Shown piece by piece: positions 1 through 64,000 of a DNA stretch of 64,000 nt (position 1 is its first letter; each line of letters starts with the position of its first letter). The notes under the pieces were generated by a model that was given only the letters and a program-made list of their open reading frames with translations, searched no databases and had not been told where the DNA came from. Source of the stretch: a bacterium (GTDB taxonomy: Bacteria; UBA8248); NCBI GenBank assembly GCA_963692865.2, contig OY843592.1, positions 2,976,001 through 3,040,000 of the forward strand, written 5' to 3'. The position numbers and the translations under genes are program-made.

Positions 1-50
1 GGACGTGTATATATGAGGAGGAATGAGGCGGTCTCCCCGTATTCAAAAAT

Positions 51-221
51 CACTCCCCGCTTGAGGGTCTGGCATCCCGAAGGGAAAGCCAGACGCGGAA
101 ATCAAGCCCTTGGGCGAAGGTTGACGCGGTGGGGGGAGTTTTTATTTTAGTGGGAATCGTCCCCCCACCGAATCAGCCTCGTCGTCGGGCTTTCCCTTCG
201 GGATGCCCGACCCTCAAGGGG
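51..221. repeat. Long palindromic repeat, family A (variant copy)
   Basis: Arms ttgagggtctggcatcccgaagggaaagccagacg (61-95) and cgtcgggctttcccttcgggatgcccgaccctcaa (183-217) are inverted with 2 mismatches; inner gcggtgggggg/ccccccaccg pair also seen in copies at 1700 and 5124. Confidence 0.8.
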
Positions 222-367
222 CTGTTGAAAAACCCCTCTCCGCCTCACCCTGAGTAGCGGCGAAGCCGCGTATCGAAGGCACGAACCCGACGATGAGGGA
301 GGGTTCGCCGGGGCGCATTTCTCCTGCGGACGCGAATTTCGCCCTTCGATACAAACGCCCCTTTCTC

Positions 368-599
368 GGGGTTGTTGAAAAAGTCCGATGCGGCGCAATC
401 TCCTCCTCGCCCTGCGCAGCCCGCCGCTCCGCCTCACCCTGAGTAGCGGCGAAGCCGCGTATCGAAGGGCGAAGTTCGCGTCCCGCTGGTCAGATGCGTT
501 CCCCCATCCTTCGATACGGCGCTTACGCGCCTACTCAGGATGAGGAAAGAGGCGTCGGCGGTTTGCGGGGGTCGAAGACGAGGGTTTTTCAACAGCCCC
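368..599. mobile_element. Nested 232-bp MITE with 5-bp target site duplication TTCTC
   Basis: Ends ggggttgttgaaaaa (368-382) and tttttcaacagcccc (585-599); TTCTC at 363-367 and 600-604; uninterrupted target seen at 4751-4815 (reverse strand). Confidence 0.85.
432..545. repeat. Convergent pair of REP-like palindromes (CCTGAGTA-hairpin-GTATCGAAGG), family B
   Basis: 432-468 forward, 508-545 reverse; further copies at 243-279, 4751-4812, 4839-4875, 9396-9433, 9494-9531. Confidence 0.8.
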
Positions 600-818
600 T
601 TCTCAGTCGCGTTTTACTTCCGGCGGCTGCTCAGGGTGAAGTCAATATGGCGGCAAGGCAAGACGAGGACTTTACGCGAGCGAGGAGCGAGTCTCGAACG
701 CGCCTGTTTCCAGAGCGATTTTTTCAACAACCCCGTAGCACGCAAGAGTCGGAGTTCGCCTTTGCGCTCCTCCTCAAGCTCGCATAGTCTGTCGCTTCGA
801 TTTCAGGGAGGACGTTCC

Positions 819-1604
819 ATGTCGATGAAACCACTGGTTCTCATAGAGCGCGACGGCCCGCTCGCCACGCTCACGCTCAACCGCCCCGAGAAGCGAAACG
901 CCATGAACTCGCAGATGACCGGCGAGGCGAAATCGGCGATTGCCGAACTCGCGGGGGCGGAGGGCTTGCGCGTCCTCGTCATCGAGGGCGCGGGGGGCGT
1001 CTTCTCCGCCGGGGCCGACGTGGTCGAGATGGGCGCGCTCACCGAAGACACCGCGCGCGAATTCATCTCGAACCTCCACTCCCTCATCCACGTCGTGCGC
1101 GAATTCCCGCATCCCGTGGTCTGCAAGTGCCGGGGCAACGTGCTGGGCGGGGCGCTGGAGTTGATGCTCGGCTGCGACCTCCGGGTCGCGGCGGAGGATA
1201 CGAAGTTCGGCATGCCAGAGGTGCGGGTCGGCGTGCCGTCGGTCATCGAAGCGGCGCTGTTCGCCCCCTTCTGCGGTTTGGGCGCCGCGCAGGACCTGCT
1301 GCTCACGGGCCGGACGTTCGACGCACACGAGGCGCATCGCCTGGGAATCGTCCAGCGGATATGCGCGCCTGCGGAACTCGAAGAAGCAACAGGGGAGGTT
1401 GTGTCGGAACTGCTCGAAGCGGCCCCCGCCGCGCTCAGCGCCCAGAAAGCGCTTTTAAGGCGATGGATGCAGGCCTATCTCGAAGCCGCCGTTCCGCCCT
1501 CCATCGACGCCTTCGAGGCATCCTTCCGAACCGGCGAACCGCAAGAGGGCATGGCCGCCGCGCACGAGAAGCGTCCTCCCGCCTGGGCGCCAAGGCAGGG
1601 ATAA
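819..1604 (+). CDS. Enoyl-CoA hydratase/isomerase family protein
   Basis: TLNRPEKRNAM, FSAGAD, GGALEL, FGMPE crotonase motifs; start placed at ATG 819 after GGGAGG. Confidence 0.9.
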   Translation: MSMKPLVLIERDGPLATLTLNRPEKRNAMNSQMTGEAKSAIAELAGAEGLRVLVIEGAGGVFSAGADVVEMGALTEDTAREFISNLHSLIHVVREFPHPVVCKCRGNVLGGALELMLGCDLRVAAEDTKFGMPEVRVGVPSVIEAALFAPFCGLGAAQDLLLTGRTFDAHEAHRLGIVQRICAPAELEEATGEVVSELLEAAPAALSAQKALLRRWMQAYLEAAVPPSIDAFEASFRTGEPQEGMAAAHEKRPPAWAPRQG

Positions 1605-1631
1605 GACCGCAGAGAGAATCACCTCCCCTTC

Positions 1632-1920
1632 GGAGGTTGTTGAAAAACCCCGATTTCGTGATCTCGCGCATGGAGCCAACCGAGGAGGGAGGAGAAAATA
1701 CTCCCCCCTTGAGGGGGAGTCACAGAAGCCGAGTCCTTTGGACGAAGGCCGATGTGGTGGGGGGTAAAACGCGTTTTATTGCCCACTCCGAATTATCCCC
1801 CCCACCAGTTCGCTTTCGGGCTTACACCCTCAGCTCACTGACTCCCCCTCAAGGGGGGAGTGAACTTCAAAAGCATGCGTGAAACTCAAAATTGCTTCCC
1901 GGAACTTATCCAACGGTCCC
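1632..1920. mobile_element. MITE-like element carrying a family A palindrome (1700-1861); right end degenerate
   Basis: Left ~50 bp ggttgttgaaaaaccccgatttcgtgatctcgcgcatggagcc matches the reverse complement of 5341-5388; actcccccc-ttgagggggagt ... actccccctcaaggggggagt inside. Confidence 0.6.
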
Positions 1921-1991
1921 CTCGCGGTGGCGTTCGCTGGTTTCATGTGGCATCTTCACTCCTCTCGCCGTAACGAAACAGGAGAACCAGG

Positions 1992-2321
1992 ATGTCGGAA
2001 GATGAAATGTTGATCGCGCGCATACGCCCGATTCTCAGGCGGCGCAAGGGATTTTCGGAAAAACGCATGTTCGGCGGCGTGTGCTTCATGATCAACGGCA
2101 ACATGTGCGCCGGGACGTGGAAGGGCTCGCTCATCGTGCGGCTCGCTAGGGAGAACCACGAAGCGACGCTTGCGGAACCTCACACGAAGCCCGCCGACAT
2201 GGCGGGCCGGGTGATGAGGGGCTGGGCGCTGGTCGAACCGGCAGGGATTACGACCGAAGACGATTTGAAATCCTGGGTGCGCCGGGCGGCCAAGTTCGCG
2301 GGCTCGCTTCCACCCAAGTGA
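1992..2321 (+). CDS. TfoX/Sxy N-terminal domain protein
   Basis: EKRMFGGVCFMING motif and C-terminal DLKSWV..A..FA.SLPPK typical of TfoX_N; GGAG RBS. Confidence 0.85.
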   Translation: MSEDEMLIARIRPILRRRKGFSEKRMFGGVCFMINGNMCAGTWKGSLIVRLARENHEATLAEPHTKPADMAGRVMRGWALVEPAGITTEDDLKSWVRRAAKFAGSLPPK

Positions 2322-2372
2322 ATGCTCCCCGATTCATGATTCTTGGATTCATTTGTGATGAAGGATGAATAG

Positions 2373-3368
2373 ATGAAAGCGATTACCGTCCAGGGAGACG
2401 CCGGAATCGAAGGACTCGTGTACGGCGAGGTACCCACGCCGGATCCGGGAGAGGGCGAGGTGCGAGTCCGCCTCCTGGCTTCGGGCATCAACCACATCGA
2501 CGTATACCAGTGCACCCCCGCCATGGTGCGCCACGACAAGCCCCATACCATGGGAGCGGACGGAGCGGGCGTCGTCGATAAGGCGGCGCCGGACGCGGCC
2601 TTGAAACCGGGTGATGAGGTCGTCGTGGACCCCAACCTGTGCGACCCAACGAAACCGGGTTACGGCATCGTCGGCGCGCACTGTGCGGGCACGCACGCGG
2701 AGTTCATTGTGCTTCCTGAGAAGAATTTCTTTCCCAAGCCCGGGAACCTTTCCTTCGAGGAGGCGGCGGCGCTTCCCCTCGCCCTTTGCACGGCCTATCG
2801 CCAGCTCATCAGCCGCGCCAGACTCAAGTCGGGTGAGAGCGTACTCATCCACGGGGTGGGCGGCGGCGTCATGCTCTATTGCCTGCAACTCGCCGCGCAG
2901 GCGGGCGCCTTCACCATCGTCACCTCATCGAGCGAGGAGAAGCTGGAAACCGCCAAATCCTTCGGCGCCGACGTCTGCATCAATTACAAAACGGGGGACG
3001 TCGCCGGAGCCGTGATGGAGGCCACCGATGGCCAGGGGGCCGACGTGGTGGTCGACAACGTGGGCGCTCCAACTTTCGCGCTGAGCGCCAAGTGCGTCGC
3101 GCTGAACGGGCGCATCACCATCGTGGGCGGGGCGGCGCACCACGTAATCCCCGAAGTGAACCTGCGCGATCTCTACTTCAAACAGGTGGACATCCACACC
3201 TCCACCATGGCGACGCCCGAGGAATTCAGCGCGGCGATGGCCCTCGCCGCCGAGGGGAAGATAAATGCCCACATCGATTCCACTTATCCCCTCTCCCGGT
3301 TCCGCGAGGCCATCGGGCGCGTGGCGAAGGGCGAACAGTTTGGAAAAGTCGTGATAACAAGAGATTAG
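2373..3368 (+). CDS. MDR-family zinc-binding dehydrogenase / quinone oxidoreductase
   Basis: GINHID, HTMGADGAGVV, VLIHGVGGGV, QFGKVVI. Confidence 0.88.
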   Translation: MKAITVQGDAGIEGLVYGEVPTPDPGEGEVRVRLLASGINHIDVYQCTPAMVRHDKPHTMGADGAGVVDKAAPDAALKPGDEVVVDPNLCDPTKPGYGIVGAHCAGTHAEFIVLPEKNFFPKPGNLSFEEAAALPLALCTAYRQLISRARLKSGESVLIHGVGGGVMLYCLQLAAQAGAFTIVTSSSEEKLETAKSFGADVCINYKTGDVAGAVMEATDGQGADVVVDNVGAPTFALSAKCVALNGRITIVGGAAHHVIPEVNLRDLYFKQVDIHTSTMATPEEFSAAMALAAEGKINAHIDSTYPLSRFREAIGRVAKGEQFGKVVITRD

Positions 3369-3436
3369 GAGCAAGACGCCCGCGCCGCACTCTCACCATT
3401 CGCGCGGAGCCATCAATTTCGGAGAATGCCTAAAAC

Positions 3437-4585
3437 ATGAAAAGACACCTCGCCAAGACCGTCGCCGCGACTGCAGGTGGAGAGCGCGCCAATCACATGA
3501 CGGCCAGGAAACCGCCGGGCCTGGTGCCGCTCGATTCGGGAACGCCCAACTTCCCCACGCCGGAGCACATTACGGAAGCCGCCAAGGAGGCGCTCGACCA
3601 GGGTCTCACGGGCTACGCGCCCGGACAGGGAGACCCGGAATTCCTCGAAGCCGTATGCGAACACGTCGAGCGAGAGGCGAACGCGAAATACACGCCCCAC
3701 TCCGTCATCGCCACGAACGGGGCGAGTTCGGGCATCTACGCCGTCATGACGGCGTTCCTGGACCCGGGCGATGAGGCCATCCTGATGGACCCCACGTTTT
3801 CCCTCTACGCCCACGTCGCGCTTCAACTCGGAGCCGTTCCCGTCCAGGTGCCCCACGATGCGGACTACCAGATCGACGTAGAGGCCGTGCGCCGCGCCAT
3901 CACGCCGCGCACGCGCCTCATTCTCGTCAACAACCCGAACAACCCCACCGGCGTGGTTTACCGGCGCGAAGATCTGGCGGCCCTCGCCGGACTCGCCACG
4001 GAGCACGACCTCATGCTCGTATCGGACGAGGCCTATGCGAAGATACTGCAGCCCGGCTTCGAGCACGTTCCCCTGCTCTCGTTCACCGAACACAGGGACA
4101 GCCTCATCCTGCTCGACACTTTTTCCAAGACCTATTCGATGACCGGCTGGCGTCTGGGCTTCATGGTCTTGCCCGAAGACCTGCCCCAGCCGATGTTCAG
4201 CGTGCACCGCTCCATCAACGGGCCGATCAACACCTTCGTCCAGCGCGCGGGAGCGGCTGCGCTCAGGGGTTCTCAGGAGTGCGTGGCGGAGTTCAGGCGC
4301 GAGTACCACAAGCGGGGCCGCCTCATGAACGAGATGACGCGCGATATTCCCGGTCTCATTCCCATCGAGCCCCAGGGCGGCTTCTACCAATACTGCCGCT
4401 ATGAATACCCCATTCCATCGAGTGAGGTGCGAAAGCGCGTCTGGGAGGCCGGGGCGGCGATTCGCAGCGGGTCGGAGTTCGGCGCTTCGGGCGAGAACCA
4501 TTTGCGCTTCACCTATTCGGTAAATGAGGATGTCATCGAAAAAGGCATGAAGATCGTGGGCGAGGTCTTCCGCCACCTGGGCTGA
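3437..4585 (+). CDS. PLP-dependent aminotransferase class I/II
   Basis: NNPNNPTG, SDEAY, TFSKTYSMTGWRLG, HLRFTY. Confidence 0.92.
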   Translation: MKRHLAKTVAATAGGERANHMTARKPPGLVPLDSGTPNFPTPEHITEAAKEALDQGLTGYAPGQGDPEFLEAVCEHVEREANAKYTPHSVIATNGASSGIYAVMTAFLDPGDEAILMDPTFSLYAHVALQLGAVPVQVPHDADYQIDVEAVRRAITPRTRLILVNNPNNPTGVVYRREDLAALAGLATEHDLMLVSDEAYAKILQPGFEHVPLLSFTEHRDSLILLDTFSKTYSMTGWRLGFMVLPEDLPQPMFSVHRSINGPINTFVQRAGAAALRGSQECVAEFRREYHKRGRLMNEMTRDIPGLIPIEPQGGFYQYCRYEYPIPSSEVRKRVWEAGAAIRSGSEFGASGENHLRFTYSVNEDVIEKGMKIVGEVFRHLG

Positions 4586-4623
4586 GGCTTGTCCGTTCCG
4601 CGCTTGAAGGCCGTCCTTTTGAG

Positions 4624-4996
4624 GGGGCTGTTGAAAAAGCCGCCCTGCGCAACCCGCCAATCCGCCTGACCCTGAATAGCGGCCCTTCGACAGCCTCAGG
4701 ACAGGCTCCCTCGACTTCGCTCGGGGCAGGCTCCGCCGTCCCCCCACCTTCCTCACCCTGAGTAGCCGCCGGAGGTCAAGCGCGACTGAGAAAGGAGCGT
4801 TTGTATCGAAGGGCGAACCAGAGAAACGCGCCCCCCATCCTTCGATACGCGGCTTCGCCGCTACTCAGGATGAGGGTTTGGGGCCGGCCGGGAAGGAAAC
4901 GCCTTAAGGGGCGTCGCTACCTTTCTCTCCGAGGCGGTGCGGTTTTGTTCACGGCGGTGGTCAATAGCGAGCGAGATGAGGTTTTTCAACAATCCC
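4624..4996. mobile_element. MITE-like element with REP-like cargo
   Basis: ggggctgttgaaaaa (4624) ... tttttcaacaatccc (4996); contains cccttcgacagcctcagg and convergent family B pair 4751-4875. Confidence 0.65.
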
Positions 4997-5025
4997 AATG
5001 AATAAGTGCTTGACACGATTGATGA

Positions 5026-5446
5026 GAAGATTGCTGAAAAAGTCCTGTTCAGTCGGACTTGACCCCTATCGGCGCGGCTGCGGATTTCGCCATTGAACAG
5101 CTTTGCCAACCGACAAGAGAGGAAACCACTCCCCCCTTGAGGGGGAGTCGCAGAAGCCGAGCGGTTTGTGCGAAGGCTGATGCGGTGGGGGGAGCATTTT
5201 CTCTGTTGGAAACATTTCTTCAAAAATCATCCCCCCACCGAATCGCTTGCGGGCTTGCGCCCTTACCTCGTCGACTCCCCCTCAAGGGGGGAGTGGTTGT
5301 AGAGCGCTCTACAAGGGGGGGTGATTCTCATCTCTTTCAGGTCGGCTCCATACGCCAAATCACGGAATCAAGGTTTTTCAACAACCCCATATTCGACCCC
5401 TACAGTGGAATCCCGACCAAACTGCAAGGGCTTTTTCAACAGTCCC
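5026..5446. mobile_element. MITE-like element(s) carrying family A palindrome (5124-5298); two successive right ends (5388, 5446)
   Basis: Degenerate left end gattgctgaaaaag; tttttcaacaacccc ending 5388; ctttttcaacagtccc ending 5446. Confidence 0.55.
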
Positions 5447-5475
5447 TTTTTCCCGGGCGGCTCCTCACAACCTCA

Positions 5476-6414
5476 TCAATAGACCGGCATTATATCCTTC
5501 TCGTAGGTCTCGTCCACGCCCCGGGCGGCGGCGTAGAAGATCTCCTGCAGCCTGCGTGTGATTTCCCCCGGCTTCCCGTCTCCCACCTCGATGCGGTCGA
5601 GTGATAGCACGGGCGCGACCTCCGCGGCCGAGCCGCAAATCATCGCCTCATCGGCTACGTAGATCTCCGTGCGATCCATCGGCCGCTCCACGGGTTCCGG
5701 GCCGATGTGCCTGCCGAACATTTCGAGCACGCTGTCGCGCGTGATGCTCTCGAGTATCGAGGCCGTCACCGGCGGAGTGATGAGCTTCCCCTCGCGGACG
5801 ATCATGATGCACGTGCCCGTGCCCTCGGCCACCGTGCCGTTCTGGTTGAGCAGAAGGGCGTCGTCGTATCCGTTTATCCGCGCCTCGACGCCCGCGAGCC
5901 TGCCGTTCTGGTAGTTCGCCGAAGCCTTGACGCGCGGCGGCACGGAATCGTCCGAGATGCGCCGCCAACTGCTCACGCACAGGTTCACGCCCCCCTCCTG
6001 GCGCCTGCGGTTGCTGTTCGGCCCCCCACTGATGAATACGCAGGTGTCCACCTCGTCCGCCGCGTATCCCTTCATGTCCAGGGGTCCCGAATCGTCGAAA
6101 TACACGTTGAGCCTGAAGTGGAGGTCTTCCCTGAATTCGTTCGCCCGTATCCACTCGATGACGGCGTCCTTGAATTCCTCCGCCGTATAGGGCGGCGTCA
6201 TCCGCATCACCCGCATCGAATCGAAGAGCCGCCGGATGTGCGGATCCATCTTCCAGAGGAAGAGATTATTCCGCTCCTCGCTCCAGTAAGCGCGAATCCC
6301 CTCGTACACGCTCGAACCCCTGAGGACCGCTTGGCTGAAAACGCTGATCTTGGCCTCCTCGGGCGGTACCACCTCTCCGTTGAGCCATACCTTGGCATGA
6401 TCGTAGCTGGGCAC
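5476..6414 (-). CDS. ilvE: Branched-chain amino acid aminotransferase family (class IV)
   Basis: WLNGE, YEGIRAY, PPRVKASANY, GYDDALLL, ILESITR, EAMICGSAAEV; GTG start after GGAGG; may be a paralogue. Confidence 0.8.
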   Translation of the reverse strand: MPSYDHAKVWLNGEVVPPEEAKISVFSQAVLRGSSVYEGIRAYWSEERNNLFLWKMDPHIRRLFDSMRVMRMTPPYTAEEFKDAVIEWIRANEFREDLHFRLNVYFDDSGPLDMKGYAADEVDTCVFISGGPNSNRRRQEGGVNLCVSSWRRISDDSVPPRVKASANYQNGRLAGVEARINGYDDALLLNQNGTVAEGTGTCIMIVREGKLITPPVTASILESITRDSVLEMFGRHIGPEPVERPMDRTEIYVADEAMICGSAAEVAPVLSLDRIEVGDGKPGEITRRLQEIFYAAARGVDETYEKDIMPVY

Positions 6415-6580
6415 GGGAACCTCCAATGTGGACGTGTATGTGGGCCATCGACACGGAAACACGGCATGATGAACAATTTGGGGGCCGGTTGACAAGGGGC
6501 GACCCCGCCTTGACGCTCGGGCGCGCTTGGGCGTAGCGTTGTGCCGGACAAATTTCAAACTGCCCCATTCGGAGATTTTC

Positions 6581-7951
6581 ATGCAGCAGCCCACGGACAC
6601 CCCGAAACTCGCGGACGCCTACGCCGAATCCCTGCCCGCCTCGCGCGCCCTCTACGAGCGGGCGAATGAGGTCTTCCCCGACGGGGTGACGCACGACAAC
6701 CGCAGGATGCAGCCGTTTCCCATTTACGTCGAGCGCGCCGAGGGCGCCTACAAGTGGGACGTGGACGGCAACCGCTACATCGACTACTGGATGGGCCACG
6801 GCGCGCTTCTCTACGGGCACAACCCGCCCCACATCCGCGACGCCGTGAGCGAGGCCGTTCTCAAGGGCTCGCACTATGGCGCCAGCCACAAGCCGGAGGT
6901 GGAATGGGGCGAATGGGTGCAGCGCCTCGTGCCATGCGCCGATCGGGTGCGCTTCACGGCTTCTGGCACCGAGGCGACGCACATGGCGCTCAGGCTCGCG
7001 CGCGCCTTCACGGGCAGAAAGCGCATCGTCAAGTTCGCGGGCCACTTCCACGGATGGCACGAGGGGCTCGAAATCGGCGTGCGCGCCCCCTACACGAACG
7101 AACCCGAAGCGGGGCAACTGGAAGTCGTTACCGACCTCGTCACCGTCTGCCCGCCGGACGACTTGGAAGCCGTCCGCGGCGCGCTGGCCTCGGGCGATGT
7201 CGCCGCGCTCATCCTGGAGCCGACGGGCGGGCATTTCGGCACCATCCCGATGCGCGGGGATTTCGTGGCCGCGCTCAGGGAAGAGACGAACAAGGCGGGG
7301 GCGCTCCTCGTCTTCGACGAAGTGGTTACCGGCTTTCGCGTTTCGCCGGGCGGGGCGCAGGCGCACTTCGGCGTGACGCCCGACCTGACGAGCCTCGCCA
7401 AGATACTCGCAGGCGGCCTGCCGGGAGGATCCGTCGTGGGCCGCGCGGACGTGCTCGAATACCTCGCCACCAAGCCGGATCCGGAGGCGAACCGCCACAT
7501 GAAAATCGCCCACCACGGGACCTTCAACGCGAACCCCGTCTCCGCCGCCGCGGGCGTCGCCATGCTCTCATCCCTGGCCGACGGCCGGGCGACCCAAGAG
7601 GTGAACGCGCAGGCGCAGAAGCTCAGATACGGCATGAACGAGATTCTCGCCCAAGAGGCGGTGGCCTGGCGGGTGTATGGCGAATACAGCGACTGGAAGA
7701 TTCTTTTCGACGCCGACGCCCCGCCGAATGACGGAGGGGATCAGGACGTTAGCGGAATCGACTGGCGGCGTCTCGACTCCAAGAACGCGCAGAAAAGCCG
7801 CGCGCTCAGACAAGCACTCATCTTACACGGGGTGGACTTCAACGGCGCGCGCGCCCTCGTGGGAACCTGCCACACGGACGGCGTGATCGAGGAAACCCTC
7901 GCCGCCTTCCGGGCGGGCGTCCAGACCATGAAGGAAGAAGGGGTCGCCTAG
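6581..7951 (+). CDS. Aminotransferase class III, glutamate-1-semialdehyde aminomutase-like
   Basis: WDVDGNRYIDY, SGTEAT, GHFHGWHE, FDEVVTGFR, LAKILAGGLP, GTFNANP; ATG 6581 after GGAG. Confidence 0.9.
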   Translation: MQQPTDTPKLADAYAESLPASRALYERANEVFPDGVTHDNRRMQPFPIYVERAEGAYKWDVDGNRYIDYWMGHGALLYGHNPPHIRDAVSEAVLKGSHYGASHKPEVEWGEWVQRLVPCADRVRFTASGTEATHMALRLARAFTGRKRIVKFAGHFHGWHEGLEIGVRAPYTNEPEAGQLEVVTDLVTVCPPDDLEAVRGALASGDVAALILEPTGGHFGTIPMRGDFVAALREETNKAGALLVFDEVVTGFRVSPGGAQAHFGVTPDLTSLAKILAGGLPGGSVVGRADVLEYLATKPDPEANRHMKIAHHGTFNANPVSAAAGVAMLSSLADGRATQEVNAQAQKLRYGMNEILAQEAVAWRVYGEYSDWKILFDADAPPNDGGDQDVSGIDWRRLDSKNAQKSRALRQALILHGVDFNGARALVGTCHTDGVIEETLAAFRAGVQTMKEEGVA

Positions 7952-7995
7952 GTTTTTCCAACCGATTCATCAAATACCATGAAGGAGAGCCGCAC

Positions 7996-9246
7996 TTGCA
8001 CAGCGCGCTGAAAGGCCTCTTGAGCCTGGAATCCGGACGCATCGTGGACGACATGGAACACCCCTTCACTTGCCCCGAGACGGGCGGGAACCTGCAGGGC
8101 AGCTACGATGTCGAGTGGGTAAAGGCCCATGTCGACAGGGACGAGATCGCCCGCAGACCCCGTGGCATCTGGCGCTGGCGCGAACTCTTGCCCGTGCGCG
8201 ATGAGAAGAACGTGGTCTCGCTCGTTGAGGGCGACACCCCCCTCATCCCCGCCGAGAGGCTCGGGAAAACGCTTGGATACAGGAACCTCTATATCCTGGA
8301 TGAATCGAGAAACCCCACGGGGTCGTTCAAGGACAGGGGCGGGTCGGTCACCATCAGCAAGTGCAGGGAAGTGGGGGTGGACCGCATCGTGCTGCCCTCC
8401 TCGGGCAACGCCGCGGCCTGTTTCAGCGCCTACTGCGCGCGGGGCGGAATCGAGTTCATCGGCTTCGTGCGCGACGACAGCTCTGCCGTCCATTGCCTGC
8501 AAGTCGGCGCATACGGGGCGTTCACGCTCATCATCGAGGGCGATCAGGGCACGGGCGGACGCTTCGCGGAAGAGGTATCCAAGGAACTCGGCTGTCTGCA
8601 CGCCACCCTGCCCCGGAATCTCTACAGAATCGAGGGGAAAAAGACCGCCGCCTTCGAGATCGCCGAAAAACTCGGCTGGCGCGCGCCGGACCGCGTCGTC
8701 TGCCCCACGGCGGGCGGCACGATGGCGCTTGCGATGGACCAAGGCTTTCGGGAACTCCTGGCCTTGGGCTGGATAGACAGGATGCCCGCGATCGACGTCG
8801 TACAAGTCGATGGCTGCGCGCCCATCGTCCGTGCCCTTCACACGGGCGGTAAGGTCGAGCCCTGGGGCGAGGTGCACACGAAATCCGCCGGCCTCACGAG
8901 CCCCTCCCCCGGCGCGGGCGAGCGCGTGGCGGGAGTTGTTCGGAAATCAGAAGGCCACGGCGTGCTCGTGAGCGACGCGATGAACCTCGAAGCCGAGTTT
9001 CTCATCGCCGGACGCGAGGGGCTTTTCCTGCAACCCGCTTCTGCGGCGTCCGTGGCGAGCCTGATGGAGGACGCCGAGCGGCCCCGAAGGCCCGAAGCCG
9101 ATGAGGTAATCGTCTGCATCGGCACGGGCACCGGAAAGAACGCGGCGGAAGTGGCGGGCGAAGCGCTCGGCAGGCCGGAACGCATTCCGCCCGATATCGA
9201 CGCCTTCACACGAGCCCGCGACGCCTGGCGGGGGGACGGCGCCTGA
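7996..9246 (+). CDS. Threonine synthase-like PLP enzyme (fold type II)
   Basis: GIWRWRELLP, SLVEGDTPL, NPTGSFKDRG, SSGNAA, YRIEGKKT, TGTGKN; TTG start after AAGGAG. Confidence 0.85.
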   Translation: MHSALKGLLSLESGRIVDDMEHPFTCPETGGNLQGSYDVEWVKAHVDRDEIARRPRGIWRWRELLPVRDEKNVVSLVEGDTPLIPAERLGKTLGYRNLYILDESRNPTGSFKDRGGSVTISKCREVGVDRIVLPSSGNAAACFSAYCARGGIEFIGFVRDDSSAVHCLQVGAYGAFTLIIEGDQGTGGRFAEEVSKELGCLHATLPRNLYRIEGKKTAAFEIAEKLGWRAPDRVVCPTAGGTMALAMDQGFRELLALGWIDRMPAIDVVQVDGCAPIVRALHTGGKVEPWGEVHTKSAGLTSPSPGAGERVAGVVRKSEGHGVLVSDAMNLEAEFLIAGREGLFLQPASAASVASLMEDAERPRRPEADEVIVCIGTGTGKNAAEVAGEALGRPERIPPDIDAFTRARDAWRGDGA

Positions 9247-9321
9247 GGCGGCCGACAAGCGCTATCAAGCCGCAAGACTGCCGAAACACACCACCCGCAA
9301 CCGGAAAAACACATCCTTCCC

Positions 9322-9624
9322 CGGGTTGTTGAAAAAACTGGCCCGGCCCTGGGAGCGGACGCGTTTGATGCCCGTCTTGCATGCCACCGTATCGACCTCA
9401 TCCTGAGTAGGCGCGCAAGCGCCGTATCGAAGGATGGGAGGCGCGTAAACGCTCCCTCATCAATCACGTTTGACCCCGCAGGCATGAACTTCGCCCTTCG
9501 TACCCGGCTTCGCCGCTACTCAGGGTGAAGGAGATATTACGCGCCGGAGCGGCGAATGCGCTGCAGGTATCGGTCTTCCCGAGGAGGAAAAACCGATCCT
9601 TGAGGGGACTTTTCCAATAACCCG
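9322..9624. mobile_element. MITE-like element with convergent family B REP-like pair
   Basis: cgggttgttgaaaaaa ... cttttccaataacccg; internal palindromes at 9396-9433 and 9494-9531. Confidence 0.65.
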
Positions 9625-9763
9625 TATTCGGCAGGCGCGTCTTCACGCATATCCATGCGGCGAAAATTGTCCTTCCTTTCGCTTCTACCGTTCACATTCT
9701 ACTTTATAGTACCCAATATAACTAACTGTTAATTTGTGCATTATAGTTCAATTAAAAATTTCC

Positions 9764-9792
9764 TTGATTTTCGTTTTATTTTCGTATACATT
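9764..9792 (+). promoter_or_regulatory. Putative sigma70 promoter of the radical SAM gene
   Basis: TTGATT-N17-TACATT in an AT-rich tract, overlapped by direct repeat ATTTTCGT (9767-9774, 9778-9785). Confidence 0.5.
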
Positions 9793-9828
9793 TTCTCCCT
9801 CACACCAACTCGAACAGGGAGAACAATC

Positions 9829-11073
9829 ATGGTGACGGAAAAAACCCTCCACAAACTGGCCATTCTCGGTGGGCAATCCTTCGACGACAGGGAGGGTCCG
9901 CCCGGCATGCGGAAAAAGCCCAAATACCGGCGAAAATTCCTGGCCTCGGACACGCCGGCGATATTTCCGGTCCCCTTCAAGGGCGGGCGCATCATGCCGC
10001 TTCTCTCCACCATGATGACCAACGCCTGCAGCTACGACTGCCGCTATTGCCCCATGCGGGCTTCTCGCAACATGCCGCGCTATGCCTTCGGCCCCGAGGA
10101 GCTGGCCGACACCTTCATGGCGCTCAAGCGGAGAAACCGCGCCGAGGGGCTTTTCCTCACCAGCGGCGTTCCGGGCAGCGGCGTCACGGGGGTGGACAGG
10201 ATGATAGCCGCGGCGGAAATCCTGCGCTTCAAGCACCATTTCCATGGCTACATCCACTTGAAGATGCTGCCGGGGGTGGAGGATTCCCAACTCGGGCGCG
10301 CAGCCCAGATAGCCACGAGACTCTCGGTGAACCTCGAAGCCGCCACCCAACGGGGTCTTCACGCCATGGCGCCCGAGAAGAGCCTCGACGCCGACCTGAA
10401 ACCCGCCCTCGAATACGCAGGGGAGATGGCGCGCGAGTCGTTTTTCGAAAGATCCGGCCTCATCGCCGACGGCGTGACGACGCAGTTCATCGTCGGCGCA
10501 AGCGGGGAGAGCGACATGGACGTCCTCTCGGCTTCCCACGCGCTCCAGAAGAAGGGTCTTTTGCGCCACACCCATTTCAGCGCCTTCAAGGCGGTGGAGA
10601 ACACGCCGATGGACGGGGTGCCCTCGGTCTCCAAAACGCGCGAGCACAGGCTCTACCAGGCGGAACACCTCCTGCGCGAATATGGATTCGGGTTGGATGA
10701 AATTCCCGCCTCAGACGGCAACCTGGCGCTCGACGAGGACCCCAAGACGACGTGGGCGAGGAGAAACCTCTCGCAGTTCCCGGTGGAGATCATGACCGCG
10801 GACCCACAGACCTTGATGCGCGTGCCGGGGGTCGGCCCCACATGGGCGAAGCGCTTGGTGGAAGTCAGGAGAAAAGCCCACATCCGCGATTTCAGGTATC
10901 TGACGCGACTGGGCCGCATCCGCAAATCGGCGGCAGGGTGGCTCGCGCTTCGCGGCAAGCGCCTTGGGCCCAAACCCATGCTCGCCACGCAACTGAGCCT
11001 CGGCCTGCAGCACAGGGGAAAAAGGCGCGTTCATCCCTCGATGAGCAACTTACCGCCGTGTTCATTTCGTTGA
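9829..11073 (+). CDS. Putative DNA modification/repair radical SAM protein with helix-hairpin-helix (TIGR03916-like)
   Basis: TNACSYDCRYC (CxxxCxxC), EGLFLTSG, GYIHLK, RLSVNLE, TTQFIVGA, REHRLYQAE, LMRVPGVG. Confidence 0.88.
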   Translation: MVTEKTLHKLAILGGQSFDDREGPPGMRKKPKYRRKFLASDTPAIFPVPFKGGRIMPLLSTMMTNACSYDCRYCPMRASRNMPRYAFGPEELADTFMALKRRNRAEGLFLTSGVPGSGVTGVDRMIAAAEILRFKHHFHGYIHLKMLPGVEDSQLGRAAQIATRLSVNLEAATQRGLHAMAPEKSLDADLKPALEYAGEMARESFFERSGLIADGVTTQFIVGASGESDMDVLSASHALQKKGLLRHTHFSAFKAVENTPMDGVPSVSKTREHRLYQAEHLLREYGFGLDEIPASDGNLALDEDPKTTWARRNLSQFPVEIMTADPQTLMRVPGVGPTWAKRLVEVRRKAHIRDFRYLTRLGRIRKSAAGWLALRGKRLGPKPMLATQLSLGLQHRGKRRVHPSMSNLPPCSFR

Positions 11074-11113
11074 TGTTGCGGCCAAAATGCGTGGTTGGAT
11101 TGCGCCCGCCCGC

Positions 11114-11142
11114 TTGACGCGGATATGCGATGGGACTACCCT
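11114..11142 (+). promoter_or_regulatory. Possible sigma70 promoter for tRNA-Glu
   Basis: TTGACG-N17-TACCCT about 55 bp upstream of the tRNA. Confidence 0.35.
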
Positions 11143-11196
11143 TCCCGTCTCTCGCTGTAGAGCCAATGCGCGCGATGCGAGAGGACACCGCTTCAT

Positions 11197-11271
11197 GGCC
11201 CCTTCGTCTAGCGGTCAGGACACCGGCCTCTCACGCCGGTAACAGGGGTTCGAGTCCCCTAGGGGTCACCA
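11197..11271 (+). tRNA. tRNA-Glu (anticodon CTC)
   Basis: Cloverleaf: GGCCCCT/AGGGGTC acceptor stem, CCGGC-ctCTCac-GCCGG anticodon arm, GTTCGAGT T loop, encoded CCA. Confidence 0.97.
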
Positions 11272-11301
11272 GTAAGAACAAGCTCACAAGTGATACTCGC
11301 C

Positions 11302-11946
11302 TCAACCCCAGGTGTTCATGTGGACGATCTCATCGAGCGGTCGGCGCTTGGCGGGCCGGAAATTCATCCCCAGCGTCCAGGCCACTGGGATGAGCGCCAC
11401 CTGCATGAAGTCTTCCGGCACGCCGAGAAGCTCCGCCGCCTCCATCTCGCAGCGCAGGTGCAGCGTGGTGAACACCGAACCCAGCCCGCGTGAGCGCAGC
11501 GCCAGTTGAAAACTCCACACCGCCGGAATGACGGACCCCATGAGGCCAGCCCACATGAAACGCGGCGGATTATCGGGCAGGAAATTCTGGATGCACGGAA
11601 TCACGTGCACGGGGGCGCGCTCGATGTTCTCGGCCAGATAGATGGCGGAATCGAACACCCGCTCATCCTGCGCGGCCCCGCTTTCTCGCGCCTGCGCCAG
11701 GCCCTGCGCGAGGTATTCATCCCCTCCCTTGCGGTAGAGCCGCCCGAGTTCACGGCGTTTGTCCTCATCCGTCACCACGAGCCAGCGCCAGCCCTGGCGG
11801 TTCGAACCCGTGGGGGCCTGCAGGCCGAGTTCGAGACAATCCATCACGACCTCTGTCGGCACTTCACGGTCGAAATCGAGGCGCTTGCGCACCGAGCGCG
11901 TCGTGGAAAGGAGTTTGTCGGTCATTGCGAGGTCGAAACCGGCCAT
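11302..11946 (-). CDS. Nitroreductase family protein
   Basis: TTRSVRK, QAPTGSNRQGW, LALRSRGLGS, KRRPLDEIVH. Confidence 0.9.
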   Translation of the reverse strand: MAGFDLAMTDKLLSTTRSVRKRLDFDREVPTEVVMDCLELGLQAPTGSNRQGWRWLVVTDEDKRRELGRLYRKGGDEYLAQGLAQARESGAAQDERVFDSAIYLAENIERAPVHVIPCIQNFLPDNPPRFMWAGLMGSVIPAVWSFQLALRSRGLGSVFTTLHLRCEMEAAELLGVPEDFMQVALIPVAWTLGMNFRPAKRRPLDEIVHMNTWG

Positions 11947-12106
11947 GCGGCCCTCCTTTCAGGTGCAAGATTCGGTTATTTCAAGCGAGATGCGACATGG
12001 TATCAAAACGCAAGACTCCGCGTAACGCACGGCGCGCGCCGGTTCCCAAAGGCGGCGTCGTTCTTCTATAATCCCTCCAATTCCTATCACCAAAACGAGG
12101 ATAATC

Positions 12107-12790
12107 ATGTCGAACCAGGCAAGCGAAACCAGCAAAATCCGGCTGCTCGACCCCGATGCGGCGGCGGGTGATACGGCGCGTTTCTTCGAGGCGACGCGCG
12201 AGTTTCTGGGACGCATCCCCAATTCCGCGCTCGCAATGGCGAACACGCCCTACATCGCGCGCTTCTACCTCCCCTTCAACGCCACGCTCCAGCGCGAGGG
12301 CATGGGCGGTCTGCTGACCTGCAAGATAAAGGAGATCGTGGTTCTCAAGACGAGCTTCGTGAATTCTTGCGCCTACTGAATCGCGCACAACACGGCGCTT
12401 GGTCAAGCGACGGGAATCACGGATGAGCAGATCGAGGCCATCGCCTCGGACGATTACATGACCTCCCCCCTTTTAAGTCCGCGCGAGCGCGCCGCCTGCC
12501 TGTGGGCGGAGCATTTTACGCGAAACACCGCGCGCGAGAACCCGGACGTGCTCGAAGAGGTGAAGCGGCATTTCACCGATGGCGAGATCGTCGAGATGTC
12601 TCTCATGAGCGGCAAGCAGAGCATGATGAACCGCTTCATGGACTCGTTCGCCATCCCCATTGAGGACGAGGGCGAGGTGAACAAGATCAAAAAATCTGTG
12701 CGCGGGAATCCCGACAAGATGAAGGCGTATCTCCAGGCGCTCATCGACAACTGGCCCGAGGAGTTCCCCGAACCCAACCCGGATGAATAG
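12107..12790 (+). CDS. AhpD/carboxymuconolactone decarboxylase-like peroxidase, probable selenoprotein (UGA 12377-12379 = Sec, CxxU)
   Basis: ORFs 12107-12379 and 12458-12790 share a frame; read-through gives KEIVVLKTSFVNSCAY-U-IAHN...GITDEQI, matching the AhpD E..NxCxxCxxH motif. Confidence 0.85.
12392..12412 (+). promoter_or_regulatory. Putative bacterial SECIS hairpin
   Basis: CGCTT-GGTC-AAGCG (12396-12409); G-starting apical loop begins 21 nt after the UGA. Confidence 0.65.
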
Positions 12791-12817
12791 GGAGCAAAGA
12801 CAAAAGCCGCCCCCGGC

Positions 12818-13852
12818 CTACAAATAATCCCGTACTGCCACAGTCCGTCCCATGCGCGAACTCGCGTCCGCCGCGAAGACGACGGCGAGGTTCTCGTGCG
12901 CGACGCGGCCGTCCACCTCGGGCGTTCTGTCTCCGCGCACGCAGTCGGCGAAATCCTCGAGCGCGTCTCGGAACATGTCCCCCTCGGGCACCTCGTATAC
13001 GGCGTCTTCGCCCAGCGGATCCCTGTCGACGTGGAGGCGGATGGGTTCCGGCGCCTTGGAAGGGTCGCGCCACTGCTGGCCCGTGATGCGGAAGTGCGCG
13101 ACGCCCTTCGTGCCGTGCACGTTCATGTGAAACGCCCAGGGACACGCCCAGCCCCCGCCGACGTAGGAGAGCGCGCCGCTCTCGTGCTCGAGAATCATCA
13201 TCGAGGTGTCGTCCACGTCCTCGGTCGCATAGGCGCGCTTGAGCCTGGCGGTGACGTTTTTAATCGGACCGTGCAGGTAGCGGAACGTGTCGATGTGGTG
13301 GATGGACAGCTGGATGACGACGCCGGTGGGGTTGAGCTCCCGGCTCGAGCGCCACTTCTCGGGCGTGAGTTCCAGCCCCCGCTCGGTGCAGAAGTTGCTC
13401 TCGCTCATCGAGATTTTTCCAATTTCACCCGCGTCTATCAGCTCCTTCATGCGCCTCGATACGGCCAGTCGGCGCGCGCTGTGGCCCACCGCCAGCTTGA
13501 CGCCCGCGCCCTCGGCCGCATCCACGATGGCCCGGGAGTGCTCCAGGCTGTGCGCGATGGGCTTTTCGCAGTAGACGTGCTTGCCCGCGGCGGCCAGGGC
13601 CTCGATGTGCTCCTTGTGGTTGTGGTTGGGCGTCGTGAGGATGACGGCCTCGACCTCATCGTCATTCAGCAGCGCATCCAGGCTATCCGCCTCGCGCGCG
13701 CCGTAGCGCTCCATGAAGGCGCCGCGTTTTTCCGCTGTGCGGCTGAAGCACGAGACGAGCCGGATTTTGCCTCCACGGAGCGCTGCGTCTGCGAGCACGT
13801 TGGCCCAGCGGCCCAGCCCCATCGAGGCGACGCGCACGGGTTCGAACGACAT
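12818..13852 (-). CDS. Gfo/Idh/MocA family oxidoreductase
   Basis: GLGRWA Rossmann motif, TPNHNH, AGKHVYCEKP, IHHID. Confidence 0.92.
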   Translation of the reverse strand: MSFEPVRVASMGLGRWANVLADAALRGGKIRLVSCFSRTAEKRGAFMERYGAREADSLDALLNDDEVEAVILTTPNHNHKEHIEALAAAGKHVYCEKPIAHSLEHSRAIVDAAEGAGVKLAVGHSARRLAVSRRMKELIDAGEIGKISMSESNFCTERGLELTPEKWRSSRELNPTGVVIQLSIHHIDTFRYLHGPIKNVTARLKRAYATEDVDDTSMMILEHESGALSYVGGGWACPWAFHMNVHGTKGVAHFRITGQQWRDPSKAPEPIRLHVDRDPLGEDAVYEVPEGDMFRDALEDFADCVRGDRTPEVDGRVAHENLAVVFAADASSRMGRTVAVRDYL

Positions 13853-13953
13853 GTTGTTTTCTCCTCGGGAAATTGTAAGTCGGTGGATTAGCGGAATCCG
13901 ATATTCATCAGGGCGAGCGAAACTCTGAAAAACTCCACGATATCAAGCCTGCG

Positions 13954-14412
13954 CTAGATACTCACCTGGAAATTGGGCAAGCGCACGCCCGCCGCCGGAT
14001 CCACCGGGGCCGCGCTCAATTCATCGAGCGTTGTGTTGCGCAGCGTCTCGTCTATCGCGTCTTCGAGTTTTTTCCACAAGGCGCGGCTTCCGCATACCGG
14101 AATGTTCGGACACGGCGACGAGGGAGGCTCATCGCCGCAATCGACGGGCTGAATCGTCTCCCCCACCGCGGAGAGAACGTCGCGCATGTTGATATCAGAA
14201 GGCGGCAGCGCGAGGATGTAGCCGCCCCCCGGCCCCCGCGTACTGCTCACCAGAGAGGCCCTGCGCATCTTCACGAACAACTGTTCGAGATAGTGCTGGC
14301 TGATTCCGAGCCTGCCGGCTATCTGGGGCAAGGGCACGGGATGCGTCTGCGAATGCCTCGCCAGCTCTATCATGGCGAGCACGGCGTATCGCCCCTTGGT
14401 CGATATTTTCAT
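13954..14412 (-). CDS. Rrf2 family regulator, IscR/CymR-like with three Cys
   Basis: MKISTKGRYA, YLEQLF, STRGPGGGY, C-x8-C-x5-C. Confidence 0.92.
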   Translation of the reverse strand: MKISTKGRYAVLAMIELARHSQTHPVPLPQIAGRLGISQHYLEQLFVKMRRASLVSSTRGPGGGYILALPPSDINMRDVLSAVGETIQPVDCGDEPPSSPCPNIPVCGSRALWKKLEDAIDETLRNTTLDELSAAPVDPAAGVRLPNFQVSI

Positions 14413-14443
14413 CGGCGGCGTCCTCTCATCTCACGTCTAAGCC

Positions 14444-15184
14444 TCATGGCTGAACGAGCGCTCCCCGCCTCGTGGGGATTTTCGTTTGCTCACTCCCGGC
14501 GAGCGCGCAGACGGGGCAATCCGGATCCCGGGCCACACGTACGCTCCCGGCGGTGTTTTTCCACAAATCGGCCGTCATCAGCCTGTTCGACCAGGCCGGC
14601 TCAAGCCCCCCGAGAACACGCAGCGCATCTGCGGCCTGCGCCATGCCCACGAAACCGGCCACCGCGCCGAAAACGCCCGCATCCCCGCAGTCGAGGCCGC
14701 GCGCGTCAGCGCCCTCCTCGCCCACCAGGCAGCGCAGGCAGGCGCTCTCACAGGGCAGAATCGTCATCACCTGCCCGAAAAAGCGCAAGACGCCTCCCAT
14801 GACCCACGGCGTCCCGGCCGCGATGCAGGCGTCGTTAAGAATGAGCTTGGTCGTCAAATTGTCGCTTCCATCGATCACGACGTCATAAGGCGCGATGATC
14901 CGGGCGACATTCTCGCGCGTGATTTTCTGGGGAATCTTGTCCACCGCTACTTCGGTGGACAGCCTGAATATGGAATCAGCGCCCGAGTCGACTTTTAGAC
15001 GGCCGATGTCTTCGGTTCGATGGAGAATCTGGCGCGCCAGGTTGTCGAGCGTCACGGCGTCGTGATCGGCAAGCCCGATACGCCCCACGCCGGAAGCAGC
15101 CAGCGCCAGCGCCGCGGGGCAGCCCAGGCCGCCGACGCCCACAATGAGTGCGGACGAACGCGCCAGAGCGCTCTCATCACTCAT
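14444..15184 (-). CDS. ThiF/MoeB adenylyltransferase (E1-like), catalytic motifs intact, N-terminal Arg-finger segment absent
   Basis: GVGGLG, ADHD, DNLARQ, K, DGSDN, CLRC, DCGDAG, CPVC; ATG 15184 after GAGGAG overlapping the JAMM gene stop. Confidence 0.9.
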   Translation of the reverse strand: MSDESALARSSALIVGVGGLGCPAALALAASGVGRIGLADHDAVTLDNLARQILHRTEDIGRLKVDSGADSIFRLSTEVAVDKIPQKITRENVARIIAPYDVVIDGSDNLTTKLILNDACIAAGTPWVMGGVLRFFGQVMTILPCESACLRCLVGEEGADARGLDCGDAGVFGAVAGFVGMAQAADALRVLGGLEPAWSNRLMTADLWKNTAGSVRVARDPDCPVCALAGSEQTKIPTRRGALVQP

Positions 15185-15675
15185 GCGCCCGCCTCCTCGA
15201 ATATCTCCAGATCGCTTTCGATGAAGGTTTTTTGCTCCGCGTCCCAGGAATACACCTTCTGGCCGATAACGGCGCCTTCGCGCACGCTCATGACGACGTG
15301 CTCGGCATCCGGAAACGCCGGAATATCCCCGAAAGGAACCGCCGCATCCACGTCTTCCTGTGAAAAATAGGCGTCCTCGTCCGGGTGGCTGTGAAAGATG
15401 CCGCGAACCATCTCGCCCGCCTCCTCGGCGCGCCTCACGATGCGCTCGAACTCGAACGGGTCGATCAAAAAGGCGCGCCTCGCCGTCCGGGGATAGATTT
15501 CCGGGTCCTTCTCGTGCATCTCGTTCTGCACGTTCTTGCAGGGCAGAAGAGCGAGGGTTTCTTCCGCGTTCCCTCTCGCGCGCGGAGGCCCGATGATCAA
15601 ACCGCAGCACTCATCGGGATACGCCTCGCGCGCGTGGCGGTGCATCGCTTCCACCTGGTCACGATTCAGACGCAA
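15181..15675 (-). CDS. JAMM/MPN+ metallopeptidase (M67, Mec-like)
   Basis: YPDECCG and HSHPDEDAYFSQED = E...HxH-x7-S-x2-D. Confidence 0.92.
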   Translation of the reverse strand: MRLNRDQVEAMHRHAREAYPDECCGLIIGPPRARGNAEETLALLPCKNVQNEMHEKDPEIYPRTARRAFLIDPFEFERIVRRAEEAGEMVRGIFHSHPDEDAYFSQEDVDAAVPFGDIPAFPDAEHVVMSVREGAVIGQKVYSWDAEQKTFIESDLEIFEEAGA

Positions 15676-15686
15676 ATCAAGTCCCC

Positions 15687-16625
15687 TTAGCGCGCCTCGC
15701 TCAAGTACCTGTCCCCTCCGTCGGGAAACAGGGTGACGATGACGCCCTTTCCTATCTGCTTCGCCACCTCGCGCACGCCAACGAGCGCGGCGCCCGCCGA
15801 GTGGCCGATGAACAGGCCCTCTTCTTTGGCGATGCGATCGGCGAGATCGTAGCTCTCCTCGGTACCCGCCGGGATCAGGTGGTCGTGTACGCTCTCATCG
15901 TAAATCCCCGGGCGTATGGCCGTCGGGATGTGCTTCATTCCTTCCAACCCGTGAAACGATTCTGACGGCATGACCGCATGAACCACGACGTCCGGTTTCC
16001 TTGCTTTCAATCCGCGCCCCGTGCCCACCAGCGTGCCCGTGGTGCCGAGACCCGCGGCGAAGTGCTCCGCGCGCCCGTCGGTCTGTTCCAGAATCTCGAC
16101 CGCCGTCGTCTCGACGTGAGCGAGCGGGTTGGCGGGGTTGTCATACTGGCACGGCAGGAAATACTTCTCCGGCTCCTCGTGGTGCATCTTCGCCGCGAGG
16201 CGCTGCGCCCCGTCCGAACCCTCCAGGGGGTCCGAGAGAATAATGTCGGCCCCATAGCCCTTGAGCGTCGCCTTGCGCTCGTCGCTCGCGTTCGCGGGTA
16301 GCACGAGACGGACGGGAATCCCCAAAGCCGCGCCTATCATGGCGTAGGCGATACCGGTGTTCCCGCTCGTGGAATCAAGCAGAATTTTCCCGGGTCTCAA
16401 TTCTCCCGTTTCCAGTCCGTCCTTCACCATGAAGAGCGCCGGCCTGTCCTTCACCGAGCCGCCCGGGTTGAACCACTCCGCCTTGGCGTAGACCTCCACT
16501 TCCGGGAATTCGCTCTCGAACAACTTGATTTCGAGCAGGGGGGTGTTGCCGATACACTTGATTATCGGGGAATCCCCTAGATTTCTGAACGCGCTCGCGG
16601 GATTCTCCACCGTCGATTCGACCAT
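15687..16625 (-). CDS. cysM: Cysteine synthase, CysM-like
   Basis: IGNTPL, NPGGSVKDR, TSGNTG, QYDNPAN, GLGTTGT, LEGMKH, PDGGDRYLS. Confidence 0.85.
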   Translation of the reverse strand: MVESTVENPASAFRNLGDSPIIKCIGNTPLLEIKLFESEFPEVEVYAKAEWFNPGGSVKDRPALFMVKDGLETGELRPGKILLDSTSGNTGIAYAMIGAALGIPVRLVLPANASDERKATLKGYGADIILSDPLEGSDGAQRLAAKMHHEEPEKYFLPCQYDNPANPLAHVETTAVEILEQTDGRAEHFAAGLGTTGTLVGTGRGLKARKPDVVVHAVMPSESFHGLEGMKHIPTAIRPGIYDESVHDHLIPAGTEESYDLADRIAKEEGLFIGHSAGAALVGVREVAKQIGKGVIVTLFPDGGDRYLSEAR

Positions 16626-16658
16626 TGGTATGGCCCTCGCACTTGGCTCCTGAAAACT

Positions 16659-17309
16659 TCAGGAAAGGTTCGCACGCGCCTCAATCAAGCCATGCGAAAA
16701 ATCGAAACGGGCCTGCGCAGTCGACCCCACCGTATCCGTCTCATCCACCAGATGCCGCAAGACCCGTGCGGCCAGCCATGCGCCCAATGCGCCCCGGGCC
16801 GCCACAGTTGATGCTTCCCCTCCACCAGAGGACGCCCCTGTTTGAGCGAAGGAGCGGGGGCGCTCTGAAATCTCTCCCGCCTCACCACGGGATACGCCTC
16901 GGATGAGGAATTTTCCCGCTCCCTTGAAAGCCTCCAGGTCTCCTGCGGACTCATCGCCCAGCCAGACGAGGACGTCGAAAACCTCTTCCGCACCCTCACC
17001 CGGGCGAACGGGAACCAGCCTCGAATCGGGATTGAGTCTCTTGAGGCCGTTTCCCAGGCAGCCGCCATAGAGAGCGGAGAGCGGCGATTTTTGCCTGATT
17101 CCATCGTCCTCATCGAGCGGACACCAGCCGATTCGTCCCACGCCTGCTGCGGCCAGATACGCCAGGGCCATGAGCGCCGCGCTTTCCTCATCCTCCGAAT
17201 ATGCGATGAGGACGGAAGAAGCCAAAAGACGCTCCTGCCCGGCTCCTCCCACACCGGGGAGCAAAATGTGTCGGCTGTAGCGCTGAATCTGCTCTTCGCT
17301 CAGACCCAA
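16659..17309 (-). CDS. Degenerate ThiF/MoeB-fold protein (predicted inactive adenylation domain)
   Basis: MoeB-like N-terminus LSEEQIQRYSRHILLPGVGGAGQERL, YLAAAGVGRI and LKRLNPD retained; GxGxxG, NLxRQ, DxxDN and both CxxC absent; TTG start with GAGGAG. Confidence 0.8.
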   Translation of the reverse strand: MGLSEEQIQRYSRHILLPGVGGAGQERLLASSVLIAYSEDEESAALMALAYLAAAGVGRIGWCPLDEDDGIRQKSPLSALYGGCLGNGLKRLNPDSRLVPVRPGEGAEEVFDVLVWLGDESAGDLEAFKGAGKFLIRGVSRGEAGEISERPRSFAQTGASSGGGEASTVAARGALGAWLAARVLRHLVDETDTVGSTAQARFDFSHGLIEARANLS

Positions 17310-17343
17310 GGGGCGACTCTCCTCTCAGGCGTTCTGCGGGCGA

Positions 17344-17622
17344 TTAGCGGCCCCCCGCGATGGCCGGTACAATGGAAACCTCATCCCCGTCGCTCACCGC
17401 CGTTCCCTCGCCCTGCAGGAAGCGGATGTCCTCCTGGTTCACGTAAATGTTCACGAAGCGGCGCAACTTGCCCTCTTCGTCATAGAGGCGCTGGCCGATG
17501 CCCGCAAACTGGTCGTCGAGGTTTGCGAGCACTTCCTTCACGTCCGCGCCAGCTATCTCCACGGTGTCCTGCTGCTGGGTGAACTCCTGCAAAGGTGTCG
17601 GGATACGAACCGTTACCGCCAT
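17344..17622 (-). CDS. MoaD/ThiS-family ubiquitin-like sulfur carrier (CysO/SAMP1-like), ends GG-R
   Basis: VRIPTPL, LRRFVNIYVN.EDIRFL, DGDEVSIVPAIAGG-R. Confidence 0.93.
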   Translation of the reverse strand: MAVTVRIPTPLQEFTQQQDTVEIAGADVKEVLANLDDQFAGIGQRLYDEEGKLRRFVNIYVNQEDIRFLQGEGTAVSDGDEVSIVPAIAGGR

Positions 17623-17675
17623 TTCTGTCTCCTGATCTGAAAGCCCGGCCTTCCGGGGATGCCGAATTAAGATTC

Positions 17676-18635
17676 CTAACGAAAATGCTGCTCCAGACTA
17701 TAATATCTCTCCCAGCCGTCGGGAACGACGACCACCACGTTTTCCTCGGGACTCATCCGCCGCGCCACCTGCAGGGCGGCACTTACCGCCGCTCCAGCCG
17801 AAATGCCCGCGGCCATGCCCTCCTCGCGACTCAGGGCCTTGCTCATGTCGTAGGCGTCCGAATCGCTCACCTGCATCACCTCGTCGATGATCGCGCGGTT
17901 CAACACCGAGGGAATGAATCCCGCGCCGATTCCCTGAATCTGGTGCGGGCCGGGCTCTCCGCCCGAGAGAACGGGGGATGCGGCGGGCTCCACGCCGACG
18001 ACGAGCGTTTCGGGCCTCCTCTCCTTCAGCACTTCTCCCACTCCCGTAATGGTGCCTCCCGTCCCCACGCCCGCCACGAAGGCGTCCACCGATTCCGCGC
18101 CCATGTCGCGCAGAATCTCGCGCGCCGTGGTTCTGCGGTGGATTTCCGGGTTGGCCGGATTGTTGAACTGCTGTGGCATGAAGTAATCCGGGTTCTCCTC
18201 CAAAATGGCTTCGGCCATCACGAGGGAACCGTACATGCCGCCCTCGCTGGAGCTGAAGATCACCTCGGCCCCGTAGCCCGTGAGCAGGGAGTGGCGCTCA
18301 TGGCTCATGCTCTTGCTGAGCACGATGATCGTCCTGTAGCCGCGAATGGCGCCGATAAGCGCGAGGCCTATCCCCGTGTTGCCGCTCGTGGGTTCGATGA
18401 TCGTTCCACCGGCCTTCAGGAGGCCGCGCCGCTCGCCGTCCAGCACCATGCTGAGCGCGATGCGATCCTTCACGCTTCCGCCGGGGTTGTACTGTTCGAG
18501 CTTCGCGAACACGCGCGCGCCGGACGCATCGGGCAGGCGCTGGAGCCTGACGAGGCTCGTGCTCCCGATGCGATCGACGAGCGAGGGAAGCGCCCTCAGA
18601 ATCTGGGGCGGGCGGCCCCGGGTGCCCAATGCCAT
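17676..18635 (-). CDS. cysK: Cysteine synthase A
   Basis: NPGGSVKDRIA, EPTSGNTG, QQFNNPAN, GVGTGGT, HQIQGIGAGFIP. Confidence 0.92.
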   Translation of the reverse strand: MALGTRGRPPQILRALPSLVDRIGSTSLVRLQRLPDASGARVFAKLEQYNPGGSVKDRIALSMVLDGERRGLLKAGGTIIEPTSGNTGIGLALIGAIRGYRTIIVLSKSMSHERHSLLTGYGAEVIFSSSEGGMYGSLVMAEAILEENPDYFMPQQFNNPANPEIHRRTTAREILRDMGAESVDAFVAGVGTGGTITGVGEVLKERRPETLVVGVEPAASPVLSGGEPGPHQIQGIGAGFIPSVLNRAIIDEVMQVSDSDAYDMSKALSREEGMAAGISAGAAVSAALQVARRMSPEENVVVVVPDGWERYYSLEQHFR

Positions 18636-18680
18636 GAGAGTGCCTTTCCAAAGCGATTTGCGTGGATCCAGCCGAGCGTG

Positions 18681-18713
18681 AGACTATAATTCCCAAACAA
18701 AATTGTCAAGAAT
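18681..18713 (-). promoter_or_regulatory. Promoter of the cysK operon overlapped by an IscR type-1-like operator
   Basis: Minus strand TTGACA (18709-18704)-N17-TAGTCT; 25-mer ATTCTTGACAATTTTGTTTGGGAAT (18713-18689) resembles ATASYYGACTRwwwYAGTCRRSTAT. Confidence 0.55.
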
Positions 18714-18840
18714 TCCACGTTAAAGCCTTTTTCCGTTTTTTCTCTTTTGGACATATTCTCGACATACTCCCAATATCTTCGCGGTGTGCTACATTCTCAT
18801 AACGCATCGTCTTATGATGCGGCGCAAGAAGGAGGAAGAC

Positions 18841-19662
18841 ATGACGAAATCCGGGAGCCCTCCCCCCATCGCCCTGACGATAGCGGGTTCGGACTCGGGC
18901 GGCGGGGCAGGGATCCAGGCCGATATCAAGACCTTCAGCGCGTTCGGCGTCTACGGCGCTTCGGTCATCACCGCGCTGACGGCGCAAAACACCGTGGGCG
19001 TGCAGGGGGTGCACGCCGCGCCCCTCGATTTCATCGCGGCGCAATTCGACTCGGTGTGCGCGGATTTGGACGTGGCGAGCGCGAAAATCGGCATGCTCGC
19101 CACGGTCGACGTCATCGAGGTCGTGGCCGAAAAGCTCAAGGAACACGCGCTTGCGCGCGTCGTGCTCGATCCGGTGATGGTCGCCAAAAGCGGCGACCGT
19201 CTCCTTGCGCCCGACGCCAGAGGTGCGCTCGTCGAAAAACTCTTCCCGCTCGCCGAGGTCGTCACCCCCAACACGGAGGAGGCGCGCGAGATTCTCCAAA
19301 CCGGAGAAATCGAAAACCTCGCTCAGATGAAGGACGCCGCCCGGGCCCTCCATGAGCGGGGGGCGAAATGCGTTCTGCTCAAAGGAGGCCACATCACCGA
19401 CGGGGCGGTGGACATTTTTTTCGACGGAGAAAACGAGATCGCCCTCGATGGCAGGCGCATCGACACCCCCCACACCCACGGCACGGGCTGCACGCTCTCA
19501 TCAGCCATCGCGGCGGGGCTGTCGCTGGGAGAGTCCACCATCGAAGCGGCGAGAAGGGCGAAAGATTTCATTCAGGGCGCCATCGAGAACGCGCTCGCCA
19601 TCGGAAACGGCAGAGGCCCGCTCAACCACATGTACCGCCAGCACGAGGAAAAATCGCCGTGA
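18841..19662 (+). CDS. thiD: Hydroxymethylpyrimidine/phosphomethylpyrimidine kinase
   Basis: [48 protein letters not shown]. Confidence 0.96.
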
Positions 19663-19731
19663 GCCGCGTGTTCTCACTCAACCGAATTTTTCTTATTACA
19701 GGCCATGAATCTACGAAAGGATGGTGCCGTT

Positions 19732-20142
19732 ATGAGCGACAGCCGCGATAAACCCTTGCGCGTGCGGGAGCGCGAAGCTCTGAGCGGGGAATTGCCCGTG
19801 CCCGGAGGCAGGAGCATGTTCCGCATTCTGCTGGATGAGGAGACAGTGGGCGCGAAGCAGTTCGCCTTGCTCATCAACGAATTCGACCCGGGTCTCACCT
19901 CCACCGCCCACAAACACGACGCCGAGGAGCACGCCTTTTACATCATCAGCGGGACGGGCGTGATCGACATCGAGGGGGAAAAGATTCCGGTCGAAGCGGG
20001 CGACGCCGTCTTCGTGCCTCCCGGCAAGATGCACCAGATCACGAGCACGGGTGACGCGTTGTTCAAATATGTGGTTTTATATTCGCCTCCCGGACCCAAC
20101 GTGGCGCTCAGGGAAAAAGGCGCTTACGGACTCGCTGAATAA
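19732..20142 (+). CDS. Cupin domain protein
   Basis: HKH...EHAFYIISG and GDAVFVPPGKMH cupin motifs. Confidence 0.85.
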   Translation: MSDSRDKPLRVREREALSGELPVPGGRSMFRILLDEETVGAKQFALLINEFDPGLTSTAHKHDAEEHAFYIISGTGVIDIEGEKIPVEAGDAVFVPPGKMHQITSTGDALFKYVVLYSPPGPNVALREKGAYGLAE

Positions 20143-20220
20143 TTCGGGCCCGGTGCGTTAAAGCATCTTCGCAAAATCGGTATAATCGGGATAAACCAAA
20201 ACCCTTATCGGGAACAAAAA

Positions 20221-22770
20221 ATGACGACTGTGCTTTCGTTTCAGGTAGTGCCCAGCATTCCTTCGGAGTTAAAAGGGCTCGAAGAAATCGCCGACAACAT
20301 CGCCTTCGACTGGAACCACCGCGCGCGCGCGCTGTTCAGCAGGCTGGACGATGCCCTGTGGGAGGATTGCCACTACAATCCAGCACAGATGCTGCGCTCC
20401 GTCTCCCAGGAGCGGATCAACGCCGCGGCGCGCGATGCGCATTTCCTCCGCGAGATGGAAAGCGTTCTGAAAGAGTTGCATGCATATCTCCACAAACCAT
20501 CCTGGTACCAGAACCTGCCCGAGAGCGAAAAGAGCAAGGATCTTCGCATCGCCTATTTCAGCATGGAGTTCGGGCTGACGGAATCCGTGCCCAACTACTC
20601 GGGCGGTCTGGGCGTCCTGGCGGGCGATCACATGAAATCCGCGAGCGACTTGGGCCTTCCCCTCATCGGCATCGGCCTCGCCTACAGCCAAGGATATTTC
20701 CACCAGCAGCTGGGGCCTGACGGCTGGCAACAGGAGCACTACCCGGACAACGATTTTCATCACACGCCGTTTCATCTGGAACGCGACGAGAACGGCCACC
20801 CCATCACAGTGGAGGTCGATTACCCCGACGGCCTCCTCACCGCACAAGTCTGGCACGTGCAGGTGGGCCGTATCCCCATTTACCTGCTTGACGCCAATAT
20901 ACCCGGAAACGCGTCCTCGCTACGGGAAATCACCCTGGCCCTCTACGGCGGGGACATGGAGATGCGCATTCGCCAGGAGATATTGCTCGGCATCGGCGGC
21001 GTGAGGCTACTCCACAAGCTGAATCTCCCCCCCGTCGTCTGCCACATGAACGAGGGGCACTCCGCTTTCCTGGCGCTCGAGAGAATCCGTTTTTCGATGG
21101 GGAAATTCGGCATCGACGCCAGCGTAGCGCGGGAGTTGACCTCCGCGGGAAACATTTTTACGACGCACACGCCGGTCCCGGCGGGCATCGACATCTTTCC
21201 ACCCGACATGATGGAGAAATACTTTCGTGAATACGCGCAATCCCTCTCCATGGACTGGGACGATTTTCTCGGTCTGGGCCGGGTGAACCCCGAACAGGGG
21301 GATGAGCCTTTCAACATGGCCGTCCTCGCGCTGCGTCTCTCCTCGGCGGCGAACGGAGTCAGCAAGCTGCATGGCGAGGTTTCACGAAAAATGTGGCGGT
21401 CCATGTGGCCGGAAGCCCCCGAGCAGGACATTCCCATCGCCTCGATCACGAACGGCGTCCACTTTCCCACATGGGTATCGCCCGGGATGAAGGAGTTGTT
21501 CGACAGGCATCTGGGCGGCGCCTGGGTGGACGAGACGGACAAGCCGGAGATTTGGGAGAGAGTCGCCTCCATCCCGGAAAGCGAGCTATGGGGCGTCAGG
21601 GAGAAAAACCGCGAGCGGCTCATCGAGTTTTGCCGCACGCACGCCCTCAAGCGGCCGTTGGGAAGCGTCACGCGCCCCAACGTCACCATACTGCCTGACC
21701 CGAAAGCGCTTACGATCGGATTCGCGAGACGCTTCGCCACCTACAAGCGCGCCACTTTGTTGCTCAAAAGGCCCGAACGCTTCGTCTCGCTGCTCACGAA
21801 CGAGGAAAACCCCGTTCAAATCATATTCGCCGGCAAAGCCCACCCGAGGGACATGGAGGGCAAGAGCTTCATCCGCGAACTGCTGCATTTCGCCCGAAAG
21901 GAAAACGTGCGGGACAAGCTCGTGTTCGTGGAGGATTACGACATCAACGTCGCGCGCCAACTCGTTCAGGGAGTGGATTTGTGGCTCAACAACCCCCGCC
22001 GCCCGCAGGAAGCGAGCGGCACCAGCGGCATGAAGGCCGCCGCCAACGGCGCCTTGAACCTGAGCATCATGGACGGCTGGTGGGTGGAGGGGTATGCGAG
22101 CCATTTAGGGTGGGCCATCGGCGGCCTGGAGACGCACAACGATACCGGCTACCAGGACGAGATGGAGTGCGAGAGCCTGTTCAACACCCTCGAGCAAGTC
22201 GTGGTTCCCCTATTCTATGAACGGGGCGATGAGGGCATTCCATCCCGATGGATAGAGATGATTAAGAATTCACTGCAATCCCTCTGCCCCTACTTCAATA
22301 CGAGTCGAATGGTGCGCGAATACGCCGAAAAATTCTACCTGCCACTGGGCGCGCACCATGCGCGCCTCATTTCGGGCGAGATGAGTCCCGCAAAATCGCT
22401 CTCTGAATGGAAGGAGCGCGTGCGCCGCGCATGGCCCGCTGTAGAAATCAACCAGATATCGATCGCCCAAAACGGCGTCGTTCCGCTGGGCGCCAGAATG
22501 AGAGTCGAGGCGGAGGTTTCGCTCGGAGAACTCTCTCCCGAAGAAGTCCGTCTCGAGATTTACGAGGGCGCCCTGAAAGAGGAGAACCTGTTGTCCGGCG
22601 AGGTCGTCTCCCCCATGACTTTTTCCGAAGACTTGGGCGGCGGCACATTCCGCTTCCACGGCGAGGTCGAGTGCCGCAGACCGGGCACGCACGGCGTATC
22701 GGTGCGCGCGGTGCCCTATCACCCGCACCTCATTCACCCCTTGAGCCTGCACCTTTTGACCTGGGGCTAG
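20221..22770 (+). CDS. glgP: Alpha-glucan (glycogen) phosphorylase
   Basis: YSGGLGVLAGD, HMNEGH, FTTHT, FARRFATYKR, EASGTSGMK. Confidence 0.96.
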   Translation: MTTVLSFQVVPSIPSELKGLEEIADNIAFDWNHRARALFSRLDDALWEDCHYNPAQMLRSVSQERINAAARDAHFLREMESVLKELHAYLHKPSWYQNLPESEKSKDLRIAYFSMEFGLTESVPNYSGGLGVLAGDHMKSASDLGLPLIGIGLAYSQGYFHQQLGPDGWQQEHYPDNDFHHTPFHLERDENGHPITVEVDYPDGLLTAQVWHVQVGRIPIYLLDANIPGNASSLREITLALYGGDMEMRIRQEILLGIGGVRLLHKLNLPPVVCHMNEGHSAFLALERIRFSMGKFGIDASVARELTSAGNIFTTHTPVPAGIDIFPPDMMEKYFREYAQSLSMDWDDFLGLGRVNPEQGDEPFNMAVLALRLSSAANGVSKLHGEVSRKMWRSMWPEAPEQDIPIASITNGVHFPTWVSPGMKELFDRHLGGAWVDETDKPEIWERVASIPESELWGVREKNRERLIEFCRTHALKRPLGSVTRPNVTILPDPKALTIGFARRFATYKRATLLLKRPERFVSLLTNEENPVQIIFAGKAHPRDMEGKSFIRELLHFARKENVRDKLVFVEDYDINVARQLVQGVDLWLNNPRRPQEASGTSGMKAAANGALNLSIMDGWWVEGYASHLGWAIGGLETHNDTGYQDEMECESLFNTLEQVVVPLFYERGDEGIPSRWIEMIKNSLQSLCPYFNTSRMVREYAEKFYLPLGAHHARLISGEMSPAKSLSEWKERVRRAWPAVEINQISIAQNGVVPLGARMRVEAEVSLGELSPEEVRLEIYEGALKEENLLSGEVVSPMTFSEDLGGGTFRFHGEVECRRPGTHGVSVRAVPYHPHLIHPLSLHLLTWG

Positions 22771-22869
22771 GATCCGGTGCGCGAAAAAGCGCATTTCACC
22801 GTTTTCCCCGCTCCTGTTAAGCTGATCGAGACGAAGGGAGAAATCAGAAAGCTCGAAGGAGAATCATTG

Positions 22870-23184
22870 ATGAGCGAGAAGAAACCATACATCGTCGAAA
22901 TCGGTCAGGGGGGGAGAATCCATCTTCCCAAGGACGTCATGAAATCCCTGGACGCTGCGCCAGGGAATCAAGTCCGCTTCGAGATCGGAGAGGATTCCGT
23001 TCGGATTCTGCGGCATCAGGTAAAAGACCCGTTTGCCGAAGCGGCAAGGAAGAAGACCCCCGACATTCAGGATTTGATGAGCCAGCAAGCGGCCAGAAAA
23101 AAAGAGGCGGCCGACCTGTTCGACAAGAGGATACAAGAAAAACACGAAATCAGACCCGAGGACCGGGAAGATTTCTGGCGATAA
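22870..23184 (+). CDS. AbrB/MazE/SpoVT-type DNA-binding protein with helical C-terminal extension
   Basis: VEIGQGGRIHLPKDVMKSL..PGNQVRF swapped-hairpin pattern; AAGGAG RBS. Confidence 0.7.
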   Translation: MSEKKPYIVEIGQGGRIHLPKDVMKSLDAAPGNQVRFEIGEDSVRILRHQVKDPFAEAARKKTPDIQDLMSQQAARKKEAADLFDKRIQEKHEIRPEDREDFWR

Positions 23185-23222
23185 CCGCGAAAAACGAGAA
23201 AATGAATCCGCCGTGAAATTCC

Positions 23223-25121
23223 CTAGAGGCGGAATCCATCCTCAAAGCGGACGTTGGCTGCTTGCCTGAGTTTCTCCAGATACCGGCTGAACACCATCCC
23301 CTTTTTCAGGTTACTCAGGGTCTGGAGGAAATCCGTTTTTTCGGAATCGAACTTCTTCATGTCCGCCCGCGGCCCCTCCAGCACCTCGAACAAAATCACA
23401 TCGTCGCCGGATTGCGCCATCCCGAATCCACCCTTCTGGAGGGTGAACGCGAGGCTCGAGAGTTCTAGAGAGGGTCCAAGCTCCTCGGGAACGTCCGCCC
23501 GCTTGAAGGCTTGGGGCCTGAGCACCTTGAGTCCAAGTTCCCCGGCGACCGAGGAGAGGTCGCGCTTTTTGTCCTTGAACTCCTGAAGCCAAAGCGCGGC
23601 TTTTCGTTTCGCAACTTCACTCCCCCTGAGGCGCAGGAACGAACTCTCCACGTCTTTGCGCACATCCTCGAATTTCGGGACGAAAGGCTCCCGCTTCCCC
23701 TCTAGGCGCACGAAGCTGACGCCTCCGCCCCCCTCCCGCTCTCTGGATATTTTCTCCTCTCCGCTCAGAGCGAAGGCAAGCGCGCTCACGACGCCGGATG
23801 CAGGCGCCGTCTGCGGAAGACGACCCCTTTCAAAAAAACCGGTTTCTCCTTTTTTCAGACCGGCGAGAGCAGGTTCCACCTTCTTGTCCTCTACCGCATA
23901 GCGGATTTTTCTCAATTCATTCCTGGCCAACTCTCTGGAACGCAAGACCCTCAAATCTTCTTCCACCCGCTTTCGTACTTCCTCGAACGATTCATGGCCG
24001 GGCAACACCTTGTCCCTCACCCACAGCAGGTGCATCCCGAAGGAAGTCTTCACCGGCTTGCTCACTTCTCCTTTTTTCAGGGCGTAAGCCACCTTCTCCA
24101 ACTCGGGCAACATCTGCCCCCTGCCGAAAACGCCGAGGTCGCCCCCTTGTTTCGCCTCCGGACCCTCGGAGTGCGCCTTGGCGAGTTCGGTAAATTCCTC
24201 GCCCTTCATGACGCGCTCGCGCAGCCCCTCCAGCCGGTTCCGGCCCGCCTCGACCTGCTCTTTTTTCGCATCGGGAGAAAGCTTCAAAAAGATTTGATTC
24301 ACCGCCACACTCTCTTTGCGCGCATACTTCGCGCGGGTTCGCGCATAGTGCGACCTCAAGTCCGCATCACCGAGTTCGATTCCGTCCGCCACTGCGGAAA
24401 ACGGGAGGTGCCACCAGGATACCTTTCGCTGCGGGCCGGTTTTGAACTGATCCTTATTCTTTTCATAATAGGCTTTCAGGTCCGTCTCGGGCTTCGACAA
24501 ATCCGCGGCGAAAGTTTCCGGTTTCAGGCGAGCGGCGGCCAACTTGATTTCCGCGTTTCTCCACTCATAGGCGCCCCGCGCTTCCTGCTCGCTGACCAAC
24601 ACGCCCAGGTTCACATAGTCCCGGAGCTGGTTGAGCAAGACGACTCGCCTTTGGTCCTCCTCGAACTGCCGGGGGGTAATCCCGTTCGACTCCAGGATGC
24701 TGCGGTATCGCCCGGCGTCGAATTTCCCGTCTCTCTGAAAGGGGGCAAGCGCTTGTATTTGCAGGGCGACTTGCGCGTCGGTGACTTCGAGCCCGAGCCG
24801 GCGGGCCTCACGCATTTGGAGTTTCTCCGATATGAGTGAATCCAGCGTCTGGCGCCTCAGGCCGAGCCTGCGTGCGAGTTCCTCGTTATACGCGGCGCCT
24901 AGCTGCCGCCTGAGCGATTCCGCCTGCTGATAGTAGCGTTGCTCGAATTCACGCACCGAAATGGGCGCATCGCCCACCCATGCCGCGACGCGGCCGCCCC
25001 CGGGGTCGGCCTGCCTGTCCGTGAGCGCGAACCCGCCGAAAGATACGAACGTAAGCGCCACGAAGCCGAGCAGCGCCTTGAGCACCCAACTCTTGCCCTT
25101 CTCTCTCAAAAAGCGAAGCAT
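23223..25121 (-). CDS. ppiD: PpiD/SurA-type periplasmic peptidyl-prolyl isomerase/chaperone
   Basis: N-terminal membrane anchor, SurA_N region, parvulin motifs FTELAKAHSE, GGDLG, PVKTSFGMHL. Confidence 0.85.
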   Translation of the reverse strand: MLRFLREKGKSWVLKALLGFVALTFVSFGGFALTDRQADPGGGRVAAWVGDAPISVREFEQRYYQQAESLRRQLGAAYNEELARRLGLRRQTLDSLISEKLQMREARRLGLEVTDAQVALQIQALAPFQRDGKFDAGRYRSILESNGITPRQFEEDQRRVVLLNQLRDYVNLGVLVSEQEARGAYEWRNAEIKLAAARLKPETFAADLSKPETDLKAYYEKNKDQFKTGPQRKVSWWHLPFSAVADGIELGDADLRSHYARTRAKYARKESVAVNQIFLKLSPDAKKEQVEAGRNRLEGLRERVMKGEEFTELAKAHSEGPEAKQGGDLGVFGRGQMLPELEKVAYALKKGEVSKPVKTSFGMHLLWVRDKVLPGHESFEEVRKRVEEDLRVLRSRELARNELRKIRYAVEDKKVEPALAGLKKGETGFFERGRLPQTAPASGVVSALAFALSGEEKISREREGGGGVSFVRLEGKREPFVPKFEDVRKDVESSFLRLRGSEVAKRKAALWLQEFKDKKRDLSSVAGELGLKVLRPQAFKRADVPEELGPSLELSSLAFTLQKGGFGMAQSGDDVILFEVLEGPRADMKKFDSEKTDFLQTLSNLKKGMVFSRYLEKLRQAANVRFEDGFRL

Positions 25122-25364
25122 CAATGTTTTACACTCCTTCAAAATCGACCGCTCACGCGATCTCACACGATTTCAGCGGCAAACAAGAGAGAAAATAGCC
25201 CACCTTCCCGGATCATCGCAAACCGGAGAAGGTAATTTTTATGTATCCCACCCACGCAACGACATTTTTACCCAATCGAGGCGCCTCTATCCTTGAAATT
25301 GCTGGTTCCCTTGATTATTCTAACTTGGAGTGTAATCATTGCCCAAATACCGCCCATGGAATGA

Positions 25365-26423
<1,059 letters not shown>

Positions 26424-26502
26424 CCGATCTGCTGCACCGGAACTCCGGCCACTGCCCACAACAACGCCTTCGAGCGTTTTCGACAACAAACCCTAGAATA
26501 CT

Positions 26503-27336
26503 ATGTTTCAGTTCTTGGCCGAACGCAAAAGCTTAGCCCTCCTCTCAGGGTTGTTTATCGTTTGCTTCACGCTTATGACGCTGAGCTTGCGCTTTCGGGG
26601 TCAATCCACTTTATTCGAAAGAGCGCTTTTCTCCCTCGTCGGTTCGATCACTCAGGTTGCCGACACACCCAGAAAATGGTCGGTCGAACTCTGGCAAAAA
26701 TACCTGCTCTTCAGGAACGCGCATGAAGAAAACATCGTGTTAAGACGAAAGCTGGAATCACTCGCTACGCAGCATGCCCAGATACAGGAATTGAAATCGG
26801 AAATCGCGCGCCTCGAGAAATTGCTCGGCGCATCGCAGAATCTGGAGGCGCCCGTTCGCCTCGCCCGAATCATTGCCCGCGACAGAAGCATCTATGGAGA
26901 ATCGCTGCTGGTAGACCTCGGTACCCGGGACGGCCTGCAAAAGAACATGCCGGTCATGCACCAAGCGGGCCTCGTGGGAAGAATCTCGCGCGTAGGCAAC
27001 AACGTAAGTCAGGTTTTGACTCTGCTCGATTCGAGAAGCGCCGTCAATGTCATCGCCCAGCGTTCGCGCGCGCAAGGTGTTTTCTCCATCTCCTCCAAAG
27101 GAGAAAGTGAGGTGCGCTACATGCCGCTTCACTTGGAAATGAAACGCGGAGCTCTGCTCGTCTCCTCCGGGTTGGGGGGTATTTTTCCAAAAGGCCTCCC
27201 CGTGGCCCATATTACGGAAATCAAAAACGCAAGAGGGTTGTTCCTGAAAATCAAGGCCAAGGCGATCGTGGATTTTTCAAACTTGGAAGAAGTGATGATC
27301 CTGATGACGAAGCCCAAGGAAAATCCCTGGAAATGA
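26503..27336 (+). CDS. mreC: Rod shape-determining protein MreC
   Basis: TM helix, coiled coil, GLVGRI, SSGLGGIFPKG; follows mreB. Confidence 0.95.
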   Translation: MFQFLAERKSLALLSGLFIVCFTLMTLSLRFRGQSTLFERALFSLVGSITQVADTPRKWSVELWQKYLLFRNAHEENIVLRRKLESLATQHAQIQELKSEIARLEKLLGASQNLEAPVRLARIIARDRSIYGESLLVDLGTRDGLQKNMPVMHQAGLVGRISRVGNNVSQVLTLLDSRSAVNVIAQRSRAQGVFSISSKGESEVRYMPLHLEMKRGALLVSSGLGGIFPKGLPVAHITEIKNARGLFLKIKAKAIVDFSNLEEVMILMTKPKENPWK

Positions 27337-27854
27337 TTGTTTTATTTTATATTCTACTCGCCGTTCTGACAATTGCCATACACACGTCGGTGGCGGAGTA
27401 TTTCTCCATCTGGATCGGCGCCAAGCCGGACGCCATGCTCCTTGCGACAGTTTTCCTGGGTCTGCGTCATGACAGGGAGACCGGACTCACGGGAGGATTC
27501 ATCCTCGGAATTTTCGAGGACGTGCTCTCGGGGGGCTTGCTGGGTTTCAACGCGCTCCTCAAAGGGCTGATTGGTCATTACACGGGCGGACTGAAACCCA
27601 ACGTGACGGCGCGTTTCGTCGTATTCCACGGCGCGGTGGCGTTTTTCGCCTCTCTATTCAACATCTTGTTTTCTTTCATTCTTGTGCAGATATTTCTGCC
27701 CGATCAACCTCCAACCACCGGTTATTGGATGGATGCGATCGAGACGGCGGGTCTGAATACCGTTTTGGCACCGTTCGTCATCAGCCTTTTCGGAAAAATG
27801 CAAGACAAGATGCTGCCATCCGAAACGGGCACACCCTACCCGGAACGAGCCTGA
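27333..27854 (+). CDS. mreD: Rod shape-determining protein MreD
   Basis: Hydrophobic, KPD, GFILGIFED; position between mreC and mrdA. Confidence 0.9.
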   Translation: MIVLFYILLAVLTIAIHTSVAEYFSIWIGAKPDAMLLATVFLGLRHDRETGLTGGFILGIFEDVLSGGLLGFNALLKGLIGHYTGGLKPNVTARFVVFHGAVAFFASLFNILFSFILVQIFLPDQPPTTGYWMDAIETAGLNTVLAPFVISLFGKMQDKMLPSETGTPYPERA

Positions 27855-27855
27855 G

Positions 27856-29757
27856 ATGAAAGAGTGGCAATTCAACTCGAATCCCGAAACGAGCGATGCG
27901 CTCAAACGCCGCGTTCTCATATTCGGCGCCTGCTTCGGCGTCGTCTTCTTCGGCTTGTTCATCAGACTCTGGAACCTTCAAGTGATCCAGGGAGTAAAAT
28001 TTCGTTCCCTCTCTGAAGACAACCGAATCGCCTACCGTCTCGTACAAAGCCCCAGGGGCATGGTGTTCGACTCGAAGGGAAAACTGCTTGCGGACAACCG
28101 CGCGTCGTTTAATATTTATCTGATTCGGGAAAACGTGAAAAATCTGAAACGGACGATTCGCCTGCTGGCCGAAATCACGGGTCAACCCTTTGAGGAACTC
28201 TACAAAAGAACCCGGAATGCGAATCCTTTCCGGCCGTTTCTGATCCAGGCGGACATCAGCCGGAACACCATGGCCTTCCTGGAGGAGAACAAGCCCGATT
28301 ATCCCGGCGTATTCGTTCAGGTGACGCCGCTCAGGCAATACCCCTCCAAGGATCGGGCGAGCCACCTTCTGGGTTACATGGGCGAAGTCAGCAACCGGCA
28401 GTTGCAAAACCTGAAAAAACAAAACTACCGGCAGGGAGATCTCCTGGGCCAATACGGAGTAGAGCGGACCCAGGAAAAATTCCTGCGTGGGCAAAGCGGC
28501 TTCAAGCAGGTAGAGGTGGACGCCTACGGAAGAGAATTGCGCGTCATCCGCCCCTTTGTGGAAAAACCCGGGAACAACATCTATTTGACAATTGACATAA
28601 AACTCCAGGAAAAGGCGGAGGAGTTGTTCCAAGCGCATGAAGGCAGCATCGTCATTCTCGACCCCTCGGACGGCGCCATTTTGGCCATGGTGAGCAAACC
28701 GTCGTTCAACCCGAACATCTTCGCCGGAGGCATCAACGCCAAAGACTGGCAAGGTCTCACGGAAAACCCCCTGAAACCCCTCGAGAACAGGGCCATCCGC
28801 GGACAGTACCCCCCCGGCTCGATTTTCAAGATCGTAATGGGTTTCGCGATTCTGAACGAGAAAATCGCGCGCTCCGATAAAAAAATACGCTGCCACGGCT
28901 CGTTTCCATTCGGGAAAAGGATATTCCATGACTGGAAAAAAGGAGGGCACGGGCCTATAGACTTCGTCCAATCTCTGGCCCAGAGTTGCGACGTCTACTA
29001 CTACACCAACGGCCACAAGCTGGGCATCAAGAGAATCGCGCGTTACGCGCGCATGTTCGGCCTGGGTTCGCCCACCGGTTTCGGAGCCGCCGAAAAAGGG
29101 GGGCTCGTGCCGTCGGACGCCTGGAAGCGCCGCCGATTCAAGGAAAGATGGTATGAGGGCGAGACGATCAGCGTATCCATCGGCCAGGGCTTCAACCTGA
29201 TCACACCCATGCAGGCCGCCAACCTTATCGCCACCGTGGCGAACGGCGGTCATCTCTGGAAACCCTATATCGTGAAAAAAGTGATGAGCCCGGGCGGAAG
29301 GACGTTTTTCGAAGCCAGTCCCCGACTCATTCGCAAGATTCCAATACCCCAGGAAATTTTCCAGAAAGTTCGAGAAGGTCTCAAAGAAGTCGTCCATGGC
29401 GAAAAGGGCACAGCGAAAAAAGCCCGATTACCGGGCATCTTTATGGCCGGCAAGACGGGCACCGCCCAGACAGTCGGCCTCAAACACACGGGCCGCAAAA
29501 GGAAACCCGAAGAATTGCCGCGCAAATTTCGGGACCATGGCTGGTTCGTCGCATTCGCCCCCTACGAAAATCCCAGCATTGCGATCGCCATTTTGGGGGA
29601 AAACGCCGGCAGACCGGGGTCTTTTTTCGCCCCGTATGCAAAAGAGTTGATTTCTTTTTATCTCGGAAAAAACGATAAACAGATTCTGGCCTCAAACAAA
29701 ACAAGGGAAGAAAAACCATCCCCTCCGAACAACCGGACTGTGGGAGAGCGCAGATGA
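27856..29757 (+). CDS. mrdA: Penicillin-binding protein 2
   Basis: SPRG, PGSIFK (SxxK), SCDVYYY, GKTGTAQ. Confidence 0.96.
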   Translation: MKEWQFNSNPETSDALKRRVLIFGACFGVVFFGLFIRLWNLQVIQGVKFRSLSEDNRIAYRLVQSPRGMVFDSKGKLLADNRASFNIYLIRENVKNLKRTIRLLAEITGQPFEELYKRTRNANPFRPFLIQADISRNTMAFLEENKPDYPGVFVQVTPLRQYPSKDRASHLLGYMGEVSNRQLQNLKKQNYRQGDLLGQYGVERTQEKFLRGQSGFKQVEVDAYGRELRVIRPFVEKPGNNIYLTIDIKLQEKAEELFQAHEGSIVILDPSDGAILAMVSKPSFNPNIFAGGINAKDWQGLTENPLKPLENRAIRGQYPPGSIFKIVMGFAILNEKIARSDKKIRCHGSFPFGKRIFHDWKKGGHGPIDFVQSLAQSCDVYYYTNGHKLGIKRIARYARMFGLGSPTGFGAAEKGGLVPSDAWKRRRFKERWYEGETISVSIGQGFNLITPMQAANLIATVANGGHLWKPYIVKKVMSPGGRTFFEASPRLIRKIPIPQEIFQKVREGLKEVVHGEKGTAKKARLPGIFMAGKTGTAQTVGLKHTGRKRKPEELPRKFRDHGWFVAFAPYENPSIAIAILGENAGRPGSFFAPYAKELISFYLGKNDKQILASNKTREEKPSPPNNRTVGERR

Positions 29758-30896
29758 AAGGCATGGCTCCTTCTCAGTCATCCCCTTTTCGGCGAGCCCT
29801 CTCGCAAGTGGACTGGCTACTCGTTCTAGTTACGCTTTTGCTCAGCTTGACAGGTATTTTCATGATATACAGCGCGATTCATTCCAACCCCGCTTTTCTT
29901 AAGAATTCCCTGCATCTCAAACAAGCGCTGTGGTCATCCATTGGGTTATGCGTATTGCTTTGTATCCTCATTTTCGACTACCACTTCTTTACACGATGGG
30001 CCTATTTTTTTTACGCCCTCGTCATCGTTCTGCTCATCGCCGTCCTCTTCTCGGGACAGGTTGTCTACGGCGCGAAACGCTGGCTCGTTTTCGGCCCCTT
30101 GCGGCTGCAACCCTCCGAACTGGCGCGCCTGGCGGTCATTCTCGTGCTGGCCAGATATTTCGGCTCTCAGGGAGAAGAAGAACCCATGGGCTTCAAAAAG
30201 CTCGCCCCGGCGTTTCTTCTGGCGCTCGCACCGGTGTTGCTGATTGTCCGGCAACCCGATTTGGGTACCGGGCTCACGGTCCTCCTGATAGCGGGTGCTA
30301 TGGTTCTGGTCGTCGGCGTCAAACAAAGAGTCCTCATCATCATCGGGAGCGTGGCGCTCGCGTGCGCGCCCTTGGGCTGGTTCTTTCTCAAAGAATACCA
30401 GCGCCGTCGTATTTTGACGCTGTTTAACCCGGACGCCGACCCTCTCGGAGCCGGCTATCAGAGCATGCAAAGCATCATCGCCGTCGGCAGCGGAGAATTC
30501 TGGGGCAAAGGACTCCTACAGGGGACGCAGAGCAGGCTTCACTTCCTGCCGGAGAAACACACCGATTTCATTTTTTCCGTGCTGAGCGAAGAGTTGGGTT
30601 TTATCGGCAGCGTCACAGTTCTGGCGTTGTTCTCCATTTTCATTCTACGGTGTCTGAGCGCAGCGCTGAACGCCGCCGACAAGGAGGGCGCCCTGATCGC
30701 CGTAGGCGTCACCACGGCGTTTTTCCTCTACATCATCTTCAATATCGGGATGACACTCGGCCTGATGCCAATTGTCGGAATCCCGCTCCCCTTGGTCAGC
30801 TACGGGGGGAGCGCCTCCATCTCATCTTTCATCGCCATCGGTCTGGTCTTGAGCGTCGGCATGAGAAGAAAAAGCTTTACCCCCGTGTTCGGCTAA
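29754..30896 (+). CDS. rodA: Rod shape-determining protein RodA (SEDS)
   Basis: GAKRW, QPSE, QPDLGT, PEKHTDFIF, SYGGS. Confidence 0.96.
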   Translation: MKGMAPSQSSPFRRALSQVDWLLVLVTLLLSLTGIFMIYSAIHSNPAFLKNSLHLKQALWSSIGLCVLLCILIFDYHFFTRWAYFFYALVIVLLIAVLFSGQVVYGAKRWLVFGPLRLQPSELARLAVILVLARYFGSQGEEEPMGFKKLAPAFLLALAPVLLIVRQPDLGTGLTVLLIAGAMVLVVGVKQRVLIIIGSVALACAPLGWFFLKEYQRRRILTLFNPDADPLGAGYQSMQSIIAVGSGEFWGKGLLQGTQSRLHFLPEKHTDFIFSVLSEELGFIGSVTVLALFSIFILRCLSAALNAADKEGALIAVGVTTAFFLYIIFNIGMTLGLMPIVGIPLPLVSYGGSASISSFIAIGLVLSVGMRRKSFTPVFG

Positions 30897-32365
30897 CTGC
30901 CCTTCTCCCCGTATTCTCTCTCTCCCGGAGGCGGAGACGCGAAACTGTTCCCGATGGCGACCACGGCCTCTCGTCCGCCGTGCCGCTCGACCAGCGCCGC
31001 CTGCTCCGCCTTGGCGCGCCTGTCCACCTCCTCGGGGTCGAGGACGCGCAAAAGCCGCGCTTCGAGTTCCGCGAGAACGGATTGGTGCGCGGGACTCCTG
31101 GAGATGTCGCATCGCTCTTCGGGGTCGTCTTCCAGATCGAAGAACTCGGGTTCGTATCCCACGTAGTGGATATACTTGTAGCGCCCGCGGCGAATCATGA
31201 ACATTCCCGTCTTTGCGCCGAGGGCATGAAACTCGCTGAAAATCTCGCGCTCCGGGTCGTCGGGTTCGTTCGCGAGTTGGAAAAGGGAATCCCCATGCAA
31301 CCGTTCTTCCTCATCATTATCGAGCACGCCAGCGCAATCGAGCGCGGTGGGATACAAATCGACGAGCGAGACCGGCGTTCGAGACATCTTGCCCCCCGGA
31401 ACGCCCGGTCCCGAGACGATGAGAGGGACGGAAACGGATTCCTCGTACATGGTGGATTTTCCCCAAAGGCCGCGCTCGCCCAGATTGTCCCCGTGATCGC
31501 TGGCGAAGAGCACCCGCGTATTTTCACTGAAACCCGACTCCTCCAAGACGTTCAGGATTTTTCCGACGTTCGAATCCACAAAGCTGATCATGGCGAAATA
31601 AGACGCCAGAGCGACGCGGCGCTTGTGGTCATCGAAATAAATATCGTACGGGGCGCATTCGTGAAGCGCCGCAATCCACGGGTGCCAATCGTAACCGCCC
31701 GAAGGATGCGGCTTGGGCAGAGGAATGTCTTCCAGCGAATAGTGTTCGTAAAACTCGGGCGGCCCGATGAAGGGAAAATGCGGGCACGTGAGGGAGACGA
31801 ACAACGCCCAGGGCCGTTCGCCGTGCTTGGGCGCTTCGTGAGCTATCCACTCGCAGGCCAAATCCGTGATTTGCCCGTCATATGCAATGTATTTCGAGTC
31901 TCCCGGCCCGATGCGCTCGGCCATCCACTCCGGATTGTTCCTGGGAGGCAGGCCCTTCTCATCGCGAACCGCGCTGTGGATATCACCTATTCCACCTTTG
32001 GGCAGATGCAGGGGGATAATCTGCTCGTCAAAGCCCACGGGAACCTCGGCGTTTCGGTAATGGAGCTTGCCGATCGAGGTGGTTCTCACGCCGGCTTCCT
32101 GAAGGCGATGACCCCAACTCGGCGGCTCTCCCTCGTAGGGGTGAGCATTGTCCCAGGCGCTGATTTCATGCACATACTTGCCCGTGGCGAAACTCGCGCG
32201 GGCCGGCACGCAGATGGGGCAGTTCGTATAGGCGCTCTCAAACCGCGTGCCTGCCGCAGCGAGCGCGTCGATGTTCGGCGTCTTGACGAGCGGGTGGCCA
32301 TAGCAGCCCATCATTTTTTGCGTGTGCTCATCGTCCATCAAGAGCAAGAAATTCATCGGTTCCAT
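30893..32365 (-). CDS. Formylglycine-dependent sulfatase (choline-sulfatase-like)
   Basis: DDEH, TPNID, CVPAR (CxPxR), GKLH, SDHG, GKSTMYEES. Confidence 0.92.
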   Translation of the reverse strand: MEPMNFLLLMDDEHTQKMMGCYGHPLVKTPNIDALAAAGTRFESAYTNCPICVPARASFATGKYVHEISAWDNAHPYEGEPPSWGHRLQEAGVRTTSIGKLHYRNAEVPVGFDEQIIPLHLPKGGIGDIHSAVRDEKGLPPRNNPEWMAERIGPGDSKYIAYDGQITDLACEWIAHEAPKHGERPWALFVSLTCPHFPFIGPPEFYEHYSLEDIPLPKPHPSGGYDWHPWIAALHECAPYDIYFDDHKRRVALASYFAMISFVDSNVGKILNVLEESGFSENTRVLFASDHGDNLGERGLWGKSTMYEESVSVPLIVSGPGVPGGKMSRTPVSLVDLYPTALDCAGVLDNDEEERLHGDSLFQLANEPDDPEREIFSEFHALGAKTGMFMIRRGRYKYIHYVGYEPEFFDLEDDPEERCDISRSPAHQSVLAELEARLLRVLDPEEVDRRAKAEQAALVERHGGREAVVAIGNSFASPPPGEREYGEKGS

Positions 32366-32544
32366 ACGCGCGACTCCCTGAATCGATTGATAGTAAAACT
32401 TTCATGAATTCAAAAAATCATATCCCCAAAAACACCGAAATGGGAAATACCTCCTCTCTCTCGAATCACGGCGAAGCACTCTGCCCTGCTCTTGAGAATC
32501 GACATTCGCACGAACGCGAGACGCGCGCTTGCCGTTTGCCTCGG

Positions 32545-32573
32545 TTGCCAATTCTTTTCATATCCTTCATTAT
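32545..32573 (+). promoter_or_regulatory. Possible sigma70 promoter for the radical SAM-rng genes
   Basis: TTGCCA-N17-CATTAT. Confidence 0.4.
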
Positions 32574-32677
32574 AAGGGATCAGTTCGCCCGGACCCCCAA
32601 AAAGGAGCCGGTCGGGGAACGAAATGAAAAAATATGCCTCCTCGTATATGGCGAGAGGCTTTAACAGGTTGATTACA

Positions 32678-35500
32678 ATGAATTTAGACTACGCACGGGA
32701 CGTCTTTCCCTTCGTCCAGAAACCATCGCGTTATCTGGGCAACGAGGTCAATTCGATCCGCAAGGATCTGACCTGTGTGAGAAACCGCGTCGCCCTCGCC
32801 TTCCCGGATACCTACGAAGTCGGCATGTCGCACAACGGCATCCGCATACTCTATCACCTCCTGAACGAGATTGAAGACGTGGCTGCCGAGCGGGTTTTTC
32901 TCCCGTGGGATGACTTCGAAATCATCCTGAGAAGCAAAAACGCGCTCCTGAGCACGCTGGAGAGCCGGACGCCCGTCCGGGAATTCCATATTCTGGGTAT
33001 ATCGCTCCTATACGAACTGGCCGCCAGCAACATCGTCTTGCTGCTCGATTTGGCCGGCATCCCCAGACGCGCCACACAAAGACGGAGAGAAGACCCGCTC
33101 GTCATCGCGGGCGGCCCCGTGACGTTCAACGTGGAACCGATGGCGCCTTTCTTCGACGCCGTCGCCCTCGGAGACGGAGAGGAACTTTTCCCCGAAGTCA
33201 TCAAGGTCCACGAAAGGTGGCGAGAAACGAAAGCGCCGAGAGAAACGCTGCTCGAGATGCTGGAGGAGATCGACGGAGTCTACATCCCGAGTCGCTACGT
33301 GGTCGAGCACGAGCCGAGCGGCGAGGTGAAAAGTTTCCGGCACGTCAGCGGCCATCAAGAACCCGTTTTGGCTCGGGTTTTGGAGGATTTGAACGACTCG
33401 CCCCACCCCACGCAGCCCGTCATCCCCTACACCCAGGTGGTGCACGACCGGGTGACGCTCGAGGTGCAGCGCGGCTGCACGAGGGGTTGCCGTTTCTGTC
33501 ATGCGGGGATGGTCTATCGCCCCGTTCGGGATCGGGACCCGCACAAGGTACTCGAACTCGCCGAGGAATCCCTCAAGAACACGGGTTATGAGGAAATCAG
33601 CCTTTCATCGCTTTGTATCGCCGATTATCAACCCCTCAAGGGCCTGGTGCCCCGCATGATGGAGCGTCTCGCCCCCATGCAGACCTCCATATCCCTGCCT
33701 TCGCTGCGCGTCGGAGCGATGAGTCCGGATCTCCTGGCCCAGATTGCGCGCGTGCGCCGCACGGGCTTCACCCTGGTGCCCGAGGCGGGCAGCGAGCGAC
33801 TGCGCAACGTCATCAACAAGGTGCTGACCGAGGCGGATCTCAAGCGAAACCTTCAGGACATCCTCGATACCGGTTGGCCGGGCGTGAAATTCTACTTCAT
33901 GCTCGGTCTTCCCACCGAGAACTTCGACGATTTACAGGAAATGGCGGACATGCTGATGTCCTGCATGAGAATGCGCTCGCGCGAAACGGGCGAGCCGTTC
34001 CGCTTCATCAACGTGAGCCTTTCCACTTTCGTGCCGAAACCCCATACGCCGTTCCAGTGGTTTCCCCAGAATACGAAAGAGGAAATCAAGGCAAAACTCG
34101 ATTTTATCAAGCGAGCCGTACCTGACCGCAGAATCAAGCTGCACTGGTCGAATCCAGAGCACAGCTTCCTGGAAGCAGTCATCTCGAAAGGCGACCGTCG
34201 CCAGGCCGACATCATTGAGACGGCGGTCGACATGGGATGCAAATTCGACGGCTGGATGGAATTTTTCGATTACGAGAAGTGGATGGCCGCCTTCAAGGAA
34301 CATGACCTTGACCCGGAATGGTACGCCTACCGCGAAATACACGAAGATGCGCCCCTGCCCTGGGACCATCTCGACTGCGGGGTGACCAAGGAATACCAAC
34401 TCGCCGACTGGAAACGTTCCCTTCGCGAGGTCACCATCGGCGATTGCCGCTACGAGGCGTGCGGCCAGTGCGGCATTCTGGATAAATACAAGGGCATCAA
34501 ATACCACTACGAAAAGCCGATGCCGCTTGAGGGATCCTCTCTTCCGGTTATAAGCGGACCGGCGCAGACGGGCGATGCCCTCCGGGCAATGGATTTGCCA
34601 CCCGGACAAGACGTCCCTCCCGCTGAGCCGGTGGAGCTCGCAATCGCCAAGGCCCGGCCTGAACCGCACCGCCCCAGACAAAGGAGGCGCAAGAGCGTCG
34701 CTCGGGAATCCGGCCCCGTTCCGGTGGGCTTCGAGGGCGCACACGAGGACAATCCCGGCCTCGGCGAGGAACAGCCCGACGCACCGGTTCGCAAATTCAG
34801 GTTCACCTATGAAAAATCTGGCGACTTACGTTTTCTAAGTCACCTGGAGATTCTGAGAACTTTCATCCGCGCCATTCAGCGCGCGGGTTATCGCCTCGAA
34901 CATTCCAGGGGCTTCAACCCGCATCCGAAAATCGTTTTCTCCCATGCGCTGCCCGTGGGCGTGGAAAGCCGCGTGGAGATAGTGGATTTCTCGCTTTTGG
35001 AAGTCAACGAACGAATCGGATTGCGCGATTTGTTCCAGAACCTGAAGCGAGAACTCCCGCGAGGCCTCAGACCCCGCTCGGGATGGCGCATCGAGGGGAA
35101 AGCGCCTTCATCCGCCAATGCGCTAAGAGCCGCGACCTATGAAATCTCCTTGTCCCGAAAAGATCTGGACTCGCTCGAAGCGCCGGATTCACGGGTCAGA
35201 GCCACCATTGGAGAGTTCATGAATGAGGAGCACATTGAAATAACCCGCGAACACAAGGGAAAGATAAAACATTTCGACGCTCGGCCATCCATCACGCGAT
35301 TTTCGCTCGAATCATCGACGAATGCCGCCATCCGCCTGCACCTCACGCTGCGCTACGGAGACGGCGTAAAACCGAAGGTAACCGAAATACTCGCCAGATG
35401 TTTCGGGTTATCTCCCGAGGCGTGCCTTAGAACCCGGATTCGGAAAATATCCGTCCACTGGAGAGCGGGAGCATCCCGCGCGATAGAACATGCCGTCTGA
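32678..35500 (+). CDS. TIGR03960-like B12-binding radical SAM protein fused to TIGR03936/DUF2344-like domain
   Basis: KPSRYLGNE, FPDTYEVGMS, RGCTRGCRFC, FVPKPHTPFQW, LPWDH; C-terminal LRFLSHLE, SRGFNPHPK, ALPVGVES; start may be 32624. Confidence 0.9.
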   Translation: MNLDYARDVFPFVQKPSRYLGNEVNSIRKDLTCVRNRVALAFPDTYEVGMSHNGIRILYHLLNEIEDVAAERVFLPWDDFEIILRSKNALLSTLESRTPVREFHILGISLLYELAASNIVLLLDLAGIPRRATQRRREDPLVIAGGPVTFNVEPMAPFFDAVALGDGEELFPEVIKVHERWRETKAPRETLLEMLEEIDGVYIPSRYVVEHEPSGEVKSFRHVSGHQEPVLARVLEDLNDSPHPTQPVIPYTQVVHDRVTLEVQRGCTRGCRFCHAGMVYRPVRDRDPHKVLELAEESLKNTGYEEISLSSLCIADYQPLKGLVPRMMERLAPMQTSISLPSLRVGAMSPDLLAQIARVRRTGFTLVPEAGSERLRNVINKVLTEADLKRNLQDILDTGWPGVKFYFMLGLPTENFDDLQEMADMLMSCMRMRSRETGEPFRFINVSLSTFVPKPHTPFQWFPQNTKEEIKAKLDFIKRAVPDRRIKLHWSNPEHSFLEAVISKGDRRQADIIETAVDMGCKFDGWMEFFDYEKWMAAFKEHDLDPEWYAYREIHEDAPLPWDHLDCGVTKEYQLADWKRSLREVTIGDCRYEACGQCGILDKYKGIKYHYEKPMPLEGSSLPVISGPAQTGDALRAMDLPPGQDVPPAEPVELAIAKARPEPHRPRQRRRKSVARESGPVPVGFEGAHEDNPGLGEEQPDAPVRKFRFTYEKSGDLRFLSHLEILRTFIRAIQRAGYRLEHSRGFNPHPKIVFSHALPVGVESRVEIVDFSLLEVNERIGLRDLFQNLKRELPRGLRPRSGWRIEGKAPSSANALRAATYEISLSRKDLDSLEAPDSRVRATIGEFMNEEHIEITREHKGKIKHFDARPSITRFSLESSTNAAIRLHLTLRYGDGVKPKVTEILARCFGLSPEACLRTRIRKISVHWRAGASRAIEHAV

Positions 35501-37097
35501 AATCGTCGTCAACGCCGAACCGTTCGAGACGCGCGTCGCTCTGCTCGAAAACGGAGTCGCGGCCGAGCTTTATATCGAACGCGAAAGCGGCAAAAGCATC
35601 GTCGGCAACATCTATAAGGGAAAAGTAACGAAAGTGCTGCCGGGAATGCAGGCGGCGTTCGTGGACATCGGACTGGAAAAGGCGGGCTTTCTCTACGTGA
35701 GCGACGTGGACACCATCGAGTCCATCGAGAATTACAGGAAACTCGCTGCCGAACAGGCGGACGACGACGATGACCTCGATTTCGATGGCAACGATTTCAG
35801 TAACGGGGACGAACACGAGGGCGTCAAGGAAGAACAGCAAAACGGTTCGCATCGAAACCTCATCGGGAGACGTTCGCGCCGTTGGGAGGAAGAACGCCAC
35901 ATCGAAGACCTGCTCAAAGACGGTCAGGACGTCATCGTCCAGGTCAGCAAAGAACCCTTGGGTACGAAAGGCTCCCGGCTGACGAGCTACATCACCCTGC
36001 CCGGCCGATACGTGGTCTACATGCCGACGATCAAACAAATCGGCATCAGCAGGCGGATCGAGAACGAAGAAGAAAGGAAAAGACTCAAAAAACTCGTCCG
36101 CAAGAACCGCCAACCAGGAGCCGGGTACATCGTGCGTACGGCGAGTGAAACCATGCCGGCGCAGGACATTCAGGCAAACGTGAACTTCCTGCACGCGCTT
36201 TGGGACGATATTCTGATCAAAAACGAATCGGCTTCCGCGCCATCGCGGATTCATTCGAATTTGAACATCATCGAGCGGACTGTAAGGGATTTGTTCAATT
36301 CCAGCGTCGACAAGATGATCATCGACGACAAGGAACAATATCTGAAGACCAGAAGATTCCTGCAAAGCTACTACCCGCATCTGGTTCCCAAACTCCACCA
36401 TTACGACGGAGATGAGCCGATATTCGACCATTTCGGCGTTGAACTCGAACTCGAGCGCGCGCTCGGGCAACGCGTGTGGCTCAGGAACGGCGGCTACATC
36501 GTGATTGATCAGACCGAGGCGCTTACGACGATCGACGTCAACACCGGACGATTCGTGGGCAAGAAGAGCCCGGAGGAGACAATTCTCGAAACAAATCTGG
36601 AAGCGGTGCGAGAAATCGTAGCCCAATTGCGTCTGCGCAACCTGGGCGGAATCATCATCGTCGATTTCATCGACATGGAGAAAGAGGAAAACAAGGAAAA
36701 AGTATTCAATACCTTCAAGGAGGAACTCAGAAAAGACCGTTCGCGCACCAACATCTTGAAGATAAGCGAGTTGGGGCTCGTCGAGATGACCCGGAAGCGC
36801 GTTCGCGACAGCATCCAGAGAACGCTCTGCACCTCATGTCCCTATTGCGAAGGACGCGGACAGGTGAAATCCGCAGTCTCTGTGAGTTATGAAGCCATGC
36901 GAGAGGTGCGCCGCATGAGGAGAGCGCACAAGGATGCCGCAAAATTCCTCATCAACATCCACCCCGAGGTCGTGGACATCCTCCTCGACGAGGAAAGAAG
37001 GCACGTGGAAGAACTTGAAAGCCTCCTTAACATACAGCTCGTCATCAAGGGCGATGCCGAACTGCATCGCGAAGGTTTCGAAGTCGTCCGGCTGTAA
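35490..37097 (+). CDS. rng: Ribonuclease G (Rne/Rng family)
   Basis: GNIYKGKV, PGMQAAFVDIG, TIDVNTG, LRNLGGIIIVDFIDM, CPYC. Confidence 0.95.
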   Translation: MPSEIVVNAEPFETRVALLENGVAAELYIERESGKSIVGNIYKGKVTKVLPGMQAAFVDIGLEKAGFLYVSDVDTIESIENYRKLAAEQADDDDDLDFDGNDFSNGDEHEGVKEEQQNGSHRNLIGRRSRRWEEERHIEDLLKDGQDVIVQVSKEPLGTKGSRLTSYITLPGRYVVYMPTIKQIGISRRIENEEERKRLKKLVRKNRQPGAGYIVRTASETMPAQDIQANVNFLHALWDDILIKNESASAPSRIHSNLNIIERTVRDLFNSSVDKMIIDDKEQYLKTRRFLQSYYPHLVPKLHHYDGDEPIFDHFGVELELERALGQRVWLRNGGYIVIDQTEALTTIDVNTGRFVGKKSPEETILETNLEAVREIVAQLRLRNLGGIIIVDFIDMEKEENKEKVFNTFKEELRKDRSRTNILKISELGLVEMTRKRVRDSIQRTLCTSCPYCEGRGQVKSAVSVSYEAMREVRRMRRAHKDAAKFLINIHPEVVDILLDEERRHVEELESLLNIQLVIKGDAELHREGFEVVRL

Positions 37098-37148
37098 ATG
37101 AGGGTCTGGCGGTTTTTCGTGATTTTGCCGCCTCCGAGGACAGACGAT

Positions 37149-37940
37149 ATGTGGCGGAGTGTATGCGCATCGGCGTGCGCTATGTTGGTAGCAGGGTGCG
37201 CCAATTTTGCACAACTGAACCCGGAAACCACCCCTTCGCAAGCGTCCCGAAGTGCTTCTGACATCAAGGCGCTTACAAATGAATTGTCCTCGGCCAGGGA
37301 GCGAAACACGCGGCTCGCGGCTCAAATGTCCGAATCCGCCAGAAAAATCGAGGCGCTGACCCAAAGTGTTCGCGACTTAAAAAAGAAAAACAGCACCCTG
37401 GAAGCCACTGTGGAAAGATTGAGACGGGAAAACATCATCGCAAAGAGCTTCCCTGTTCCCTCGCCATCCCGAAAGCCGATGAAAGCGCCAAAACCATCCC
37501 CCGGAATGCGAGCCGCAACGTCGAAAAAACCCGGACGAGCGTCAATCACTCCGCAAACTCTCTACAACAAGTCATATCGCGCCGTCAGGGACGGGAAAAA
37601 CAAGGAAGCCATTCGCGGGTTTCGCCGTTTCTTGCACCTGTTTCCCAAAAGTCAGTTGGCGGCTCACTCCCAATATTGGCTCGGGGAGGCCTACTACGCC
37701 CTCAACCGATATCCCGAGGCTCTGGATGAGTTTCTCAACCTCATTGCAAGATACCCCAAGAGCCGGAAAATTCCCGACGCCTATTACAAACGAGGGCTTA
37801 TCTATATCCGGCGCGCACTTTCCCTCAACGCCACGCTCGAATTTGAAAACTTGCTGGAAAAATTTCCCGCACATCCTCTAGCCGAAAAAGCGAGGGTTCA
37901 ACTCCAAAATCTCAGACACTACACCCCCAGAAAACCTTGA
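37149..37940 (+). CDS. cpoB: CpoB/YbgF-like TPR lipoprotein
   Basis: Lipobox LVAGC, coiled coil, SQYWLGEAYY, YPKSRKIPDA. Confidence 0.8.
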   Translation: MWRSVCASACAMLVAGCANFAQLNPETTPSQASRSASDIKALTNELSSARERNTRLAAQMSESARKIEALTQSVRDLKKKNSTLEATVERLRRENIIAKSFPVPSPSRKPMKAPKPSPGMRAATSKKPGRASITPQTLYNKSYRAVRDGKNKEAIRGFRRFLHLFPKSQLAAHSQYWLGEAYYALNRYPEALDEFLNLIARYPKSRKIPDAYYKRGLIYIRRALSLNATLEFENLLEKFPAHPLAEKARVQLQNLRHYTPRKP

Positions 37941-38049
37941 TGGGAATAAATGAACCACTCTCCCCTCGCCCCTGAACTTTTCTATCTCTTGACACGAGAT
38001 ACGGACTCCGTGTTATGGGTTCAGGAGTGATTTACGCCGGAGATCGTGA

Positions 38050-39237
38050 ATGAAAACCTCAAACCCCACGGTGCGCTTCGAGAACCGAGACTCTCTGAGC
38101 GAAGCCGATGTATGGCTCGTCTTACAAACCCTCCCGGGCATGACGCCGGAGCGCCTGAGCCGGCTGACCGAAGCGTTTGAACGCCCGAGGGAAGCCTTCG
38201 AAGCGCCCGCCGACGTATTCGCGCGCCTTTGCGGCCGAAAAGCGCGTGAAGTTCTCGACAAGGATTCTCCGCTCGATTTGGCCGCAAGGATCCGTCAGGA
38301 GGCGTCGAAACTGGGCGTAGGGATCATCACACGCGATTCGACCCAATACCCCGAGACCCTGCGCGAGATTTACGCCCCGCCGGGCGCATTCTTCACGGAA
38401 GGGGAAATCCTGCCCGCAGACCGCCTCGCCGTCGCCATCGTCGGCATGCGGCGCCCGACGGACTATGGGAGGCGGGTGGCGAGACAACTAGCGTCCGATC
38501 TAGCCAGCAAAGGTGTCACCATCGTCAGCGGCATGGCTTACGGCATCGATGCGGAAGCCCACAAGGCCGCGCTCAATGCGGGAGGCAGAACCATCGCCGT
38601 CCTAGGGTGTGGTCTGACCCAGAACTATCCGGCCGAGCATAAGGAACTCAGGGAGGAGATCGCCGTCCACGGAGCCGTGATATCTGAATTTCACCTTCGC
38701 GCTCATCCGAGAAAAGAGAATTTTCCCAGGAGAAACCGCCTCATCAGCGGCTTGTCCCTGGCGACGGTTGTCGTTGAGGCCGCGCAGCGAAGCGGCGCGC
38801 TCCTCACCGCCCGGCTGGCGCTCGAGCAAGGACGCGAGGTGATGGCCGTTCCGGGGCCCGTTCATACCCAGAAAAGCGCTGGCTGCCACCACCTGCTCAA
38901 AGAGGGGGCGCATCTGGTGGAAAACGCGGGCGACATTGTCGCCGCCCTTCCAGAATACACCCGAAATATGCTAGATAATCCAGCGCAGATTCGAGTCAAG
39001 GGGTTGGGGCCTGAAAAAAGCGACGTTCAAGCAGTCCCGAAAGCGACGCCGCACCCGAATCTCACGGAGGATGAAAACGCGCTTTTGCGTTTGCTGGAGA
39101 ATGGGGACAACACCATAGAGGGATTGACCCAGAAACGGGGCCTGCCGGCGCAGGAAGTTTCATCCGCCCTTTTGCGCCTGGAATTGGAAGGACTCGTGAG
39201 ACAAACGACCTCGGGAATATATGAGCGGATTGTATGA
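38050..39237 (+). CDS. dprA: DNA-processing protein DprA
   Basis: VSGMAYGIDAEAH, FPRRNRLISGLS, SGALLTA, C-terminal winged helix. Confidence 0.96.
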   Translation: MKTSNPTVRFENRDSLSEADVWLVLQTLPGMTPERLSRLTEAFERPREAFEAPADVFARLCGRKAREVLDKDSPLDLAARIRQEASKLGVGIITRDSTQYPETLREIYAPPGAFFTEGEILPADRLAVAIVGMRRPTDYGRRVARQLASDLASKGVTIVSGMAYGIDAEAHKAALNAGGRTIAVLGCGLTQNYPAEHKELREEIAVHGAVISEFHLRAHPRKENFPRRNRLISGLSLATVVVEAAQRSGALLTARLALEQGREVMAVPGPVHTQKSAGCHHLLKEGAHLVENAGDIVAALPEYTRNMLDNPAQIRVKGLGPEKSDVQAVPKATPHPNLTEDENALLRLLENGDNTIEGLTQKRGLPAQEVSSALLRLELEGLVRQTTSGIYERIV

Positions 39238-39431
39238 CGGAGCGCACGGCTTGCTGGCCGATAGGGAATTTTAGATTTGCGCTGTGAATTTCCCCCGAAA
39301 GAAGCATCGGATTCGATGAACCGGCTCCGCAAGGCGCAAACGAGCGCAAATCGAGGAACGATAGCCGCCCGCCAGGAAAATTCATCCGAAGACAGCGCCC
39401 CGAACAACAACCGGCGGGCATGAGAAAGTAA

Positions 39432-41993
39432 ATGACCGACAAAAAAACCTCGAACAAAGCGGCCTCGAAGCGACCCTCCGCCCGGAGAAATACCCGGAAA
39501 AGCGCTTCTCGAACCCCGCAAGACGGCAAATCCGCCCCTAAGCTCCTCATCGTGGAATCGCCGACGAAAGTGCGCACCATCCAGAAATTCCTGGATTCGG
39601 ATTTCGATATCCTCGCATCGCTAGGCCACGTGCGGGATTTGCGAAAAACGGGTGAGCGAAAAATGGGAATCGACGTCCACAACGACTTCAAGGCCGATTA
39701 CGGCGTCATTCAGGGAAAAGCGAAGACCATCGACCAGTTGCGCAAGGCCGCCAGGGCGGCGAAAGAAATTTATCTGGCCCCGGATCCGGACCGCGAGGGC
39801 GAGGCCATCGCCTGGCATATCCAGGAACTCCTTGGGGGTTCTGACGCCGAAAGCGAATTTTATCGGGTGACGTTCAACGAGATTACCAAACGCGCAGTGC
39901 AGGAGGCGCTCCTGAAACCCGGTCGAATCGACCAGAGAAAAGTGGACGCGCAGGAGACCCGCAGAAAGCTGGACAGAATCGTTGGCTTCAAGCTCTCCGG
40001 CGAAATACTATGGAACAAGGTCGCCTTCGGCTTGAGCGCAGGCCGGGTGCAGTCGGTCGCTCTGAAACTAATTTGCGAGCGCGAAGACGCGATAGAGGCC
40101 TTCGACCCGAAAGAATACTGGAGCATCACGGCGCATCTCGAAAAAAGAGGTTTCGAGCCCCCCTTCGAAGCCAAGCTCCACCGAATCGACGGAAAAGATG
40201 CGGAAATACCGGACGAAACCAGGGCGATGGCGCTCGCAGAGAGAATAGCCGCCGGCGCTTTAAGGGTTTCCGGAGTCGAGAAAAAAGAGCGTCGGCGCAG
40301 GCCGCCCGCTCCTTTCATCACCAGCACACTGCAACAGGAAAGCTCCGGCAAACTGCGCTACGGCGCGAAGAAAACCATGCGCATCGCCCAGTCGTTGTAC
40401 GAGGGGGTGAACCTGGGGCGCGAAGCGGGCAACATCGGCCTCATCACCTACATGAGAACGGATTCCGTGCGCTCCGCGCCGGAGGCCGTCGCCGCGGCGC
40501 GCGCCTATATCGAGGCGAAATACGGACAAGACCACCTCCCCGCAAAACCCAACGTCTTCAAGACGAGAGAGACGGCCCAGGATGCGCACGAGGCGATTCG
40601 GCCCACCGACATCGGGCTCACGCCCGACAAGGTGCGCGCCTACCTGAAACCGGAGCAACTCTCGCTCTACCGCCTTATTTGGAGGCGCTTCCTCGCAAGC
40701 CAGATGGCGCCGGCCGTCTACGACCAGACGAGTGTGGACATCACTCCCGACCGACAGGCGCCAAGCGGCGCAGAGGATGAGGAGCTTCTTCTGCGTGCGA
40801 GCGGCTCGGTCCTCAAGTTCAGGGGTTTCTTGAGGGTATACCAGGACGACTCCAAACCGGGGAGCGAGGCGGAAGCCCCGAATGCCGGGACGTCCAACTC
40901 CGGGCAGGACAGGCTCCTGCCTCCTCTTGAGAGTGGAGACCCTCTATCGCTCATAAAATCCGAATCCGCGCCCACCGGCGTCGCCGCCGATCAGCACTTC
41001 ACCCAGCCTCCGCCGCGCTACACGGAAGCCTCCCTGGTGAAGGAACTCGAAGAAGACGGCGTGGGCCGTCCGAGCACCTACGCGAGCATTCTGGACACCC
41101 TGGAGAAACGCAAATACGTCACCATTGAGAGAAGGCGCAGGCAGTTCACGCCCTCCTCGCTCGGTCGGGAGGTGAACCGCCTTCTCATCCAGGGTTTTCC
41201 CGATCAAATCGACGTGGGCTTTACGGCGAAGATGGAAAAATATCTCGACGACATCGAGAACGGGACGACGCCGTGGCTGCCCGTGATGAGAGATTTCTAC
41301 GACAACTTCGACAGGAAAATTCAGATAGCCAAAAAGGAATTGCCGAATATCAAGACCAAGGGAGAGCCCATCGGCAGAAACTGCCCCGAATGCGAGCGCG
41401 AGTTGGTGAAAAAATTCAGCAAGAACGGCTGGTTCATCTCCTGCTCGGGATATCCGGACTGCCGTTATTCGGAGGACATCTCCACTGAAAGCGAAGCCGA
41501 GCCGGAAGCGGCGGAAGAGTTGGCCCGCATCGAGGAAGTCGCCCAGCCTTGCGAGGAATGCGGCGCGCCGATGCAGGCGAAACGAGGACCTTATGGAATA
41601 TATCTCTCCTGCACGGTGTTTCCCGATGCGCACAAGAAAAGAAAGGCGTTCGGCAACGGACAGTCTCCTGCCGCTCCCAAATCGACCGGCGTGCCCTGTC
41701 CCACAGAAGGTTGCAGCGGAGAATTGGTAGAGCGGCGCTCCCGCCGCACCGGGAAGCCCTTTTACGGGTGCAGCCGCTTCCCGGCGTGCAAGACGGTCTC
41801 CTGGGATTGGCCCGTGGCGCAGCCCTGCCCTTCCTGCGGCAACCCCGTTCTCACCATCAAGACGACCAAAAAGAACGGGAGTCAGCTTGTTTGTCCGCAA
41901 AAAGAATGCGGACATGCGGTAGAATGTCCTCCTGAGTTCATCGAACGGATGGAAGCCTCGAAAACCACTCCCGCCCGGGAGGCTTCGGCTTGA
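39432..41993 (+). CDS. topA: DNA topoisomerase I
   Basis: IVESPTK, DPDREGE, SAGRVQS, ITYMRTDS, GRPSTY, C-terminal Zn ribbons. Confidence 0.97.
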   Translation: MTDKKTSNKAASKRPSARRNTRKSASRTPQDGKSAPKLLIVESPTKVRTIQKFLDSDFDILASLGHVRDLRKTGERKMGIDVHNDFKADYGVIQGKAKTIDQLRKAARAAKEIYLAPDPDREGEAIAWHIQELLGGSDAESEFYRVTFNEITKRAVQEALLKPGRIDQRKVDAQETRRKLDRIVGFKLSGEILWNKVAFGLSAGRVQSVALKLICEREDAIEAFDPKEYWSITAHLEKRGFEPPFEAKLHRIDGKDAEIPDETRAMALAERIAAGALRVSGVEKKERRRRPPAPFITSTLQQESSGKLRYGAKKTMRIAQSLYEGVNLGREAGNIGLITYMRTDSVRSAPEAVAAARAYIEAKYGQDHLPAKPNVFKTRETAQDAHEAIRPTDIGLTPDKVRAYLKPEQLSLYRLIWRRFLASQMAPAVYDQTSVDITPDRQAPSGAEDEELLLRASGSVLKFRGFLRVYQDDSKPGSEAEAPNAGTSNSGQDRLLPPLESGDPLSLIKSESAPTGVAADQHFTQPPPRYTEASLVKELEEDGVGRPSTYASILDTLEKRKYVTIERRRRQFTPSSLGREVNRLLIQGFPDQIDVGFTAKMEKYLDDIENGTTPWLPVMRDFYDNFDRKIQIAKKELPNIKTKGEPIGRNCPECERELVKKFSKNGWFISCSGYPDCRYSEDISTESEAEPEAAEELARIEEVAQPCEECGAPMQAKRGPYGIYLSCTVFPDAHKKRKAFGNGQSPAAPKSTGVPCPTEGCSGELVERRSRRTGKPFYGCSRFPACKTVSWDWPVAQPCPSCGNPVLTIKTTKKNGSQLVCPQKECGHAVECPPEFIERMEASKTTPAREASA

Positions 41994-43324
41994 GCGACAG
42001 ACTGCGGATCATCGGCGGCGGCCTTGCGGGCTGCGAGGCCGCCTGGCAGGCAGCGAAACGAGGCGTCGAAGTCGACCTCTACGAGATGCGTCCCCACAAG
42101 AAAACGCCCGCGCATGAAACCAGCGGATTGGCCGAACTCGTCTGCTCGAACTCGTTTCGCTCCAATTCCATGGAAAACGCCTCGGGCCTCCTCAAAGAAG
42201 AAATGCGCAAGCTCGACTCAATCATCCTGCGGGGCGCAGACTCCTGCCGGGTTCCCGCTGGTCTGGCGCTGGCCGTCGATCGGGCGTCTTTCAGCAAAAC
42301 GGTCACCGAAGCGATCGAAAACGATCCGCGAATCACCATCCACAGAGAAGAAATCAGGGATTTGGAGGATAAAACCCTCACCATCGTCGCCACCGGCCCG
42401 CTTACCAGCGATTCCCTCTCCGCGGAAATCGCCCGCCTCACGCAGGGCAAGTATCTGTATTTCTACGACGCCATTTCGCCCATCCTGTCTGCGGACAGCA
42501 TCGACATGTCAGTGGCGTTCACCTGCTCGCGTTACGGCAAAGGCAACGAAGAGGGCGGAGAGGGCGACTATCTGAACCTGGGCCTCAACGAATCGCAATA
42601 TTATCAATTCGTCAAGGATCTCCTCGCCGGTGAGAAAATCCCCCTCAGGGAGTTTGAACGCGCCATCTATTTCGAGGGCTGCCTCCCTCTTGAGGAAATG
42701 GCCGCCCGGGGAAAAGACACACTGGCGTTCGGACCCATGAAGCCTGTGGGTCTCGAGCATCCCGAAACGGGAGAGACGTACTGCGCGGTCGCTCAGCTAA
42801 GGCGCGAGGATTTGACGGGAGATTACTTCTCAATGGTGGGCTTTCAGACCAGGTTGCGCTACCCCGAACAAAAGCGCATCTTCTCGACGCTGCCCGCTCT
42901 CGGGAACGCGCGCTTTTTGCGCTACGGAAGTCTACACCGCAATACCTACATCAACGCGCCGCGCCTGATGCGGATTACCCTGCAACTCAAGCGTCACCCG
43001 CATATTTTCATGGCGGGCCAGCTCACCGGCGTGGAGGGATATCTCGAATCGGCCGCCATCGGCTTGATCGCCGGGATGAACACGGCCGCCCTCATCCAGG
43101 AAGAACCCATCACTCCCCCGCCACCGACGACGGCGCTCGGCGCCCTGAATCGCTACATCATCGAGGCGAACCCGAGAAACTTCCAGCCCATGAACATCAA
43201 CTTCGGCCTCTTTCCGCCCCTGGAAAAGCGCGTCCCCAAGAAGTTCAGGAAAAAGCACGTCACCAATCGCGCCATCGAGGATATGGAGCAATGGAGAAGC
43301 AAACTCGCCTCACAAACAGCCTGA
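41990..43324 (+). CDS. trmFO: Folate/FAD-dependent tRNA (uracil-5)-methyltransferase TrmFO
   Basis: GGGLAGCEAA, ELVCSNS, FYDAISP, FGPMKPVGL, AGQLTGVEGY. Confidence 0.97.
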   Translation: MSDRLRIIGGGLAGCEAAWQAAKRGVEVDLYEMRPHKKTPAHETSGLAELVCSNSFRSNSMENASGLLKEEMRKLDSIILRGADSCRVPAGLALAVDRASFSKTVTEAIENDPRITIHREEIRDLEDKTLTIVATGPLTSDSLSAEIARLTQGKYLYFYDAISPILSADSIDMSVAFTCSRYGKGNEEGGEGDYLNLGLNESQYYQFVKDLLAGEKIPLREFERAIYFEGCLPLEEMAARGKDTLAFGPMKPVGLEHPETGETYCAVAQLRREDLTGDYFSMVGFQTRLRYPEQKRIFSTLPALGNARFLRYGSLHRNTYINAPRLMRITLQLKRHPHIFMAGQLTGVEGYLESAAIGLIAGMNTAALIQEEPITPPPPTTALGALNRYIIEANPRNFQPMNINFGLFPPLEKRVPKKFRKKHVTNRAIEDMEQWRSKLASQTA

Positions 43325-44232
43325 GCGAAGCCCGGGAGTTGTTCGAGGCGCACCTGCGCGATGAGCGCGACAGTTCGGAGCACACGCTTCGCGCATACGC
43401 GGCGGATCTGAAGGAATTCGACGATTTTCTCACCGATTGGGCGCAAAAGCCGGTTCCGCTGGATGAAATCGACTCTCTGGCCGTCCGCGGCTATCTCGGA
43501 TTTCTGTACCGAAAGGGAGTCTCGCCGACGACCGTAAACCGGCACCTTTCGAGCATACGCAGCCTGTTTCGCTTCTTGAGGCGAGAGGGCTTCCCCCTGG
43601 GCGACCCGGCGGGAGAAGTACCCTCACCCAAAGAAACCAGGCCTTTGCCGACCTTCTTGCCCGTGGATGACGCCGTCCGACTCATGGAGATGCCCGACAC
43701 CTCGACCCCCGAGGGACTTAGAGACAAGGCGATCTTCGAGCTTCTCTACGGATCGGGCTTGCGGGTCAGCGAATTGACGGGTCTGAACCGCGCCGATCTG
43801 AACATGGCGGAGAGACTCATCCGCGTTCGCGGAAAAGGAAGAAAAGAGAGAATCGTGCCCATCACCAAGGAGGCGGCGAAAGCCGTAGCCAACCATCTTG
43901 CACATATAGAAGCAAACCCTCTTGATGATTCGCCCCTTTTCATCAACAAGCGGAACAAGAGAATCTCCCCGGCCTTCGTGCGCTCTATTTTCCGCGCATA
44001 TGAAAAAAAAGGCGGTTTCAGCTATCATTTCACCCCGCATGCCCTTCGCCATACGGCGGCGACGCATTTACTCGAGAGCCAAGAGGCCGACCTTCGCTCG
44101 ATCCAGGAGTTGTTGGGACACGCGAGCCTCTCCACGACGCAAAGATACACGCAGGTGGACTTCTCTCACCTGCGCGCCGTGTATGACGACGCGCACCCCA
44201 GGGCGAAGACGAAACCCGAACGAGGACGATAG
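43291..44232 (+). CDS. xerC: Tyrosine recombinase XerC
   Basis: GLRVSEL, GKGRKER, HALRH, LGH, TTQRY, HPRA; trmFO-xerC-hslVU context. Confidence 0.92.
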   Translation: MEKQTRLTNSLSEARELFEAHLRDERDSSEHTLRAYAADLKEFDDFLTDWAQKPVPLDEIDSLAVRGYLGFLYRKGVSPTTVNRHLSSIRSLFRFLRREGFPLGDPAGEVPSPKETRPLPTFLPVDDAVRLMEMPDTSTPEGLRDKAIFELLYGSGLRVSELTGLNRADLNMAERLIRVRGKGRKERIVPITKEAAKAVANHLAHIEANPLDDSPLFINKRNKRISPAFVRSIFRAYEKKGGFSYHFTPHALRHTAATHLLESQEADLRSIQELLGHASLSTTQRYTQVDFSHLRAVYDDAHPRAKTKPERGR

Positions 44233-44781
44233 ATGACGACGCCAGGCGCAATCATCCACTCCACCACGATTCTCGCGCTGCGCTACAATGGGCAAACGGC
44301 TCTGGGCGGGGACGGGCAGGTCACCATGGGAAACGCGGCGGTGAAGCACGGCGCCGTGAAAATCCGCAAGCTCGGTGACGGCAAGGTGCTCGCCGGTTTC
44401 GCGGGTTCGGCTTCCGACGCCATCGCCCTGTTCGAACGGTTCGAAGGAAAGCTCGAAGAATATCGGGGGAATCTGTCGCGCGCCGCCGTGGAGATGGGCA
44501 AGGACTGGCGGACGGACAGGGTACTTCGCCGCCTGGAAGCTCTCCTCGCCGTGGCGGATAAGGAAACCTCTCTCATTCTCTCGGGTACGGGCGACATCAT
44601 CGAGCCCGATGACGGCGTACTCGGAATCGGCAGCGGCGGTCCCATGGCCATCGCCGCCGCGCGCGGCATTTTGAGCCTCGAACCCGACCTCGATGCCGAT
44701 GAAATCGTAAGGAAATCTCTGGAAATCGCAGCGGACATCTGCGTCTACACCAACAGCAACATTTCAGTGGAAACCCTTTGA
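44233..44781 (+). CDS. hslV: ATP-dependent protease subunit HslV
   Basis: HSTTIL, GDGQVT, GFAG, WRTD, IGSGG, ICVYTN. Confidence 0.97.
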
Positions 44782-46139
44782 TGGAAAACCTCACCCCCGC
44801 ACGAATCGTCGAGGAACTCGACCGCTATGTCGTCGGCCAGAAAGACGCCAAGCGAGCCGTGGCGGTTGCCCTCAGAAACCGCTGGCGCAGGCAGCAACTG
44901 CCGCCCGAGATGGCCGAGGACGTGGCGCCCAAGAACATCATCATGATAGGCCCCACCGGCGTCGGGAAGACCGAGATCGCAAGACGCCTGGCCAAACTGG
45001 CGAAAAGCCCGTTCATCAAGGTCGAGGCCAGCAAATTCACCGAGGTGGGCTACGTGGGCCGCGATGTGGAGAGCATGATTCGCGACCTCGTCGAACTGGC
45101 GCGAAACATCGTTCAGGAGGAGCAGCGCGACATCAACAAGAGCAAGGCCCAGGAACTCGCCGAAGAACGCCTGCTCGATTTGCTGCTGCCGCGTCCCCCG
45201 GGATTCGGCGCGCTTGATGAGCGAGGCCAATCCCGCGACCCGCTCGGCGAGGAGAGCTATCAGCGTTCGCGGGAGAAGTTTCGCTCCCTGCTCCTCGAGG
45301 GAAAACTCGACGACCGGGAAGTGGAGATAGAAGTGGCGGACAGAGGCCCCGAAATTCACTTCATGGGCGGGAGCGACATGGAGCAGATCGGCATCAACAT
45401 GAAGGAAATCATGGGAAACTTCATGCCCCAGACCCCCAAGAGCAGGCGCATGAAGGTGCCCGAAGCTTTCGAGTATCTCGCCCAGGATGAGGCGGACAAG
45501 CTCATCGACCCGGACAACCTGAACGCCGAGGCCATCGAGCGCACCGAGCAGTCCGGCATCGTATTTCTCGATGAGGTCGACAAGGTCGCCGCCCAGAACA
45601 ACGGGAGAGGAGGCCCCGACGTCTCGCGCGAAGGCGTGCAAAGAGACCTGCTCCCCATCGTGGAAGGCTCTACGGTACAGACCAAGTACGGCCCGGTGAA
45701 GACGGACCACATCCTCTTCATCGCGGCGGGCGCGTTCCACATGGCCAAGCCCTCGGACCTCCTGCCCGAACTCCAGGGCCGCTTCCCCATCCGCGTGGAA
45801 CTCGACTCCCTGGACCGCGATGATTTCATCCGCATCCTCCAGGAACCCGAAAACGCGCTTGTGCGCCAATACCCCGCCCTTCTGGCGACGGAGGGCGTCA
45901 ACATCACATTCGGGGAAGACGCCGTGAAAGAAGTGGCCGACTTCGCCTTCCGCATCAACGAGCAGACCGAGAACATCGGCGCCAGAAGACTTCACACCAT
46001 CATGGAACGACTTCTCGAGGAAATTTCCTTCCGGGCGCCCGAGATGTCCGGCGAAAGCGTGGAGATAGACGCCGCCTACGTGCGCGAGCGCCTGAGCGAC
46101 ATCGTCGAAGACCTTGACTTGAGCCGTTATATTCTCTAA
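44781..46139 (+). CDS. hslU: ATP-dependent protease ATPase HslU
   Basis: [35 protein letters not shown]. Confidence 0.98.
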
Positions 46140-46242
46140 ACCTTCTCCCCTTCCCTCTTGGCCTTGCGCCCTGGGGGAGTGTATATTTCTCGGCTTATGA
46201 CGAGAAAGCCGTATTCCATTCTCTGTTTTTGAAGGTTTGGAC

Positions 46243-47118
46243 ATGGAACCGAGAGACAGGGCGGCGACGCTGGTTGAAGCGCTGCCCTACATCCAACAGT
46301 TCGCGGGCAAGACCATCGTCGTCAAATACGGCGGCGCGGCCCAGGTGCAGCCGGAACTTCACGCTCCGTTCGCCCAGGACATCGTGCTGCTCAAGTACGT
46401 GGGTATCAACGTGGTCGTCGTCCACGGCGGCGGCCCCCAAATCGGCGAGACACTCAAGAAGATTGGCAAGACCAGCGAGTTCATCGAAGGCCTCCGGGTG
46501 ACGGACGAGGAAACCGTCGGCGTGGTGGAGATGGTGCTTTCCGGCGCTACGAACAAGAGCATCGTGAGGCTCATCAACCGGCACGGTGGGAACGCCGTGG
46601 GCCTTTCCGGTTCGGACGCAGGCCTCACGACGGCGAAAAAACTGATCATGAGCAGAAAAGGACCAAGCGGGGAGGACATGGAGTATGACCTGGGGCGCGT
46701 CGGCGAGGTGCTGGCGATACAGCCCGACATCATCCACCACCTCACCGACGGCGGCTTCATTCCCGTCATCGCGCCCCTTGGTGTTGGGCGGGACGGCAAC
46801 GTTTACAACATCAACGCCGACTCGGCAGCCGGCGCCATTGCCGGAGCCCTTCACGCGGAAAAATTCATCCTCCTGACGGACGTGCCCGGTATTCTGGGCG
46901 ATGACGAGAACCTCATCAGCACCATCAGGCGCGATGACGTCAAAAGGCTCAAAGAAGAGAAAATCGTCACCGGCGGGATGATCCCGAAAGTCGCCGCGTG
47001 TCTGGACGCCCTCTCATCGGACGTCACGAAAACCCACATCGTCGACGGCAGGGTTCCTCACGCCGTACTGCTCGAAGTGTTCACGGATGAAGGCGTGGGC
47101 ACGCAAATCGTCAGATAG
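46243..47118 (+). CDS. argB: Acetylglutamate kinase
   Basis: EALPYI, VKYGG, HGGGP, GLRVTD, NINAD, GGMIPK. Confidence 0.97.
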   Translation: MEPRDRAATLVEALPYIQQFAGKTIVVKYGGAAQVQPELHAPFAQDIVLLKYVGINVVVVHGGGPQIGETLKKIGKTSEFIEGLRVTDEETVGVVEMVLSGATNKSIVRLINRHGGNAVGLSGSDAGLTTAKKLIMSRKGPSGEDMEYDLGRVGEVLAIQPDIIHHLTDGGFIPVIAPLGVGRDGNVYNINADSAAGAIAGALHAEKFILLTDVPGILGDDENLISTIRRDDVKRLKEEKIVTGGMIPKVAACLDALSSDVTKTHIVDGRVPHAVLLEVFTDEGVGTQIVR

Positions 47119-47138
47119 CTTCTTTTTTGGGGAAAAGC

Positions 47139-48332
47139 ATGGACAACGCCACACTGATCTCGGACGCCGCACTCAACGTCGCCCCCACGTACGGGCGCTA
47201 CCCCATCGCCCTGGTTCGCGGCGAGGGATGCCGCGTCTGGGATGCGGACGGGAAAGAGTATCTGGATTTCGTATCCGGCCTGGCGGTGTGCAACCTGGGG
47301 CATTGCCACCCCGGCGTCGTAGACGCCATCAGGGGACAGGCCGGAAAACTCATCCACGTCTCGAACCTCTACCACATCGAGCCCCAGATCGAGTTGGCGA
47401 AGAAGCTCAACCGGCTCTCTTTCGGCGACAAGACGTTTTTCTGCAACAGCGGCACGGAGGCAGTCGAGGCGGCACTCAAACTCGCCAGAAAGTATTCGTT
47501 CAAAAAATACGGGGAAGGCCGACACGAGATACTGAGCTTCGACATGAGTTTCCACGGCCGCACCATGGCCTCGCTCACCGCCACGGGTCAGACGAAGTTT
47601 CACGGGGCGTTCAAGCCTCTGCTGCCCGGGTTCCGGTACTTGCCCTTCGGCGATTTGGAGTCGGTGGCCGCCTCGGTTTCGGAGCAGACCTGCGCCATCA
47701 TGGTGGAGCCCATCCAGGGCGAGGGCGGCGTGAACGTGCCGCCTGATGGCTATCTCAAGGGTTTGCGCGAAATTTGCGACGCGAACGATCTCCTCCTTCT
47801 CTTCGACGAGGTCCAAGTCGGTCTGGGCAGGACGGGAAAACTCTGGGCGTATGAGCACGAGGGCGTCGCGCCCGACGCCATGAGCCTCGCGAAGGCCCTT
47901 GCCGGCGGAACCGCCATCGGCGCGCTGGTCGCCTCGGACAAGGCCATGGCGTTCGAACCGGGAGATCACGCCGCCACGTTCGGCGGCAATCCCCTGGCCA
48001 CCGCCGCGGGATGCGCCGCGATGGACGCCATCACCGCGCCCGGATTCCTCGAACACGTACAGGAGATGGGAGCGTACGCCACCGCGGGACTCGAGGAATT
48101 GGCGACGCGGCACGCCATCATCAAGGACATCCGGGGCAAGGGGCTGATCATCGGCTGCGAAGTGGACGTGGACGCGACATCCATCGTCACGAAGGGTCTG
48201 GATGCGGGCTTTTTGCTCAACGTGGCCGTCCAGAAGGTCATCCGGCTCATCCCTCCCCTCGTCGTGGAAAAAGGGATGATCGACAAGCTGATGAATTTCT
48301 TGGATGAGGCGCTGGCGGAACTGGCGAAATGA
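47139..48332 (+). CDS. argD: Acetylornithine aminotransferase
   Basis: NSGTEAVE, SFHGRT, EPIQGEGG, DEVQ, LAKALAGG, TFGGNP; arg operon context. Confidence 0.95.
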   Translation: MDNATLISDAALNVAPTYGRYPIALVRGEGCRVWDADGKEYLDFVSGLAVCNLGHCHPGVVDAIRGQAGKLIHVSNLYHIEPQIELAKKLNRLSFGDKTFFCNSGTEAVEAALKLARKYSFKKYGEGRHEILSFDMSFHGRTMASLTATGQTKFHGAFKPLLPGFRYLPFGDLESVAASVSEQTCAIMVEPIQGEGGVNVPPDGYLKGLREICDANDLLLLFDEVQVGLGRTGKLWAYEHEGVAPDAMSLAKALAGGTAIGALVASDKAMAFEPGDHAATFGGNPLATAAGCAAMDAITAPGFLEHVQEMGAYATAGLEELATRHAIIKDIRGKGLIIGCEVDVDATSIVTKGLDAGFLLNVAVQKVIRLIPPLVVEKGMIDKLMNFLDEALAELAK

Positions 48333-49256
48333 AAAAGCGCGACTACCTCACAGGCTTTGAACTGAGCGCCGCGCAAACGCGCGAACTCATCGAGGAGGCG
48401 CTCGTCCAGAAAAAAGAAACGGCGCAGGGGAAACTACGCCCCGCGCTGGCGGGAAAGAACTTTGCGCTTATCTTCGAAAAACACTCCACGAGGACGCGGG
48501 TTTCCTTCGAGGCGGGCCTCACCCAACTGGGGGCCAGCACCATTTTCCTCGCGCCGAACGACACACAGATCGCCCGTGGGGAAACCCCCGCGGACAGCGC
48601 CAAGGTGCTGAGCGAATACGTGGACGGCATCGTCGTCAGAACATATGCCCATGCGCGCGTGGAGGAAATCGCTGCGAACGCGAGCGTCCCCGTGGTCAAC
48701 GGCCTCACGGACCTGCACCACCCTTGCCAGGCGCTCGCCGATTTCCTGACGATGAGGGAACGCTACGGCACGCTCGAAAATCTCAAGCTCGCCTATCTGG
48801 GCGACGGGAACAACGTGCTGCATTCGCTGCTCATCGTGGGCGCATTGAGCGGCGTCGACGTTTGCGCCGCGTGCCCGAAAGAGTATTGGCCGGACTCCGA
48901 AGTCCTGGAGCAGGCCCGAAACACGGCGCGAGAATCGAACGCGCAAATCCACGTCACCGAGAGCGTGGAAGAAGCCTGCGCGGGCGCCCACGCCGTCTAC
49001 ACGGACGTGTGGGCTTCCATGGGACAGGAAGCTGAGAACGAACGCCGCCAGAAAGACCTGGCCCCGTACCAGGTGAACGAGGGCGTGTTCCGGGGCGCGA
49101 ACGAGGACGCCGTTTTCATGCACTGCCTCCCCGCCCACAGGGGGGAGGAGGTGACGGCGGAAGTCATCGACGGCCCGAGGAGCGTCGTTTTCACGCAGGC
49201 CGGAAATCGGCTCCACGCACAGAAGATTCTCCTTCAAATCCTGGCCGGAGGAAGTG

Positions 49257-49267
<11 letters not shown>
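48329..49267 (+). CDS. argF: Ornithine carbamoyltransferase
   Basis: STRTR, HPCQ, GDGNNV, ASMG, HCLP. Confidence 0.97.
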
Positions 49268-50471
<1,204 letters not shown>

Positions 50472-50605
50472 AATTCCAGGACTTAGAACCTAAGACTGCA
50501 CGGAATCTTCTGTTGAGTGGGGACGCTGAACGAAGAATTCATGATCCGGGCGTGGATGGATGAATGCTCTCCCGGGCTGAAACTCCTTACCCTTACGAGA
50601 TTGAA

Positions 50606-51535
50606 TCAGGCCTTGGCGGCGGAGCTTCTCTTGCTTCGGGAGCCGCGGCGCGCCGACTCCGGCCACGACAGCAGGATGGGGCTCGCCACGTAGATGGAGG
50701 AATACGTACCGGCCACGATGCCCACTGCGAGGGCGAACGCCACGTCGGAGATTATGTCGCCCCCCAGAATGAGGAACGCCAGCACCGCGACCAGCGTGGT
50801 ACCCGATGTGAGCAACGTGCGCGAGAGGGTCTGGTTGATGGATTTGTTGACGAGTCCCGAAAACTCGGCCCGCCTCGAAGCGCGCGTATTCTCGCGGATT
50901 CGGTCGAACACGACGATGGTGTCGTTCAGTGAATAACCGATAATCGTCAAGACGGCCGCCACGATGGGGAGTGAGAACTCCTTGCCGGAGAGGGAGAAGA
51001 CGCCCAGCGTGATGATGACGTCGTGCAAAAGCGCCACGACCGAGGCGATGGCCTGTCGGAACTGGAACCTGAAACTAATGTAGATCAGGATGCCGATGAG
51101 GGCGAAGAGCATGCTGCTGAGCGCCTTCTGGCGCAGGTCCGCACCCACTTTGGGACCCACCATCTCGGTTCTGCGCATCTCGAACGCGTCTTTGCCGAAT
51201 TTCTTGACGAGCGCGCCTTTCACGACGGATTCGACACCCTTGATGTCGCCCGAGCTTTTCTCCACGCGAATCAGGAACTCTCCCTCGGAGCCGAAATTCT
51301 GGATGACGGTATCGCCCAAAGAGAGTCCGGCGATGGCGCTTCGAATATCTCCAATCGGCTTGGCCTCTTTGAATTGCACCTGAACCAGCGTTCCGCCGGT
51401 GAAATCGATGCCGTAGTTGATCCCCTTGGTCATAAGCAGGAGCAGGGACAGCAAGACGAACGCGGTGGAGACGCCGACGAAGAGCTTGATTTTGCCGATG
51501 ATGTCGTATGATGCGTCTGGCCGGATGATCTCCAT
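50606..51535 (-). CDS. secF: Protein translocase subunit SecF
   Basis: GIDFTGG, VGPKVG, ALLHD, GYSLNDTIVVFDRIRE, GTYSS. Confidence 0.97.
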   Translation of the reverse strand: MEIIRPDASYDIIGKIKLFVGVSTAFVLLSLLLLMTKGINYGIDFTGGTLVQVQFKEAKPIGDIRSAIAGLSLGDTVIQNFGSEGEFLIRVEKSSGDIKGVESVVKGALVKKFGKDAFEMRRTEMVGPKVGADLRQKALSSMLFALIGILIYISFRFQFRQAIASVVALLHDVIITLGVFSLSGKEFSLPIVAAVLTIIGYSLNDTIVVFDRIRENTRASRRAEFSGLVNKSINQTLSRTLLTSGTTLVAVLAFLILGGDIISDVAFALAVGIVAGTYSSIYVASPILLSWPESARRGSRSKRSSAAKA

Positions 51536-53085
51536 TAGATGCTCAAACTCCTCACGTCGGTTCGGTACAAGAAGAAGTCATAGACGAATCGGGTGACGAA
51601 TATCGCCGTAAACATGCTCGCCACGATGCCGATGCTCAAGGTGACGGCGAATCCCTTGATGGGGCCCGTCCCGAACTGCAGGAGCACGAGCGCCGCGATG
51701 AGCGTCGTTACGTTCGCGTCGAGAATCGTGAGGAATGCCTTGCCGTAACCCGAATCGATCGCGGAGCGAATGGTTTTCCCCAGTCGCAACTCTTCGCGGA
51801 TGCGCTCAAAGATCAGGACGTTGGCGTCCACCGCCATCCCAACCGTGAGTACGATGCCGGCGATTCCCGGCAGGGTCAGCGTTGCGCCGAAAAAACCGAG
51901 CGCGCCCATGAGTATCAAGAGGTTGAACAAAAGCGCCATGATGGCCACCGCGCCGCTCAACTTGTAGTAGACCCCCATGAATATCAGAACGAGAATGAAG
52001 CCGACGATGATGCTGATAAGACCCTGCCGCACGGAATCGGCCCCCAGCGATGGGCCGACGTTTCTTTCCTCCAAAACCTCCACTGGAGCGGGGAGAGCGC
52101 CTGCTCTTAAGGCAATCGCCAGATCCGTCGCTTCTTCGAGCGTGAAGCTTCCCGTTATCTGCGCCCTGCCCTGGCTGATACGTTCCTGAATCACGGGCGC
52201 GCTGTAGATGACGCCGTCGAGCACGATGGCGAGGCGCCTGCCCACGTTGGCCGCCGTGAGGCGGTCGAACGCATCCGCACCTACCGAGTCGAACGCGATA
52301 GCCACGTAGGACTGGTTGAAGCGATCGCCGATTTCAACGCGCGCGTCCGTGAGGTTGTCCCCGGTCAGGGCGGCTTCTCTCTTGACCAGCAAGGGGGTGC
52401 GATCGAGCACCTCGCCCGTCTGCCTGTCTCTGGTCACCTGATAGAGAAGCTGGAGTCCCTCGGGCGCGCGGCCCCTTTCCACCGCGCTCGCGGCGTTGGC
52501 CTGGTTGTCCACCATCTTGAATTCCAGGAGCGCCGTCTTCCCGATCAAGGACTTCGCCCGGGAGGGATCCTCTACACCCGGAAGCTGGATGATGATGCGC
52601 CGCTCTCCCTGGCGCTGGAGCGTGGGTTCACGCACGCCGAACTGATCGATTCGGTTCCGAATCGTCTCGAGCGACTGAATGATAGCCTGCTCTTTCGTGC
52701 GCTCCACCTGTTGCGATGAGAGGAAATATGCGAACGTCGGCGGCGCGCCTTCTTCCCGCTCCAGGGTGAGGTCCGGGTAATTCTGCATCATCGAGAGGAA
52801 ACGGCCCCTGTCGCCGGGGCGATGCAGGGTCACGGTCAGCCTCAAGCCGTCGCGCTTGAAGGCACGGGTCCTTATGTCGTCGATGGAAAGACGGTTTCGA
52901 AGTTCCGTGAAATAGCGGCTCATTTTCGATTCCACCGCCTTTTCGGACTGCACCTCGAGGACGAGATGAATCCCGCCCTGCAAATCAAGCCCGAGGTTGA
53001 TGCGCTCATCCGGCGGCATCAGGTAAAACGCGGATACGGCGATTACAATGGCAATCAGGCCCGCCCGCCAACCTACACCCCTCAT
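51535..53085 (-). CDS. secD: Protein translocase subunit SecD
   Basis: LGLDLQGG, IQLPG, GPSLG, GMAVDANVLIFERIREE. Confidence 0.97.
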   Translation of the reverse strand: MRGVGWRAGLIAIVIAVSAFYLMPPDERINLGLDLQGGIHLVLEVQSEKAVESKMSRYFTELRNRLSIDDIRTRAFKRDGLRLTVTLHRPGDRGRFLSMMQNYPDLTLEREEGAPPTFAYFLSSQQVERTKEQAIIQSLETIRNRIDQFGVREPTLQRQGERRIIIQLPGVEDPSRAKSLIGKTALLEFKMVDNQANAASAVERGRAPEGLQLLYQVTRDRQTGEVLDRTPLLVKREAALTGDNLTDARVEIGDRFNQSYVAIAFDSVGADAFDRLTAANVGRRLAIVLDGVIYSAPVIQERISQGRAQITGSFTLEEATDLAIALRAGALPAPVEVLEERNVGPSLGADSVRQGLISIIVGFILVLIFMGVYYKLSGAVAIMALLFNLLILMGALGFFGATLTLPGIAGIVLTVGMAVDANVLIFERIREELRLGKTIRSAIDSGYGKAFLTILDANVTTLIAALVLLQFGTGPIKGFAVTLSIGIVASMFTAIFVTRFVYDFFLYRTDVRSLSI

Positions 53086-53160
53086 GAAACTCTCCTTACG
53101 CCGGGCGGCGCCGTGCCGCCCGCATCGAAAACCATATCACCGAATAACGGCGAAATGACT

Positions 53161-53559
53161 TCACTTTTGTTTTTCTGGCTTTTCTTTCCGGGGAGCCTTG
53201 TTCTGCTCCGCATTCGCGCTCGAACCCGCAGCCGTCACAAAAGATTTCTGCACGCGAATACGCACGTTCTCATCCACTTTCAGCGTCACGATGTCATCCT
53301 TGATTCTCGCCACTTCTCCCAGAATTCCACTCGCGACGACCTGATCGCCGGGCTTGAGAGCCTCCTGCATCCGGCGAATTTCCTGCTGCCTCTTCTGCTG
53401 GGGCCTGATCATGATGAAATAGATGATGGCGAAGATCATCAGGAACGGCGCCAGTTGAATCAGGAAGCTGGGCTGCCCTCCACCGCCGCCGGAAGGAGGG
53501 GCCATGGCGTATGCGACGGAAAAATCCGCCAACCATGCCGCTAGAGAATCCAACATCAT
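53161..53559 (-). CDS. yajC: Preprotein translocase subunit YajC
   Basis: IYFIMIRPQQKRQ, LKPGDQV; tgt-yajC-secDF context. Confidence 0.95.
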   Translation of the reverse strand: MMLDSLAAWLADFSVAYAMAPPSGGGGGQPSFLIQLAPFLMIFAIIYFIMIRPQQKRQQEIRRMQEALKPGDQVVASGILGEVARIKDDIVTLKVDENVRIRVQKSFVTAAGSSANAEQNKAPRKEKPEKQK

Positions 53560-53658
53560 CTACGTCTCCATGAAAAAAGCGCTTCGCCTGTCCTCATAGC
53601 CAAGGCTTCGTAGCAAAGCCCCCGCTCCTTGTCAACAAAGGCATTAAGAATCAGTCGC

Positions 53659-55610
<1,952 letters not shown>

Positions 55611-55641
55611 GACTGCTCTCGCCGGCTGGACCAATTATCCG

Positions 55642-56826
55642 CTACAGCTTGCGGACATGGGTCACCCGGCCCCCTCGCAGGTAGATTCTCGGCACGCGCA
55701 TGCCCACCCCGCACATGATCTCATAAGGTATCGTCTCGGCCCTGTCAGCCAACTCCCCGCAACTGACGGCCCCACCACCCTGCTCTCCCAAAAGGACGAC
55801 TTCATCCCCCGGCGCGACGCTTTCGATATTCGTCACATCCAGCGCCAGCATGTCCATGGATACGCGCCCCGCCACCGGAACCCGCAAGCCGCAAGCCAAC
55901 GCGTCCGCGCGGTTGGAGAGAATGCGCGGATAGCCGTCCCCGTACCCCGCCGCCACGATTGCGATTCGACCGGGTGAATTCCTCTCATACGTTCCGCCAT
56001 AGCCGACCGGCCGGCCCGCGTCCATCTCTTTTACCTGCAACACTCTCGCCACCCACGTCATGGCGCATTGAAGCGTCACGCTCTTCGAAAACTGGGGCGA
56101 GGAGCCATACAGCGCGATTCCCAGACGCACGAGATTGCCGGGCGCCTGGGGATAATTCAACAAGCCCGCGCTGTTCGCCATATGGACACAGGGGGGAAGC
56201 AGGTTTTTCTCCCCAAGCGCATGGATGAGCGCCTCCATCTCGCGAATCTGCGCGCCCGTCGCGGCCTCTCCATCTTCTTCGTCCGCCCGGGCGAAGTGGC
56301 TCATCAACCCGGCGACCTCGACCCTCTCCTCTCGGGATGTCCTCTCGAAGAAATCGACGGCTTCCGCCGGGCGCAATCCCAGACGCCCCATTCCCGTATC
56401 CACCTTGACGTGGACTCTGGCCTTCCTCCCTGCTACTCTCGCTGCGCTTGCCAAGCCTTCAATTTGCTCCATATGCCAGACGGCGACGTCGCAATCCGCC
56501 TCGATCAGCCTCCCCGCGTTATACGCCAACGTATCGCTCATCACCAATATGCGCGCATCGGCGAATCCGTCTCCCTCCTCGCGGTTACGGGCGGCGCGGA
56601 GCGATTCCGCCTCCTCGACCGTCGCCACGCCGAACCACCTCGCGCCCGACTCATACAAAGCGCGAGCAACCTCCACGCCCCCGTGCCCGTAGGCCTCCGC
56701 CTTCACGACGGCGAACGGCTCTTGCGAGACAAGCAGACTCGTCAGATTTTTATAATTTTGAATCAGGATGTCCAGATCGATGAAAACGGCGTTGCGATAC
56801 CCCGACGGCAGCAAATGTTCACTCAA
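55642..56826 (-). CDS. alr: Alanine racemase
   Basis: AVVKAEAYGHG, KVDTGMGRLG, GYGDG, GRVSMD, TIPYE. Confidence 0.96.
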   Translation of the reverse strand: MSEHLLPSGYRNAVFIDLDILIQNYKNLTSLLVSQEPFAVVKAEAYGHGGVEVARALYESGARWFGVATVEEAESLRAARNREEGDGFADARILVMSDTLAYNAGRLIEADCDVAVWHMEQIEGLASAARVAGRKARVHVKVDTGMGRLGLRPAEAVDFFERTSREERVEVAGLMSHFARADEEDGEAATGAQIREMEALIHALGEKNLLPPCVHMANSAGLLNYPQAPGNLVRLGIALYGSSPQFSKSVTLQCAMTWVARVLQVKEMDAGRPVGYGGTYERNSPGRIAIVAAGYGDGYPRILSNRADALACGLRVPVAGRVSMDMLALDVTNIESVAPGDEVVLLGEQGGGAVSCGELADRAETIPYEIMCGVGMRVPRIYLRGGRVTHVRKL

Positions 56827-56868
56827 AAAGAAGGCCCCCTTTTTGGAGACGTCCTCGTCGTTTCTTCG

Positions 56869-58293
56869 CTAGAACGGCGAATCTTCTTCCTCGGGATAGC
56901 CCGGTTCCGCGTATTGCGAGCCTACGGCGGCGCCCTCGTGGTACGTATCGAGGTTAACGAACCGCGCATAGTCCGGGAAAAACTTGAGCTCCAGCTCGCC
57001 GGTCGGCCCGTTGCGTTGCTTGGCGAGAATGACGGTGGCGAGTCCTTTGTTCTCGGCCTTCGGTTCGTAATACTCTTCGCGATACAGCAAGGCCACGACA
57101 TCCGCGTCCTGTTCTATCGAGCCCGACTCGCGCAAATCGGCGAGGTTGGGGCGCTTGCCCTCCCTCGATTCCACCGCCCTCGACAACTGACTCAAGGCCA
57201 CGACGGGCACGCCTAGTTCCTTCGCCAGGCTTTTCAAGCCACGGGATATCTCGCTGATCTCGCGCTGGCGGTTCTCCATGGAGCGGCCCCTGTGATGCAC
57301 GAGTTGGAGATAATCGACCACCACGAGCCCAAGGCCCTGATCCGCCTGAATGCGGCGGCATTTCGCCCGGATGTCGAACACGGACAAATCCGTCGCGTCG
57401 TCCACGTAGATGGAAGCCTCCGAGAGTTCGCCCGCGCTGCGAATCAAATCCGGCCACTTCTGGGACGGCATGTAGCCGCTTTGGAGCTGCCTGGAATTCA
57501 CCATGGCGCGGCCGCACATCATCCGAATCGCCAATGCGCGCGCGCTCATCTCGAGGCTGAATATCGCCGTGGCGGTCTTCGACGCCAACGCGGCGTATTC
57601 GGCGATGCAAAGCGCGAACGCCGTCTTTCCCATGCTGGGGCGACCGGCAACGATGACCAGTTCCCCGGGCTGCAGGCCGCTCGTCAGCTTGTCCAGGTCC
57701 GTGAACCCCGTGGGCACGCCGGTGACGAGTTCCTTGCGGTCGTAGAGGTCCTCCAGGTAGGGGAACGTGTGCTTGATGATGTCGCGCATCCCCTCGACGC
57801 TTTGCTGGTAACGGCCGGACGAGACCTCCAGCATCGCGCGCTCGGCGTCGTCCACGAGCGTATCGATATCCTCCTCGCCCGTGAAGGCTCTCTGCGCGAT
57901 GGCGTTCGAGGTATGTATGAGTTCTCTGAGCAACGCCGTGCTTCTGACGAGTTTCGCATAGGTTTCCGCGCGCCTGGCGCTGGAAACATCGTCCGCCAGA
58001 CGCGCGACATATTCGGGCCCGCCCGCGGTGTCGAGCGTTCCCGCCTTTTTCAGGGCGTCGGCCAGGGTGAGCAGGTCGATGGGTTCGGATTTCTCGAAAA
58101 GGCCGAGCATGCCTTCGTAAATCACGCGGTGGCTCATGCGGTAGAAATGCTCCGGCCGCAACACCTCCATCACGGGCGGCACCATCGAGCCGTCGAGCAG
58201 CAAGGCACCCAGAACGCGCTGTTCGGCTTCTATGTTCTGCGGGGGAAGATGGCCCGGCTGCCCGGAACGCTCATCGCGAGCGGTCGTTTCCAC
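56869..58293 (-). CDS. dnaB: Replicative DNA helicase
   Basis: GRPSMGKT, SLEM, DYLQL, LSQLSR, LRESGSIEQDAD, KQRNGP; no intein. Confidence 0.98.
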   Translation of the reverse strand: METTARDERSGQPGHLPPQNIEAEQRVLGALLLDGSMVPPVMEVLRPEHFYRMSHRVIYEGMLGLFEKSEPIDLLTLADALKKAGTLDTAGGPEYVARLADDVSSARRAETYAKLVRSTALLRELIHTSNAIAQRAFTGEEDIDTLVDDAERAMLEVSSGRYQQSVEGMRDIIKHTFPYLEDLYDRKELVTGVPTGFTDLDKLTSGLQPGELVIVAGRPSMGKTAFALCIAEYAALASKTATAIFSLEMSARALAIRMMCGRAMVNSRQLQSGYMPSQKWPDLIRSAGELSEASIYVDDATDLSVFDIRAKCRRIQADQGLGLVVVDYLQLVHHRGRSMENRQREISEISRGLKSLAKELGVPVVALSQLSRAVESREGKRPNLADLRESGSIEQDADVVALLYREEYYEPKAENKGLATVILAKQRNGPTGELELKFFPDYARFVNLDTYHEGAAVGSQYAEPGYPEEEDSPF

Positions 58294-58403
58294 TTCAAGA
58301 CTCCAACGGCGATTCCGTGGAAAGAACGGGCGAGGAGTTTAGATTACATCAGATGAAGCCAAGATCAAACTACGGGAAACCGTAAATCCCGGATCAACCG
58401 GAG

Positions 58404-58433
58404 AAAAAGGGCGCCGAAATACAGCGGCCCCTT
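58404..58433 (-). terminator. Putative intrinsic terminator downstream of rplI
   Basis: Minus strand GGGGCCG-ctgtattt-CGGCGCCC-TTTTT. Confidence 0.45.
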
Positions 58434-58496
58434 CTATCTATATGATATCATGCGCGTTGCGACTGTGCGCCAGAAAACGACCAGCTATGGAAAACG

Positions 58497-59129
58497 CTAC
58501 TCGGGCTTCCCTTGCCCGTCTTCCCCGTCCGGGTTCTCTTCCGGCTCATCTTCGACAACGGCCTCGGTCGCCTCCCCTGCCGTTTCCGCTTCGGCTTCGA
58601 CCCCGACTTCATCCGCAGCCTCGGCGGTTTCTTCGGTATCGGCGGCGGCCGCTTCTTCCGCCTCGGCCTGGGCTTCCAGAGACGCCTCATCGGGCATCAC
58701 CTTCACCTGCACCGACGCCCTCACCTCCTGGTGCAGGCGGATGTCGACGTCATAGGTGCCGACCTTCTTGATCGGTTCGTCCAGAACGATCCTCCTGCGG
58801 TTCACCTCCAGGCCCTTCTCCTGTAGGGCGTCCTCGATCATCCGGTTCGTCACCGAGCCGAACAGCCTGCCGTCCGCGCCCACGCGCATCGAGAACTCGA
58901 TCTCGACCCCGGTAAATTCACCCGCGAAATCCTGCGCGCTGCGCTTCGCCGCCTGGATTTGCGCTTCCCGCAGCCGCTGCTCGTGCTGCGTCGCGCGCAC
59001 CGTGCTCGCCGTGGCGTGAAGCGCCAGACCTTTCGGAATGAGATAGTTGAGCCCGTAGCCGTCGGCTACTTCGACGACGTCGCCCACCTCTCCGAGATGC
59101 TCTATGTCCTTACGCAATATCAAGCGCAT
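58497..59129 (-). CDS. rplI: 50S ribosomal protein L9 with acidic C-terminal tail
   Basis: LGEVGDVVEVADGYGLNYLIP, GRLFGSVT, PIKKVG. Confidence 0.97.
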   Translation of the reverse strand: MRLILRKDIEHLGEVGDVVEVADGYGLNYLIPKGLALHATASTVRATQHEQRLREAQIQAAKRSAQDFAGEFTGVEIEFSMRVGADGRLFGSVTNRMIEDALQEKGLEVNRRRIVLDEPIKKVGTYDVDIRLHQEVRASVQVKVMPDEASLEAQAEAEEAAAADTEETAEAADEVGVEAEAETAGEATEAVVEDEPEENPDGEDGQGKPE

Positions 59130-59146
59130 CTTTCGATATCTCCGAC

Positions 59147-59416
59147 TTATGAATGGTCTACGGTGTAGGGCATCAACGCCATGTAGCGGGCGCGCTTAAT
59201 GGCCGTCGTCAATTGCCGCTGAAAGCGTGCGGACGTGCCGGTCACGCGGCGGGGAATGATTTTTCCCCGCTCGCTCACCATGTTTCGAAGCGTTTTCACG
59301 TCCTTGTAGTCGATATACGCCACGCCATCCGCAGAGAAGCGGCATATCTTCTTTCGCTGAAAACGCTTTTTTCTCTTCTTTTTCTTATCGCCGAATCCAC
59401 GGGGCACAAGCGCCAT
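59147..59416 (-). CDS. rpsR: 30S ribosomal protein S18
   Basis: [27 protein letters not shown]. Confidence 0.98.
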
Positions 59417-59451
59417 CTCTATCTCCTAAAAATGGTCGACAAGTTTCGATA

Positions 59452-59874
59452 TCAAAACGGGATGTCATCGTCCGTCATGGGCGAGTCTTGCGACGGCGGC
59501 GCGTAGGATTCCGCGCTCCTCGACCCGCCGCCTCCTGCCCTCTCGTCCCGGGTGGTGAGGAAATGGACGTTGTTCGCCACAACTTCGTGCTTGCTGCGCC
59601 TCGAACCATCCTGCGCTTCCCATGAACGGAAACTCAAACGCCCTTCCACCACGAGCGGGCTGCCCTTGCTCGTCTGCTCCATTACCCAGTCGCCCTGCCG
59701 TCCATAGACGACCACATCCACGAAGCACGTATCCTCTTTCCACTCCTCTCCGCTGCGATATCGCCGATTGACCGCGAACCCGAACGAAACCACGGAATTC
59801 CCTGAAGGCAGAAACCGTTTTTCGGGATCGCGCGTCATGTTGCCGCGAAGATAAACAGAATTCATCTGAGCCAT
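59452..59874 (-). CDS. ssb: Single-stranded DNA-binding protein
   Basis: GNMTRDPE, VEGRL, C-terminal DDDIPF. Confidence 0.97.
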   Translation of the reverse strand: MAQMNSVYLRGNMTRDPEKRFLPSGNSVVSFGFAVNRRYRSGEEWKEDTCFVDVVVYGRQGDWVMEQTSKGSPLVVEGRLSFRSWEAQDGSRRSKHEVVANNVHFLTTRDERAGGGGSRSAESYAPPSQDSPMTDDDIPF

Positions 59875-59891
59875 AACAATCCCCTCGCCAT

Positions 59892-60302
59892 TTATGAGTC
59901 GTCCGACGAGGCGGGCGCGGGTCGGCGTTGAGAATCGCCATCACCCCCCTCCGAAGCCCCCTCTTGCTCCCTCGCGGCTGCGCTTTTTGCGTTTTTCTCG
60001 ATCTTTCTCAGAAGGGCGTCATCCATCCGCACCGTCATGTAGCGCCATGTCTGCTCATCGATGCGCATATCACGCTCGATGTCCGCCACGACCGGCGGCT
60101 CCGAATGATATGTGATGATGAAATAGATGCCGTGACGCTGGCGGTTGATGGGATATGCGAGGCGCTTCTTGCCCCACCGGTCCACGTTCAGAACTTCCCC
60201 GCCCCCCTCGGTCACCTTTTTCTCGAAACCGGAGATCTTCTCCTCCACGGTCTCATCGGTGAGTTCGGGGGACAGCAAAACCATGGTTTCGTACTGTCTC
60301 AT
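59892..60302 (-). CDS. rpsF: 30S ribosomal protein S6
   Basis: MRQYE, WGKKRLAYPI. Confidence 0.97.
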   Translation of the reverse strand: MRQYETMVLLSPELTDETVEEKISGFEKKVTEGGGEVLNVDRWGKKRLAYPINRQRHGIYFIITYHSEPPVVADIERDMRIDEQTWRYMTVRMDDALLRKIEKNAKSAAAREQEGASEGGDGDSQRRPAPASSDDS

Positions 60303-60358
60303 CTAGTCCTCCTCCCGGACTGAGCGGCCCCGGCCCGTGTCGACCGGAGCGAGGAGCC
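60303..60358 (-). promoter_or_regulatory. S6:S18 ribosomal protein leader (autogenous control element)
   Basis: Minus strand CTCCTCGC-hairpin-GGCCGCTCAGTCC-GGGAGGAGG before the rpsF ATG; CCG motif plus anti-SD pairing. Confidence 0.7.
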
Positions 60359-60455
60359 AATAAGAGCCGAAGGTTAGCACACATGCCCCCGGCGGGCCAT
60401 AGCGGATCAAAAAAGCGCCGCGAAAATGATACGCTGGTTCAAATTCCCGCTTTCA

Positions 60456-62453
<1,998 letters not shown>

Positions 62454-62535
62454 TATCTTCCTTTCCTCCTCCTCACGGGCTGTTTAGCGAGAGGTATTAA
62501 GATGGACTTTCAATTTTGCGATGAACAAGACGGAT

Positions 62536-63078
62536 TCAGGAGCTGGCGCCAACAACAAAATCAAACGCCCGCCTCACCGCCTCATCAACAGCAGGCTCCA
62601 CTGCTTCCAATTCATGATCCAGAAAAGAATCCAACAACCAATCCGCGCCGTTCACTCCAACCGGTGGTCTGCCCACCCCGATGCGCAGACGGGAAAACAC
62701 GTCCGTGCCCAATGAGTGGATAATGCTGCCGATGCCATGATGGCCCGCGTCTCCACCCGATTTCTTGTACTTCACACGACCGAGTTCGATATCCATATCG
62801 TCGTGCATCACGAGCAAGTCTTCCGGCCCCAATCCTTCTCCGAGCATGAGGGACCTCACGGCCTTGCCGCTTAGATTCATGAACGTCTGGGGCTTCGCGA
62901 GTATGAATTTCCAGCCCCTAAGCGATCCGCGCCCCAAAGCGGAATGATGTTTCGAATCATTCATCGAAACGCGATGGGCGCGGGCCATCCTGTCCACCGC
63001 CCAAAAGCCCAGATTGTGCCTCGTCAACGCATACTCTACCCCGGGATTGCCAAGACCGACGATCAAAACAGCAGCCAT
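62536..63078 (-). CDS. pth: Peptidyl-tRNA hydrolase
   Basis: VGLGNPG, TRHNLG, KPQTFMNLSG, HDDMD, RLRIGVG. Confidence 0.96.
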   Translation of the reverse strand: MAAVLIVGLGNPGVEYALTRHNLGFWAVDRMARAHRVSMNDSKHHSALGRGSLRGWKFILAKPQTFMNLSGKAVRSLMLGEGLGPEDLLVMHDDMDIELGRVKYKKSGGDAGHHGIGSIIHSLGTDVFSRLRIGVGRPPVGVNGADWLLDSFLDHELEAVEPAVDEAVRRAFDFVVGASS

Positions 63079-63120
63079 CCGAACCCCAGTTTCATTTTCC
63101 CCGGCTCCCTGCAAGAACTA

Positions 63121-63798
63121 TCAGCCGGAAGAATCAGCAGGCTTATCCCCTTCATCGTCAGAATCCTCGGCCTCCGGCGCATCTTCTCCTTCGGCTTCGA
63201 CGTCAAGCAATTCATCCTCATCCACTTCTTCTTCCTCTTCCACAGGAACGATTACCGTCAGGACGGGATCATCGGGGTCGGCCACAAGCTCAACGCCTTC
63301 GGGAATTTGCAGATCGCGCACGTGGAGAACGTCGCCAATTTCCACCTCCGAAATATCGACCTCGATTTGTTCCGGGATGGCGTTCGGCAGACAGGATATC
63401 TCCAGTTCACGCAGCAGTTGAGAAAGCGTTCCGCCCATTTTCTCTCCGGGCGCCTCGCCCGACAAGGAGAGCGGCACGGCGATTTCGATTGTTTCGTCCA
63501 TCCGGATTTCCAGAAAATCGGCGTGAAGGATGTCCCCTCTCATCGGGTCGCGCTGAAGCTCCTTTACGATCACCGGACGCTCCGAGGCGGCTTCACCCTC
63601 CACGTTGAGCTGGAATACGACGTTTGCGCCGGCCCTCGTACCGAGCAAGGCCTCCAACTCCTTGGGCTTGATGGTCAAGGGTGTCGAATCCTGAATTCCG
63701 TATACGACGCCTGGAATGTTACCGGCTCTTCTCACCGCACGGGCGCCGCTCTTGCCCGTTTGCGCTCTTTTATCCACAGAAAGAGACAGGTTTTCCAT
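63121..63798 (-). CDS. rplY: 50S ribosomal protein L25/Ctc
   Basis: IPGVVYG, ELQRDP, LHADF, CLPNAIPE; acidic tail. Confidence 0.96.
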   Translation of the reverse strand: MENLSLSVDKRAQTGKSGARAVRRAGNIPGVVYGIQDSTPLTIKPKELEALLGTRAGANVVFQLNVEGEAASERPVIVKELQRDPMRGDILHADFLEIRMDETIEIAVPLSLSGEAPGEKMGGTLSQLLRELEISCLPNAIPEQIEVDISEVEIGDVLHVRDLQIPEGVELVADPDDPVLTVIVPVEEEEEVDEDELLDVEAEGEDAPEAEDSDDEGDKPADSSG

Positions 63799-63834
63799 TT
63801 TTCGCTCCAAATATGCCGACGACGACCAGAATGG

Positions 63835-64000
63835 TTATTCGAACAGGCTGCTCACGGAGGCGTTCTCGTGAATCCGTCGAATCGCCTCGGCCAAAAGCCT
63901 CCCCACCTCCAGCACCTTGATGCGAGAGCAGCCTTTCGCCTTATCCGAAAGCGGTATCGAATCGCTCACGACGAACTCGACGATGCTCGATTTCTCGATT
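63835..64000 (-). CDS. prs: Ribose-phosphate pyrophosphokinase, C-terminal part (runs off window)
   Basis: Manual translation ...VVSDSIP...LLAEAIRRIHENASVSSLFE*; prs-rplY-pth context. Confidence 0.92.
   Translation of the reverse strand, partial: IEKSSIVEFVVSDSIPLSDKAKGCSRIKVLEVGRLLAEAIRRIHENASVSSLFE

What the first reader, a model, noticed from the sequence alone, without database searches (positions are those of the whole stretch)
14444..17309. Two complementary ThiF/MoeB paralogues: candidate bacterial heterodimeric E1
Seen: paralogue A (16659-17309) keeps the MoeB N-terminus (QRYSRH; R13 aligns with E. coli MoeB Arg14), YLAAAGVG, LKRLNPD and a helix (GALGAWLAARVLRHL) that matches MoeB's GVIGSLQAMEAIKML. 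Its GxGGLG loop is replaced by AYSEDEESAA, and NLxRQ, DxxDN, both CxxC and the active-loop Cys are missing. Paralogue B (14444-15184) has all of those motifs but starts (good RBS, ATGA overlap with the JAMM gene) only ~15 residues before GVGGLG, and there is no RYxR upstream in frame. Known: in homodimeric MoeB, Arg14 is supplied in trans by the partner subunit; eukaryotic SAE1/UBA2 and APPBP1/UBA3 pair an inactive, Arg-donating subunit with an active one. Inference: A and B form an obligate heterodimer with one active site that activates the co-encoded Ubl, a prokaryotic parallel to the eukaryotic E1 layout. I cannot confirm whether this has been described.
Basis: partly seen in the sequence, partly recalled or inferred. 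Interest (0 to 1): 0.88.

Follow-up and report, generated by a model that had tools for sequence, protein, structure and literature searches.

The report
Two-gene asymmetric MoeB/ThiF sulfur-carrier activator
A cysteine-synthesis operon encodes a working MoeB/ThiF-type activating enzyme that lacks its N-terminal arginine helix, plus a dead paralogue that keeps that helix, and the two probably pair like the two halves of a eukaryotic E1.

Summary
On the minus strand lies a tight operon: cysK, CysO-like Ubl, A, cysM, JAMM, B, Rrf2.

- **B (14444-15184)** is a complete ThiF/MoeB adenylation domain. It starts at the equivalent of MoeB residue 23, so it lacks the RYxRQ helix.
- **A (16659-17309)** is a degenerate ThiF fold. 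It keeps that helix (R13 = MoeB R14), the dimer helix and little else.
- **Nitrospinota survey:** A and B co-occur, gene order is fixed, every B orthologue checked is truncated, and A is under purifying selection (dN/dS 0.21-0.45).
- **Complex model:** it gives an A-B dimer (ipSAE 0.96, best control 0.00), and A's conserved residues concentrate at that interface.
- **Other phyla:** the same degenerate-plus-truncated pair sits beside Ubl and cysM in Binatia and Myxococcota/"delta" genomes.
- **Fusion:** a Clostridia family of about 460 aa fuses an A-like domain to a B-like domain, and its model resembles BilD and UBA1.

Best reading (0.7): an asymmetric heterodimer with one active site that adenylates the Ubl. 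"Obligate" and the role of the arginine are untested; a 2026 paper calls this arginine non-essential in MoeB and ThiF. My six searches of the open literature found no description of such a pair.

The parts
17676..18635 (-). cysK-type cysteine synthase (319 aa), first gene of the operon
   Evidence: Pfam PALP E 8e-77. NCBIfam TIGR01139 cysK scores 400.5 bits, above its cut-off of 350.95. Same position in all 10 complete relative loci.
17344..17622 (-). ThiS/MoaD/CysO-like sulfur-carrier Ubl (92 aa), ending ...AIAGG plus one extra Arg
   Evidence: Pfam ThiS E 1.5e-17. NCBIfam SAMP1 scores 55.6 bits, just under its cut-off of 60. In 17 of 19 orthologues the conserved GG is followed by a variable tail of 1 to 10 residues, which fits trimming by the JAMM peptidase.
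16659..17309 (-). Paralogue A: catalytically dead ThiF/MoeB-fold protein (216 aa). It keeps the N-terminal RYSRH helix (R10, R13), the YLAAAGVG strand-helix, LNPD, the dimer helix (about 169-188) and a family-specific C-terminal VGSTxQARFD motif.
   Evidence: N-terminal match only. (invariant R10, Y11, S12, H14 and others; R13 in 22 of 23). (collinear with B, probability 92.4%). (fold). (dN/dS 0.21-0.45). (predicted interface and its conservation).
15687..16625 (-). cysM-type cysteine synthase (312 aa)
   Evidence: Pfam PALP E 3e-61. Best NCBIfam model is TIGR01138 cysM, E 6e-101, at 337.8 bits below its cut-off of 394.2.
15181..15675 (-). JAMM/MPN+ (Mec-like) metallopeptidase (164 aa); its stop overlaps the start of B (ATGA)
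   Evidence: Pfam Prok-JAB E 7e-20. NCBIfam desampylase E 5e-11, below cut-off. Sequence read.
14444..15184 (-). Paralogue B: active ThiF/MoeB adenylation domain (246 aa) without the N-terminal arginine helix. It has the P-loop G16/G18/G21; R51, K64 and D108 (equivalent to MoeB R73, K86, D130); C149/C152 and C223/C226; and C166 (equivalent to MoeB C187). No rhodanese domain.
   Evidence: profile 17-238 of 238. (invariant columns). (residue-by-residue alignment with ThiF and MoeB chains). (the truncation is conserved).
13954..14412 (-). Rrf2-family regulator (152 aa), last gene of the conserved cluster
   Evidence: Pfam Rrf2 E 4e-37. Same position in all 10 complete relative loci.

Best explanation
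A and B are the two protomers of an asymmetric MoeB/ThiF-type dimer.

B is the only catalytic subunit. It binds ATP and Mg and adenylates the C-terminal glycine of the co-encoded CysO-like Ubl, once the JAMM peptidase has removed the residue(s) after GG.

A has lost every nucleotide-binding and zinc motif. It takes the place of the second protomer through three elements:
- the central dimer helix;
- C-terminal strands that pair with those of B;
- the N-terminal RYSRH helix, laid across B in trans. This is the segment that B's own chain no longer has and that carries the MoeB-Arg14-type arginine.

The dimer therefore has one active site. The activated Ubl is thiocarboxylated by a sulfur donor not encoded in the operon, feeds sulfur to CysM for cysteine synthesis, and is released by the JAMM enzyme.

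Shown here by computation: the motif complementarity, its conservation, the gene linkage, a fused homologue and a confident model of the dimer.

Inferred: that the dimer forms in the cell, that it is required for activity, what the arginine contributes, and the pathway chemistry. The chemistry rests on analogy with the mycobacterial CysO/CysM/Mec/MoeZ route, which I recall and saw only as a search listing (PMC3227635).
For: 1. **Complementary motifs.**
- B matches ThiF profile positions 17-238 only and begins at MoeB residue 23 or so.
- A matches positions 1-48 only, yet its whole length is a ThiF fold (hhalign 92.4%, E 5e-7; Foldseek ThiF, Uba4 and MoeB at E 2e-8 to 2e-7).

2. **Conservation in 51 Nitrospinota genomes.**
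- 30 hold a full-length A.
- 29 of those 30 hold a B orthologue. The 30th (G021) carries A on a contig of about 3.2 kb that ends before the B position.
- G009 holds fragments of both at contig ends.
- The other 20 hold neither, only the 34-40% identical rhodanese-MoeB paralogue.
- Gene order is identical in 10 of 10 loci that span the cluster.

3. **The truncation is conserved.**
- 11 of 11 B orthologues examined have no RYxR[QH] upstream in frame.
- In 4 of them the open frame begins only 11-23 residues before the P-loop.
- The canonical paralogue (L034) shows the motif, serving as positive control.

4. **Selection on A.**
- dN/dS is 0.21-0.45 in 10 of 10 pairs. B gives 0.12-0.25 and cysM 0.05-0.18.
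- 23 of A's 50 positions that are at least 90% conserved lie in the 58-residue predicted interface (odds ratio 3.2, Fisher p 7e-4; this also holds for residues beyond 30).

5. **Complex model of A+B.**
- ipSAE 0.95-0.96 in 3 runs; best of 3 controls 0.00.
- The mark was reached by 58 of 80 solved complexes and 2 of 110 mismatched pairs.
- The runs share at least 94% of contacts, and the partner's pLDDT is at least 88.
- The interface includes A 6, 9-14, 16-18, 20 and 164-185, and B 46-58 and 167-189.

6. **Same pair elsewhere.** In 6 of 6 non-Nitrospinota loci with a degenerate A-like gene (Binatia L064 and L095; Myxococcota/'delta' L060, L063, L079, L081), a B-like gene that lacks the RYxRQ segment and a Ubl lie within a few kb. 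cysM is there in 5 of the 6 and JAMM in 3. Each of the 5 genomes searched also has a separate full-length ThiF, as does G000 (rhodanese + ThiF profile 1-238).

7. **Rosetta stone.**
- A Clostridia family yielded 37 clusters in the search; the 36 proteins of 433-490 aa were analysed. P0132 and P0266 show the same fusion.
- Both join an A-like N-domain to a B-like C-domain.
- N-domain against the A family: 99.4%, E 2e-21. C-domain against the B family: 100%, E 1.5e-64, aligned 3-228 to 3-228.
- The AlphaFold model (pLDDT 81.6, pTM 0.87) aligns over both domains with BilD 8tyz_A (TMq 0.69, TMt 0.64) and with UBA1, UBA6 and UBA7.
Against: - No experiment exists; everything here is inference from sequence and models.
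- The complex score may reflect memory of solved MoeB and ThiF homodimers, as the tool itself warns.
- Passages of PMC13139853 state that the arginine fingers of MoeB (R14) and ThiF (R11) are not essential and that TcdA lacks one. B might therefore work without a donated arginine.
- In the fused family the equivalent arginine is present in only 25 of 36 proteins.
- In the A family one of 23 has His there.
- The N-terminal helix is placed with low confidence in the single-chain models. In A the first 20 residues have pLDDT 57-73. In the fused protein, residues 1-19 are below 50.
- The tool did not print which B residues A's R13 touches.
- A evolves about twice as fast as B.
- Co-occurrence of two genes of one operon is expected whatever they do, and the genomes are kin, so the counts are not independent.
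- Outside Nitrospinota the pair is patchy. With the L064 A-like protein as query, 1 of 81 genomes of that phylum gave a full-length match, and that one was the source genome itself.
Confidence: 0.7

Rival explanations
1. B works on its own as a symmetric homodimer that needs no trans arginine. A is an accessory protein with another job, such as holding the Ubl, docking CysM or a sulfur donor, or regulating B.
For: The arginine finger is reported as non-essential in MoeB and ThiF and is absent from TcdA (PMC13139853, passages). B keeps the whole dimer helix and both zinc motifs. The equivalent arginine is lost in 11 of 36 fused relatives.
Against: The fused family places the A-like domain on the same chain as the B-like domain, and the model gives an E1-like pseudodimer. 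A's conserved positions fall at the predicted dimer face with B. Every B orthologue has lost the same segment that every A keeps.
Confidence: 0.17
2. A is a decaying duplicate of a MoeB gene with no function, carried along in the operon.
For: Pfam does not recognise A. It has lost all catalytic motifs and is the fastest-evolving gene of the operon.
Against: A is an intact ORF of constant length (213-219 aa in the close set) in 30 genomes down to about 40% identity. dN/dS is 0.21-0.45 in 10 of 10 pairs. There are 27 invariant columns across 23 sequences. Related degenerate genes occur in other phyla, and a fusion exists.
Confidence: 0.03
3. A pairs not with B but with the housekeeping rhodanese-MoeB of the genome, or with itself. 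In that way it would modulate molybdopterin or tRNA sulfur flux rather than the operon's own Ubl.
For: The genome has a full-length rhodanese-ThiF paralogue with the same family of dimer helix.
Against: That paralogue is present in the 20 genomes that lack A, and it has its own arginine helix. A is always encoded between the Ubl and cysM, two genes before B. Fusions join A-like to B-like domains.
Confidence: 0.05

Closest known systems
E. coli MoeB-MoaD and ThiF-ThiS (PDB 1JW9/1JWA, 1ZUD)
   Same: Same fold and same adenylation motifs in B: 138-146 bits, aligned over B 4-229. The Ubl is a ThiS/MoaD relative. The dimer helix and the trans N-terminal arginine (MoeB R14, ThiF R11; PMC13139853 passages) are the elements divided between A and B.
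   Different: Those enzymes are symmetric homodimers with two active sites, and each chain carries both the arginine helix and the catalytic motifs. Here the two sets lie on different gene products, which predicts one active site per dimer.
Eukaryotic heterodimeric E1s: SAE1-UBA2 (SUMO) and NAE1/APPBP1-UBA3 (NEDD8)
   Same: Two separately encoded paralogues, one an inactive and one an active adenylation domain. A's model also hits the SAE1 and APPBP1 chains (E 2e-6 to 1e-5).
   Different: There is no catalytic-cysteine domain, no ubiquitin-fold domain and no E2 gene in the operon. The product is a sulfur carrier for cysteine synthesis, not a protein modifier. A common origin is neither shown nor needed.
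Bacterial BilD (Bil antiviral system; PDB 8TYZ)
   Same: A bacterial E1 with an inactive N-terminal and an active C-terminal adenylation domain. The inactive one supplies Arg9 (PMC10557695, passages). It is the best-TM match of the fused relative's model (TMq 0.69).
   Different: BilD is a single chain with an inserted CYS domain and works with an E2 in phage defence. Here there are two genes, no CYS insertion, and a metabolic operon. The same paper states that all other known bacterial E1-like proteins are homodimers.
Yeast Tcd1-Tcd2 (ThiF-family tRNA ct6A dehydratase)
   Same: A heterodimer of ThiF-family paralogues in which the degenerate one (Tcd1) supplies an arginine finger (Arg59) to the active one (PMC13139853, passages).
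   Different: It is eukaryotic and its substrate is tRNA, not a Ubl. The finger was found not to be essential there, which cautions against the arginine-centred reading.
Mycobacterial CysO-CysM-Mec pathway with MoeZ; operon type 4c of Iyer, Burroughs and Aravind 2006
   Same: Same gene set: ThiS/MoaD-like carrier, JAB peptidase, cysteine synthase and an E1-like enzyme (PMC1779556, passages; PMC3227635, search listing only).
   Different: There the E1 is one full-length protein fused to a rhodanese domain. Here the operon E1 has no rhodanese, is N-terminally cut back and has a dead paralogue beside it. The passages I read do not mention a second, inactive E1-like gene.

Membership tests
ThiF/MoeB adenylyltransferase (Pfam PF00899): protein B | Match above Pfam's gathering score | tested here: met
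   214 bits against a cut-off of 28.1, E 2e-63.
ThiF/MoeB adenylyltransferase (Pfam PF00899): protein B | Gly-rich P-loop; Arg, Lys and Asp of the ATP/Mg site (MoeB R73, K86, D130); two CxxC zinc motifs | tested here: met
   G16, G18, G21, R51, K64, D108, C149/C152 and C223/C226 are invariant in 13 of 13 orthologues. The numbering equivalence comes from the alignment to chain 1jw9_B.
ThiF/MoeB adenylyltransferase (Pfam PF00899): protein B | N-terminal RYxRQ helix carrying the trans arginine (MoeB R14, ThiF R11) | tested here: not met
   Profile positions 1-16 are unmatched. B residue 4 aligns with MoeB residue 26. The motif is absent upstream in 11 of 11 orthologues.
ThiF/MoeB adenylyltransferase (Pfam PF00899): protein A | Match above Pfam's gathering score | tested here: not met
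   13.6 bits against a cut-off of 28.1, residues 11-61 only. All NCBIfam matches cover residues 3-69 only and lie far below their cut-offs.
ThiF/MoeB adenylyltransferase (Pfam PF00899): protein A | E1-like Rossmann fold over the whole length | tested here: met
   hhalign A 26-196 against B 5-192, probability 92.4%. Foldseek hits ThiF, Uba4 and MoeB at E 2e-8 to 2e-7, TMq about 0.6; the model's pLDDT is only 70.7.
ThiF/MoeB adenylyltransferase (Pfam PF00899): protein A | Catalytic motifs (P-loop, NLxRQ, DxxDN, CxxC x2) | tested here: not met
   None is present in the window's A. Among the A-family members P0058-P0068 classified, none has NLxRQ, DxxDN or CxxC; two (P0062, P0063) fit the loose P-loop pattern G.G[GA].G used there.
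Inactive adenylation subunit/domain of asymmetric E1s (SAE1, NAE1, BilD IAD): protein A | Forms the dimer or pseudodimer with an active adenylation domain | tested here: inconclusive
   Predicted only: ipSAE 0.96 against a best control of 0.00. A natural fusion is modelled as an E1-like pseudodimer. There is no physical evidence.
Inactive adenylation subunit/domain of asymmetric E1s (SAE1, NAE1, BilD IAD): protein A | Donates an N-terminal arginine to the partner's ATP site | tested here: inconclusive
   R13 is present in 22 of 23 and R10 in 23 of 23. A 9-14 is in the predicted interface, as is B 46-58 around R51. The pairing of R13 was not printed, and the helix has low confidence in the single-chain models.
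Canonical E1 (UBA1, SAE, NAE, BilD) | Catalytic-cysteine domain inserted in the active domain, and a cognate E2 | tested here: not met
   B aligns with MoeB and ThiF without any long insertion. No E2-like gene lies among the seven operon genes.
CysO-dependent cysteine synthesis (CysO/CysM/Mec/MoeZ type) | Ubl with C-terminal GG, CysM-type PLP enzyme and JAMM peptidase in one operon | tested here: met
   The equivalog cut-offs for cysM and SAMP1 are not reached, so this is membership at family level only.
CysO-dependent cysteine synthesis (CysO/CysM/Mec/MoeZ type) | Activating enzyme carries a rhodanese domain (MoeZ type) | tested here: not met
   B has the ThiF domain only. The rhodanese-ThiF protein is encoded about 1.1 Mb away.
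CysO-dependent cysteine synthesis (CysO/CysM/Mec/MoeZ type) | Ubl thiocarboxylate is the sulfur donor for CysM | not testable with these tools
   This needs biochemistry.

The most novel reading that the evidence does not exclude
A-B represents a widespread but unrecognised class of prokaryotic asymmetric E1-like enzymes. An inactive, helix-donating ThiF paralogue and an N-terminally cut-back active one are found as two genes in Nitrospinota, Binatia and Myxococcota and as one fused chain in Clostridia. They work as an obligate pseudo-symmetric dimer with a single active site on sulfur-carrier Ubls.

This would mean the IAD/AAD division of labour, taken as a hallmark of eukaryotic E1s and so far seen in bacteria only in the defence enzyme BilD, arose within plain sulfur metabolism. 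It would have done so before, or independently of, any link to protein conjugation.
Probability: 0.55. Interest if true: 0.8.

Novelty: new variant of a known kind. Interest (0 to 1): 0.72.

Why it matters
Textbook bacterial MoeB and ThiF enzymes are symmetric homodimers. The split into an inactive and an active adenylation half is treated as a step towards eukaryotic E1s. A 2023 preprint on BilD still states that all other known bacterial E1-like proteins are homodimers (PMC10557695, passages).

A metabolic sulfur-carrier system with the halves on two genes, and with fused relatives, has three uses:
- It gives a simple, expressible model for asking why E1s became asymmetric. Candidate answers are half-of-sites activity, control of Ubl loading, and the role of the trans helix and its arginine.
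- It assigns a function to many proteins now labelled only "ThiF family" or "hypothetical". Of the 150 best representatives found with the A profile, 82 lack both the P-loop and NLxRQ, and no NCBIfam model covers them.
- It warns that annotation pipelines will call B a complete MoeB and overlook A.

Tried and rejected
- **Expression.** The look-up of sequencing runs on 14400-18700 listed 4 runs of one study that hold the DNA. No RNA holder was listed, so nothing can be said on expression and read laying was not used.
- **Burroughs, Iyer and Aravind 2009** (E1-like superfamily). This is the paper most likely to mention inactive bacterial E1 paralogues. It is not held under the PMC id given in a reference list, so I could not check it. 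Supplements were not opened.
- **Literature.** Six searches found no paper describing a two-gene inactive/active ThiF pair in bacteria. That covers only the open-access library held.
- **Breadth in another phylum.** With the L064 A-like protein as query, 1 of 81 genomes (the source itself) gave a full-length match. The others matched only the N-terminal 57-73 residues, as canonical ThiF proteins do. A single fast-evolving query is a weak probe, so this shows patchiness at most.
- **The P0132-type fusion.** It is rare, with 2 full-length clusters among the 120 listed. Its one recovered locus (L116) has a ThiI-like PP-loop gene next to it and no cysM or Ubl within the 4.9-kb contig. The fusion is therefore not tied to cysteine operons.
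- **Promoter and terminator scan of 13700-19000.** It gave no more sites than shuffles do.
- **Frameshift or misplaced start for B.** Rejected. The upstream frame overlaps the JAMM gene, holds no RYxR, and in four relatives is closed 11-23 codons before the P-loop.

Full report
**What is there.** The finding lies in a tightly packed minus-strand operon of seven genes:
- cysK-type cysteine synthase (17676-18635)
- ThiS/MoaD/CysO-like Ubl (17344-17622)
- paralogue A (16659-17309)
- cysM-type cysteine synthase (15687-16625)
- JAMM/Prok-JAB peptidase (15181-15675)
- paralogue B (14444-15184; its ATG overlaps the JAMM stop)
- Rrf2 regulator (13954-14412)

Gaps between genes run from -4 to 53 bases. 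The window is G000:C1:2976001-3040000. Where close relatives of A carry a name, it is Nitrospinae or Nitrospinota.

- B is a full ThiF/MoeB adenylation domain (Pfam E 2e-63), but it matches only profile positions 17-238 of 238.
- Aligned residue by residue with the solved MoeB chain, B residue 4 stands at MoeB residue 26. This gives B R51, K64, D108 and C166 as the equivalents of MoeB R73, K86, D130 and C187. MoeB's first 22 residues have no counterpart in B.
- A is invisible to Pfam at E 0.01. At E 10 only residues 11-61 match ThiF positions 1-48 (13.6 bits).
- NCBIfam models of MoeB, MoeZ and UbaA match A residues 3-69 only.
- Solved Uba4, ThiF and MoeB chains match A 2-70, which places A R13 at MoeB R14 and ThiF R11.
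- In that alignment the P-loop position is filled by an acidic stretch three residues longer.
- The rest of A is nonetheless a ThiF fold. The A-family profile aligns collinearly with the B-family profile (A 26-196 with B 5-192, probability 92.4%, E 5e-7).
- A's AlphaFold model (pLDDT 70.7) finds ThiF, Uba4 and MoeB first, and also the inactive subunits SAE1 and APPBP1.

**Conservation in the phylum.**
- Of 51 Nitrospinota genomes, 30 hold a full-length A and 29 of those hold a B orthologue of 54-100% identity.
- The exception, G021, has A on a contig of about 3.2 kb that ends short of B.
- G009, from another family of the order, has pieces of both at contig ends.
- The remaining 20 genomes have neither. 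Their best match to B is the 34-40% identical rhodanese-MoeB that every genome has. Two of these 20 are complete genomes of the same genus.
- In 10 of 10 loci that span the cluster the order is cysK-Ubl-A-cysM-JAMM-B-Rrf2. Two split loci fit the same order.
- All 11 B orthologues examined lack RYxR[QH] in the upstream frame and have a start codon 11-18 codons before the P-loop. In four, a stop closes the frame 11-23 codons upstream. The canonical paralogue on L034 shows the motif.
- A is the fastest-evolving gene of the operon: 40% identity where cysM keeps 75% and B 56%. It is still selected, with dN/dS of 0.21-0.45 in 10 of 10 pairs.
- Across 23 A sequences, 27 columns are invariant. They include R10, Y11, S12, H14, L16, L17 and P18 of the N-terminal helix, parts of the dimer helix, and a family-specific C-terminal motif. 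R13 is present in 22 of 23.
- These genomes are kin and the two genes share an operon. The counts therefore show conservation, not independent events.

**Do A and B bind?**
- The one complex job went to A+B, each given with its own alignment. The result was ipSAE 0.95, 0.96 and 0.96, with the best of three controls at 0.00.
- That mark was reached by 58 of 80 solved complexes and 2 of 110 mismatched pairs. The runs share at least 94% of contacts, and the partner's pLDDT is at least 88.
- The interface is the classical MoeB/ThiF dimer face:
  - A's helix 164-185 lies against B's 167-189.
  - The C-terminal strands of both proteins pair with each other.
  - A's residues 6, 9-14, 16-18 and 20 are listed.
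  - B's 46-58, the NLxRQ loop around R51, is also listed.
- The tool warns that pairs resembling solved complexes can pass from memory. MoeB and ThiF homodimers are solved, so the pass shows likeness rather than proof.
- I could not model B2 or A2 for comparison.
- An independent check: A's positions that are at least 90% conserved are enriched at that interface (23 of 50 fall within 58 of 216 residues; odds ratio 3.2, p 7e-4). The enrichment also holds when the first 30 residues are left out.

**Beyond Nitrospinota.**
- A profile of the A family, searched against 1.84 billion representatives, found only 8 proteins at E 1e-30 or better. These are the A family proper.
- Among the best 150 representatives, 82 keep the RYxR[QH] helix but lack both the P-loop and NLxRQ. 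A further 51 are canonical, 12 are mixed and 5 lack the helix motif. Some of the short ones may be fragments; 42 of the 82 are at least 190 aa long.
- In the species-genome collection, six loci outside Nitrospinota carry such a degenerate gene: two Binatia and four Myxococcota or "delta proteobacteria".
- In 6 of 6 of these loci, a B-like ThiF with no RYxRQ segment and a CysO-like Ubl lie within a few kb. Its nearest candidate start is 9-23 codons before the P-loop in five of the six, and in L079 no RYxR[QH] stands in the 61 upstream residues read. cysM is present in 5 of the 6 and JAMM in 3.
- Each of the five genomes searched also has a separate full-length ThiF of about 400 aa. G000 does too: its paralogue has a rhodanese domain and matches ThiF positions 1-238.
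- The Myxococcota versions of A are cut down to 130-180 aa. What survives everywhere is the N-terminal helix, the first strand-helix unit and a C-terminal helix.
- No NCBIfam model is dedicated to any of these proteins.

**A natural fusion.**
- Three of the 150 representatives were long (P0132, P0250, P0186). Each proved to be an A-like domain followed by a B-like domain on one chain.
- The P0250 type forms a family in Clostridia. The search returned 37 clusters, of which 36 are 433-490 aa and one is a 363-aa piece. Names include a cultured Gudongella isolate, and all are annotated simply as ThiF family.
- The N-domain matches the A family at 99.4% probability (E 2e-21).
- The C-domain matches the B family at 100% (E 1.5e-64), from B residue 3 onward and with no RYxRQ of its own in 35 of 35 proteins.
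- The AlphaFold model of the fusion (pLDDT 81.6, pTM 0.87) superposes over both domains on the bacterial E1 BilD (8tyz_A, TMq 0.69, TMt 0.64) and on UBA1, UBA6 and UBA7. Its C-domain alone matches MoeB at TMt 0.85.
- This is the strongest single argument that A-like and B-like domains work as one pseudodimer.
- A second, rare fusion (P0132 and P0266) sits next to a ThiI-like PP-loop gene rather than cysM.

**What weakens the arginine-centred story.**
- Passages of a 2026 paper on yeast Tcd1-Tcd2 say the fingers of MoeB (R14) and ThiF (R11) are not essential. They add that TcdA lacks one, and that mutating Tcd1's donated Arg59 hardly mattered (PMC13139853).
- In the fused family the equivalent arginine is kept in 25 of 36 proteins, while the first arginine of the motif is kept in 35 of 36.
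- The N-terminal helix is the least confident part of the single-chain models.
- I therefore hold that the heterodimer is likely. What A contributes may be the helix as a lid, or simply the second half of the dimer, rather than one guanidinium group.

**Mechanism proposed.**
1. The JAMM enzyme trims the Ubl to GG. In 17 of 19 orthologues a variable tail of 1-10 residues follows GG.
2. The A-B dimer binds one Ubl on B and adenylates it.
3. A sulfur donor from outside the operon makes the thiocarboxylate. B has no rhodanese domain.
4. CysM uses the thiocarboxylate to make a Ubl-cysteine adduct, and the JAMM enzyme releases the cysteine.

Steps 3 and 4 rest on analogy with the mycobacterial pathway, which I recall and saw only as a search listing. 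They also rest on the operon type 4c described by Iyer and colleagues (PMC1779556, passages).

**Known or new?**
- The operon type is known.
- Asymmetric E1s are known in eukaryotes, in BilD as a single chain (PMC10557695; PMC11354881) and in yeast Tcd1-Tcd2.
- BubCD is a homodimer (PMC11601596).
- Six searches of the open library found no description of a two-gene inactive/active ThiF pair, or of the simple fused form, in bacterial sulfur-carrier systems.
- I could not read Burroughs et al. 2009.
- I rate the finding as a new variant of a known kind, with interest 0.72. It remains unproven.

Noticed in passing
window 17344-17622 (-); orthologues in L021-L035, L060-L095: The Ubl ends in a strictly conserved ...SIVPAIAGG. 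In 17 of 19 orthologues a variable tail follows (R, L, G, C, H, K, VG, TGAPI or a 10-residue tail); 2 end at GG. This suggests that JAMM processing before activation is the rule.
   Followed up: partly
P0250, P0385-P0420; alignment A3: A Clostridia family of ThiF proteins of about 460 aa is a fusion of a degenerate A-like domain and an active B-like domain. It is annotated only as 'ThiF family adenylyltransferase'. I could not fetch its genomic context.
   Followed up: partly
L116 3038-4387 and 4308-4868: A second, rare fused inactive-active ThiF (P0266) on a metagenome contig overlaps the start of a ThiI/PP-loop ATPase gene and follows a histidine kinase. This hints at a tRNA- or thiamine-type sulfur transfer rather than cysteine synthesis.
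   Followed up: partly
L060 5001-5480, L063, L081 5001-5399: The Myxococcota/'delta' versions of the dead paralogue are only about 130-180 aa and lack the C-terminal half and the CxxC motifs. The Binatia versions (about 200-250 aa) keep two CxxC. The degree of decay therefore differs by lineage.
   Followed up: partly
G000:C1:1865356-1866555 (L117 1356-2555, -): The genome's housekeeping E1-like enzyme has an N-terminal rhodanese domain followed by a full ThiF domain with its own RYSRH helix. A third ThiF-family match at C1:3482297-3482710 (profile positions 8-143) was fetched as L118 but not analysed.
   Followed up: partly
G029 (C6:34271-37208 and C8:827277-830214): One relative holds two copies of the A/B cluster on different contigs. 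Its contamination estimate is 16%, so this may be two organisms in one bin.
   Followed up: no
window 12107-12379 (+) and 12458-12790 (+): Two short same-strand ORFs (90 and 110 aa), 78 bases apart, have no Pfam match. They may be two small genes or one gene broken in two.
   Followed up: no
window 18784-19662 (+): A ThiD (phosphomethylpyrimidine kinase) gene is transcribed divergently from the cysK end of the operon. This adjacency of thiamine and cysteine genes was not examined in relatives.
   Followed up: no
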